A program made the position numbers and the translations under genes. DNA of 64,000 nucleotides, taken from NCBI GenBank assembly GCA_963514005.1, contig OY740812.1, forward strand, positions 9,858,001 to 9,922,000. The letters are read 5' to 3'. Below are positions 1-64,000 of the stretch, one piece after another; the stretch's first letter is position 1; the number at the start of each line of letters is the position of its first letter. The notes beneath the pieces were generated by a model that was not told where the DNA came from, did no database searches, and was given only the letters and a program-made list of their open reading frames with translations. Origin of the DNA: Raja brachyura (taxonomy: Eukaryota).

Positions 1-730
1 TAGAGAGATTGGATGTTATCTTTGAAAATAAGGAAGCAAATTCATTTTGGAGCTAAGATACAGCAAGGTGCAGATGGGGATGGTCTATAGGCCCAAACAG
101 TAGTGATAATGCAAGACATGGAATACATCAGGAAATTAAAAGTGCGCGCGACAAGAGTAACATAGTAGTCATGAGAAAATCCTAAATTAAATACAGATTG
201 GGAAAACTAAATTCATAGCATTTGTGCAGAGGCTGATTGCTAGGTCAGGGCTTTGAGAAATCGATGAGCAATCAAAAATGATTTTGTTCAATTTGAAATC
301 CAGATCTTAAATCTAAACTATGAACATACAAAGTTTGAATTAGCAATGGTGGATTTGGAAACGATATTAAAATATGCAACAGTAAACAAGTGGCGGCTAA
401 TATTTAAATAAACAGTACATAGTTTACATCAAATATAGAAACAAAAATTCAACAAGTGGTCCTGCCTGACTAACAAGAGAGTAAAGATAGTATTAAATCA
501 AAGGCTTATAAAGTTGCCAAAAAGTTATTTAAGTCTGATGACTGAGAACCCTTTAGAATTCAGCTAAGGAGAGCCAAGGATTAGGGGGAGTAAAAACATG
601 TATTTATGAAAGGAAAATAATGTTTACCAGCTGTGCTAAAGTTTTATATGAGTTAGTAACTTGAAGAACAGATAAGAATGAACCAGGGATGCGGAGCATT
701 TGGACTTTCAGGAGATGCCTCACAATAGAT

Positions 731-987
731 TACAGACCCCGCGTTATGGATGTTTGGGTAAACAACATTTTCCCTTACAGAATTTACAAATCCCTATCCA
801 GTGATTTGAGATATGGGGGAGAATTTGGTCTTGGATGAAATACATGTTTATGTGGGAAAAAAAGCAAACATTTATTTTTCTTAACTGGCGTTTTTTGATG
901 CATGTGCCTTTGCGTTACGGAAAAGTGCAATAATGATATGTTTTTAGGATCCCATCCCAGTGACCCATAGCACAGGGGTTGCGTGAA
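731..987. mobile_element. Possible Tc1/pogo-type MITE within degenerate CR1 sequence
   Basis: Imperfect inverted ends CAGACCCCGCGTTATGG / CCATAGCACAGGGGTTGCGTG; TA on the left side. Confidence 0.4.
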
Positions 988-2470
988 ATAAACAAAGTTA
1001 GAGCATATTGAATTGGGTGTATTATGTAGCAGTGGATTGTGGAATCATTAATAGACTGAAAACTAGCAACAAATGGGTCATAATCAGGTTTGAAAGGCCG
1101 TGTCTAGTGGCATTGTTTATTTTATTTTATTTTATTTATTATCACGTGTATCGGTGTACAGAGAAAAGCTATCTTGCATGCTATCTTAGTCAGTGGAAAG
1201 ACAATACATGATTACAATCGAGCCATGAGTACCAATGCTGGGCACCAAATAATGGTCCCGACCCAAATTCAATTCCGCCAGATATCCTGCCAGACCTACT
1301 GAGTTACTCCAGCACTTTGTCTATCTTTGATATAAACTAGCATCTGCAGTTCTTTATTTTTTAAGCTAAAGTGGACATTGGTGTTAAATGTTTGCGAGTA
1401 CCAAAGCTAGTTGAAATTCAATGTTCCAGTACGGGTGATTGACTTGGCAAGACAAGCAAGAGCCGATCACTGATTTGCTTTAATATGCCCTTTCAGGCAT
1501 TCAATGCCCTTTGTGAACATATCAGCTGTGAAGTGAAAATGTACCCTAAGATAGGTGTTTCGTCACTCTATCATCACACCATCATGAGAATTGGTTTTAG
1601 GTATGAAAGGGAGATCCAGGGGATTATAACCAAAAATGTAAAAATGCTGCTGCTAGTTGTTTAACACTGAGACTATTTTACAAAGAATGCCGCTTTCAAA
1701 GAAGCAACCAATTATAAATTCAATGAACTTTCATGAGTTGAATTTTCCTTCAATTTACTCATTTAGAATCAGCCTCCTTTGCTGATAAGACTGCTTTTAA
1801 AGTTTTTGTTTTTTACAAAAATTGGTTAACATTTCTTAGTAACGGATTACATGCATGTTAACTGCTCAGCATCTAAACGTCTGACCTGTCATAGACTATG
1901 TATGGAATCAGATATGATTTCATTGAGTAAGCTACTTTCACTGATTGGGGAAGCTATGACATGGGGCAGTGGATACTCAGTGGAGACGGGCATTAAAGGA
2001 GTGATGGTAGAAATCAAACTCATTGGGCTGAGGTGGTGGAAGTTTGGAATTCTTCTCCAGCAGCAGTCGTTGATGCTTGATCAATTGTGACCCCGAAATT
2101 TGGGGAGATGATAAATTCTCATTAACCAAAGGGTGGTGGGTGTATAGAACAAAATGCCAGAGGAGGTATTTGGGGCAGGGACTATCGCAACGTTTAAGAA
2201 ACAATTAGACGGGTACATGGAGAAGACCGGTTTAGCGAGGTATGGGCCAAACGCAGGCAGGTTCAAACGCAAGCATAGCTGGAACATGTTGGCCCATGTG
2301 GGCAAGTTGGGCTAAAGGACCTGTTTCCATGCTGCATTACTCTATGACAAGGATAGTAAATAAAGTCAGGCAAATTCCCATATATGGAGTTAGACTGTGG
2401 ATCAGTCATGATCTCACTGAGTGATGGTGGGTGGGCTCAAGGAGGAAGATCGACTCCTCCTATTGCTAAT

Positions 2471-2681
2471 AGACACAAAATGCTGCAGTAACTCAGCGGG
2501 ACAGGCAGCATCTCTGGATAGAAGGAATGGAGATTCAAGGAAGGAATCTTGAAGAAAGGTCTCGACCCAAAACATTACCTATTCTATCTATCCAGAGATG
2601 ATGCCTGTCCCGCTGAGTTACTCCAGCATTTTGTGTCTATCTTCGGTGAAAACCAGCATCTGCAATACTTTCCTACACATT
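2471..2681. mobile_element. Penelope-derived short element with inverted arms and 16-bp TSD
   Basis: TSD TCCTCCTATTGCTAAT at 2455-2470 and 2682-2697; ~60-bp inverted arms at about 2469-2530 and 2578-2640; degenerate hammerhead core at ~2549-2577. Confidence 0.8.
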
Positions 2682-3110
2682 TCCTCCTATTGCTAATTTG
2701 CTAAGTTCTTCTGACATCACGTCACCCTTTGCCACATATTCAATGAACAATTTATGATCTGACTGGATCCTATGGACCTGAATTATCGAGGCAGAGACCC
2801 CACTTCACAAATACCACTAACTCTTGGTATAGTCTGGCCCATGGACTTCACTTGTGATGTTTAGAGGTTCTTACACAGGTAACATCTGGCTATATTGGCT
2901 GTTGAGTAAACAGGAAGACAAATTAATGACGCTGCTTCTGAAATCCAGAAAAAACAAAATGATATGCTTAGATTTGAGATATTCACCTTAAAACATATGT
3001 TAGTAAGATTATACACATCACGGCCACAGCATTGGGTTTTGCATTGTTAAAATCATTCTGCATAGATTTAATTGACATTTTTGATTTTGATATTGTAATT
3101 TTCCCTATCC

Positions 3111-3403
3111 TTGACCCAGCACACTGATACAATTATAAATAAAGCACATCAACGCCTCCACTTCCTGCGAAGATTACGGAGATTCGGTACGTCAGAGAAG
3201 ATTCTCTTGAACCTCTACAGGTGCACTGTGGAGAGCATATTGACTAGTTGCATCATGGCCTGGTTCGGCAACTTGAACGTCCAGGAGCGGAAAAGACTGC
3301 AAAAAGTTGTGTACACTGCCCAGTCCATCACTGGCTTTGACCTCCACACCATTGAAGGGATTTATCGGAGTCACTGCCTCAAAAAGGCAGCCTCTGTCTC
3401 ATA
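3111..3403 (+). mobile_element. Rex1/Babar-type LINE ORF fragment
   Basis: KAHQRLHFLRRLRRF...YRCTVESILTSCIMAWFGN...ERKRLQKVV is a typical post-RT region of Rex1/Babar; homologous to 44245-44560. Confidence 0.75.
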
Positions 3404-4344
3404 AAGTGGTGAACTCAAGAGTCAAGAGTGTTTTATTGTCAGGCAGTATATCCTAGACAGAACCATTTTTACTTGCAGCAGCACAACAGAATATTTAAAC
3501 ATAGTACTCTGTAAACAATATAATAAACAAAAAAAAGGGCAGTATAAATATATACATTGGAGAATTGAGCATGGACGGCTAGACTTTCCTCCCCTTGAGC
3601 CTTTCAGATTAGGAGTTAAACTCAGGTCTCAACTCGTTGAAATATATCTTCTGGCACCTTAGTGAATATTTTGGTACTGTTTTATCTCTTAACCACTAGC
3701 AGAGCCTCTAGAGTGCATTATGTTGCTTTTGGAGAGATGTTTTAATTAGGGAGAAAAATTAGACTCAGGAAGTACTTCACTGGTTCTTCCACAGCACCTT
3801 GTCAGTTTGCAAAACACAGCTTTACCAACACAAGTTCTCTCCTTCTCTCCTTTCTAACTGTTATTCAGCTTCTGTTTCTGAAGCAACTTAACCACCGGAT
3901 GATCAAGACACAGTATAAATACATTCAGGATGTAAAAGTCCGCTTCCTCACATGTATAACGGTTTGATTATATTAGTGAATGTAAATAAACCTATCATAC
4001 CCACCCTGCCTTTCCTGTGTGATCATTGGCATGACAAGCCAGCAGGCTCATTGTAATACTATCAAATAATTTGGAAATAACAAAGCACATCTACTTGGAA
4101 ATGTTTATCTTAGACTGATTCATGGAACTCGCAACTCAGAATTAATCGCGTGATTTCCACATGATATATTAAGTTGTCATCAGAAGCTGACAGAGATTGG
4201 GTATTATGTAAGGTCTTTGAAATATTAAATGATGTTTGTTATTTTCAGTTTTTAGCCAATCTGTTGAATTTCATTCATTTATAATCCTGATTTCAATGTT
4301 GGTAAAAATCCCACCCCTAACATTACCATCAAAAGGACAAACAT

Positions 4345-4775
4345 TGACACAAAATGCTGGAGTAACTCAGCTGGACAGGCAGCACCTCTGGAGAGTCTGA
4401 ATGGGTGACGTTTCGGGTCGAGATCCTTCTTCGGACTGAGAGTGGGAGGTACATAGATAAGAAAGTGTTTAGGTAAGGTGGGAAAATAGGACAAAGGGAA
4501 TGAGGAAAAGGAAAATGCAGAATAGATCATTGTTAGTTGGGATAAGGCAACAACAAAGTAAACAGAGATAAAATGCAGTAGGAGACAGTACGACTGGCCA
4601 GAGAACTGGGAAGGGGGAGGTGATGGAGAGAGAGGGAAAGCAAGGGTTACTTGAAGTTAGAGAATTCAATGTTCATACCGCTGGGGTGTAAACTACCCAA
4701 GTGAAATATGAGGTGCTATTCCTCCAATTTGCGATAGGCATCACTCTGACAGTGGAGGAGGCCCAGAACATAATG
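4345..4775 (-). mobile_element. Penelope-like element 3' fragment with terminal repeat
   Basis: Minus frame RKLEE.HLIFHLGSLHPSGMNIEF (GIY-YIG C-terminus), then a pyrimidine-rich tract and the shared terminal repeat with a hammerhead core. Confidence 0.75.
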
Positions 4776-5579
4776 CCACCTCTGACGTGACAAACCTGAG
4801 CTTCTCGATGTCAGAGTTAGGGATTGGGGCTGGGTTGTGCGGTTTGGACTCTATGCTTGAGGTGAACTCAAACATATTAACAATAAAAGTTGTTACAGTT
4901 AGACTCAGTGTATTCAATGGAGCCAAGCCTCCCACCTTTCCTCCTCCTCTAATTTTTACAACGTGATTGAACAACTTGATGAACTTTGAATCTAACCTGA
5001 CAGTGGTGCCCTTCCAGTCAAATTGTCAAGACACGTACATGAACAATACTGTTATGAAATAACGAGGAACATCTGGAGCATTTGCTTACCATACGACAGC
5101 AAGGAATTAATCACGAGAAGAAGGAAGAAGAATAAGGAGGGATGGGATGGTGACAGGGATGGATGTGGAAGGATGGAGGGAGAGAGAAGAAGAAAGGGAA
5201 GATTTCCGTACCAAACGAATCATTCGAGTCCTAAAAGATTCATTTTAAAGTGTAGATTCTAGACTGTAATTTGGCTCATGGGTTGCATTGAATTCAGCAA
5301 TTTAATCAGGTATTAAGAGGGGCTTTAACACTTTCTTCACTATCTCTGGGTAGGCAGGAATTACTGTTCTCCACTGCTGATCGTAGTCTGGTGACCTTGA
5401 ATGGGAGTATGTTCATATATCAAGGGGGAATAATAGCAAAGTTATTTTGTAGTGCAGCTAGTAGAGCCACTGCCTCACATCTTCAGTGAGGCTGTGGTTC
5501 AATTATGGTCACGGCCACTACTCTTTGGAGTTCGCACATTCTCCCTGTGACTGCATGCAAAGAGAAGAATAAGCAGAGT

Positions 5580-6403
5580 GTAGAATATTGTGCGGATAAA
5601 TGTGAGGTTATCCACTTTGGTAGCAAAAACAGGAAGGCAGATTACTATCTAAATGGCATCAAGTTGGGAAAAGGGGAAGTACAACAGGATCTTGGGGTCC
5701 TTGGGGTCCTTGTTCATCAGTCTATGAAAGGAAGCATGCAGGTACAGCAGGCAGTGAAGAAAGCGACTGGTATGTTGGCCTTTATAATAAGAGGAATCGA
5801 ATATAGGAGCAAAGAGGTCCTTCTGCAGTTATACAGAGCCCTAGTACACCTGGAGTAGTGTATGCAGTTTTGGTCCCCTAATTTGAGGAAGGACATTCTT
5901 GCTATTGAGGGAGTGCAGCGTAGGTTTACAAGATTAATTCCCGGGATGGCGGGACTGTCATATGCTGAGAGAATGGAGCAGCTGGGCTTGTACACTCTGG
6001 AGTTTAGAAGGATGAGAGGGAATTTCATTGAAACTTATAAGATTGTTAAGCGATTGGACACGCGAGAAACATGTTCCCGATGTTGGGGAAGTCCAGAACC
6101 AGGGGCCACAGTTTAAGAATAAGGAGTAAGCCATTTAGAACGGAGATGAGGAAACACTTTTTCTCACAGAGAGTGGTGAGTCTGTGGAATTCTCTGCCTC
6201 AGAGGACAGTGGAGGCAGGTTCTCTCGATGCTTTCAAGAGAGAGCTGGATAGGGATCTTAAAAATAGCTGAGTCAGGGGATATGGGGAGAAGGCAGGAAC
6301 AGGATACTGATTGGGGATGATCAGCCATGATCACATTGAATGGCGGTGCTAGCTCGAAGGGACGAATGGCCTACTCCTGCACCTATTGTCTATTGTCTAT
6401 TGT
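5580..6403 (+). mobile_element. CR1 LINE 3' fragment (young)
   Basis: ORF2 C-terminus DKCEVIHFG...QFWSPNLRKDILAIEGVQRRFTRLIPG...FFSQRVVSLWNSLP, with (CTATTGT)n tail. Confidence 0.9.
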
Positions 6404-6607
6404 TACAGCTGTGGAGGAAGTGCAAACAAGTGCAGAGGCTGCAACAAGAAAGGATGGGAGATTACATCTTTAGCTTATGAGAGGCATGTTCAAGACTCTG
6501 ATAACAGCAGGGAAGAAGCTATTCCTGAATCTGGTGGTGGCTTTTGATCTTTTGCACAGCAAGGGAGCGGGGAAGAGGTATGACCAAGGTGTAGGTGGTC
6601 CTTGATT

Positions 6608-6855
6608 GTAGATACAAAGTGCTAAGATAAATAAGTAGGTCAAGCTGCATCTCTGGAGTACACGGGTGGGTGTCCACGTGTATCAACCTATGACCTGCCA
6701 GGCTTTGACCTGTCCCTCCTCACTTCCAGCTTGCATACCCCTCCCCTAAACCCCGTCAATCAGTCTGAAGTAGGGTCCTGAACTGAAACATCACCTATCC
6801 ATGTTCTCCAGAGATGTTGTCTGTAAATCAGCATCTGCAGTTCCTTGTTTCTACA
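6608..6855. mobile_element. Penelope-derived short element with 12-bp TSD
   Basis: TSD TGGTCCTTGATT at 6596-6607 and 6856-6867; inverted terminal-repeat arms; degenerate CTGAAGT...GAAAC core. Confidence 0.7.
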
Positions 6856-8539
6856 TGGTCCTTGATTATATTGGCCACTTTCTTGAAGCGATGTGTCCAA
6901 GGAGTTGATAGAGGGGAGGGGGTTGGTGGGTGCGGGGGAGGCTCTTTCGTGTTATGGATTGGGTTATATCCACAACTCTGCAATTTCTTGCCATCTTGGG
7001 CAATGCAGTTGCCAAACTATGTTGTGATGCATCCTAATTGGATTATTTCTACAGCGCATCTTAAAATTTGTAAGAGTCTTGAGAGACATGTTTTTAGTCT
7101 TCTGAGGAAGAAGAGGCAAGCGTAAAAGACTCAAAGAAAGCAGCAAGCATGAACATTGTTACCACAAATCAACATTGTGGTATGACTGTACGGCAAACCA
7201 AATTCCTCGTATGTTGCAAAACATACTTGGCTAATCAAGTGTGATTATGATTATGATTAAAAATAGGAAGACTAAAAGATCATCAGATACTTAAAGGGTC
7301 AGGACAACAGATAACAGCATGACCCTATTACATCTTTTCTCTCAAATTGCTTCCATTCTCAGACGTTTCGTTGGCAGCCCTCATCTCAGGCCTGCCCCAA
7401 TATATTTTGCAACTTCCTGTTTAATTTCCTTCAATCTCATTTCAATCTCACCATAAGACCAAAAGTTGCATAATCAACACATGTTGTAGTTTTGACCATG
7501 GGTTATTATCCTTCCTCAGCCACTGTAAGATTGAGTCCAGACAAGAATTCAGTTCTAATACTGCAAGAATTTGAATAGAACACAAAATGTAGAAGTTAGA
7601 TAAAACGGGAAATAATCTGCTTGCAAGTAATTAACGTAGAGTCACAGTGTGCTCCGGTTTTGAAGCCACAAACAAGGTATTAGGCAACGTAACTCATGAT
7701 GACTATACTTCTAACGTAAGGACAGCACCTGCTTTTCATGAGGTTATGACAGGTTATCAAACTTGTAATTCTACATTCCAATAAAAGTCTAGGTGGGGGG
7801 TGGGGGGGAGGGGGTTAAAGTGGAAGCAACTGCTGGAAGATGACAAGCAAGAACATTAAGACTGCAACCTTTGTGTCCTCGGATACCACCAGAGCCTGTC
7901 CAACCTTTCTTCGTTCGGGGTATCCCAACGAACAAATTGTTTCCTCATACACCAATGATTCAGATGTTGCTCCACTTTTAAAGTGATAATTACCCCTGAA
8001 CATGCAAAGTTTTATCTTTACAGCCAGAGGTAACTTATCCACCACATTTTTTTCCATTGAACTAATTATTCTAAATCAAATACTGAAAGTGTTTGTTTTA
8101 ACTTTCGTTCAAATTTTCAGCATCAACCTCTTATTGCTGGTTCAAAAATCACCATAAGGAGAGGAACAGCATTTTGAGATTTGATTGAGAGCTGACTTTG
8201 GTTCACTTAAGTTACTAATACAAGGTTAACGTTAGCATACAATAATGTTAACTTATGAAGCTATATTGCTTATAGTGTACTGTGTTCTGTTGTGCTGCTG
8301 CAAGTAAGAAATTCATTGTTCTACTTGGGACATATGACAATAAACCATACTTGACTACAAATAATCACTTGAGGTATCAGTTGGAAACATCAGGTATTCT
8401 CTCACTGGATAGAATATGGATTCATTTTTGTTCCTCTTTCTGCTATTTCAGCAACAATGAATGGGTAGCCATGAGACATGTCTTTTGAGAGTTTAGATCT
8501 ATCTGGTTAAAACTGATCTAAACTCCCATAAGACATATC

Positions 8540-10490
8540 TAATGGCTATCCATTGCATTGTAGCTACGGCAGGCAAGGGGAGATTATGGGAGCCTTGACA
8601 AGATCTTTTTGTCTTCTTTAGCCACAGGCAAAGTCCTAAAGGATTGGACGGTAGCTCACATTGTTCCTTTATTTAAGGAAGAAAGAATCCAGGGAATTTA
8701 GGCTTGTGAACCTCATGTTAGTGATAGGGAAACAATTGGAGAGGACTCACTGCAATAGGATTTAGTCCCATTTGGAAGCAAATGGGTTAATTAAGAACTG
8801 TCAACATGGGTTTGTACATGGCACATTCTGTCTTACTAACTTGCTCAAGTTTTTTTGAGGTGACGAATGTTGTTGTTGAGGGTAGGCCAGTGGATGGTGC
8901 CTACATATTGCCTTGATGTTAGTAAGGCATTTGATAAAGTCCACAATGATAGGCTGAACCACAAGATTGAGATGCATGGGATTAACTGTGACTTAGTCAG
9001 CTGGATTCTGAACTGGTTTACTGATAGAAGACAGAGGGTTGCAGTGGAACAACAATATATAGGCTGGAGACCTGTCACTAGTGGAGTTCTGCAGTGATCT
9101 CTACTGGAGACTAGGAACTCTACTGTTTGTAAATTTGCAGATGACTCCAAGATTGCTCGGGCCATGGACTGCACAAAAAGCTGCCAAGATATGCAGCGGG
9201 ATAAAGATCAGCTACAGAAATGACAGATGGAGTTTAATCCAAGCAAATGTGAGATGCTGCTCTTTGAGAGATCAACTGAAAGGGAAAATATCCTATTCGT
9301 GGCATGACCCTTAACAGCATTAATCTTCAAGGGGATCTTAGATCCAAGTCTATAGCTCACCAAAAATGACAAACACAAGTAGATGGAGTAGTAAAGATGG
9401 CACGAGGTATGCTTGCTTTCACAGGTCAGGACATAGAGTACACGAGTCAGGAAATCATGTTGCAACTTTATAGGACTTTGATTAGGCCACTTTTAGAGTG
9501 TTGCATGTAGTGCTGGTTGCACAATACTTAAAGGATATGGTGGCTTTGGACAGGATGTAGAGCAGGTTTAACATGATGCCTGGATTAGTGGGTATTAGCT
9601 ACAGCGAGAGTTTGTACAGACTTGGATTGTTTTCTCTTGACTGTAGGAGATTGCAGGAAGACTTAAAAGAATATATGAGAGACGGATAGGGTAGACATTC
9701 AGATCCTTTTTCCCCTGAATGGAAAAATCAAATACTAGAGGGCATAGCTTTAGGGTGAGAGGGAATGTTTAAAGGAGATGTGTAGTGCAACACACAGAGA
9801 GTGGCGAGTGCTTTGAACAGACTGCCGGGGGTGGTGGTTGGGGCATATACAATAGCAGCAGTCAAGAGACTTTTTATGGGCAATATGGATTAGCAGATGT
9901 AGTGGCCAATTGGCTTCTTTTGTGTGTCATTGGTGATGGCGTGTGTCTTTAAATTTTAGACTGCCCGTTATATTGTGGGTGGGATCCATGACATATTTTA
10001 CAACGTATTTGGAGCAGGTTTCTTGCGCAGAAGCTTAGTTTTTAGTTTAGGTTCGGACCAGCACAAGGAAGGCATACCCTTCGATCATGCGAAGTGTAAC
10101 GGAGACACAAGGAGTTTCCTAACGTTTCATGCAATACGCTGGAGTTCGATGAAGATTATAGTGTACAAGTCGGAAGAAGTTTGGATGTCCATTATTGTTT
10201 TTCATCAACAATAAATAATTTATTAATCAAAAAGACTGTGTTTTGAAGATTTATCTGTGAAGAAGCTCTGAAGGTCTTGGACGGAGAGCTCGCATGCGTA
10301 TAACGACATTCCCCTTAACCATGTAGTCCACTTAGCGGCTAGAGGGAGTAACCTCTTGAACGATATAAAAATCTGCCTCTACAGCAGGTAAAGGAGGGAT
10401 ATAGATTATGTGCAAGTAGATAAGAGATGGTTTGGCATTATGCTGGGTGCAGGCATTGTGGGCCAAAGGGCCTTCTCTTGTGCTGTTCTA
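8540..10490 (+). mobile_element. Degenerate CR1 LINE (RT region to 3' end), interrupted by a solo LTR
   Basis: LDVSKAFDKV...WILNWFTDRRQRVAV...SGVLQ RT motifs; CR1 3' UTR resumes at 10384. Confidence 0.8.
9898..10383 (+). mobile_element. Solo LTR (486 bp)
   Basis: TG...CA ends with short inverted repeats TGTAGTGGC / GCCTCTACA; 5-bp TSD GCAGA/GCAGG; AATAAA at 10210; cleanly interrupts a CR1 3' region. Confidence 0.7.
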
Positions 10491-10495
10491 TGTCC

Positions 10496-12362
10496 TTTTT
10501 TCACTTTAACCTTTATTGCTTTTATGTATACACAAATAAAACACAAATATAACAATGAAACATACAACAATGCAGTGAAACGTACAACAGTGCAGCGGGG
10601 GGGGGGGTCCAGTTTACAATTAATTATGCAGTATACAGAATTATTTTCTTATTAAAACATTTTCCAATAACTTACATTATTGTCAATAAAATTATACAGC
10701 GTTGATGTCTTTATTTCTATACCTAATCCATTTTTGCCATTTTCTGTTGAACTCGTCTTCTTTCACTCTTAGAGAATATGTCATTTTCTCCATGACAAAT
10801 ATTTCCTGTACTATGTCTAACCATTGTCTAAGTCTGGGTGTGTCCGCTGCAAGCCAGTTTCTTGTAATGGCCTTTCTGCCAGCTGTGAGTAGGATTTTAA
10901 CCAAGTAATGATCTTCCTTCAGCACCACTGTATTTATATTACCCAGGTATAAAATGGAACACTTCTTAGAGACTATATATCCCAATACCTCCTTTAATTC
11001 TGAATTCACTCTGTCACAAAATGGTTCTATTTTTGGGCAGCTTCAGAAGATATGTGCATGGTTTGCGTCTGTTTGGCTACATTGCCTCCAGCATGTTTGC
11101 TGCCTTAGAATTTGCTTGCTTTTTATGTTAGGTGTAATAAAGAAACAAATCAAATTTTTCCAATTAAATTCTCTCCATTTTTGTGAATTAGTGGATGTCT
11201 GTAGTGTTACACACATATGATGCCATTTTCCTTCTGAGATTGTAATGTTCAATTCCTTTTCCCACTTAAATTTTACATAAAATGCAATTTTAGCTTGACA
11301 TTCCATTAAACTATGATAAAGTTTAGAAATAATCCTTAATGTTTTTTGATGATACGCATTAACTATCACTTCTATCACTGGATTATTTTCTTCTAGTGCC
11401 TCCCTTTTTACTTTTTTATTGTAATAATCTCTCAGTTGGAGGTATCTAAACAAGTCTTGATCCGAAGTGCAAATCTATCCTTCAAATCTTGAAAACTTCT
11501 TAGGTCTCCAATTTCAACAACAGTACAAAATGCAGTCATTCCTGTCTTCATCCACTCTTTAAATGTTGAGTCATACATCCCTGGTTTAAATTCATTATCC
11601 AAAGCTATCCATCTTAAAACTTTTTGTCCTTTATTCAGTTTAAGTTGTCTGGTGAGAGTGAACCAGGTTTCTAAAGTAAATCGTTATTGGATCGATTATA
11701 CTCCTGATATGTCCAGGAAGCGCTTTTTCTCCCAAGAGTGTTTGGATATGGAGGTCAGGGATATATGTCTCAATCTCTTTCCACCTAGCTATATAGCTGT
11801 CCTCACACCAATTAATTAGTGGTTGAAGTTGGGCTGCATAGAAATATATCCTAAGGTGCCATTCCACCTTTGTCTTTTGGCAACTGGAGTGTAGTGTATC
11901 GAATTCTGGCCTTCTTTCCTCACCAAATAAATCTAGATATTAATTTATCCCATTCCATGAATTGTTTTAATGGTACCTCTATTGGCAGAGATTGAAACAA
12001 GTACAATAGCCTTGGCAAAATATTCATTTTCACCACATTTATCTTACTACTAAAATCCATTGGCTAGGTGGACCATCTTTCCATATCCTTTCTTATGTTT
12101 TGGTTGATGTGATTATAATTGGCCCCATACAACATTGATATATTTTTTGTTATATGTACCCCTAGGTATTTGATTGATTTCAAATCCCATTTAATATTAT
12201 ACTTTTGTTTGATTTCTTCTGGTGGAGGACAATATATTGAAATATTCACTTTATATCCTGCATAAAAATTAAATTTCTCTAAGATCCCCATCATCCTTGG
12301 GAATTAAGTGTTTACTTCCATGAGATACATCATTACATCATCTGCAAAAAGGCCAATGTTAT
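10496..12362 (-). mobile_element. 5'-truncated, frameshifted L1-clade LINE ORF2
   Basis: GLFADDV RT motif near 12350, KYLGVHIT, FRYLQLRDYY, CWRQC...HIF zinc knuckle, then 3' UTR with AATAAA and an A-rich end. Confidence 0.85.
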
Positions 12363-12579
12363 GTTATCGGTCTCTTATAGTTACTCCCATCAGATCCCTA
12401 TCTTGATGAATGTTCTACATCCTAAATGGCAAACATCTGAAAATTGTTCTTTTTCAATTTATAACCACGACTGCTCACACTTACTAATTCAATACCTTGT
12501 GCTGAATTTTAATGCAGCCAAGGGGCCACAATTCACTATCTTCTGTATTGAGACAACAGGGCACAACAGCTGATCTAGA

Positions 12580-13220
12580 ATCTTGGACTAATAATCCAGA
12601 TACAAATTCCAATACAGCAGCACTTTGGGAGGTCAAATGCAAGTGTAAAGTATACAGTTAATGGCGAGATCCATAACAGCTTGATATACGGAGGGATTTT
12701 GGGGCACAAGTCTATAACTCTGAAAGTGGCAGCACAGTAGATCGAGTGGTAAAGAAAGCATATTGTATGCTTGCCTTCACAGATCAGTGCATTGAGTGCA
12801 CGAGTTAGGAAATGATTCACAGGACTTTCTTTAAGCTGCATTTGGAGTACAGTGTGCAATTCTGGCTTGCCCGATTGCAGAAAGAAAATGAATGGGCAAG
12901 GGAGAATGTCAGCCTTTTTGCCCCAGGGTGAAAATGTAAAAGACTAGGGTGCGTAACTTTAAAGTGAGAGGGGAAGAATTTAAAGGCGATATCAGGGCAA
13001 GTTTTAAAAAATAATTAAATTGGTGGGTGCCTGGAACACATCGCCAGGGTGATGGTGGCAGCTGATACAGTAGTGGGATTAAAAATGTTTTTTTAGATAC
13101 GCACATGATATGCATGCATTGGAGGGGCTTGGATCACAGACAGCAGAGGAATTTAGTTTTACTTGACATCATGTTCACCATGGACATTGTGGGTTGAGGG
13201 GCCTGTTCATGTGCTGTGAT
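12580..13220 (+). mobile_element. Degenerate CR1 3' fragment
   Basis: Similar to 9240-9880 and other CR1 3' ends (GGGCCTGTT..TGTGCTGT tail). Confidence 0.7.
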
Positions 13221-13704
13221 AGTCAAGATTCAATTTAATTGTCACATGTACCAATTAAGGTACAGCGAAATCAAGAGTTTAAAAATATTCTATGTTCTCA
13301 TGAAGTGGACGGTTTGGAGAACTTAACATTTGCTCGAGCCTTTAACTAAGCTTGAAATGAATGGTGACATGATACTGTTCAATTACCTTCTTTCCTAGGA
13401 CATTTAAGAAAACAGAAGATTTCCCAGGAAAGAAAATAACTGGTCAGTTCCGTATTATTTTGATTGAATAGGCACTGTCCGGATTTTAATTAGTTTGAGA
13501 GGGCGGGGGGAGTCATTAGATAAAGTAAATTTTGAAGCATTTTGAAGTCTCAGGAAGGGTTTAGTAAACCATTTGGTTTCCTCCTGCAACACATTTACCC
13601 AACCTTCCAAGGTTTCCGAATTAATCGAGTGTAACCCATATTGTTGTGTAGTGGCTATAGCACGTCATTAATAGGGTCGTGAAACAGAAATGAACACCAA
13701 GATG

Positions 13705-14475
13705 CACGGATCACTTAAGAAATACTTTATTACTTTTGTGTAACTTGCAATTTACATTGCAGTACAATTGCACAAAAACCTTCCAGAAGAACAGCATAAA
13801 AGTTCAAAATACATTCCTTTCACGGTCTCATTTATTCATAAATGAAATAGTAAATTTACAGATTTTTACTAGATAAAAGTACATTGTGCTTTTACGGCCA
13901 TAGTTATTAAAAATATACATTCATGTCGGAAACATAATCATTTTAAGATACATTTCTTAAAATATTGACATGGATCAGGATTTCCAAATCTGACAGCAGT
14001 AGTGTATGTCTGGCAGATTTAATTAAAAATATGGAAAGACATGCCAAGTAGTATTACCATAAGCATTTTAATGAATATCAATGGGATGGTGTAGACCTCA
14101 AATTACTTATTTACTAATCATTAGTAACCTTTGATAAAACTGATCTTGGATGAAAATTTGAAATTACACCCAAGTTAAGAGGAACTATGGGGCCCATATG
14201 CCAACTATGGTGACTATCAGCCAAGTATCAGTCCGGCCTGTAAAGAAGCCCATAGGGAATTTTGCTGCCTTAATCTAACAACAAATTTGTATCACTCCAC
14301 AGCACATTCTCAACTGCCTGCACTATCTCCAGCGTCCATAGTAAAGTTTTGACTAGACAAACCATTACTCGGTATGTGATATATTTTGTTTCCTTTAGCA
14401 CATTAAATATACTGCTTCAGAATAAAATTTACATTAATATAACATTAGAGTAGTACTCTGCACCTGAGAAAGATG

Positions 14476-14540
<65 letters not shown>

Positions 14541-16264
14541 ACTATATTACTAAATAAATGCCCCATTCACCAAACCAGAGCATGAACTCAATTGCAATGA
14601 CACAGATTTTCACTCCTAGTGATAAATAGTTGCAAGGGATGTATTTATTATGAACATCCACCAGTCCTGGATGAGCCAGTACTGCTTTACCCAGACACTG
14701 AGCAGAATTCAGCATCACCGATTTGAAAGACCTGGACATTTTCTGTCACATTTTGGTTCAAGTCCTAGTGTCTAATTGTCTTGCAGTTTAACAATTGCAT
14801 TTTGACAAAGTGAAGAAAAATGACACATTCCTGTAATTATTTAAAACTAATAAGTGAATAAAAATATCCTACCCACAGGTCACGAAACCCATAGCAAGGT
14901 TTCATATTGTTATTCATACATCCTTACTTAATTTAGCATCTAAACAATATTGCCATGTTAATTATTAAATAAAGCTAAGAGTATGAATTGATAGTAAAAT
15001 GCACTTGGATAAAAGAAATTTCAGAATTGAGGAATGAACCAGTAAATTCAGTTTTAAAAAATGGGCAGATTATTGAACACGGGAAGATCAAATCAAACCA
15101 CGGAGAATATGCAGGAGAAGAACTCTTGCAACTCACCCAATTCTCACTGCACTACACCAAAACTCCATTTTGGAGTATTTCAGTGAAATCCATCACCATG
15201 AAGAGAAATGAATTCCATTAGTTTCATTTCAGGCCATAAATATCAAACATCTGATTGCTTATTACTTTGTTCTCTTATAATGAAAGATATTTTAACTTCT
15301 CCTTTCCATGTGCTGCTCTGGTTTCAAGTTCCTAAAAATATTTATAGTTCCACCTTTGGGTCAACAGAAATGAGGACAATTCCACCATGTTAGCACCTCA
15401 TTGTTGCCTGCTTGCAACTCAGCCAACAATAAAACATGCTTCTCACAAAAAAAAAGAAACGTATCACTCTGACACCACATGGGATTGAATTGTCTCGCAT
15501 TCACTTTCAATAAGGCAGCCAACTCTGCATGGTGGTCAATAGTTTTGCTCTTGAACATCAAGGGATCCCACAGAACACTGCGCCATGAACCAGCTTAAGG
15601 CACATCAACATTAGAAAAGAGTTGGAGGAGAATTGGTGCAATTTATTTGTATATAGAGCATTTATTATCTACTGCTGAAATTAGTGGAGATGTATGTGCA
15701 TTTATAAAACTTGGAAAGAACTTCTCCATAGAAAGTCTATCAAACCCCCTCATAAGAGGAACTCATTGTGGAAATTAAAGGGTCTCGACTCGAAACATCA
15801 CCTATTCCTTTTCTCCAGAGATGCTGTCTGACCCACGCAGTAACTCCAGCTTTTTGGGTCTGTCTTCTGGGAATTCAATCTCTGTTTAATTTAATTTGAC
15901 GACTTGCATGACAATAACTGCTATGTCATTTTCCCTACTAAGGTAATATAGTTCCATTCACCTCCATGAAATCATTCGGCTATTTGACATTGACCAGTCC
16001 AGACAAATACAATTAAAAGCATTAAGGTAACAGGGCAGAGTCATCTAATAGTTCTATTTATCATCTACTAATTCAAATAAAACAATGTAATGGTCATCAA
16101 ACTGGAAACTTAGCACATAACCAGATAATTCAATTGAAATGTTCTTATGGTTTGATCTGTCTAGTAGTTTTGGTGTCCAATCTATTTGAAGTAAGCTGAG
16201 CTTTAAGTAATTGAAATGAGAACAATAATTTATAATCCCAGGATCCCGAAGATTTAAATAAGCT
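13705..16264 (-). other. MAP3K14: Putative MAP3K14 3' UTR (~2.5 kb)
   Basis: Mostly unique AT-rich sequence after the stop. AATAAA on the minus strand at 13731-13726 is followed by a GT/T-rich downstream element. Other AATAAA hexamers exist, so the end is tentative. Confidence 0.5.
14478..14537 (+). repeat. (TG)n microsatellite in the putative 3' UTR
   Basis: About 30 perfect TG units. Confidence 0.97.
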
Positions 16265-16429
16265 TCAAGATTTGAAATTAAGGTTTCCATCCTTAATTCT
16301 CCATGTCCAGGAGCTGCTCGAATTGGAAGCAGGAGCACATTTTAGATCAATTCCAGAATCTGGGATTTCAAAGTCAGGAGAAATAGGATATCCATTTTGC
16401 TTCACCAGGGAGTAACTTGCGACCTGGAT
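16265..16429 (-). CDS. MAP3K14: MAP3K14 last coding exon (exon 16) with stop codon
   Basis: IQVASYSLVKQNGYPISPDFEIPDSGIDLKC...WTWRIKDGNLNFKS* versus NIK IPAAAFSLVTKDGQPV...EVPDSGIDLQC...WSWRVKHGQLENRP*; TGA at 16267-16265. Confidence 0.95.
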   Translation of the reverse strand: MQVASYSLVKQNGYPISPDFEIPDSGIDLKCAPASNSSSSWTWRIKDGNLNFKS

Positions 16430-16725
16430 CTGCCAATAAGAAACAAGTCAGTTAAAGACATTTTTATTTACAATTCACGCAGAGTTAAAACATGTCATAC
16501 ATATATGTTGATTTGACTTTACTGAATTGTCAACAAAGGTTTTTGGAACGGAGGGTCAGGTCTGGACTGTTTGTCCCACAATGAATTTGTGTTGTATTAA
16601 ATTAGGTCATTGTTTGTCTGTAATCTTACTCTATATACTTGCGATTGCTCCATTTTCCTCATTTATTTTGGCACATAAATACTTAACCAAATTCAAATTG
16701 AAGTGCAACTATTGTCTTGATCTCA

Positions 16726-16830
16726 GTCTTGATCCCAGTCTGAAGAAGGGTCTCGACCCGAAACATTGCCTATTTCCTTCGCTCCATAGATGCTGCCTCA
16801 CCCGCTGAGTTTCTCCAACATTTTTGTCTA
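16726..16830 (+). mobile_element. Penelope terminal-repeat-derived short element with hammerhead core and 12-bp TSD
   Basis: TSD GTCTTGATCTCA at 16714-16725 and 16831-16842; CTGAAGA AGGGTCTCGACCC GAAAC at 16740-16764. Confidence 0.8.
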
Positions 16831-17119
16831 GTCTTGATCTCAAATGTCATGTTCACGGGAGTTCCAAACTTTTGCCACGCTTTTCCTGTATAAATGTCAC
16901 CCAATTTTAATCTAACAGATATTTTTATGATCCGCCCTCTTTTATTCATATTCCCCGACCAGTAAAAATAATTCCTCTCTATCTGTCCTATGTAATGGTG
17001 TGAAAACTTTGATCCAAAGTTTATTTTCTAAGCTCCAAGTAAAATAACCATATATAATTCTACAAAATCATTTCAGTGCACTCTCAAAGCCAATATACAT
17101 TTGGTAAGAGCAGAAGAAA

Positions 17120-17860
17120 ATACCTCGACTACCCCCAACAAGAACAAGTCGAAAAACCAACCCGTAACATTTAGTGGCAATACCATAGTCGCATTCACCA
17201 CCTTCAACATACTGAGGATCACCACTGATAGAACCTCAACAGTACCAGCCACATAAATACTTTGGCTACAAGAACATGTTGGAGCTGGTTATTCTGCATC
17301 AAATGATTCACCTCCAACACATCCAAGTTGATTCCTCCACCTACATGGCACATGAAAGTCTTCAATAGCTTAGATGAGTGCATCACCAACAGCTCACGAG
17401 AAGCTTAATACCATCCAGGAAAAAGCAACCCACTTGCTTGGCTTCTTCTATCATCCTAAATATTTATTCGTTCCACCATCAGCAGAGTGATGCAACATGT
17501 TCAGTCTACTAAAGGCACTGCTGTTACTTGCTCATGTAACCCTGACACCATCTCCCAAACCCGCTCTCAACAATCCGGAAGGACATGGGGAGCACTGGCA
17601 TGGAAATACCACTTCCTACATATTCCATCTATCCTACACCAACTTGTAAACCATCCTGCCTTGAAATATATTGCTGGCCCTTTATCATCTCTGGATCCAA
17701 ATCGTGGAATTGCATACTAACAGCACCAAGGACCAAGTACCTTCACTACAATCACCTGGACAATTCAAGAAGGTGGTTCATCTACACTTTTCCAAGGGAT
17801 GTGTAATTAATGCTAAGCTTGTCAGTGATATCCAGACCTCAAAAATGAATAAAGTCAATT
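17120..17860 (+). mobile_element. Old CR1-type LINE 3' end (second family)
   Basis: Degenerate ORF2 end and tail (AATGCT....TTG.CAGTGA...CCA.A....AAAATGAAT) shared with the element at ~46450-46715. Confidence 0.55.
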
Positions 17861-18502
17861 TTTAACACGATAAAGTACCCATTACACAATTTGAAGCCCT
17901 GAGACCTTCCATTCTCTCCTGCAAATAGCAGTTGCTAAATCAATTGTTAATTTTACATAAGGGATTGATAAATACTTATTAACCAAATGTAAAGTAATTG
18001 GAGCAATACGAGGCAAATGGAGCCGAGCCGCAACCTGCCACATATAATGCACAGCATTTATACGCGCTAGCAAAGTCAACCACAAAGGTTACACCTGCAA
18101 TAATTTCAGCAATTCTGCGTAATACAATAGATGTGGAGTATTTCTGAGCCTCATTTATGCAAATAAAACTAATGGCTATATCTCGTCCAACTACTATTTA
18201 AAAAAAAAGAATTCCATTGTGGTGTGAAATGGGAGAAGGGTATCAATTGACAAAAGACTACACATTTGATACACTGCCAATTGGTCACATGAATAATATT
18301 TAATTTCAGCCTTAAACTCCATATTGCGGTCAAATTAAAACCATTAACTTGCTTTAATTTCTGCGGAAACAAAGCCTAGCATTCCAAATTACTGGAGATA
18401 TTACCTATTATGGTTTAACTGTAAATAATTGCATTAACAGTGAAAAGGAAATGGTAAATAGTAGGAACTGAATGAGCTCTCCTTGGGGAAAAATAAACTT
18501 AC

Positions 18503-18603
18503 CAGATTACTGATTCCTGTAGCCACCTGGCCAACTGTAGCTCTACGCACATCATGGACAATCAGACACTCGCCGCTGAATGTGTGTATTCTGGCCTCAA
18601 CTC
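18503..18603 (-). CDS. MAP3K14: MAP3K14 exon 15 (C-terminal IKKalpha/p100-binding region)
   Basis: VEARIHTFSGECLIVHDVRRATVGQVATGISNL versus NIK VKVQIQSLNGEHLHIREFHRVKVGDIATGISSQ; |GTAAGT donor. Confidence 0.92.
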
Positions 18604-19251
18604 CTTCAATAGAAAATTGCAGAATTTAGTATTGAGGACCAGGTTTCAGCTGTTTGGACAAGTTATAACTAAATCTCCAAGGAAAGCTACAAGGTGAATT
18701 AGCACATCAATAAGCTTGTGCATTAGTGGGTTAGAGTTGAACATTTTCACACTGGTGGTTCCTGCAGATGCTGTTACTTGGCTTCTGATTGGTGCTGAAC
18801 AAGAGAGGACAGATTTCTAGTTCTCAGTGGAATGGGAGCACTTTAAAAAAAGAAAACCGCTCTAAGAAGCCCATAATAAGCTGTTCACCTGGGAACCCTG
18901 ATGTTATGCAAGAGCCAAGTAGGAAAGAAAAACAGGTATTAGACAATCCAGCTGTTATTTACCAGCATAAAGCACGGAAGCCAGATGCTAACCCCAGATC
19001 AGAACCTGTTTATGTATCATTTTCCAAAGTACATCCCTGCACTGCACTCTAATGTCACTGCCATGATGAAGATCCCTCCCTTCTTAACAGAACTTCCCTC
19101 GGTGTTCAGATAATATTACTCATCTCCTTTCTATGGTCTACAATGTCAACTCTGTTGCACTTGGTGAAACCTGTAGGGTTCTATTGGTCGAGTGCACAAT
19201 TTTTCAATTAGGACCTCTTAAACGTATTTCTCCCCATTTGTTTTTGCTCAC

Positions 19252-19402
19252 CATTAAAGAGGCTTGGCATATCTTGCTGGTGATCTAGTCGTTGACTGAG
19301 GCTAAAGCTGGTGCTAAGTCCATCTGTGTGACTGTTCCATGACATTGAGTGAATTCCAGAACTGTAGTTGCCACTGAGACTGGGCATTCCCTTTTGGGAA
19401 TC
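19252..19402 (-). CDS. MAP3K14: MAP3K14 exon 14
   Basis: DSQKGMPSLSGNYSSGIHSMSWNSH...DMPSLFNG versus NIK ...LSSGVHSWSSQ...TPSYFNG; TAATAG| acceptor, |GTGAGC donor. Not in the ORF track. Confidence 0.9.
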
Positions 19403-19765
19403 CTATTAAAAAAAATGTATATTCCAGGTGAAAGATCAGTTGTATCACTAGAACTTCTTAATCTTAACCATCGTAACCCACATTAAAAAAAATGTTTTGG
19501 TCTACTACTTCCTCTTTGGTACCAAAATGCTAAATGACCAGTAGAAACTATATTAGGCTGCTATTTGAACATTTGATTAACTAATTGAAAGGTACAGCAA
19601 GGAAAATAGATCCTTTAGCCCACCCAGTCTACACTGACTATTGATTCCCCATTCACTATAGTTCCATGTTTCGCATCCACTCCCTACACACTAGGGACAA
19701 TTTACAAATAACAATTAACCAGAGGACCTAGGAGGAAACCCCATACAGTCACAGGTACAATATGC

Positions 19766-19907
19766 TTCTTCTTCTTGCATATGGCATGCACAGCCTAAAG
19801 TTGTAGGACAACTTGTTCTATTTGATTTTATTTGATTGTGCACGCCGGGTTGATTGCATTCGTCGAAACAGGGTGGACCACGTGAAGGTTGCAATCATCC
19901 TCCCCGG
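19766..19907 (-). mobile_element. ~140-bp retroposon (SINE-like) with (GAA)n tail, nested in a V-SINE-like element
   Basis: TSD ACAATATGC at 19757-19765 and 19908-19916; (TTC)n on the plus strand is a 3' GAA tail; it interrupts the host SINE. Confidence 0.85.
19852..19905 (-). ncRNA. Minimal HDV-like self-cleaving ribozyme fold (54 nt)
   Basis: Minus strand: GGGGAGG AT GATTGCA ACC TTCACGT GGT CCACCCT GTTTCGA C GAA TGCAATC. This gives P1 (G1-U wobble, one A-A mismatch), P2 7/7 bp, P3 3/3 bp, a 7-nt L3, and a C-GAA junction in HDV order. Confidence 0.75.
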
Positions 19908-20569
19908 ACAATATGCAAACTCCCTACAGTCAGCACCCGAGGTCAGGGTCGAACCCAGATCTCTGGTGCTGATGGGCAGCAGCTCTATCAGTTGCACCAC
20001 TGTACTACCATTATAAGTTTCTCTTTTCCCCCCTAATAACAGTAACCTGGAATGGCTACTGTATCACTGAAGATTTGCTTACCAAGGATGAGCAATTTCA
20101 GTTATGCATATGAGGGGTGCTTTTTGGAAGGATATTCCACCCTTCCATTTTCATACAATATCACATTTATCCCTCCATGATTTCTTAAAATAAATCTTGC
20201 GCTATTCACACACTTCTTGTCATCACACTTTCCATCCCATATTTCAATATAAACTCATTTGTCTACGTTCGTTCATTAATGCTCTCTTTCTCTCACCATA
20301 GATGCTGTCTGATCTACTGAGTGTTTTGACTTTCTTTTTCATTCTGAGTAATTGGTTATTTAATCTGCTCCTGGAATTTTCCTTAACAATCTCATAAAAT
20401 GTTTTCCCTGATCTTAACTTTCCATCTGTAACTGGATACAAGATCAACCAGTTAACTTGCATTGATACATATTGTCACTATTCTGGTCACTTATCCTTGG
20501 TAATAAACATAGGGAGTGATAATGTGATAGGCCTGTTCAGTATGGCAATGTATTATTGGTTATATATAC

Positions 20570-20676
20570 CTTGTCGTAGTCATCCATTATGCTATATGCA
20601 TCGCTGCTTAATACATCCAGTATGTGATCCTCCAACTTTTCAGGGAATACTTGCGATAGGTTATAAAGTAAAAATT
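20570..20676 (-). CDS. MAP3K14: MAP3K14 exon 13
   Basis: EFLLYNLSQVFPEKLEDHILDVLSSDAYSIMDDYDK versus NIK ELFLNSLSQPFSLEEQEQILSCLSIDSLSLSDDSEK; TTTCAG| acceptor, AAG|GTATAT donor. Confidence 0.9.
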
Positions 20677-20899
20677 CTGAAACAGAATTCAATAGAATCA
20701 GATTTAAAATTGTTGCATACATCAGTTTCAGCTACTAGCTTCAAACACATTCAGGATAAATTGATCTCGGCTGTTGGTTGCTCGCCAACTGCAACGTGAC
20801 GATGGAAAAATCTGGATCAGAGTTATTTCAAAAACAGAACATAGCTGGTTTGTGAGCTAGAGTTCATGGGTGTGTCAATTCTATTCTCTGCTGTATTAG

Positions 20900-21500
20900 G
20901 GTGACGCTATACGATGGCAGCCTCGCCAACAGTCTGTCTCGTCCTTTTTCCTCGTTTGTTGTTTTTAGTCCATTGTTAAATGTATATTTTAGTATCTTTC
21001 ATTTTGTATTATGTGGGGGGTGGGGGAAACTTAAAAAAATATCTTCCCTCAACGGAGATGCGGCTTTTCCCGTATCGTATCTCCGTCCACGCTGCGGCCT
21101 AACATCATGGGGCTGGTGGCCTTTTGCTGAGGATCGACTTCGGGAGCTCTAACTGTGGGAGCCCGCAGACTTAACATCGTAGAGCTCGCTCTCCCTTGGT
21201 TAGGAACCGACTTCCGGAGCTCCAAGCCGCAGGAGCTTCGATCGCCTCGACGCAGGAGTTTCGATCGCCCCGACTGCGGCTGGTTCGACTACCCCATCCG
21301 CGGGAGAATAAGGAGGAAGTAAGATTAGACTTTATTGCCTTCCATCACAGTGAGGAATGTGGGGGAACCGCTGTGGTGGATGTTTATGTTAATTTTTATG
21401 TAGTTGTGTGACTTGTTTCTTTTTTTGGCATGACTACATGGCAAATCAAATTCCTTGTATGTTTTCACATACTTGGCTAATAAATTAATTACAATACCAT
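20900..21500 (+). mobile_element. GC/CpG-rich non-autonomous retroelement
   Basis: Homologous at both ends to 58355-59100 (CAGCC.CGCCAACAGT head; CCTTCCATCACA.TGAGG...CATACTTGGCTAATAAA tail). A tail-only copy lies at ~7175-7260. Confidence 0.8.
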
Positions 21501-21962
21501 ACAACTATTTCTTTATTTTTCTAAACAACAAAGAAAGTCATTCCTCCCTGAAGGGAACCGAGACCATTCCCATGCCTTTTTCTGCACTATTTTGCAATTC
21601 AGCATGAGACAATGTTCAATTTTCACAACGTTTCTACACTATTTTGGCATCTCCTTGCGGGAAGTTTAGTTTGAGGGAAATTGTGACTCAAGACCATCTC
21701 TCACACTGTAAGAGCTGCCCTGGCAGAGTATTAATGAACTGCTCACCAAGCAAGCAATCTTGTTGTGAAAATGAAGTTCGTATTCATGAAATTTTTAAAA
21801 GAAATGTTAAGATCACTGAAAGTGAATAATAGCAATGTTACACACAGCACAAAAGCTCAATGAATTTGTCAATTTAGCATTCCATAAACATTTAAATGCT
21901 TGCAATCATAACAAAATAATTTCTTGCTCATTACTTCAAAAGCCGGAAGCAGAATAAAGTAC

Positions 21963-22439
21963 CTTTTTGCAGGTTCCCAAATTCCTCTACGAGTTTCTTC
22001 TCCGTTTCATTGTTCTGAAATGAAGGCAGCGACATCAGTGGTGAAGGAATCGATAAAACCTTCTCATCACTGAAAGGTTTCGTCGTTTCTGGGAAATGAC
22101 TATCATCATCTTGCAAATGCAACTGGTCAAAGTTACAGGCCAATTTGATGCTATTTTTTGGTTTTCTCCGGTAGATTTGTGGTGAATTTTTCTCAGTTAG
22201 AGGTTTGACCGCATTCACATTGAGTGGCTCTCTCTTCGGGGGGCAATGTTGGTACATGTTCGAGTCCACAGCAGCTGACACAGTTTCTGATCGAAGAGGA
22301 GGCCTGCCTTTCTTGGTGTCAGATACAGAATTCTGATGTACCTGGACTGGGGTCACTGCACTCTTATTGTTGCCATCCTCCGACTTGGCAGCACAACTCA
22401 CTTTCTGAGTATGATTACTCTGAGGAGTCCCGTTAGCTC
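21963..22439 (-). CDS. MAP3K14: MAP3K14 exon 12 (poorly conserved linker)
   Basis: 477-bp open frame with TTGCAG| acceptor and G|GTACTT donor. Phase 1-1 fits exons 11 and 13; ends EEFGNLQK, similar in position to NIK EQELQQLEI. Confidence 0.8.
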
Positions 22440-23485
22440 CTGCAATAGAAACCAAGGAGAAATTTAAAAAATTCAGCGTTGCAAAACAAACACCGCATCA
22501 CTTCCATCCAGCCTTGAATTGGATGCAACACTGTCTTTTAGACCAACAATAGCAAGTCAGATTTGCTGAATTCCTCATAATGACGAGGACCTCTTCCCAG
22601 GTTACTGGTTGACCAGGAGACATTTAAACTGGGTCACACTTGGACTTCCCCCTCTTGTTGAGCAGTGTATTTCACTTTAACCAAGTAATAATTTGGGTCA
22701 GGCAACAGCAGGTTAGAGTCTGAGCATACATCCACATTACTCTGTAGCAATATAATATCCACCATCCTAGGTCTCCAGACAGGCCTTGATATTACCATTC
22801 TTTATTCAAGAATACAACAAATATGTTTTAACAGAAGTATAGAAATGAGGTATGCACAGAAAAACCTCCAATAAAGCCATACATAATGAACGGTGGACTG
22901 TACATTTTATTACAACAAAATGATTCTAGCTGAAATGTGACTGGCCAAAGGCCACAAGGACATTGATCCCCATTGTTGAGACTTCCATTTTTAAGTTGGA
23001 TCAACTGTTGATACAGTTGATCGGTTTTAAAATTACAGATTAGATGAAGGTCTTCATTCAGGAATGAGGTGAAAATAAAAGGTCTCTATAATTAACCCGA
23101 TATCTTATTCCCAACCGCAGATCAACATTTCCTGTTGTAGTTGCGTGACATCGTCCCTTATTCAGGAGTATTTTTCCCAGATATGCTAGTGTGACAGCGC
23201 ACTTAATGTCTGCAGCAAAGCAAATCATAGGTGTAGCCCTGAGCCAATGAAGAATAAAGCTTTGATCTTTTACTCATTTACAGTTAGGAAAGGTATAAGA
23301 TTTTCAACCTGTGGATCAGGACATAACTCACTCATCTCTGAAAGAATTGCCAGTTACTGATAGAAATTGACCTGAGATTTTGGCATTCAGTTGTCGATTC
23401 TGCGGTTTCTTTTGCCATAATACAGCATTATTGGACAAAACATTCTGTTGCAAATAGAGGCTTTTAAGTCAATGGCTCAACTTAC

Positions 23486-23645
23486 GTTGTCTTAATGATG
23501 TCAACGCTCTGTTCACTGCTGCACGCAATTCAGACGCCGTAGCTCTTTTCCTTTGGTCTTTCACTAAACCAGCCCTGATCACATTAGCTGTGAGGGGGCT
23601 GCATGTGGGTGGTATTTCATTCACTGGAGGATCCTGTTTCACAAT
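23486..23645 (-). CDS. MAP3K14: MAP3K14 exon 11 (end of kinase C-lobe)
   Basis: IVKQDPPVNEIPPTCSPLTANVIRAGLVK...SELRAAVNRAL versus NIK [20 protein letters not shown]...VNRAL; CGCAG| acceptor, |GTAAGT donor. Confidence 0.93.
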
Positions 23646-24213
23646 CTGCGAAGAAAGCAAAAGGCAATCCATTGGCAACGTATCTTCGCATTCATGTCCA
23701 TAGACTGCTGAAGTAATTAATTACACAAACATTATAAATGAATACATATTTACTGCATCTCACCAGAAAGAGGTGAATGGAGTTCCTACGTTTTAATTGT
23801 GCCTCAAGTACTGATTTCAACAACTCTTGTGTAATAGTTTCTGTCATGCACATGTCATGACTCTTGTCATGCATGGCATGAATCCCTACTTTCAATGCTG
23901 AATGGATTGAATCCCACTTCTGTGTGTGATAGGCAGGATTTTGGACATTAATCAGCCCTGGGTATTATTTTCAGTGGGCTGCTGCAATACTGAAAACATT
24001 TAGACTATTGTCTTGCTTGTGATGTGAAATCATGCTTCCTCTTAGAATTTCTCCACCCAGATTTAGAGTCTTCAACACCTTCAAAACATTGAGCCTATAC
24101 CACAGCATGAACACATGCGCTCATTGCTGTGGGACAAAGCCCACTCAATATGAAATTTGACATCACTGCAAAACTGTAGCACTGCTTTTGCAGACTTTTA
24201 ACGTTAAACTCAC

Positions 24214-24377
24214 CTTGAGTAGCAGTTGTTGTGCTGTTATATTCCTCCAGGGGTGATGGCCATTTAACATGTGCAGCATCATACAAGCAACACTCCAGCT
24301 ATCCACCTTGACACCAAAGCCATTGCCTTCAACCACTTCTGGTGCCATATGCGTCACTGTACCCAAGCAGTGACTGC
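24214..24377 (-). CDS. MAP3K14: MAP3K14 exon 10 (activation loop, APE)
   Basis: GSHCLGTVTHMAPEVV...KVDSWSVACMMLHMLNGHHPW...LLLK versus NIK GTETHMAPEVV...MMLHMLNGCHPW; AAG| acceptor, |GTGAGT donor. Confidence 0.95.
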
Positions 24378-24924
24378 CTTGAAGGAGCGGAGAGAAAATA
24401 GACATTTTACAATTCTATTTAAAAGATTCTAGGGAAAACAGGTTACTGTGCATAAAAGCCGATTCATCCCTTGAAGGGCAGTGTTCACTTGGTACAGAAA
24501 GATTTATTAGCTGCCTTACTCATTTTTAAGCAAAATGAATATAAAAACCTATTTTGACTTGTTATTAGAGGAAATTATTGGTATCAGCTGGGGCATTGCA
24601 TAATGAAGGGAAGAGACTTCCTCAGGAATCATTTAGAAAAACTGAGGTTATGTTCACCAGTGCACACAATTTACGCCTTCTTATTTGCTCTCTTAAAATA
24701 TGCAAATCCCTGCATTTTGGGACCCTTCACAATTAGCTGCCAGCTCTTTGGTGGAGCCAAATAACAAATAGCCATCTGATTATTATTATCAGGGTTGTGT
24801 CTCTTGAAAATAATGATTGCGTTTACTCACAACCCCAATCCCATCCTCCTCCAGTTAAACTCCACTCCTCATGTCCATCCCAAGCACAAAATGGATTTAG
24901 CACTCATGTATAACTAACTCTTAC

Positions 24925-25026
24925 CTGCATTTGATGTGTTCTTTTCCTTTGTAGTTAATTGTGTTGAATGTCCAAAGTCACAGAGGTAAGCCTCTCGACC
25001 GCCGTTTGATATTAGTACATTTTCAG
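24925..25026 (-). CDS. MAP3K14: MAP3K14 exon 9 (DFG)
   Basis: AENVLISNGGREAYLCDFGHSTQL...; poly-T tract then TAG| acceptor, |GTAAGA donor. Confidence 0.95.
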
Positions 25027-25059
25027 CTACAAAAAAAAACACAAGGTGAATGTTTAATG

Positions 25060-25340
25060 TGGGGTAGAGCTGCTGCCTTTCAGTGCAATAGACCTGGTAT
25101 GACCCTGACCTTGGGTGGTGTTTGTATGGAGTTTGCATATCTTCCGTGATCACGAGGGTTTCCTCCGGGTGCTCAGGTTTCCTCCCACATCCCAAAGACA
25201 TCTGGGTTTGTACCTAAACGGCCATTATAAATTGCCCCTAGTGTTTCGGTAGTGGATGCAGAGTGTGAATGGGTGATCGATGGTCAGTGTGGACTTCGTG
25301 GGTGGAAGGGCCAGTTTTCACACTGTATCTTTCAATGAAT
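25060..25340 (+). mobile_element. V-SINE/HE1-like SINE in intron 8
   Basis: GGTAGAGCTGCTGCCT head, GGAGTTTGCA...GGGTTTCCTCCGGGTGCTC.GGTTTCCTCCCACATCCCAAAGAC core, CR1-type tail. Related degraded copies at ~33430-33750 (-), ~5455-5555 (+) and ~56914-57082 (-). Confidence 0.7.
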
Positions 25341-25421
25341 AAATCAAAAAAAACATCTGATTGAAACCCGAACCAAAAGTAAAAAAGGGATTTTAATAAC
25401 TATTATTTTGTCCAATCTTAC

Positions 25422-25553
25422 CTTTAACATCTCCATGTATAATTCCAAGGGAGTGTAGATGTTCCAGGGCTTCAAGCACATGGCCTGTGTAATAAAGAGC
25501 CACACCTTCAGGAAGAGGTCCGTTATTTCCAATTAGCTGTGCCACTGATCCAC
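25422..25553 (-). CDS. MAP3K14: MAP3K14 exon 8 (catalytic loop HGDVK)
   Basis: GSVAQLIGNNGPLPEGVALYYTGHVLEALEHLHSLGIIHGDVK; TTTTAG| acceptor, |GTAAGA donor. Confidence 0.95.
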
Positions 25554-26357
25554 CTAAAATTAAGACAGAAAGTTCACTACTCCCATTCAAGGAAATGAAA
25601 ATAAAAGCTTTAAAATAATTAATGAAACATTGCCATTGCAGCAGGTTTTACTCATCAAAACACTTTGGGTTATTGTGTGCCCGCTCAAGTATTGGTCTTT
25701 AACAGCCAATCAAAGTTTGAACACTGAGCTTGAAGCAAGTACAGTTGAAGCAATATACAACGTGTCTTAGACTGGAAAAGGTAAGTGAACACTCTTGACA
25801 AAACTTTGCCGGAACTGATGAATGTTACATCTCACATGAAAACACATATTTTTATTAGCTGTTGATTGACTTAATCAGCCAAGTGGCATCTTCACACCCA
25901 CCCACCAATCCAGAGCTTGATTGCAAAGTCCCTGTATCCATTTACCTTTTTGCTGATCCAACTTTACATCCCAATGAAATCTATAGGAATGTTCCCACCA
26001 GTTTGCACCCACTACTGAAAATATGTAATACCCTTCCAAAAGCCCCCCCGACCGTTGTGCCTCAGGGATTAATGAAGTTCAGGGCAAGAATTGGGGATGG
26101 GCTGCTTTAACCATTAAGCACTTACATTTGGCTGCACTATAAGTTCTAGGCTTAAGTTTTTTCAAGTAAACACTTTTAAATGATAGTCATAATATCAAAA
26201 TTATACCAATTAATAATTTATTACTCAACACATTCCTAAAACACATTCCCTAAACCACTCAGATTAAAATATCAGTACAGACTTTTTGAAACAATAATGA
26301 TTTTGCTAAAATTGAACATCGAATGTTTCACAAAAGATGAAATAACAAGCATCTCAC

Positions 26358-26487
26358 CTTGAATCAGTTGCATAAACAGAGTGATCATTTCCCCCTCGCG
26401 CACTCCACCATATAATGGAACAACTCGCGGGGAGTTCAACTTGCTCCAATTCAACAACTCCTGTGGCTGGAATTTGCTCACATGAAT
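26358..26487 (-). CDS. MAP3K14: MAP3K14 exon 7 (alphaC helix, gatekeeper, hinge)
   Basis: IHVSKFQPQELLNWSKLNSPRVVPLYGGVREGEMITLFMQLIQG versus NIK ...[26 protein letters not shown]; canonical splice sites. Confidence 0.95.
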
Positions 26488-27331
26488 CTAGGAAAGGAGA
26501 TGCATCTTAATAGGTTTCTGGACTAAAAACACAATTCTTCCTGTGTACGATAAGTTTAAACCACAGGATGAATTACTATGCATTACTGGATTGTACACAA
26601 TTGTTTTTTTCAACAACATGATGCAAAATTGATTTTCCCTGAAAGACACCATCTCCAAAGAAATAGCGATCTTCACGAAATTTGACTGGCACTTCAAATA
26701 TTCATGGCTGCTCGCCTGACTTATTAATGTTGAAAGCAATGCAATTAACAAGATTAGCATCATGTTTTACACCACTTGACAACTGATATTGGACTCTTAT
26801 GGTTGAGTAACTATCTCATAATAATCACACAACTAATAACTTAGTGAGATCAACAGTGAAACAAGAATTAAAGCATATTTATTCTGATATCAATGATCTT
26901 CCTCATTTTAGAATGCTCACAATTTTTGCAAACTCATTATTATTTGGGCCATTAATGACGACATTGAATATTGTTAAGAGTTTCATTACTGGTTTTAAGA
27001 TTTAAACAAGCAGTCTAAAATAGCATAAGATCGTGCATCGTCCCACAGGTAAATGCTCAGCTCACTTTATAGCAATGTTTCCATGGGTTTAGATGACCAA
27101 TTCAATATTTGCAGGGGATTCAGCTAGGTGTTAAACATGTTAAACATACATTTAATGTACAAAGAAAAGGCAAGTTCAATTTCTAAACAACTGAACTATA
27201 ATCAAAGCTGGAGAATAGTTATAACTCCATGTGAAATTTCAGCCAAGGAGACGAGCACAGAAAACTTGTCTCAAAGGGTCAGTTGCCACCAACATACTTT
27301 GCTGAATATACTTCCAGTTGGAAAAACCTAC

Positions 27332-27469
27332 CCTTTTAGCAGCGCAGGTGAAATCAGTGGAGTGATCTTTTGCCACATACACCTCTCCAAAGGTTCCAAC
27401 TCCCAACGGTTTGGAGCAGATTGACCACTGCAAGTTTTCTTGATAATGATTATCCACAGGTTTCAGTTT
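27332..27469 (-). CDS. MAP3K14: MAP3K14 exon 6 (Gly-rich loop, catalytic Lys)
   Basis: KLKPVDNHYQENLQW...LGVGTFGEVYVAKD...CAAKR; CTAG| acceptor, |GTAGGT donor. Confidence 0.95.
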
Positions 27470-27879
27470 CTAGATGGAGAAAGAATAGTCTAATTCAGTA
27501 ATGTCCAACTTAGAAAACAATTGTCAGAAATCCATCCTTGGTTTGTATTGTTAAACACACCAAATATTTCACCTACTGAGATTTGGTTCGATTGGAGTCC
27601 ATGAAACTGAATATCAGAGGTGGGATGCTAAAGGCAGCTGCTTCTATTTAATTGATTACTAACTGGCGATGAATTTGTCGACAAATATCAACATTTGAAT
27701 GATTAATTGGTTAGATTGCCAGCAACATTTACTGGCAATCACAAAGTTGCTGCTCAAAACTTCCATGTTTCTACAACTTACTTTCGTCTCAGAGAGACGA
27801 GTTTACCTGCTTGACCAAGTCGGTCAGCTTTTGCGTGAATCAGAAATTTATGTGCTGAAGTCCCACTCCCAGCGTCACG

Positions 27880-28120
27880 TGCATCAGTAGTCTGACATTT
27901 TAGTGCAGCACTGAGGAAATACTGCATTGTCAAAAGTATTAACTTCATTATGGGATTTCCGAGGGGGTAGTTATGCTGGTATAAAATATCCCAAAGAGCC
28001 TTCCTGAAGATGAGAAAGGTGGTCATCCTGGCCAGGTTTCATTCCTACATTAGTGGTACCAAGTCAATGGTTTGATGCGAGACCTCTTTGTGCAAATTGT
28101 CTACTGTGTTTGTCTGCAAG
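27880..28120 (+). mobile_element. Ancient DeuSINE (SacSINE1/AmnSINE-like) relic
   Basis: AGTGCAGCACTGAGG..ATACTGCATTGTC...AAAATATCCCA...TCCTGGCCA...TGTGCAAATTG resembles the recalled Deu-domain consensus. Other relics at ~29110-29220, ~40030-40380 and ~41335-41465. Confidence 0.55.
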
Positions 28121-28410
28121 AAAATAAATAAAATAAAAATGTAGAAAACAAGTTGTGTAGAGCATAATAGGGACAACCAAATATATGTATCTTTCTTTTT
28201 TATTATATCCAGGATATGAAATTTAATTTAGAACTCCAGAGAACGTGCAAAGCTTTCTGCTGATGCCAAAGCTATAATTCAATAACCAATTGTTAGAAGG
28301 CAAAGAGGGGCTGAGGTTAGCAAATTCACTGACTGCTCTCTTAAACAATTCGTACATACTGGAGTGAGAAACTATATAATTCAACACTTTGCAAGTAGTG
28401 CACCATGTAC

Positions 28411-29040
28411 CTCATGTTGAAGAACGCCTTCATTGGTTTCTGGAGGCTTTTCACTTTGTTGCCACCCTTGTGCGTATTTTTCCCATTGTCTTGCTGGCAT
28501 TGTCAAGCACCTCAAGTTATCAGAGATGACACACCCCTTGCTTGCACTGCACTGGAAGACAGAAAACTGTGGAGGAGAGGTCTCTTCTGCACTTATTGAA
28601 TCAGGAATACGTATTCCAGTGTCTCCTCCCACATCGTTGATATAGAGCATGGCTGCATTATTATTGAAGGAAAGTTCTTGCTTTTCCTGTCCCCCATCCA
28701 CGTCAATGTGGTTCAATTTAGGCATCCGCGTAATGTCCAAATTTAATTTCCGCTCAAAATTCTGTCTCACGTTATGCGAGAGACTGCCATTTTTCATGAT
28801 TGAGGAGGGAATGGGTCGAACGTTAGACTTCTTAACTCTGTTACTGAGGTGCTCGATATCCAAGTATATATTTTCAATTTTTTCGTCTTCCCGGATTGGG
28901 TTCTGCAGACGCAGTCCACACAATCCATGAGAATCTCTATGAGCAGCGCTAATGTGAATCGGTTCATGCTCACAACAGCCACTGCTGCTGCTCGAGGTAC
29001 TGCTGCAAAAATCGGAGGTGCTGTTTTCAGCATCATTTTC
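28411..29040 (-). CDS. MAP3K14: MAP3K14 exon 5 (630 bp)
   Basis: TTGTAG|GAA acceptor, GAG|GTACAT donor. Open for 210 codons, ending NEGVLQHE (NIK NEGVLLTE). Confidence 0.88.
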
Positions 29041-30174
29041 CTACAAGCAAAACCAATAAAATTAATTAACATTCAAATCTATTATTAAAAAAAGAGTAGC
29101 ATGGCAGGCTTCAGACCACAGTTTACATTGTAACAGAGACTACATTTTAAAATAGTTCATTGGCTATAAAGTAAAGTTTGGAAAAACATGATAAAAATGT
29201 CTGTTTCATGAAAAAGGTTAGATTATGGCTGCAGCCTTTCAATGGGTAAAGCAATGCAGGGGGAATTCTTATTTTTAACTACATTGATAATGAGATGCTG
29301 TGATTTTAAAGATCGAGGGTTATCTTGCACTCTTCAGGAATTAAATGTTAAATGGGTTTATTTTGAACGCGATTTTTTTCCCCCCCCAATATCAACCAAA
29401 GATCAAGAATTAATGCAAAAGATGGAACAGGGGGAAGGTCTGCATCTCTCTCTCTCTCAAGGATTATCCAATGAGGTGATAAAATCAGTGCACTCTTGTT
29501 CTGCAAAGTCAGGATAGACCCATTGGTCAACCAAATTGGCAGCATAGACAAGAATATGTCGTAGGCTCGGGGATTGTTAGATAAGATCACTGGTAAAATA
29601 TCCAATCAGAGTCAGTAATCCCAAAGGCCAATACTTAATACAGTCATAGAGTGATACAGTGTAGAAACATGCCCTTCGGCCCAACTTGCCCACACCAGCC
29701 AACATGTCCCAGCTACACTAATCCTGCTAGCTACAAAACTAATGTTTTGAGTATACATATCAAACTGATCACTGCCAGTGTTATTATTAGAGTTTCCACT
29801 TCTCAATATTTGCACAGGTAAATTGTGGAAAAGACCTATGCCCCCCCCCCCTCCCCGAGTTAACTCATGGAAGACAGCTGCAATTTGTCTACTATAGTCA
29901 GTCATCCACCCATATTCAAAAAAGATCAGCCAAGCTTTGTAAAAGAGTGATTACGGAAAATTAGTTCTGAAAATTAAGGCATATGCCAATAAGAATTGAA
30001 CAATTAAATTCATTATTTGTTTCTAAACCACTCCATTGTTGATTAAATAAATTATGACAAATTAATTTTTGAAATCGGTAATCAAAGTGAAAAATAAGAA
30101 TGGCAGGAAATTAGGAGTCTGCATAAAATGACAGAATCTGATCTGTTTAAGATTAGAGGAAACTTGCTACCTAC

Positions 30175-30385
30175 TTGAACTGGTATTGGAGGACAGCTTT
30201 CTTGCTCGGGGGTCTTTGATTGCTTTTGTGAAATTTTGACCTTATGCTTGGATTTTCTCCTCCTACGTTTTTTCCTGGGATATTTGTTGAGCTCCGGGCT
30301 TTGTTGTGGCTGAGGAAGCTTCCCTTCAGCCACTTTTGCCACATTGTTTGGAACATTTTCCAAGTTCAATCGTTCTGCACAATTA
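30175..30385 (-). CDS. MAP3K14: MAP3K14 exon 4 (basic region / NLS)
   Basis: TTCCAG|T acceptor, CAA|GTAGGT donor. LENVPNNVAKVAEGK...RKKRRRRKSK...KTPEQESCPPIPVQ matches NIK IPNNVAHATEGK...RKKRKKK...RTPEQESCTIPVQ. Confidence 0.93.
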
Positions 30386-31197
30386 CTGGAAAAGAAAACA
30401 GAAAACTATCTGGTTAAAGACAAAATTATCACCATTACTGTGGATTTCTAACAGAATTCACATTTAATCTACTCCATAATATAATGATGGTCCTTCACAC
30501 CCAAATCTGCAACATTCCCGATAGAATGGTGCTTATATGTTTATACAGACTCTAATCTTTTTTCTTAATACATCAACCTGTTGGTTTAACAGTTTATAAA
30601 ATCTAGAAATTACAAATATAATGGATACTCCAATTAAGGTATTTAAACATAAAATGATCCAATGTTAGTAAGAAAAAAGGCAGCTCGCCTGAGGAATCAG
30701 GACTGAGACAGCAAAATGTTTTAACTAGAATGGTGAAAATGGAGTGAAATCATAAACAGAGTTTCACATGGCAGGTGCTGCAGCTTAGAAACTCCCTCCT
30801 AAGTATTTAAATGATAAGGATTGATGGTTTTTAATGAGGCGATCACTTGAAGAGATGCAAACCTAGGATGAGTGAATGGATGGGAGCCATGATCTGAATG
30901 AATGACAGAATAGATTTGAGGAGCAGGAAAGACCACGTCTGTTCATATGTTCTCTCCAAGCTTCTGCTGCAAGACACTTTCATCAGCCTGGTCCTCTGCA
31001 ATCTAATTCAAGGTAGATCTCATAACTTCTATTCATTTTATTCTCTTTCGCTATCATCAGGTTAATTCCTCAGCAATTGTAGATTTATGAGCTACTGTTT
31101 CATTGCACGTGTACTTCCACCAGCTCTCCTCCTCCTTCATGTCAATCATCAATAAAACTGTTCCGAGGTTAGCACAAAACTGCTGAAAGTTTCTTAC

Positions 31198-31267
31198 CTG
31201 TAACTGTTAGGTGTGGCTATGAACTGTGGCTTCTCACAACTGGGTATGAGCTTCTGGTTTCCTACAC
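31198..31267 (-). CDS. MAP3K14: MAP3K14 exon 3 (70 bp)
   Basis: TTCTAG|GT acceptor, AG|GTAAGA donor. GVGNQKLIPSCEKPQFIATPNSY aligns with NIK CENSQEFSPTFSERIFIAGSKQY; phase fits neighbours. Not in the ORF track. Confidence 0.85.
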
Positions 31268-31609
31268 CTAGAACGATAAAGAGTCTATTAAGTATTGCAA
31301 AAGGCAGCCTACAAGTGCTTTACGAGGATAGATGAATGAAGCTGTGAAACTAAGTCTCATTAACCATTTCTGCAGGTTTCAACATAATTTTATTTTGCAT
31401 AAAAAGAGTCGTTTTTACTGAGCCAAAAGCAATCTTCGGGACAGTAAGTTCTCATGGATCAAATACCTTGTGGTCAAGGGATCTAGTGGTGTTTAATTCT
31501 CACTGACCCATACAACTGCAGGGCTAATGTTTTCAGTTGCCCAGACATTTTTTTCATGATCCAGGGAAAGTTTCCTTCCGATTAACATCATTTGTTAGAA
31601 TACCGAACA

Positions 31610-31970
31610 GTACAGCGCAGGAACAGGCTTTTCAGCCCTCTGTGCCGAGATGATACCATATTAAACTCTTCTGCCTGAACATGATCCGTATCTCTATTCC
31701 CTGCACTTCTATGTGTCCATCTAAAAGACTCTTAAATGTCACTATTGTATCCATTTCCACCACCACCTCTGGCAGCGCTTTCCAGGCACCCATAACTGTG
31801 TAAAATGGAAATTGCCTCCAAAGCTTTGCCACTCTCAACTTAAAGCTATGCCCTCTAGTATTTAACATCTTCACCCAGGAAAAAAAAGTTTCTGACTATC
31901 TACCCCATCTATATTTCTTCTAATGTTATACAGTTCTATCAGGTCTTTCCTCAACCTCCGATGCTCTAGA
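31610..31970 (-). mobile_element. CR1 3' fragment
   Basis: TRGHSFKLR...WKALPEVVVE...FKSLLD plus CR1 tail. Confidence 0.75.
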
Positions 31971-32350
31971 AAAAATAAAATTGAAAACTATATTTTCAGA
32001 ACTTACTTTAAATAGGCATTCAGCCGATTCAAAAACACAAAATGGGAATGAATCTAAATGCTTCCTCAGCAGAAACTATCTCTACCAAAAGGGGGAAGTT
32101 GTGGGCGATGTCTTTTAATGCCAACAACCCACTCCTATTGACACAATGCTAATGGTGGGGATAGCGTAGTTTCCATTTCTGTTTCTATGAGGCTGCTGAA
32201 TAGTGAACAATAGTTAACCTGTTAGCAACAAAAAAAAATATTTTGAGAAGAAAGGCACACCAGTTGCCATTTTGTAAAAACGGTTGAAGGGGTCGTCAGT
32301 CAATGATCTATATAATTTAATGCCACACGTGAACAGATCCTTCTGCTTAC

Positions 32351-32567
32351 CTGTTGCCTGAGCAATGTAAGAAAATCTACGCCCATTGTTATCCATTTCC
32401 TGTTTTGCTGTTCCCTCAGTTAGAACCTTTACTGGGAGAGACATCTTCATACAGCGTTTATTTTCACTGATTGCAAACCACTTGCTCTCCATTTGACTGA
32501 TCGGGAGTTCTTGCTGGTTCCTGATATCCGATTCAGCTGGGTGTCGTGACGAACATTTGACTGCCAT
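32351..32567 (-). CDS. MAP3K14: MAP3K14/NIK first coding exon (exon 2): start codon, IAP-binding N-terminus, TRAF3-binding motif
   Basis: ATG at 32567 in good Kozak context (AAA ATG G). Translates MAVKCSS...VLTEGTAKQE...FSYIAQAT, matching NIK MAVM... and VITKGTAKEG...ISIIAQA. Donor G|GTAAG at 32351/32350. Candidate acceptors start the exon at 32605 or 32581. Confidence 0.9.
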
Positions 32568-35391
32568 TTTCTTTAACACACCTAGAACGCAGGCAATAAA
32601 TGCACCTGCAAAAGGAAAAATAGTTCAAGCAAGATATTGCCATGCCTTGGCTCAGAGACAAACTATGTTGACCGGCCAATTATGGTCTGCAAACACATGG
32701 GAGTAGAAATCATTCATTCATTCCACATTTTGCAGCAGCTGTGTATTTCAATTTCAATGAGTGAAAATAAATATCAGATGTGGTGTGCATCACACAGCCA
32801 CCACACGGTTAGCATAAACAAAATAGACCAACATTGTAGCTCATTGATCATTCAGACGTGTGCTAGCACTTTAAAACAATATCCAATCATTTACACATCC
32901 CTGCACTTCCTCGTAGGTGCACATTTTTTTTCCCCCAATGTTTCTGGTCAAGAACTTTTAGTGCATTTACATAAGCTTCCCCAACATCTCAATTCACTCA
33001 ATTGATGCAAACCAGGGGTTAGAAAGATTGGGTAGAATGTGTTTGCTATTCTCAGGCAGATTCAACATTATAGATAAGAAAATATTTTAGCTACCATTTC
33101 TTTCCGCAATTGCTATGCTCTGCATCTTGTTGCACCTACTTAGCGAAAACGAGTCAAGTTTGGCAATTGCAGTCAGCTCCATGGAACTGCCAAATAGCCA
33201 GTGACACTCACTGTTCGCAGCTCACACAAGTAATGGTCATATATTGTCCAAATAATGATCATTTGGTGCAGGGTCAAATCCAGCCATCAATTGTGGAATG
33301 ACCATATTTCACCAAGACATAGGTTTCTTCAGGAAATGAGGGTACAGAGAAAATTGGAATGTCTAAATTAACAGAGTTCTTATAGCACTGAAACAGATGG
33401 CACAACTGAGCAGGTCATTAAATATAGAACACCATGCAGAGAAACAGGTCTTTCGGGCCAACATATTAAGCACCATCCATGCTAATTTTGCTTTTCGCTC
33501 AAATGGCCATCCATTTGCTCCATCACCCGCATTTGCCTGTCACCCACTAACCCGATGGGCAATTTAGAGTGGCCAATTAATTTACCAACTAGCGTGTTTT
33601 TGGCATGTTAGAGGAAGCTGGAGCATCTGGGGCAAAAACACACCTGGTAACAGATAGAACATATACACTCCACATTGGTAACACCCAAAATCTGAATCAA
33701 ACACAAGTGAGCAAGCAATACGAAATTGCTGTGTCATTATGCTGCCCATCAGTGTCCATGCCAACATTTATGCTCCAAATGTACATAAGTGTGATCCATG
33801 CTTTCCATAACTAAAATTGCTAGTTTCACATCAATGTTGCAATTTAATAGACTATTTACTCCACATCAAATACTTCTGCTGAGAAAACAAATTTGTTCCT
33901 TCTCAGGGAGGCAAATCAATATTGTAAAATATGCAAAGTACATGTTGGGAATGGAATATTTTTACATCTAGTACTGGCTTCAGTCACCTTAAAGGGTGCA
34001 GCAGTGTAGGCTGATACAAACTGAACTTCAATTTACCTTAAACTAAGAATAGCATCCAATACAGCGCAGTAACAGGATCTCATTTTCCTCATATTTAGCA
34101 ACCTCTAATTTCTCTACATGACAATGCAGTGCCAGTTAATAACAAATTATTTTACTGTGTTGAGGGGCTCTGGACACTCCATGCTCATTCCATTTATAAA
34201 CTTAAGAGCGACAGGGAAGACTTTCGATGCAAGTCTGGGCTTGGCACAAAACTAGATCTTAGAAATCTCTACATTTTCAAGAAGCTTGCTTGTACACTTT
34301 GAACTTAAAACTGTTTTCACTGGATTCAATTCACGTTCTTTCATTCGGCAAACTAGAAAACATTCGGACAGCCAAAAGTGTTGGAACACTAAGCTCTGGC
34401 AGTGGTCACATTGGCATACTGACCACCAGTTCACAATGTCAATGCAGCAAACACACTACGGTGCAATTTTCGCAGAGACGAACATCCTTTTAAAATATGT
34501 AAAATTGATGGCAGGCAGTACAACTACACTATTACAGCAGCAATTCTGTAATTGTGTGCACTTCTACATCTAAATTAAGTGCCTGCTAAAATGACATGTG
34601 TCTTTTAAGTAAAGCAGACGTACATGTTTGTAAGGGTCCGCCAGTCTGCTGCAATCTCCTTTCCAACCAACATCACACTTCAATAAAAATCCTAAAAACA
34701 GGGAGTAAACTTCACAAATCCATCTGAGGCAGAATTGTCAGATTACACGCACTGTCTGATTACAATGTGAAGTCGGTGGGGGAGTACAAGCACATTGAAA
34801 CTCTGACAGATTTATTTCCAAGCAACGGCCATTCATTTTTTTAAAGAAGGAATAAGTACACAATACGCTCTTGACTTGAAAAAGAAAATGCAGTTAACCT
34901 TGGTGAATTAACAAAGATACCCTTCAGAATTATTTCCTGGTTTTGTGATTATAATATAAGCCACATGTTAAAATATACTCTCATTTTTGACAACAAAAAA
35001 AATTGTATATCTTCAATGTACATACCTAATGGTTGGAAGAGAGAGGACGAAATTACACTAGTCTCATCTCCTAACGCTGAGATACGACTTCTGCAGTTTC
35101 TAAGAAAGAACAGCCACAAAGCTGAATCTCTCTCTCTCTTTCTACTGGATCCAATAACATGGAAACTGAATGACCTCATCCTCCAAACCTTTGTCAGCCA
35201 TTGGCTGCAGTTTCTCCTGATTTACAGGAACAGAAACACATCATTCCAGGAAGCTTTAACAACTGAACACAGGCCTGCTTCGTTTGAGCATGCCCCCTAC
35301 ATACGTTTGTTTCAGAGTGACACAAATAACAGCCACCAGTGTGTTTTTAGTTTGGATTTTGTAACTTAGTTTTTAGATGACCACAAGTGTG

Positions 35392-35687
35392 GTCAGTCTC
35401 CGACTACATTCTATCTTTATCCCGCCCCTTCTCCTGAAAAACTTTAGATAGCCCTTGCTCTCTCTCCATCCCCTCCCCCTTGCCAGTTCTCCCACTAGTC
35501 TTACTGTCTCCAACTACAATCTATCTTTGTCCCGCCCCCTCCCCTGACATCAGTCTGAAGACAGATCTCGACCCGAAACGTTGCCCATTCCTTCTCTCCA
35601 GAGATGCTGCCTGACCCGCTGAGTTACTCCAGCATTTTGTGTCTACCTTCGATTTAAAACCAGCATCTGCAGTTCTTTCCTACACAT
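35392..35687 (+). mobile_element. Penelope terminal-repeat element with internal partial tandem duplication and hammerhead core
   Basis: ~42-bp unit repeated at 35396 and 35506; CTGAAGA...CCCGAAACGTT at 35555-35582; flanking AAGTGTG direct repeat. Confidence 0.75.
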
Positions 35688-38600
35688 AAGTGTGAAAGGA
35701 ATATATTTGGACCAAAAACCTCAATGTTTGATTTGTTATGGTAGCAATAATTAGAAGATTATCAGAAGAACCTTAAGCATTAATCATAACAAGTTTACAC
35801 TGGTTGCAGCTTTTAATGTGCACCACAGACTCTACGATACAATAATCTCGTTGCTAGCTACTGATGTTAAATAACTTAATCCATTTGCACTCTTTTTTTT
35901 TAAAACGTGCAAATTGCATACAAAAAGCATTCCACACCCTTTTCAAAACGTTTCCCCTTATTTCCTGTTTAGCTTCTGGCCATTTAGAAATTGGACCAGG
36001 ATCTTCCAATTAGGTGGCCATTTCTACACAAGACTTCATCAACATACACCACTCGTGTCAATTATTTAAATGGCAGAAATTAGTTCAAAATGTTATGAAT
36101 TGTAACATTTTGTAAATAACTAAATATTACAAGGATGGCATCACACTATAAATTACAGGCAGTGGATGAAATAAACTGACTGCTATGATGCAAATTTTAT
36201 CTATAAAGCTTGCAGCCATCTGATTAGGGTGCTAGCAGCTATCTGTAAAAAATCAAAAGTTCCTGAAATAAGTAAAAAATCCTTTATCCATGATCCAATG
36301 CTGATTACTGGTTCTGTGTTATGTAGAAACTTAGAGTACAATCAACTCATTCCATTTGTGCGTGGCAGGCGGGAGGCAGCAGGCTTCAGGATAGCTATAT
36401 GTCATTACTGTCCATCTACATTTCCTGTTCGCACCACATTTTTCACAATATCCCTCAGCCAGAGGTTGCTATGAGGAGATCTCTTTAGAAGCACTAACTC
36501 CCACAGGCCAAATGATGCAGTAGCTGCCCGTCTAGAAAACTATCTGAAACCTGAACTATGCGTTTTACAATAGAATTAAAGGGAAGCAAATCACAACAAT
36601 TTCTTTAAAATGTTACATATAATTTAACATTCTTTATGACAGGACAATTAAAACTGAATCCTCCAACAGTTGCATAATCTATGCTTTGCACACAATTTTT
36701 TGTTCTATGTCTGTTCTGCAAGTTGGACCCATGTTCCCCTCTGTCCATTGAATGGTGCATTGATTGCTTAAGGCTCTATTCAAGCACTGTAAAACTATTC
36801 CCATGGTCTATTGACCAACTTTCCATATTTTTCATCCTTTGGAATATTATGTACAATATCCATTCTTGCACCGAGTTTCTAACGATGATTGCATCTTTCC
36901 TACTGTTTTACTTTTCTTGTACCTACATTCCTACACCTGGCTTCACAATTTGCAACTCTTCTATCCTCATCTCACACCTTTTGTTTTTTCATCTCTAGCC
37001 TTTGTCCAACCAGCTGCCCATCACAAATGGCACAATGACACAGCAGTGGAGTAGCTGCCAGAGATTTGGGTTCAATCATAACTGGTTATTTCTTTATAAG
37101 CAGATAAATGAGACCATGAACAAGCTGCACTGTCTGATGATTTAATTTTGTCTTCTATTGAGGAAGAGTTTAAAGTAAAGACCAATATGTAACAATATTC
37201 TTCTTTCTACCAGAGAATCATTTTGACTTGTTATCTTCAGGCAATGTTTAAGTTGCCTGGTACAGCAATTCAAACATCCAGGAACAAAAGAGATTATAAA
37301 AAGTGGTGGACACACTCTCATCTAGCTCCTACCATCGGAAAGAAGGTATAAGAACCTGAGATTTCAGGTTCAGGAACAGCTTCTTCCCAACAGCGATCAG
37401 TCCATTGACAATTAAACACTCTTGAAGTATCAAAAACACCTTTAATTAACAGAAGACCAATTTGACCTTCAAAAAATATAAACATTCTCAATTGCCATTT
37501 GCAGACAACAGAAAATAGGTTTCACCAGCAAAACAATAAAAGTCAACCATTAATTCACTTAAAAAAAAAAAATTAGTCACATTTGACTAATTGTAAGTGA
37601 ATGAGTTGTGCCTTTCCCCTGCAGCAAAGTAACAGTAAAAATACAACAGCAATTAACTGTTTGCTCTAAGGATGCTTTTGTAATAACTGCTTATATTGAA
37701 TGGAAGTTAAAACATGAATGTGATATTTTAATGCAACTGATTCAGATTTTGGGGATTAACAATTGAACTGGATAACGCAACTGGTAAAGTGTCATAAAGG
37801 AACACTGATTGGCCACTGCGCGATACCTCAATTAGCTACTTCAGTCCTAGACTTATTGATTAGTACACATGCAAGAGGTTATGGGGAGAAGGCAGGAGAA
37901 TGGGGATCAGAGGGAGAGATAGATCAGCCATGATTGAATAGCGGAATAGACTTGATAGGCCGAATGACCTAATTCTACTCCTATTCCTCACAAACCTAGA
38001 CCTGCCACAACAGTTTGATTCTACTGAACTGCCATTACACATTTCCTTTTGGCAATATGAGCACACAAACGAAATACGATGTCCAGGATCAAAGGTTGAA
38101 GAGGATATTGGCCATGGAACCTCACAGCGGTAACATGCCAATTGAGACTCAGGTTGAGGAAAAGGAAAAGTGCTGCAGTGGGGAGATGCTTCATTTGAAG
38201 CTGATCAGAGTCAGGACATGAGACAGGAGAGGGTTTAAAAGAAGCCAAGCAAGGCACATGTCAGGCTCTCTGCTAGCCAGAGATTGGCTGCATGGGAGAG
38301 CTAAAAGTGGCTACATTGGTGTCTCTGTGTTTTGGGGAGACAGGGATGAAAGCGAGAGAACAAGATGGAGAAATTCAATATGTCAGTCAGCATCTGTCGA
38401 GGGAAAGGAATAGTCAGTGTTTTGCATCAAAGCCCTGCACCAGGTGGAGATGTTTGTGGGTGGTGTTTACAGGGATTAACATCAATGGGTAGGGAGAGTG
38501 GTTAATGAGCAAAAGCAAAGGGACTTACTTTAGCAAAGTTCCAGTCAGCATAGCATTAAAAATGTAAAAATCGGATTCCATGCAATGCATGCAAAATGCA

Positions 38601-41600
38601 TTTCATGCAAGTAAGACCCAAACAAAATTTGAAAAGCACAAATGAAAACACTCACATACTGGTTGGGAAAGTGCATTTTCAAATGCACAACACTAAAATA
38701 AACAGTGCTACATTTCTTGGCACATAATGCATAAAGTTTGATAAGTCATGGGAACAGCAATCTCTATTTAAGATGAAACATCCTGCTTTCCCAGAGTTAA
38801 CTAATTTTTTAATTGATCGTGTTTCCATGAAATATTCCTGACATCATAGTTCACATGGTGTCTATATGGGACTATAGTAAAGTCAACACAGCCGTGGTTG
38901 AATGAAATCTAGACATTTCAGACGGATTACATCATACAGTGCTAAAAAAACTTAAGTCTCCTGCCCAAAGCAGTGGGAGTCTGGAATTCACGTCCTGTAG
39001 TGTGCGATTGCTTACAGATGATTTTGAGGAGGCCAAGCCGGGAGTACAACCATAGCACTCAAAGACAGGAAATCAAAACCGGGATGGTTTGCATATAGTG
39101 TCTGAAATCAAGGGTGAATAGCCATGTTTAACTAAGCAGAACATACCAGGAATATTTACCAGTCTAGGCTACTAATTTCTATGTTCCTTCTTTGATACTG
39201 TAAATAAAAACTGGTATTTGACCTTGGGAAGAGACACACTCGAGTCTGATGGGACAGATGTCATTGTCCCGTTGGCTTTCTGCTCAAAGTGAGCATAGAA
39301 TACATTAGGTTCATCCAGTAGGTCTGCTCACCAGCTATGTTGACCGACTCCTTCACAGCCAGTTACAGTATTCAGACCTTGTTGAGTTCCGAATGATTAT
39401 ACTGGGATTCAAATTAGTCCCGGCATTGTCTCTTGATGGCTTTGCAAAGCTCATAGTGAGCTTTCTTCCACCAAGTGGGATCATTTGACTTGTATGCATG
39501 TTGATTACTCGGCACAAGAAGAGTAATTGTCCAAGCTTTAAAACACACAGGAAAAGGAACAGTCAAGCTAAGAGAGAAGGTGAACTACTTTAATATATTT
39601 CTGGGATAAGTCATTTTCCAAATGATCTGCGACCCATCGAACCTACAGAAAAAAATGTTCCCTCTCAACAGATCCTACTTTTCCGAAAATCGATAGATTT
39701 GACAGAAGTGATTTTTTTTCCCTGGCTTTTAGAAAAATTCTGATATCATGAATTATAATATATACACTACAAATTTGACCTTTTGACCAATACTGCACTA
39801 GTTTCTAGTCCTGGTGGCGAACAGGTAAAAAATGAGATGCGGGCGTAAACTACGTGGTTGGGTTCCATTTCCGAGCAGCAGCAAGCAGAATGGTGGAATG
39901 TAATATGGACAATAAGGAAGTTGGCACCAACAAATCAAGGAGCATTTTAAATATATTTGGGCGATACTAACCACAGAGATTAAATTAATACCACAACAGA
40001 AGTGTGTATTTATGTACTACCTACATTTGATCAGGGCATCTCAGGTGTATTCTACAGGCAAGTCTGATCATTATTATAATGTAGGAAATTAGACAACTAA
40101 TATGTGCAAAGCAAGCTCCCGGAAAAAGCAAAGAAAATAATGATTTTTATTTAATTGAAGGATAAATATTAATTTAAAAAACTCATATCCTCTTGTTCCA
40201 AATAACAAATGTTAATTTTTATGTCCACTTGTTAGAGCAAATGGTACCTCACAGTGACCTCTCTTCTAAACACCAGCACCTCTGATAGTTTAAACCTCAA
40301 TTATGTGTGCAAGGCTCTGCAGAATGATTTTAAACCATAACCGTTTGACTTAGCGGTGAGAATGATAACCGAACCAACTGTGCAGGGCTGATGGCCAAGG
40401 CCTTTGAACTCAGACAAGCACAGTTCAAGAATAGACACAAAAGTCTGGAGTGACTCAATGGGACAGGCAATAAGGAAGTTTAAGACAGGGTTAGATTTAG
40501 CTCTTAGGACTAAAGGAATCAAGGGATATTGGGAAAAAGCAGGAACGCTACTGATTTTAGATAATCAGCCATGATGATACTGAATGGCGGTGCTGGCTCA
40601 AAGCGCCTATTCCTACAACTATTTTCTATGTTTTTATGACGGTATCTCTGAGGAGAAGGAATGGGTGATGTTTCGGGTCGAGACCCTTCTTCAGACCAAC
40701 GATATTACTGTGGTTGTCGAGTAGCATAAAGCACACAAAGTGAAGATGCCACATTTCTTTCCCAGAGTAAACTAAGACAACCTATTAGCTTCATGTTTGC
40801 CATCTCTGGTACTACAATATTTCAATTTATTATTGGCGTTGAATTTTCCGGGTTGAACAAATATCTTGCGATTAGTATCCTTTAGTTCTGCCCCTATCAA
40901 AACAATAACAGCACCTTAGATTGGATCCAATAACCAGCAAGTTTTTGACAGATTCTTAAACTGGTCCAAAGATTGTGGCTCTACCATTATGCCTTCCAGC
41001 ATTTCTGTGGCATTTTTATTTGCCAGGTTCTTCATCCATAATGAGCTTGTCATATATTGGTCTTGATTTGGTCACTTAAAAGACATTTGGACAGGTACAT
41101 GGATAGGAAAGGTTTAGAGTGATACGGGCCAAATGCAAGCAAGCAGGTGGGGTTCGTGTAGATGGGACTCGCAATCATCTGCAAGCTTGGCCACAAAGCT
41201 TTCAATTGATCGGCATAGGCAAGTTGGGCCAAAGGGCCTGTTCTGTGTTGTATGACTCAATGAAACATTAAACTATGTTCTCTGTCCTTCAGGAAGCTGA
41301 ACGATTCAATATAACACACTTCTTCACTACATAGCAGGCATTACTAAAACAGATTTTCAGGTCATTGTTTCCTGGTTTCTCCTGGGATCATATTACATGC
41401 AAATTAGCTGCTTTGATCCCTCAATCAATATAAAAGTCATTGCATTTTATTAAAGCAAGTAATTGCATGGTATCAATTTCTCACATCTCTTTACCCTTTC
41501 CAGTAATGTGCACTTACAATGCTTTGGTAGTCAGTGTAATCTTTTTTGCAGAATCTATAATGTTTTTGTCATTTATTTAAAACTAGTTTTGCTGCCTTGG

Positions 41601-41969
41601 TGGTTATTACTGTGTGTGTGACAACACGGCTGAGGGAACAATTCATAACAGGCAGTAGTGGTCACAGGATTAGAAATCTGCAGAGGACAGGCATCAATTA
41701 TAGGTAGAAATTTACAGGAATACCATTTTTTATAATCTGATATGGAACATTGAGATTCTGGGAAATAACTGCATTTTCATTTTAACAAAACCCTGCTGCT
41801 TTATAGTTAGAATTCAAAAAGGGTGGTATGGCTTTGAAAGGTTTGTGTTTTAAAGTGGTCAACATGAACAGATAGTTTTTTATCTTATTGAGTTGAATAA
41901 CTAATACAGTAGCAGAAGAAGACTTGATATTTACAGAACAATATGGTATCTTACTCATCCACAAGATCA

Positions 41970-43200
41970 CAAGACATAGGAGCAGAATTAGGCCATTCGG
42001 CCAATTGAGTTTTCTCCGCCATTTGATTGCAGCTGATCTATTTTTCCTACTCAACCCCATTCCCCTGCCTTCTGCCCATAAACATTAACACCCTTACTAA
42101 TCAAGAATCAATCAATCACCGCTTTACAAATACCCAATCACTTGGCCTCCGCTACCATCTGTGGCAATCATTTCCACAGATTCACCACCCTCTGGTTGAA
42201 GAAATTCCTCCTCATCTCCATTCTAAATGGTATGTCTTTTTACTCTGAGGTGCGACCCCTGGTCCAACACTCTTGCACTACTGGAAACATCCTCTTCACA
42301 TTAACTCCAGGGGGGTTGCACGTAAGGTCATCGGGTCAAAGGGCATGACGCACGGAGCAGCTCAATCCATGTGGAGGACATGGCAGCCTACGGAATACAC
42401 TGTTAATACACAAAACGCGTACTTTCTTACCTGTTAAAAACACCGAAATGGTCAATTTTAGCGTTGTAACTATTTGTGGAAATCAGGGGTAACCTGATTT
42501 ATCCTACTTTAAAATTCCAAAAGTGAGGAGAAATGATGGTAGAGAGAAACAACAGCTGAATGGACAACAACAGCTAAAGTGGTTGGCGAACATTGGCCGG
42601 CAGATATCAAGATTGAAAATATTGGGAATTATCACATTTGCTCACTGCATTTAATCAACAGCAAGTTATTTGTGAATTTTCTTGATTCCTTTGGTATCTA
42701 AAAAGTTTCAGAAGTGATAAATCTGGCTGTAAAATGTTAAAATCACCCATGTTCTCACGTGGGTTTTTACATGCAAAACGACAACAGCATGACTGTACAC
42801 TTTGCTACGCTGTATTCCATCTGCCACAACTTTGCCCATTCTCCCAACAGGTCCAAGTCCTTTTACAGACTCCCTGCTTCCTCAATACCACCTGCCTGTC
42901 CACCTATCTTTGTGTCATCTGCAAACTTGTCAACAAAGCTATCAATTCTATCATCCAGATCATTGGCGTAAATTGAAAAGTAGCAGACCCAACACCAACC
43001 CCTGCGAAACACCACAGGTCACCAGCCACCAACCAGAAAATACCTCCTTTATTCCCATTCTATGCCTTCTGCCAGTCAGCCAATCTTCTCTCCATGCTAG
43101 TTTCAAATACCATAGGCCTCTATCTTGTTTAGCATCCTCACATGCGGCATCCTTTCGAAGGCCTTCTAAAATTCCAAACAAACAATATCCACCAACAAAC
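41970..43200 (-). mobile_element. CR1 fragments interrupted by an unclassified ~490-bp insertion (~42309-42795)
   Basis: CR1 3' UTR at 41970-42308; RT segment (WLTGRRHRMGI...VTCGVSQGLVLG) at 42800-43200; the middle is unrelated and richer in CpG. Confidence 0.6.
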
Positions 43201-44244
43201 CTTATCCTTAACTGTAGAGTCTAAAACCTTTATCCAATGCAGATAAAATGCTATTACTATTGTTGAATGCAAGAAAGTATAGGACAAGAAATGATTACAG
43301 AACCCATCCAGCACCCTTGTTCCAAAGACCACGTATGCGATTTCAGAATACACATCCCATCATTGATTCTAGCACACACATTTCTGTCCACAGATTGATT
43401 TAGATGAGGAAAGACATTTATGCCCCTCTGTGCCAACAGCTCATACCAAATTTTAACCAAAGGCAGTGATTTTGCTTCTTCCACACTTGACAACCCAAGA
43501 TAGAGCAACCTTCGACTACACTACTAAATGACAATGCACAAGGTCCAATATTGCAATATAAGTAACCAGAGCACTGGAATTGCTGCGATTGTTTTACTTG
43601 GACTAGAGACAATTTTACATCTCAGGCCGAACACCTGGGAGTATTAGAATATCAGCACATTTACCTTCTTAGGCACTTGAAAATTGGCATGCCCACGCAG
43701 GTTCTCTCGAACACGTACAAAGGTGCTGACAGAAAGTATTTTGACAGAATGCATCCAAGCCGAGTGTGGCAACTAGTCTGCTCTTGACTGACTGAACCGA
43801 CAGAGAGCGATGAACATAACCCAGTCCATCACTGGCTTGTCACTTTCTTCCATCCAGTCCATCTGTTGCATCCCTTTCCTCTCTTCTACCTTCTGCGAGA
43901 AAATACAGGAGCTTGACAGCCCAGGCATCCAGAATTAGAAGGAGCTTCATCCCCACAGTTATCAGGCTCCTGAACTAATCACCTCTTTCTCACCCTCTTC
44001 CTGGAGGTGCTTTTGCACTACTTCAGATTGTGCTACAATCAATGATTGCACCATTCTGCAGTCTGGCATTTGTTGTATTTACTGTTATAAATATCATATA
44101 CTGTTTACTCTGTGAGCTTCATCCCACCAAGGAATTGAATTGCATGCTGCTCTATATGACAATAAACTAACCTGAATATTGACAAGGGCTGAATGGTTGC
44201 AAACTGCCAGTTATTGTAGTCAGTTTCATTATAGTAGAGTACAG

Positions 44245-44767
44245 TGCACAGTAGAGGGCTTGCTGACCGGTTGCATTGTGGCTTGGTTAAACAACTTGAG
44301 CGCCCTGGAGAGGAAAAGGCTACAAAAAGTAGTAAACACTGCCCAGTCCATCATTGGCTCTGAAACTTCCTTCCATCGAGGGGATCCATCACAGTCGCTG
44401 CCTCAAAAAGGCTGGCAGCATCATCAAGGACCCACACCATCCTGGCCACACACTCATCTCCCCGCTGCCTTCAGGTAGAAGGTACAGGAGACTGAAGGCT
44501 GCAACGACCAGGTTCAGGAATAGCTACTTCCCCACAGCCATCAGGTTATGAAACCTGGCTCGGACAAAACTCTGAACATTAATAATCCATTGTCTGTTAT
44601 TTGCACTTTATTTATTCATGTGTGTATTTACGTATATAATGGTGTATGGACACACTGATCTGTTTTGTAGTCAATGCCTACTATGTTCTGTTGTGCTGAA
44701 GCAAAGCAAGAATTTCATTGTCCTATCAGGGACACATGACAATAAACTCACTTGAGCTTGAACTTGA
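44245..44767 (+). mobile_element. Rex1/Babar-type LINE 3' end
   Basis: ERKRLQKVVNTAQSI...RCLKKAGSIIKDPHHPGH...PSGRRYR...RFRNSYFPTAIRL; AATAAA and (CTTGA)n-like tail. Confidence 0.8.
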
Positions 44768-47700
44768 TTATTCTTTGTGAAATTAAATGAGAGGTTCCTT
44801 GACAGCAGCACAAAGATTCCAATTATTTTTCTGTTTATCTATAAATTTGGTCATCATTTTGGTAACTTCTTTATTTACATCTACATGTATTTTTGTTGTA
44901 AAGGTTCCAGTGTGCTACAGCCACTGAGGACGACGTACAACATACAAGTTGTTAATAGTGAAAAAAAACTTTAAATAAAAATACTTGCTTTAGGAAAAAA
45001 CAGACACAAAGTATCTTCTGAGTTTTCAAAATTCAGATTATTGCAGCGACAATGAAAATACACCATTACTTTGCTACATTTCTGTTCAGAGTAGCAGGAG
45101 AATTCAGTAGAAATATGAGGCTGAGATGATAAACTGTTCATACTTTGCACTTGTGGTCTTGTGGAAACCACATGGTGTGCTTACTGTAATTACTCCCTTC
45201 CTAATCAGTGTTTATTGCCAATTTCAAAAATTACTCATTTCATCAGTTCCTCCAACAAAGTACAAAACACCCACGTATAAAAATAGTTGTAGGCTGGGCC
45301 AAAAATACAGCAGTATAAAACACTGGTCACTCACTTATTCTGCTACTTTCAAACTAGCTAGCTTTGAGAAGGTGCTGGAGGACTGTCAGGTGTATTAATA
45401 TAAAGTTATTGTTCCAAGAAAGGAAGTACTGCTTATATAGTTTCACCCATGAACTAATCCCATATACCATATCTCTTAGACTTGGCCAGTATCAAAGTGT
45501 TCAGAGTTCTCAAAAGTGGCATTTGTCCTTTGTACATAGGATATATCAACTTGATAACTTTACAAATGTACTGACTTGACGACACTCTGAATGAATAGTG
45601 GATGAATGTAAAGACAGCCATACACCGTTTTGTAATTCTTGTCTTTCTCTTTCGAATTCTTTTAATTCTATTTAATTATTTTTAATTCGATCTTGCCAAA
45701 GCTTCAAAAGAAAGAACAGATACCCAACCATAATCATCTTTCAAAATCTTCTCCCTTCTCTTTCGGAATGTAAAGAAATAAGCTACATATGCAAACCTTA
45801 CAACACCCACAAGCCCCTGCCATGGATTTTTCTAATTAAGGGGAGGGACTTAACAAAAGCATTTTACTAATTGCAATTCAAATTTTAAAAATGTTACAAC
45901 AGCAACAGATTCAACAGCTGCTTTTTAAGAATACAATGGACATAAGGAAACCTTTGGATCCCTATCGAAGTTGGGCATTCTGTCAGACTTTGAATGATGT
46001 ACACTTTCCATTACAATCTAGATTCTGACTCCAGATTCACATTGCAAATTCTTACCCTTTCATAGGACGCCTGAATTGTACTATAACAGTTGAAGAGATT
46101 TTCTGAGAACCATCAGTAAAGATTAGAAACATAGAAATTAGGTGCAGGAGTAGGCCATTCGGCCCTTCGAGCCTGCACCGCCATTCAATATGATCATGGC
46201 TGATCATCCAACTCGGTATCCCGTACCTGCCTTCTCTCCGTACCCTCTGATCCCCTTAGCCACAAGGGCCACATATTAATATCATAATATTTTGATACTA
46301 TTATAGGTTACCTGCCTTCATTGATTAGGATATGATGATTAAGTTACCTTACTGGTGATGCTGAACCCACACAAACAGCCCTGAAATCAAATCCATTGTA
46401 CCTGTGAAATGTTAATTCCGATTAATAATCTGACATTTAAAAAGCTAATTGTTAGTGGTGGTGACTAGTAAACAACTGGATTATTGTAAAAACCTATCCG
46501 ATTCACTACTCTTCTTTGGGAAGAAGATGTCACATCTTACCCAGTCAGGCCTATATACGACTCATGACCCTAACTGGCCCAAGAGGCTACCCAGTTCATT
46601 TGGTGACTTAACTGGCCCTGGAGGCCACTCAGTTAATTTGGTAATTAGGAAAACTAGGTAATTATAAATGTTGGCCTTTCCAGTGAGGCCCAAATCCTGG
46701 AAAATGAATTAAAATAGAGACAATGATAGAAGGGAGCAATGGTTCTGCTATCTTATTAGAAGCCACATTTTAAATTTAGAGTGGCTGAAGAATGAGATTT
46801 ACAAGTACTAATTCTCATGGATTGTCCAGGAATTAAAAAAACAATTTCAAGGACTGTGAGAAACATGCAGGAAAGACACTGGAGTATTAGACATTGTGTG
46901 TTTATCCATTTTCTTTGAGCACTCTGAATTGGTAGTTTAAAACAAAAACCTAAAAGATGGGAAAAATGTTTGACAGAAATCGTAGGCAGGAGGTTAAATG
47001 ATGAACCTCCAGGAGCATGTCCAACCAGAATTGGCCACACCACTAGGGCTGCACATTCTTCATGCAAATCTCTACCCATCTAATTCATTCCAAAGGCAGT
47101 AATAGTTACAGTGAATCTATCAATCAGGCATGCAAGATTCCATAACTATTATCTAGCACAAAAATTAAAGCAAAATTGTGAAGACTTAGAATATAATTCA
47201 ACTTGTAAGGATATATTTTTTCTAAGTTAAATTAAACTAAATTACAAATAATAATGGCAACCTTCTTTGCAATATGTATATCTATAAAATATTACCATCA
47301 ATATTCCAACAGATGGTCTACCTCACTCAAAACAATTCTAAGGTCTATACCACATATTAAATAAATGTCTGTGCTGCGTACAATATCACCCAAACACTAA
47401 ACAGAATGGTTTACTTAAGCACTAACACACACTTTCACCTAATCTCACGGCATGAACTGGAAAAAAAACTCAGGTGTTTTTTCTGTGGTGGCCCTTCAAG
47501 ACTTTTCAAGCATGAAAGTGTTATTGGTTGAGATGGCTAAGACCAGCCATGCCCACAAAACACCTCATTGACTAGGCCAAGACAAAGCATCATATTTAGC
47601 TTGAACTGCTAAACTACTAAACGGTTTAAACTTTTTAAAATATTGATAACGAATAAATAATCAAACAATTAAAAACAATCTAAATTAAACCCGTTTTGAG

Positions 47701-49604
47701 CCTTTTCGAGGACGTGTCGGAACAATTTTAAGAGTTCTTTGTGTGTCATAAGCCATGGAAAAATAAACCAGTTATATAAAACAAGCTTCTACCCAAGCCT
47801 CTCAGCATGATTGAAATCTTCTTCCGATGTCGGAAAAACACTTCTTGCACACCTTCAGAATGGCAAGAAAATCTTGACACAAATTCTGGCCAATTAGCAC
47901 GGCCTCACTCGGTTACCGAATTGATTTCAATATCAAGAGTGTAGGTTGCGGAGTTGCACCTACTTCAGCATTTCCACTTTAGAGCACAAGAGCAGCAATC
48001 GTAATGCTTGTGTCGGTTTCACAAAGTACAACTATAAAAATAGTTAGTTTCACCACTGTTACTCCCACAATGTCGAAGCCAATGTATTTTCTTCCATTAA
48101 CTTAGACTGTTAGTGTGATCCAATTCTGAAATTATATCATTGTTGTCAAAGCATTGCAAATGTTGGTCAAGAATTTGAATGAAAAAATGAACCAATGATT
48201 ATGCTAAGAACACAAAATAAATTTACCCTTTAATATTTCTCCTATCATTAATAACATCCAATGATGTCTGAAGATTGATTCATTAGCTAATCAAAATTAA
48301 GAAACAGAAGCAGTTGACTCCAAGTCTTACTCATGGTCAATAAATTGGTGCAATATTCTTTCCAAGCAAAATAAACTGAAATATTTGGGTTCATTTTCTC
48401 TGCATTGCAGAATGCATAATGCATTCATTCAAACTATTGAACATAAAAAAGAAATAGGTCACTCAGCCCTTCTGCTTGCTCTGCCATTCAATAAAATTCT
48501 GTCTGATCTTACATCCCAATACCACATTCCTGTCACAATCTAACATTTTCTTAATCAAGGGATTATGGTATTAGTGCAGAAAGATTGCACTAAGTTCATT
48601 ACATTGTTACCAACTAATAAGATGGCAGTTCAGCTCGGTTATTTTGGCTTATTCATTTGTGCAGTGTATTTACTGGAACTGCACAAACTATTTCATATTA
48701 ATTCAGAAGTTAAAATGCTTTAATTTAGTTTGTTAGAAGGAGACCTTGCAACACAAACATTTTCAAAGTCAGCCAATATGTTTTAAACAATGTACATTGC
48801 ATTTTAGCAAAAGTGCCAGCAAAAAAGTTCATAAACAATTATTATTGTGCTGTGTATACAATAAAAACATTAACATGTTATTTGCCCGTTTGCTTTTATG
48901 TAACTATTAATGTATTTTACATCATTTGACCAACTGCATATGCCAATAGATTAAATTAAATTGCATATACTTTTAATTAGGATATAATTTTAAAAAAATG
49001 TGTTGATTATTATTACATCGAAGATGAAAGTGCATCTATTTATTTAAAATGCATCTCTGAAGCGAACATGATTCTGGAAATGGTGCCAAGTAAGAAATGT
49101 ATTCCAATACCATACCAAAAATTTAAACCATACAAAATAATTGATTTCTAAATTAATTCGAAACCATCCATTTGAAGTAGCTTTCAAATAATAATCTAGT
49201 GTAAAATATATATATATATTTAGGCTTTGCAAAGTCTTCAGGCATCTGCAACTAAAGAATACCACTGTACTGTACATTTAGTAAATTTTAATTAATTTAA
49301 TTGATTGTGAGCACATCTCACAACATAGAAAAAGTACCAACGTCACCGCACCCATCGGAAAATGCAGGAATATCCCAAGGATCTAAAGGATATACTGCAA
49401 TGAAACTACATGAAGAAACACGTACCGTTAGAAAATTAATTTCACAAAATGTCCTCGACGCTGCTCGGCAAACTTCCGCTTTTTTAACCGATGCTGCCAT
49501 TTTATTCAGTTGCAGTTTCTTAAACTTAGTAGGAAACAAATTAAACCTCCCCAGTTCAATAATAAAACAAACATCCCTACAAAAGCCTTCATCCTGACTC
49601 TCAC

Positions 49605-50070
49605 CTGGGATTCCAGACCTGATGAGACTCGGCAGAGCTGATACCGCTCTGTAGATTCCGCTCTGACCTCAGTCTACTGGTGAGAATCAATGGCACTTCC
49701 CATTCGTGGGGAGTAGCTTCGAACCAACTGATTACATATAAAACTGAAGCGGAACCTTTAACATGAGCTAAAAATATACGTTACCCAATCAGCCAACAAC
49801 ATGCAAGAGTGTCATACTCTAGTACCAAGTAAAGGACACCTCAACATGTAACCCACACAAAATGATTGATCAGAATTAATTTTTACTCGACATAAGAACT
49901 CAACTTTATTACAATAATATTTTTAGTTTCCCGTTTGCGATAGATTTCCTATTTCTTCACTCCCTCTGCTGGGGACCGACAGCAATGCAACTCGTGAAGG
50001 GCGTTCCCTTCACCCAACTATTTAAAAAATAATGTAAAGGACGTTTTTTGCGACGTTGGGACGTCCCAAA
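49605..50070 (-). promoter_or_regulatory. Candidate non-coding exon 1 and promoter of MAP3K14
   Basis: Donor CCAG|GTGAGA at 49605/49604; locally more CpG; GGAAGT (ETS) and CCAAT motifs; kB-like sites at ~49999 and 50058. Mammalian NIK has a distant non-coding exon 1. No transcript evidence. Confidence 0.35.
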
Positions 50071-50300
50071 TAACTTTGCAAACAATTGAAGGTAGTGACC
50101 AATATGACATACAAAGTTGCACCACTAATTCATATGTAATAAGGTGCAACAAATATAAGTGAGATAATGGCCTAATGGTTTCATTTTGCTGTTAGTCTAA
50201 GGAGAAATGATGGCCAGATTACCGGGAAAAGGCACTTGATAACCACGTCGCTCACCCTCAAAGCTCATTACTATGACATCTTTAAAAATCCACCTGAGCG
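50030..50300 (-). mobile_element. Ancient DeuSINE relic adjacent to the candidate promoter
   Basis: GGACGTCCCAAA...TTT.CA..CAAT.GAAG...GAGATAATG.CC...TGGCCAG...ATCTTT....ATCCACCTGAG follows the recalled SacSINE1/AmnSINE consensus in reverse. Confidence 0.6.
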
Positions 50301-51199
50301 AAAATACTAATGCTCATGTTAATTGCATTTATCAAGTAAATCATTAGAAATACACAAAATATACTATAATTGTTCCAGACTGCAAGTGCATGTTCCAATT
50401 CCCACAGCCCTTGATCTTCTTGCTTCTATCTGCCTATTCCATTTACCTTAATCTTGAATATATTTAACCACTGAGCTTTCACAGGCTTCTAGGTTAGAGA
50501 ATACAATGATTCACATTATTCTCAGTAAATAACATTCCCTTTATTTAGGTACTAAATGTCCACCTGCCATATTCCCTGCCATAGATAATGCCACCTACTT
50601 CAAAACCCTCCAATAAATTGCTATTTTCCCAATCAAATTAATAGAAAATAAATTAATAAAAGACTTCATCTGCTGTCACTTTCCACATTTACTTAACTAG
50701 TCAATATCTTAATTTTAAAGAAAATATTTATGTGCAGATTGTGAAGTCACTGCAGGCACGATGGTTTGTGACTGGGGATGTTCGCCACTTTATTTGAAGA
50801 TGCTACAGCTAGAAATGTTGAAACAATTTAACCAGAAGTGCACCAGTTCTGGGGACCAACATTCACCATAACTGCCAGGATGCTGAAAAGTCACATCGAC
50901 TTTGCTATACTCGGTGTACCCAGCTACATGTTGGTATAATACTGGGTGGGTTATGGATGTAAAGAGGGTTCAAGAGTATATTGGTTATCTGAGCGCAAGA
51001 ATATATGCAGAGATGTGAGGCAGTCCACTTTTCTGTTCAAAACAGAAGAAAAGACTATTTATTAATTAGTGAGGGATTGCAAATATTAATATGTAAAAGG
51101 TGCTATGAATACTTTTATGCAAGTATCTGAAAGTCAACACATCTGTGCAGCAAACAATCAGAAGAGCAAATGATATGTTACCCTTTATTACAAGAGGAT

Positions 51200-52130
51200 A
51201 GATACAAAAAGCTGGAGTAACTCAGCCAACAGGCAGCATCTATGGAGAGTTATGGGTGACTTTTCGGGTCGAGGCCCTTCTTCAGACTGAAAGTGACGGG
51301 AACGGGAAACGAGAGATATAGACGATGATGTAGAGATCAGGTGGGTCCAGGTGGACTGAGCGAAGGTGTTCAGCGAAACGATCGCCCAGTCTACATTTGG
51401 TCTCGCCGATGTATAAGAGTCCACATCTTGAACAACGGATACAGTGAATGAGGTTGGAGGAGGTGCAATTGAACCTCTGTCTACCCTCAAAGGACTGTCG
51501 GGGTCCCTGCACAGAGTCAAGGGAGGAAGTATAGGGACAGGTGATGCATCTCCTGCAGTTGCAGGGGAAGGAATCGGGGAGGGGGTGGTTTGGGTGGGAA
51601 GGGATGAGTTAACTAGGGAGTTATGGAGGGAGCAGTCTCTGCGGAAGGCGCAAAGGGGTGGAGATGGGAAAATGAGACTAGTGGTGGGATCCCGTAGGAG
51701 GCGGCGGAAATGTCGGAGGATTTTGTGTTGTATGCTACAGCTTACGGGGTGAAAGATAAGGACTCGGGGGACTGTCTGTTGCGACTAGGGGGAAGGGGAG
51801 CAAGGGGCAGAGCTCCATGGTACCAAGGAGACACGTGTGAGGGCCTCATAGATGAAAGGGGAGCCCCTGTTCCCTCAAGAATGAGAACTTCTTGGATGCC
51901 CTGGTGTGGAAAACCTCATCTTGCCGCTGATGCGGCGTAGACAGAGGAATTGGGAGTAGGGAGTCTTTGCAGGAAACAGGGTGGGAAGAAGTGTAGTCAA
52001 GATAGTTAGTGGGAACCAGTAGGTTTGTAATAGATGTCAATCGATAGTCTATCTCCTGTGATGGAGATGATGAGATCAAGAAAGGGGGTGGGGGGTGTCG
52101 GAGATGGTCTAAATGAATTTGAGTGCAGAC
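51200..52130 (-). mobile_element. Penelope-like element fragment (RT thumb + GIY-YIG endonuclease)
   Basis: PTNYLDYTSSHPVSCKDS and RFNCTSSNLIHCIRCSRCGLLYIGETKCRLGDRFAEHLRSV (GIY-YIG YIGET motif); terminal repeat with hammerhead core at ~51258-51285. Confidence 0.88.
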
Positions 52131-52187
52131 ACGTGCATTACAAGAGGGTTTGATTGCAAGGGTAAAGAAATGTTGTAATTGTGTAGA

Positions 52188-52420
52188 TAGATACAAAATC
52201 CGGAAATAACTTAGCTTGTCAGGCAGCATCGCTGGAGAGTGGAAATGTAACGTTTTGGGTCGGGACCTCATCTTAGGACCCAACGCCTTCAGTCTGAAGA
52301 AGGGTCTCAACCCGAAATGCTATCTATCCATTTTCTTCAGAGAAGCTGCCAAACCCGCTGAGTTACTCCAGAATTTAGTGTCTATCTTTGACATAAACCA
52401 GCATCTGCAGATCCTTGTTA
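52188..52420. mobile_element. Inverted pair of Penelope terminal repeats
   Basis: Minus arm at 52188-52280 and plus arm at 52290-52420, each with a degenerate hammerhead core. Confidence 0.7.
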
Positions 52421-52829
52421 ATTAAAGTGATTTAATTGCCACAAAGGGGAATGCAGTGAAGATTTATGAGACTGGTTCCATAGATGGTTGGTTTGCCATA
52501 TGGGAAGAGATTGTGTCAACTTGGACTGTATTCCTTAACAGTTACACAGATGAACAGAAATGGTATTGAAATTTACAATATTTAATAGGCTGGATGCTGG
52601 GAGATGTTTCCTCTGACTAAGGATTCTAAGACAAGGGTATTCAGCTTGACAATGAAGGGTAGACCATTTAAGAATGAGATTTGATTTTTTTTCTCACTCA
52701 TGGTTTGGGGAACCTTTGGAATTCTTGAGTAACTGAAAATCAATAAAATAGCAGATGCTGGAATTCTGGAAAAAAAATGAAAATACCCGAGAGGTTAGGC
52801 AGCATTTATGAAAAGAGAAATCTTTTACA

Positions 52830-53740
52830 TCCACGAGTCTTTCTCAGGGTCAGTGTACTTGGCAGCGTAACCAGGTCTTGAAATGTATAGCTGCTGCAAT
52901 TGAGAGGAGAAGAGCACAAGTGAATTCAGTGGGAATCAGGACAGAGATTGTAGCTATTCATTTCCTTTGTGAGGGAAAGGTAGAGGAGGAAAGTTTCCAG
53001 ACAGGTATAAGTTAGGCCAGTTTAGTGGAGCCAATGTCTGGGAGATGCAGTTTGGTTTGGGAGGAAAGCTTGTTGTTCCGCAAGAAATAATTAGTACTAG
53101 TTTGTGGTACGGTCAGTTAGTCAGCAGGAACTGACGGTGCCTTGGGAGAACTTAGTGGATGAGGCTTATGAAAGGAAAAAGCTTAGATATGTAGAGTTGG
53201 CAGCAGAAGTTGAGCAGCGAGGATTGAGAGCAAGAGTACGTCCGGTAGAAGTGGATTGTAGACGTTTCATAGCATGATCGATCACGTCGCTATTTGGAGA
53301 GCTAGGAATATGTGGTCAGAGCTTGCGTCAGGCCTTAAAGTAGATGTCAGAGGCCGCAAAGCAAGGAAGTAGGTGGATTTGGTGGAAAAGAAAAAGCGTC
53401 AGATGGGAGCCGAAAGGAAATATGTAACATGCGATATGTGTATTTCTTTGTAAGTGTGTTCTGTGTAAGTGTCTCCTGGTGTTATGCAAGGTTGATATTT
53501 GTGGCCTTACGAGTTTAATGATGGGTTAGGATAAGTGAAAAACAGGATGCGAGTGTTTAGCATTTGTATGAGTGAATTAATTGTCTGGAGTTTCCTTTAT
53601 TTAGTAGATAGTAGGTAGCATAGATGGTGAGAGCAGGAACTGATGGGGGTTATTCTGTCGAGCCTTCACGAGGTGTCGTGGGCCTAACTCAATGAAATGC
53701 CAGTGAAGGGAGGTGCCCACTTGAAAACCCAATTATATAC
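52830..53740 (+). mobile_element. Hero-like (R2 group, restriction-like endonuclease) non-LTR retrotransposon 3' fragment
   Basis: SLSQGQCTWQRNQVLKCIAAAIE (degenerate RHN motif), LGGKLVVPQEI, ELTVPWENLVDEAYERKKLRY...PVEVDCRRF; contains stops and deletions. Confidence 0.8.
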
Positions 53741-53991
53741 CTGCATCTACACGAAGAGTTTTTATAATGTAATTGTTAACATGTAGGTAGCTAATTATTG
53801 CATATTGAGTTAGTTATTGTCATTAGCATAAGTTTGCATAATCAGTTTAGATAGTACTTTGGCTTTATGCTTGGTTTTCTTGGTTGAGCGCTTATCTTGA
53901 TGTTACAGCACAAGTACTTTGTGTTTAATTGTAATTTTTTAGAACTGGGATAGAAAAAATGTTACTTTTCAGTAGCAGAAAAGGTTAGTAA

Positions 53992-54625
53992 AGGGCCTGT
54001 CCCACTGCGGGGAGCTAATTTGTGAATTTAGAAGAGTTTGCGCTCGACTCAAACTTGCAGCATGGCCGACACGTCGTCCTAGGAGGTCTATGTAACTCTC
54101 CTTCGTGCTCGAGAGAAGTTCCCGCATACTCGAGGCCTCAGTTTGGTCGAGGAGTATTTTTTAGCATGTTGAAAATTGTCCGCAAGTAAAAATTGGTCAG
54201 CATGGGAAAAATCGATATTTTTTTTACTCGTAGGTTTAGTCGAAGTAGGACGTAGTAGCTCGGCATGCTATTCGTAGGTAATCGAGGGTAGTCGAAGGTA
54301 ATCAAAGGTAGTCGAAGGTAGTCGTAGATAGTGTTAGTATAGTCAAAGGTGGTCGTCTTCACTCTCCACTATTCAGTGTCCAATTTTCTCGAAGCTAGTT
54401 GAAGCTAGTATTCAACATAGTCGAAGGATGTCGAAGGAGATCATAGGAGGTCTTCAACATAGTCGAAGGAGGTCTTCTACATATTCGTAGGAGGTTCTCG
54501 ACATAGTCGAAGGCGGTCGTAGGAGGTGTTCTACTTCGGCGATACAACAAGACCATGACACTTTTTTAAACTCTCCTAAACTCTTCTAAACTCGCAAATT
54601 AGGTTCCCGCAGTGGGACAGGTCCT
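53992..54625. mobile_element. PIF/Harbinger-like MITE (634 bp)
   Basis: ~48-bp imperfect TIRs (AGGGCCTGTCCCACTGCGGG...AGAAGAGTTT); flanks TAA and CAA (degenerate TAA TSD); internal AGTCGAAGG repeats. Confidence 0.8.
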
Positions 54626-54699
54626 CAAGGGATGCATAGAAGAAAGTGAATGTGCCTTGAGGAGATGAGAAAATTGTACATTGTGACAGTTGTAATCAT

Positions 54700-54970
54700 A
54701 TATTGAGGACTGAGATGAGGTAAAACTTTTTCACCCAGAGAGTTGTGAATCTGTGGAATTCCCGGCCATAGAAGGCAGTGGTGGCCAATTCACTGGATGC
54801 TTTCAAGAGAGTTCAATTTAGTTCTTAGGGCTAAGGGAATCAAGGGATATGGAAAAATGCCAGAACGGGGTACAGAATTTGGATAATCAGCCATGATAAT
54901 ATTGAATAGTGATGCTGGCTCGAAGGGCCAAATGGCCTACTCCTGCACCTATTTTCTATGTTTCTATTGC
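54700..54970 (+). mobile_element. CR1 3' end
   Basis: Similar to 6130-6400. Further short CR1 3' ends at ~2100-2350, 37860-37990, 40470-40640, 41070-41260, 46125-46275 (-), 56550-56850 and 62860-63090 (-). Confidence 0.8.
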
Positions 54971-57774
54971 TTCTATATCCGTGTTATGTGTTACAAACAG
55001 CATGACAGTGGAACATGCCTTGCATGTCAGTCTATACTAATATTAAGAAAAGAATTGAGCCAAAAATCATTTAGATGACAGAAATGGCCAGTTCTGACAC
55101 AGACAGAATAAATGAGAAAAAGTTGGAAAGTTCGGTATTAAATTTCTCTCTGTCCCAGTTTTGATGGAGGGTTTTCACCTGAAACATTAACTCTGCTCTT
55201 TCCTCAGAAACGTTCAGCTTTTTCTGTATTTATTTAAAATTCTCTACATTCAAGAGCTGTGGAAACTCAGCCATTATGTTCATTCAACCTAGAAAGCAAT
55301 AGATTTCAGGAAATTTACAGATAGTGCTGAGAATAGTGCTTAGGTGAAAGATCAGCTAATACAGCTGCTGCAAATCGGCAATCTAGTGTTGATCTTAATC
55401 AGTGCTGCCCATTTGGAGTTTGCACAACATCTACTGTGGCCTTGTAGGTAGCCTCTTTTGTACTAACATCATCTAAGTTGGTAGGTAAACTGTACAAAGT
55501 GTGGATTGCATAATTTACATCTTATTGTACCACAAACATGGGCAAGAGGGAAAAGATTAGCATTCAATGAAAATCTTAGTTAGACCATGCTTGAAGAAAC
55601 ACATTTTTAAAATTTTTATATTGGTAACTCAGGATGAATCAATCCATCTGAATATAAAATTGAAAGCTAGCTTTGGTTTTGACACAGAGTAACAGTATTA
55701 GTCACCAAATAAAACAAGATGGACACAAAAAGCTGGAGTAAGTCAGCGGGACAGGCAGCATTCCTGGAGGGAAGAACACCAATTGAATGCAAAAATTTAA
55801 ATCCTACTTAAAAACAGCATCTCAAATCCAATTTGGTTAAATTCCACAATTAATTAATAAAAAAAGTTCTTTAGAATCACAATAAGTAAATTCTGTGAAC
55901 AAAATCTCCTGAGCAGGAGAAATGTAGAAATGGTTAATGGAAGTGGGTGTTGATCCTTTAGATGGCTAAATTGGTATTACCATGTTTGACAACAGGTCAC
56001 CTCGTTGCTAGGCACTTAAGTTCTGTGAGTCATCAGCAAACTATATTTGGGACAGTACTTTGGATATGGATGGTTGCACTATTAAACACTGCAGGTTAAA
56101 TTTCTTCCTCCCACATTCAGGGTCATGGCTTCTGACAGCTGTTATAGTCACCACCTTCTTTTAAAAGAGCAGTTGTGTTTGTGCAGCAAACACTAACACT
56201 AATATAGTGCACAATATGCAAAATAATATTTAGAATAACTCAGAACTTAGAAAAGGTTAGATAAGGAGGAGTCAATGAATTTGAAAGCTCAGCAGGAAGG
56301 AGGAATGATAATTTAAAGGAAAATACTTTTACATGGCATGTGAAGACCTTTACAAATATCACTGCTAATCAGCGTCCAAAACTGCATTAACAAGCTGAAC
56401 TTCCGAGTTCCCTTTGCACAAAGCAACCCAACCTGATGAAATTCATATATTTATTTATATTTCCTTATGATATTCATAAAAAGCCATTTAGCCCATCAAG
56501 TCTATCCTAGCTCTCAAGAGTGATTACCTAATAGGGTCGTTGGTAGGCACACAATCTTTCCCCCAGGATTGGGAAATCAAGATATCGATTACATAAGTTT
56601 AAGATGAGAGTGGGAAGATTTAATATCAGCCTGTGGGAAACTTTATAACCCAAAGAGTGGTATGTAAATAGAACAAACTCTGAGAGGAAGTGTTTGAGGC
56701 AGATGCAATAACAACATTTAAAGGCATTTGGACAGGTGTGTGGATGGGACAGGTGGAGAGGGATATGGCAAATACAGGCAAATGGGTATCAAGGCCATTT
56801 TGCTTGGCATGGATGAGTTGGGCCAAAGGGCCTGTTTCTGTGCTCTGACATTTTTAGTTTCCTCACAGTTACCAAATCCATGCTGGCCGGTAGTTTAATT
56901 GTAAATACATTGGACAATTAAACTACCGACCAGCATGGATGTGTAACTGTGAGGAAACTGTAGTACCCAGAGCAAATCCAGTTGTTCACAGGAAGTACAT
57001 ACTAATTCCACACAGAAAGCTCTGGAGGGATCGCAAAGACTGTGTGGTAGCAACACTGTCTGCTGAACCACCGTGCTGTCCCGAATTAAGTACCAACCAT
57101 TAATCCAAAGTTTCCAGAATCCAATTCAGAGCACTGGCTTTTCAAATTTAGTTATGCCTGAATTTGAGATTAGTGTTTTATTAAAAAAATTATTGACAAG
57201 TAACATTCGGGGAATATCAAGATGATCATAACTATGGCTTTTTTACACGCCAGTTCTTTCCAAAGCTGTGCTGAAGGTGTTATCAACATTCTAACATCTG
57301 CTGTTCCCCACTGCTTAAGGGAGGTTATTTAAATAAGAAATAATTTAATTTAATTACTTTTTGCCACAGAGAAGAAGGCAGAACAAGCACAAAAATCAGT
57401 GTTTACAGGGTGCAATTGACTGCATCAACATTACTCACATTCAGTCAACACTGACTGAACAGATTCCACTCTCTCAACTTCTGGCTGGTGTGTGACCATT
57501 TAAGGTGTACAGCAGTTATGATGCCTTGATTCTTTGATAGTATACACTGCCAACAGTATATTGGACACCAAAATAAAACAAATCCTGGCTGCTAGAAGAC
57601 AAGAATAACCCAATGATAATATGCAGCACAGGAGAGGTATCCAACAACAGATACTTGCCAAACAAAAACTATACTTCTGCTGCCTGGTCCAACAATAATT
57701 CATCAAGCTTAATATATAATCTGTGGTGTCATACTGCCTGACATTGCCACCATGACAGAACAGCCTTTGGCATC

Positions 57775-58115
57775 ACTTACCAAACGCAAGCTGGGGGCGC
57801 TAGGCGGAAGAGGGCTCTGCCCGAGCCAGCCCATTTTCCAGGCTTATGGCCGTGCCCAGGTGGTACTTGAGAGGGGCTATGCACTGTCCACGGGCACCCT
57901 GGAGGATTTCCGGGACTGTTGGGCTCCGTGTGGGGTGGAAGTCATCCTCAATAAGGATTGTAATATAGTTGTACAATAGTTAATTTAGTACATTTGTTTG
58001 TCTTGTATTATGGTGGTTGGTTTTGTTTTGTACTGCAAATATTATTGTAAATAATTGATCAAATGATTTTTGGTAAGATAAGTAAATAAATAAATAAATA
58101 AATATTTGGAAAATG
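57775..58115 (+). mobile_element. Tx1-like LINE extreme 3' end
   Basis: RAQVVLERGYALSTGTLEDFRDCWAP resembles the Tx1 ORF2 C-terminus; T-rich UTR and (TAAA)n tail. Confidence 0.6.
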
Positions 58116-58354
58116 AAAGCTGAGGTGAGGTAGCTTGAAGAAGAACAGAACGGCTCGGGACAGCTAGGAGGCTGCAATGTACAATTCCTTTTCTGAAAGT
58201 AGACCAAAAAAGCTGGAGTAACTCAGCGGGACAGGCAGCATCTCTGGGGAGGAGGAATAGGTGATGTTTCGGGTCGAGACCCTTCTACAGAAAAGATTCC
58301 TTTTCTGTTTGTATTCAACACAAAGAAATAAATCAAGTTTAGAATCAGTAAATA

Positions 58355-59100
58355 TCAGCCCCGCCAACAGTTTGTCTGTTTTATCGTCTTTTTCTGTTAT
58401 TTTTAGTGCATTTAAACATTTTGTGTAAATGTTCTCTGGTTTGTTTTATGTGGGGGGAAGGGGTCGGGGGAAACTTTTTTTTCAATCTCTTTCCTTGCCG
58501 GAGATCCGATTGTTTTCCGGATCGTATCTCCGGTCTCTCTGCGGCCTTACATCCTGGAGCTGGAGGTCTGCTTGGACTGACTTTGAGCCCCACTGCGGGG
58601 AGTGGACTTAACATCGGAGCCAATCCCTTGCCTGGGATTGCTCCAACCGTGGCCTGCGGATTTTCCAATCAAGTGCTCGCAGTCTCGGGAGAGGCCGTAG
58701 ATGTCGGCAGCTTCAAAGAAGCAGAAGGTTTGACCACCCCAACCCGGGGTCCGATCACATCGGAGCTGACATCCCCCCGATGCGCAGAGGGCCCAAACAC
58801 CGTCACTCTGTGTCACTCTGACGCAGAGGGCCCAAACACCGCTGGCTACGGGAGTCCCGTCAACGGAAGGCTTGAGGCCCCTGACCGCGGGAGAACAAAG
58901 AAGGGAAGAGATTTAACTTTTATTTCGCCTTCCATCACACTGAGGTATGTGGAGGAGTCACTGTGGTATATGTTTATGTTCAAATGTATTTGTGTGTTCT
59001 GTTGGTTTTTATTTGTATGACGGACGTGGCAAATGAAATTCCTCGTATGTTGCAAAACATACTTGGCTAATAAAGTATTATTGTATTGTATTGTATTGTA
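58355..59100 (+). mobile_element. Second copy of the GC-rich non-autonomous retroelement, with (ATTGT)n tail
   Basis: Same head and tail as 20900-21500; internal duplication of CGCAGAGGGCCCAAACACCG. Confidence 0.8.
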
Positions 59101-60044
59101 TTTCCCTCCATTGATGCTTCTTGACCCATTTAATTCCTTAGGCAGTCGTGCTTTTTTGCTTCATATTATCAGTAATCTCAGCTCAAATACCTGTTACCAA
59201 TATCCTACATCTCTAATCATAGTCCATCGATGATAAACACATTATTTCATTTGACACACTGCAAAAGCCAACATAAAATAAACACTGCAAATCAAATGAA
59301 TGAATTACATTTTATCCTACAGCATAAAATGTATAAGTATTATGAATCTCCTTAGTGCTTGGTCTTCCAAGTGCCCTTGACTGACCGATACATCCTGCGA
59401 GGTGTTTCCTTGTTACTGCAACATGCTCAACACTGACTTTCAATGGAAAAGACTCTGGAAAGTCTGACTATGGACCCCACCTACCATATTGTACTTCCCA
59501 TATTTTTGTGCTTTTTTTTAATGTGTTGGTACATATTAACTGTAATGTAATAATGTATGCATGTTGGTAGGTACAATCAAAACAAAGATCTTTTTATCAT
59601 TGTTGTGTTATTAATACCACATAAAATATTATGTACTATCAAGATCACATTTAATAGAATAATATTGCTTAAATATATAGTTATTGAACTTTGCATTTTG
59701 GAAAAGCCGCAGCTGAGAAGAAGACAGCAAAATACTGAAAATATTGGGGGTGAAAATGACTTCAGGACAGTTTGTTACAAAAATGGAAGAAATGGTATCA
59801 GAATACATGTACAGCTGAGTAAGTATGATTTTATGGATGGGAATTGTGTTCAACCAACTGAAGACTTCTTTGACAAAGTAACTAGCATGTTAGATAACAA
59901 GGAAGCCAATGAATGTAGCAAATTTTGTTCTCCATAATGTGGGATGCGAAGTGCCCCATAAAAGGTTACTGCATTAGAGGAGCACCTGTGGACTTGAACG
60001 TAATAGGTTAAGTCCAGGGGGTCCTATGGGGCTTTATGTGTGGG

Positions 60045-60330
60045 CCAGATATATTGTCAATGCAAAGAGGCTTTGGAGCAAGGCCAAGTGTCCATCCAGA
60101 GTCAAGGTCTGGAATAGTACTAGATGTGCAGTCAATGCTGGGACGAGGGGTGTGTTCAGCACTGGGAACCTAAGCAGGTAAGCAGCTATGATCAGGGTAG
60201 AATAGGGAGCCAGGTGTAAGGCTGGACTCAGGGTCAGGAATGAGTGAAGGTATGCAACTGGAGTCAGGGCCAGGAGTAGCACCAGGTGTGCAGTGAGACC
60301 CAGCTTGGTCAACATGGGCCAAGTGCTTGA
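60045..60330. repeat. Degenerate ~36-bp minisatellite
   Basis: CCAGGTGTGCAG-like motif recurs near 60083, 60120, 60175, 60210, 60246, 60281 and 60319. Confidence 0.6.
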
Positions 60331-61327
60331 TTATAATCTGATTTCCATACATGAATACACTAAATTATTCATGTGCTGCACCTGTTGATCAGAGCCTGGG
60401 CTCTACTGTGGAATGTAATTAGGAATGTAATTTTAACCCTATTCATAGCTAATCCAATTTAAAGCATATATATTGCATTCAAGTGTAAGTTAAAAGACTC
60501 ACTACTGTATGCACCATATTGCACAATTTCATGCTGAAAAATGCAAAAGTTCGATACTAATGGGATGGGGACCCCCTCCTCTCCCCCCCCCCCCTCCCCT
60601 ACCCCCCCACCCCCTGGTTGCTACGCTCCCTAGGGCTTGGTCTCTCGCAATTTCTCACTCCCAACTTTCATCCAATGTTGGTAGCCCTGTTCTTACATAG
60701 GTCCCACCTGTCCTAAAAGAGAGCCCTATGATACAGGCATCTGCTCTCTTTCCTATACTAGCTTGTTAGCCACATTCAACTGAACAGTACTGTTCCCCAA
60801 TGTCTTGCGTTGGTAGCGCATGCCACAGGGAATAATCTAGACATTACAACTCTCAAGGTCCTGCTTTGAAACATTCTACCTAACTCCCTAAATTCCTTTT
60901 AAATGACCTCATACGTCCACCTACCTAGATTGTTATTACCAATACAGACCATGACCTCTGGCTTCTTACTATATCTGTATAGAATGTTCTATGCCTGATC
61001 AGAGATATACTTGAACCTGAAAACAAAGTTTAACCAGGAGTGAGCTAACACTGGGTATGTGGAAGAGATTGCAAATTAGGACAAAGCAGCAGAATTTTGG
61101 CAGATCTCAAGTTTTTGAAATGTTGAGCACAAGAGGTTTGTTTGAACATTTTTGAGACATACTGTAGGTCTTGAAATCATGAAGTTTAGATTAAACCATT
61201 AAAAAACAGATGAGCTGAGGAAGCTGTTAAATTTGGTCACATTATAAAGTTAGATAAATATATTATTCTTGAGAGCCAAATTTGATAGCAAGTTTGCAAG
61301 CAATCTAGTTCAGTCTGGCATGATAAT

Positions 61328-61655
61328 AGACAATAGACAATAGGTGCAGGAGTAGGCCATTCGGCCCTTCGAGCCAGCACTGCCATTCAATGTGATCATG
61401 GCTGATCATCCCCTATCAGTACCCCATTCCTGCCTTTTCCCCATATCCCCTGACTCTGCTATCTTTAAGAGCCCTATCCAGCTCTCTCTTGAAAACATCC
61501 CGAGAACCTGCCTCCACCGCCCTCTGAGGCAGAGAATTCCACACACTCGCAACTCTCAGTGAGAAAAAGTGTTTCCTTGTCTCTGTTCTAAATGGCTCAC
61601 CTCTTATTCTTAAACTGTGGCCCCTGGTTCTGGACTCCCCCAACATCGGGAACAT
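61328..61655 (-). mobile_element. Young CR1 3' end
   Basis: Near-identical reverse complement of 6070-6400 (MFPMLGESRTRGHSLRIR...). Confidence 0.9.
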
Positions 61656-63149
61656 TGGGGGAGTCCAGATTGCCAAGGAAAGTTCAGAATCATAATAAAC
61701 ATTTGGAGGCATTTTTTACTTATTGACTATTTGATGTTGAAGATGCAGTCTGACATTTTAGCGATTTTTTTTAGAGAGGTGTTCATGAATTTGAACCACC
61801 AGCATACATGTGAAAATTAACATTGCATTTTCAGATTATGTTGTTAATCGGCACCATTATAAGTGAAATAGAAGGGGCAAAAGGAAATACATATGGGAAG
61901 ATACCAGAATGGTGCAGAGCTGGGAAGTGGATGACATTGCAGATGATTCTGTGGCTTTTTCTGGATAGAAAATAAACAAAACTAGGTGTTCCAGGCACAA
62001 CTGAAATTGGGTTCATAATCTAAAAATTGTGTCTGTAAATTTGTATGCTTGGTGCCAGGAATGATTAATTCAGGCAGATATTAAGCCTGTCATGAGAAAG
62101 GTTGCAGCTCCACCTTGAGGCTCTACCAGTGTGGCAACTCTAAAGAAACTTTGCCGTGAATCTTTCAGGTTCTGTCAATGCTTCTGGATGAGTGACTTGC
62201 AGTCAGTGTGAGGCATTACAATGTGAGTAAAAATTGCATAAGAAGCATTGCGTGTGGTTTTATGTCATTGCAAAGTACTCCTCTGGCATTTTTCAGATAT
62301 TGCACAACTGACACATGGATAAACACAGAAATAAATCGAGGACTGAGAATTCTCCAATTTTAATTCACTATTTATTTTTATACAAGTTGAATTGCATAGT
62401 ACACAACATTTTGGTGCTGCATAAGATTATTTCTAAGTATATGTGTCCTCAATTTAAATTTTGCTTACATGCTTTAAATATATTGGACTTGGAAAGAAAA
62501 CATGTTTGAAAGGACCTTAGCCTATCTGTAGAGACTTTTTTTTGGATGTATGATTCCTTTGCCATTTCCTGTTTTGCCAAAAAAACATGTGTAATAACAC
62601 TGGACTGTTAAATAAAAAACCCAGACAAATGTTTAGACTAGAATTTCAAATGACACCCTCCTGCCTGCTATGTTGAATGCACACCAGGAGAGGGAGGCAG
62701 CATGCTTATTCAGGCACTAAATAGCTAGTCTTAGAAGAAAGCATTTGCAACTTCACAAAACAAAAGTGAAACAGCAGGGTTAACATTTGTCCACAGACAA
62801 TAATTATTTCATGTAGTGTCCTTCAGGTGTATGGACACCTGAAATTAAAGAGTCATACTCAAGAGGAAACCAGCCCTTCATTCCAATTGGTCCATGTCAC
62901 CCAAGATGTCTCGTATGCCAATGTTTGGCCCACATCCCTCTAAACTTTTCCTACTCATGGACCTGTCCAGATTTCTTTTAAATGTTGTTATAGTACCTGC
63001 CTCCTTTGGCAGCTCATTCCAGAAACCTACCACTCTCAATGTGAAAATGTCGGCCCTCAGGTTCCCATTAAATCCTTCCCCTCTCAACATGAAAGATATC
63101 ATTCTTAGGGCTCAGTCATTTTCATATGTCATAAAGAATTTGTATAAGA

Positions 63150-64000
63150 CTAACACACAAAATGTTGGAGATCTGGAGTGAAAACCATACTGCTGGAGGA
63201 TGGTTCAATGTTTCAGGTCGAGACCTTGCATCAGGACTGAGAATTTGGAGGGAAGAGAGCCAGTATAAATTGGTAAGGGAGATGGTTAAGACAAAGGATG
63301 GGGTGATGAGTGGAATCAGGCAAAGGTGCGGATGATGGACATATGGAGCTATGTGGGGGAAGGGGGGCTGGTGGGTGATAGGTGGAAGCAGATAGCAATG
63401 AAAAAAAAGGTAGGGGATGAATGATAGGCAGGTAGAATGGGGGGGGGGGGTAGAAAGGTAGACACGGAGGCTGTAATGCGATAAGGGAGGGGTGATGAGC
63501 AGATAGAACTAGATGGGGGAAGGAGATAGATAAGGGATTGGGTAGGATATGGATAATGAATCTTCCAATTTCGGCTAATCCACCTTCATATTCCTTTCAC
63601 GTTCCTCATGCTACTCTCTCTCTCTCCCTTTGACCACCTTTTTCATACCCACCCCCTTCCCCATTACCAATATTTGTTCCCTTCTCCCACTGAGTTTCAT
63701 CTGCCCATTACCTCATACCTATCCACCTTAGTTTCAGATTGTTTGATCTACCTTTTTTATTCCCTCCTCATTTGGTTCCATCCATCATAATCCTTCCTTA
63801 ATCTGTTTTTTCCCCTTATTTGTTCCACCTATCACCCACTAGCTTGTCCCACAACTCCTCCCTCCCCCACGTGGCACCATCTTCCCCCACGTGGCATGAT
63901 TCTTCCCCCCCTCACCCAGTTCCACCTATCATCTACCAACCCATTGCACCCTTTTCCTTCACCTCTACAATTTGGCTATCCTCCCTGTGCATTTTCAGTG
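63150..64000. mobile_element. Old Penelope-type terminal repeats in inverted arrangement
   Basis: Minus-strand hammerhead core at ~63207-63234, then a purine-rich tract mirrored by a pyrimidine-rich tract running to the window end. Confidence 0.5.

Follow-up and report, generated by a model that had tools for sequence, protein, structure and literature searches.

The NIK locus and its intronic insertion

The stretch of DNA analysed here (the window: 64,000 nucleotides of Raja brachyura contig OY740812.1, positions 9,858,001 to 9,922,000) carries 15 mapped coding exons of MAP3K14/NIK, the largest of which is 91% identical to Leucoraja erinacea NIK. The 1,167-nt intron that follows the 12th of these coding exons (20569-19403, minus strand) harbours a short element in the sense orientation, with the donor 664 nt and the acceptor 363 nt away. 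The first-pass annotation of this DNA had placed the insertion, likewise in sense, in "NIK intron 13"; gene and orientation hold, and the number is right only given one non-coding first exon, such as human NIK presumably has, which would make the host intron number 13. A contig from run X1 (guessed to be RNA, and from organism A rather than the source skate, an organism that may or may not carry the insertion) joins the exons flanking the host intron at its GT..AG ends. The element is itself nested in an older tRNA-type SINE with A- and B-box-like motifs, the 3′ limit of which is approximate, being placed from contig depth and the usual ends of such SINEs.

20570..20677, minus strand: NIK/MAP3K14 coding exon 12, upstream of the host intron
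19252..19402, minus strand: NIK/MAP3K14 coding exon 13, downstream of the host intron
19585..20010, minus strand: older tRNA-type SINE hosting the insertion (81-89% to other copies)
19906..19916, minus strand: 5′ copy of the 11-bp target-site duplication
19766..19905, minus strand: whole element, a bipartite non-autonomous Vingi-type retroposon, 140 bp
19852..19905, minus strand: putative HDV-like ribozyme of 54 nt that lacks a P4 stem (from descriptor and sister-family covariation)
19829..19905, minus strand: stretch homologous to the partner-LINE 5′ end (85-94% to L091, L101-L105, L111, L119 and L120)
19807..19828, minus strand: junction absent from the LINE (a short near-duplicate of the LINE 5′ part together with a brief inverted copy)
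19766..19806, minus strand: stretch homologous to the 3′ end of the LINE, spanning its last codons, stop and 3′ UTR
19766-19776, minus strand: GAA tail
19755..19765, minus strand: 3′ copy of the target-site duplication, with 1 mismatch

Because the duplication 19906-19916/19755-19765 is 11 bp long with one mismatch, the element measures 140 bp and begins exactly at G1 (19905). The duplication-flanked, GAA-tailed insertion described previously is thus real, its length being 140 rather than 142 bp, and its 5′ end, formerly placed near G1, is now fixed on that nucleotide. The 5′ target-site copy retains the majority base of the host SINE (13 rows, one of them the window itself). The tRNA-SINE head lies immediately 5′ of the predicted ribozyme (19766-20010, minus strand), here predicted to be disabled, a single-copy snapshot of a tRNA + Vingi 5′ + Vingi 3′ layout. 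Elsewhere, the window contains palindromic repeats at 2469-2640, 8450-8565 and 56856-56959; the first is a member of a family, MITE-like by look, of which the window holds about ten pieces.

An HDV-like fold without a P4 stem

HDV-like ribozymes are described as nested double pseudoknots of P1, P2, P3 and P1.1 (PMC6326823, PMC13635239), with a G1-Y pair, U..CG in L3 and a catalytic C at the start of J4/2 (CRRA in PMC6326823). The head of the element can be laid out in this form as follows.

19899..19905, minus strand: P1 5′ strand (G1 = 19905, A5 = 19901)
19896-19890, minus strand: P2 5′ strand
19889-19887, minus strand: P3 5′ strand
19886-19880, minus strand: L3, with U20, C22, C24 and G25
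19879-19877, minus strand: P3 3′ strand
19876-19870, minus strand: P1 3′ strand
19869, minus strand: G37 of the lone P1.1 pair
19868-19863, minus strand: 6-nt stub in place of P4
19852..19862, minus strand: J4/2 and P2 3′ strand, whole stretch
19862, minus strand: predicted catalytic C44 in J4/2 (C here in 72/83 copies)
19858-19852, minus strand: P2 3′ strand

In this numbering, P1 comprises nt 1-7/30-36, P2 nt 10-16/48-54, P3 nt 17-19/27-29 and L3 nt 20-26, and cleavage is predicted between 19906 and 19905 on the minus strand. All the parts recognised in the first-pass annotation (P1, P2, P3, L3, the P4 stub and C-GAA) lie where it had put them; the single P1.1 pair, C22-G37, was absent from that description. 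P2 has 7 bp, or 8 bp if U9-A55 is added, J1/2 is 2 nt long in the element and 1 nt in the NIK copy, and the P1-to-P3 spacing of 9 nt is that of the Rfam HDV model. The HDV core bases (the G1-U36 wobble, U20, C24, G25 and C44-GAA) are present in the NIK copy. Every pair of the nested double pseudoknot forms in the family majority, and A5-A32 in P1 is the sole broken pair of the NIK copy. With its 6-nt stub the head has no P4 stem, and so matches the minimal rather than the standard HDV class.

An HDV descriptor matched at 19905 alone in the 128 kb of window strands and nowhere in 5.12 Mb of Markov control. Since this descriptor was written with knowledge of the NIK-copy sequence, the independent test of the fold is covariation in other families, described below. 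The comparison with Rfam HDV and CPEB3 models proposed in the first pass came back negative: RF00094, RF00622 and RF02682 gave no match at E<=10 on the window, on copies L146 and L201 or on LINE L103. Single-strand (nested) folding of the element is unremarkable (z = -1.33), a measure that is uninformative for a pseudoknot.

A dispersed family whose copies start at G1

A genome-wide search, as had been proposed, revealed a multi-copy family. Relatives of the element are 91-97% identical (40 scored of 1,493 candidates, window excluded); an exact 23-mer from its middle has at least 4,382 genomic matches, and a similar motif with one open position at least 9,059, the reversed control giving 0 in both cases. 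These counts are lower bounds, a few being inverted twins. The sample analysed in detail comprises the first 90 of 100 listed 23-mer places, all of them on one chromosome (C1) and all carrying the window's base at the open position, with L128 and L129 a duplicated pair.

Within this sample, 67/90 copies can be aligned from nt 1 and 81/90 from nt 7 or earlier, the other 9 being truncated or rearranged. Among the 74 copies with both a head and a scorable target-site duplication, the duplication ends exactly before G1 in 31 and within 1 nt of it in 60, and no sequence upstream of G1 is shared; as anticipated in the earlier annotation, 5′ ends stack at G1. The duplications are mostly 11-13 bp long. 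Dispersed copies, variable target-site duplications and a simple tail are the marks of independent retrotransposition. A T occupies position -1 of G1 in 40/73 full-length copies, and one additional base lies between duplication and G1 in 20/74; both may possibly reflect non-templated addition by the reverse transcriptase.

Every pair and core base is intact in 24/90 copies, and one pair is broken in 18 more. Scaled to the 9,059 matches this would correspond to ~2,400 intact copies genome-wide, an extrapolation from one variant and one chromosome. The sample divides into two subfamilies (64/90 and 26/90), each ~5% off its own majority, or 3-4% when CpG sites are set aside. Of the two, subfamily b is nearer to the partner LINE described below, with which it shares C-UAA, versus C-GAA in the NIK copy; the catalytic C, U20, C24, G25, G1-U36 and the J4/2 A are conserved in both subfamilies and in the LINE. 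Position-wise mutation rates revealed no selection on individual family copies, which look unselected because ribozyme positions mutate at tail-like rates (1.4-4.7% vs 3.3%); C44, a CpG site in one subfamily, is mutated in 13%.

Some arrangements of copies deserve a mention in their own right. L128, L129 and L175 are tail-to-tail inverted pairs, the flanks of the first two being common, as in a duplicated segment. One short element is inserted within a partner LINE (L109:502-639) and another, in the opposite orientation, within a different Vingi-type locus (L096:3695-3835).

A Vingi-type LINE shares both ends of the element

The autonomous partner was reached through a PF14529 search (150 scored of 25,643), which led to L064, thence to L091, whose start matches the element, and to its family. 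The 30 best PF14529 loci were rejected as partners, belonging to another LINE group without the head, and one of 20 lower-ranked picks (L064) led to Vingi. Both element ends are found ~3.1 kb apart in L105, at 94% identity over 68 nt (5′) and 95% over 41 nt (3′). Element nt 1-77 and 100-140 are common to L105 and other LINE copies, the 3′ part being 84-95% identical to L105, L107, L109, L110, L113, L114 and L115, and the shared tail comprises the LINE's last codons, stop and 3′ UTR; the element itself has no ORF. The inverted copy within the junction (19807-19828) pairs with the beginning of the tail part in a hairpin, and we infer that this junction arose by template switching.

The interior of L105 holds pieces of APE and RT as well as a CCHC motif at the C terminus, the latter recognised by eye. 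Pfam detected PF14529 and RVT_1 on the partner LINE but, across the 7 open pieces that were scanned, no RNase H; matches to ARL17 and Exotox-A_cataly were far below cut-off and were taken as chance. Its intact protein relatives are single ORFs of ~1,000 aa with APE and RT and without RNase H, and include a 22-member Anolis cluster; the Anolis relative P0010 we take to be a Vingi. This arrangement fits the description of Vingi as a compact single ORF with APE and RT and no RNase H (PMC13708176), and we therefore regard the partner as Vingi-type, an assignment set by domain layout. The proposal that an Ingi/Vingi- or RTE-type LINE mobilises the element is thus supported, in favour of a Vingi-type LINE that shares both ends. 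The first-pass reading as a SINE-like family with a ribozyme in place of a tRNA head needs adjustment: its HDV-type head stands, and the element is rather a bipartite non-autonomous LINE as defined in PMC4494074 and PMC5786205.

The partner-LINE copies examined are all broken and ~85-90% alike, several of them without the first 3-12 nt. In full-length LINEs of two other families (L092 and L098), the duplications end exactly at G1. We also observed that the L105:2461-2937 protein matches one from the eel Synaphobranchus kaupii (82% identity over 69% of the query) and a JGI piece (85% identity), and that P0002 and P0003 are closer to it than are other skate Vingi families, a pattern for which horizontal transfer of the partner LINE is a possible explanation.

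The fold covaries across six LINE families

By protein homology, five other Vingi-type LINE families were recovered from the skate genome (L064/L100; L081-L086; L088-L090; L092/L095; L093/L094/L098). Each opens with the fold described above, in a different sequence, and the fold lies ~160-210 nt before the APE motif wherever that motif was detected. In the heads of L092 and L098, Rfam HDV/CPEB3 models score 24-27 bits at the predicted place (gathering scores, 35-50). Between-copy homology begins at G1 in families A and B1, and at or a few nt off it in C2.

Across 13 heads from 6 families, 90.1% of the 142 cells of P1, P3 and P1.1 are paired, versus 72.5 +/- 2.3 in shuffles. The covariation score is 0.563, compared with 0.241 for shuffled and 0.13-0.25 for slid alignments, and both-sided changes occupy 26 cells as opposed to 8.6 in shuffles; the number of pairs with a two-sided change (7) was attained by 44/500 shuffles. 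Two-sided changes are present in P1, P3 and P1.1, and compensatory ones include C-G to U-A in P1.1, A-U to G-C in P3 and G1-U to G-C in family B1. P2 is paired in 90/96 cells, with sequences that differ from family to family, a count for which the 3′ strand was picked by best pairing. The rows of this alignment are related, the three B2 rows being a single duplicated locus, and the aligner shifted two rows in P1; L093, L094 and L105 (5′-truncated) and L091 (redundant) were left out of the 16 heads. Taken together, the P1/P2/P3 pairing is conserved in that it covaries across six families, and the compensatory changes in sister families bear out the assignment of the first 54 nt as an HDV-type head, in a form that lacks the P4 stem. 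The region between P1 and J4/2 measures 7 nt in the element and 18-48 nt in the fitting sister-family heads.

Among metagenomic Vingi-like loci (80 kept, of which 17 had the APE N-terminal half and 13 of these at least 150 nt upstream), 0/13 passed a strict or loose HDV descriptor, which counts against the fold being general, the loose version being passed by 5/390 shuffles; a P3/L3/J4-2/P2 core was seen in L268, by eye only. The first 16 nt of the family A head occur in tandem, twice, at L064:842-874. L088-L090 (C15, C6 and C31) have both flanks in common, including an upstream Vingi RT piece, and to judge by their sequences are one duplicated composite locus, not three insertions.

A proposed origin and the internal-promoter alternative

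With a family that has common ends, G1 starts and target-site duplications, with pairing across six LINE families and with the lesion of the NIK copy all directly observed, we propose, at a probability of roughly 72%, that the element is an internally deleted Vingi-type LINE with a minimal HDV-like head that would cleave before G1, the NIK copy being a passenger. In the cycle envisaged here, host Pol II would read through source copies, and the head would fold and cut the RNA just before G1. The kept LINE 3′ end likely recruits the LINE reverse transcriptase, and the Vingi protein would insert the RNA in trans, through target-primed reverse transcription that leaves duplications of 11-13 bp, each new copy then beginning at G1 with a working head.

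The strongest competitor, which we consider improbable, is an internal promoter at +1, comparable to Pr77, that would set the 5′ end, the P4-less fold being a slow or dead relic with a protective or protein-binding role. Such a promoter would yield the same fixed 5′ ends, and L1Tc Pr77 is indeed a promoter starting at +1 that is also a ribozyme (PMC3185411); furthermore, R2 templates receive a cap-like protection from the HDV fold (PMC13708176), and neither the element nor the partner head has an Rfam match. P4 has been lost, and the very short J1/2 is a concern for the ribozyme reading; one ribozyme whose P2 has 12 bp cleaved little when its spacer was 1 nt (PMC4908430), although the P1-to-P3 spacing of the skate head, at 9 nt, is no shorter than in the Rfam HDV model. 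However, the core bases retained in both subfamilies and the LINE, the catalytic C among them, speak against a relic, natural P4-less ribozymes are active (PMC10879173, PMC6326823), and promoter and ribozyme are not mutually exclusive.

The NIK copy as a probable, weakened passenger

Returning to the ribozyme-headed, internally deleted LINE as the preferred reading, the NIK copy shows 8 differences from the family majority. Position 5 is U in 77/81 copies and A in this one. The A-A mismatch in P1 reported in the first pass is indeed seen, as A5-A32, and is predicted to weaken P1+P3, from -12.4 kcal/mol in the family majority to -7.6 kcal/mol (a loss of ~4.8). In addition, inclusion of 20-30 nt of natural flank lowers the predicted P2 probability from 0.99 to 0.00, as 19906-19918 are predicted to engage nt 37 and 42-52 of the ribozyme: C-1 would pair with G37, which removes P1.1, and nt -13 to -2 would pair with nt 42-52, C44 among them. 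This flank/core duplex has -11.3 kcal/mol, compared with a median of -5.4 for 73 other flanks; an alternative 7-bp hairpin, in which the flank pairs with nt 6-12, is less stable at -5.8 kcal/mol than the helix of flank and nt 37-52. Inhibition by the flank is a prediction only, because the folding program takes no account of pseudoknots or of the order of folding during transcription, and 4/73 other flanks are as strong. Upstream pairing and P1 extension are reported to inhibit L1TcRz (PMC3185411).

A contig from organism D is identical to the window over 19875-19963 (two runs, one study), and thus carries the same insertion with the same mismatch, while its intron differs at 16 of ~1,250 sites; insertion and mismatch therefore predate the split from organism D. 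The A5-A32 mismatch and a flank that traps C44 and P2 would be expected to slow cleavage and to let splicing of the 1,167-nt intron win, and the NIK copy is probably a passenger, weakened and neutral.

The opposite view, already raised in the first-pass annotation, is that this copy is active and cuts NIK pre-mRNA 664 nt past the donor, tuning output as proposed for CPEB3. It could draw on the sense orientation, the short intron, the intact core bases, a P2 extendable to 8 bp, and the identity of head and junction in organism D across an intron that has otherwise diverged; slow natural ribozymes exist, CPEB3 being an example (PMC13635239). Yet an 89-nt identity is expected at 1.3% divergence, ribozyme positions in the family mutate like the tail, P1 is mismatched, the flank is predicted to be inhibitory, with C44 trapped, and the intron is spliced in X1. 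We thus find cutting of NIK pre-mRNA poorly supported and quite unlikely, and it is unlikely to matter, since a related species has the same lesion and a spliced contig crosses the intron. That the element is a common Pol III SINE headed by a tRNA and resembles HDV by chance, as its short length, high copy number, simple-repeat tail and a folding z of only -1.33 might suggest, is refuted by the homology of the head to a LINE 5′ end and by pairing that covaries across families, and neither a tRNA-type B box nor a tRNA was found in the element.

Relation to known retroposons and ribozymes

The architecture described here is already known from NARTc, RIME, R2 SIDEs and Vingi derivatives. The NARTc/L1Tc and RIME/ingi pairs likewise comprise a short non-coding element that shares the 5′ end of its autonomous partner; an HDV-like ribozyme sits at nt 1, has one P1.1 pair and is sensitive to upstream sequence (PMC3185411, PMC4035085). 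Unlike NARTc/L1Tc, of the trypanosomatid Ingi clade, the skate element resides in a vertebrate, its partner has no RNase H and its tail is GAA; compared with L1TcRz, the putative skate ribozyme has 54 rather than 77 nt and no P4. R2 SIDEs of Drosophila similarly fuse a 5′ ribozyme to a LINE 3′ end through internal deletion (PMC3414825), but R2 is an RLE element specific to an rDNA site and its SIDEs are rare, whereas the skate element is of the APE type and dispersed in thousands of copies. Vingi-1_EE derivatives in the hedgehog and SINE2-1_ACar are also bipartite Vingi derivatives (PMC5786205, PMC4494074). The NIK copy, preceded by a tRNA-SINE head, resembles SINE2-1_ACar in its order of tRNA + Vingi 5′ + Vingi 3′ parts; of 5,391 candidates in the skate 40 were scored, and it was the single such chimera among them, with no amplified tRNA-SINE/ribozyme chimera besides it.

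As for the fold, minimal HDV-like or theta ribozymes such as drz-Mtgn-1 are also P4-less nested double pseudoknots of ~50 nt with the catalytic C first in J4/2, but have been assigned to gut phages and tRNA processing (PMC10879173); the skate fold, by contrast, heads a vertebrate retroposon whose sister families retain a longer P4 region. The mammalian CPEB3 ribozyme is HDV-like, lies in sense in an intron and has a weak P1.1, but it is single-copy and conserved across mammals (PMC13635239), whereas the NIK copy is one young, damaged repeat copy with no sign of selection.

In the literature searched, we found no Vingi ribozyme and no P4-less vertebrate HDV ribozyme, and Vingi is absent from the six ribozyme-bearing clades listed in section 23 of PMC5786205. 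The finding is the family together with a fold spread across the clade, the NIK copy probably being incidental. It would extend 5′ HDV-like ribozymes to Vingi-type LINEs, with a predicted fold in six families of one vertebrate genome, and would place at high copy in a vertebrate a P4-less minimal ribozyme assigned to phages in PMC10879173. It also bears on a question posed in PMC5786205, namely why bipartite non-coding elements arise from RTE, Ingi, Vingi and R2 only, since an element whose head cleaves itself would not need a promoter. RNA gene-insertion platforms make use of Vingi 5′ UTRs (PMC13708176), and a ribozyme head would affect template design. More tentatively, skates might hold thousands of intact copies of what would be among the smallest natural HDV-like ribozymes (54 nt, P4-less), dispersed by a Vingi LINE, many of them in introns and cutting pre-mRNAs during their synthesis, and the Vingi clade as a whole might be ribozyme-headed, including the lizard element used for gene writing.

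For NIK itself there is probably little consequence. As 24/90 sampled copies keep every pair and core base, intronic self-cleavage can be tested genome-wide, and, if many intact intronic copies do cut pre-mRNAs, the skate genome would be a natural mutational scan of the ribozyme and offer a direct test of how far introns tolerate cleavage.
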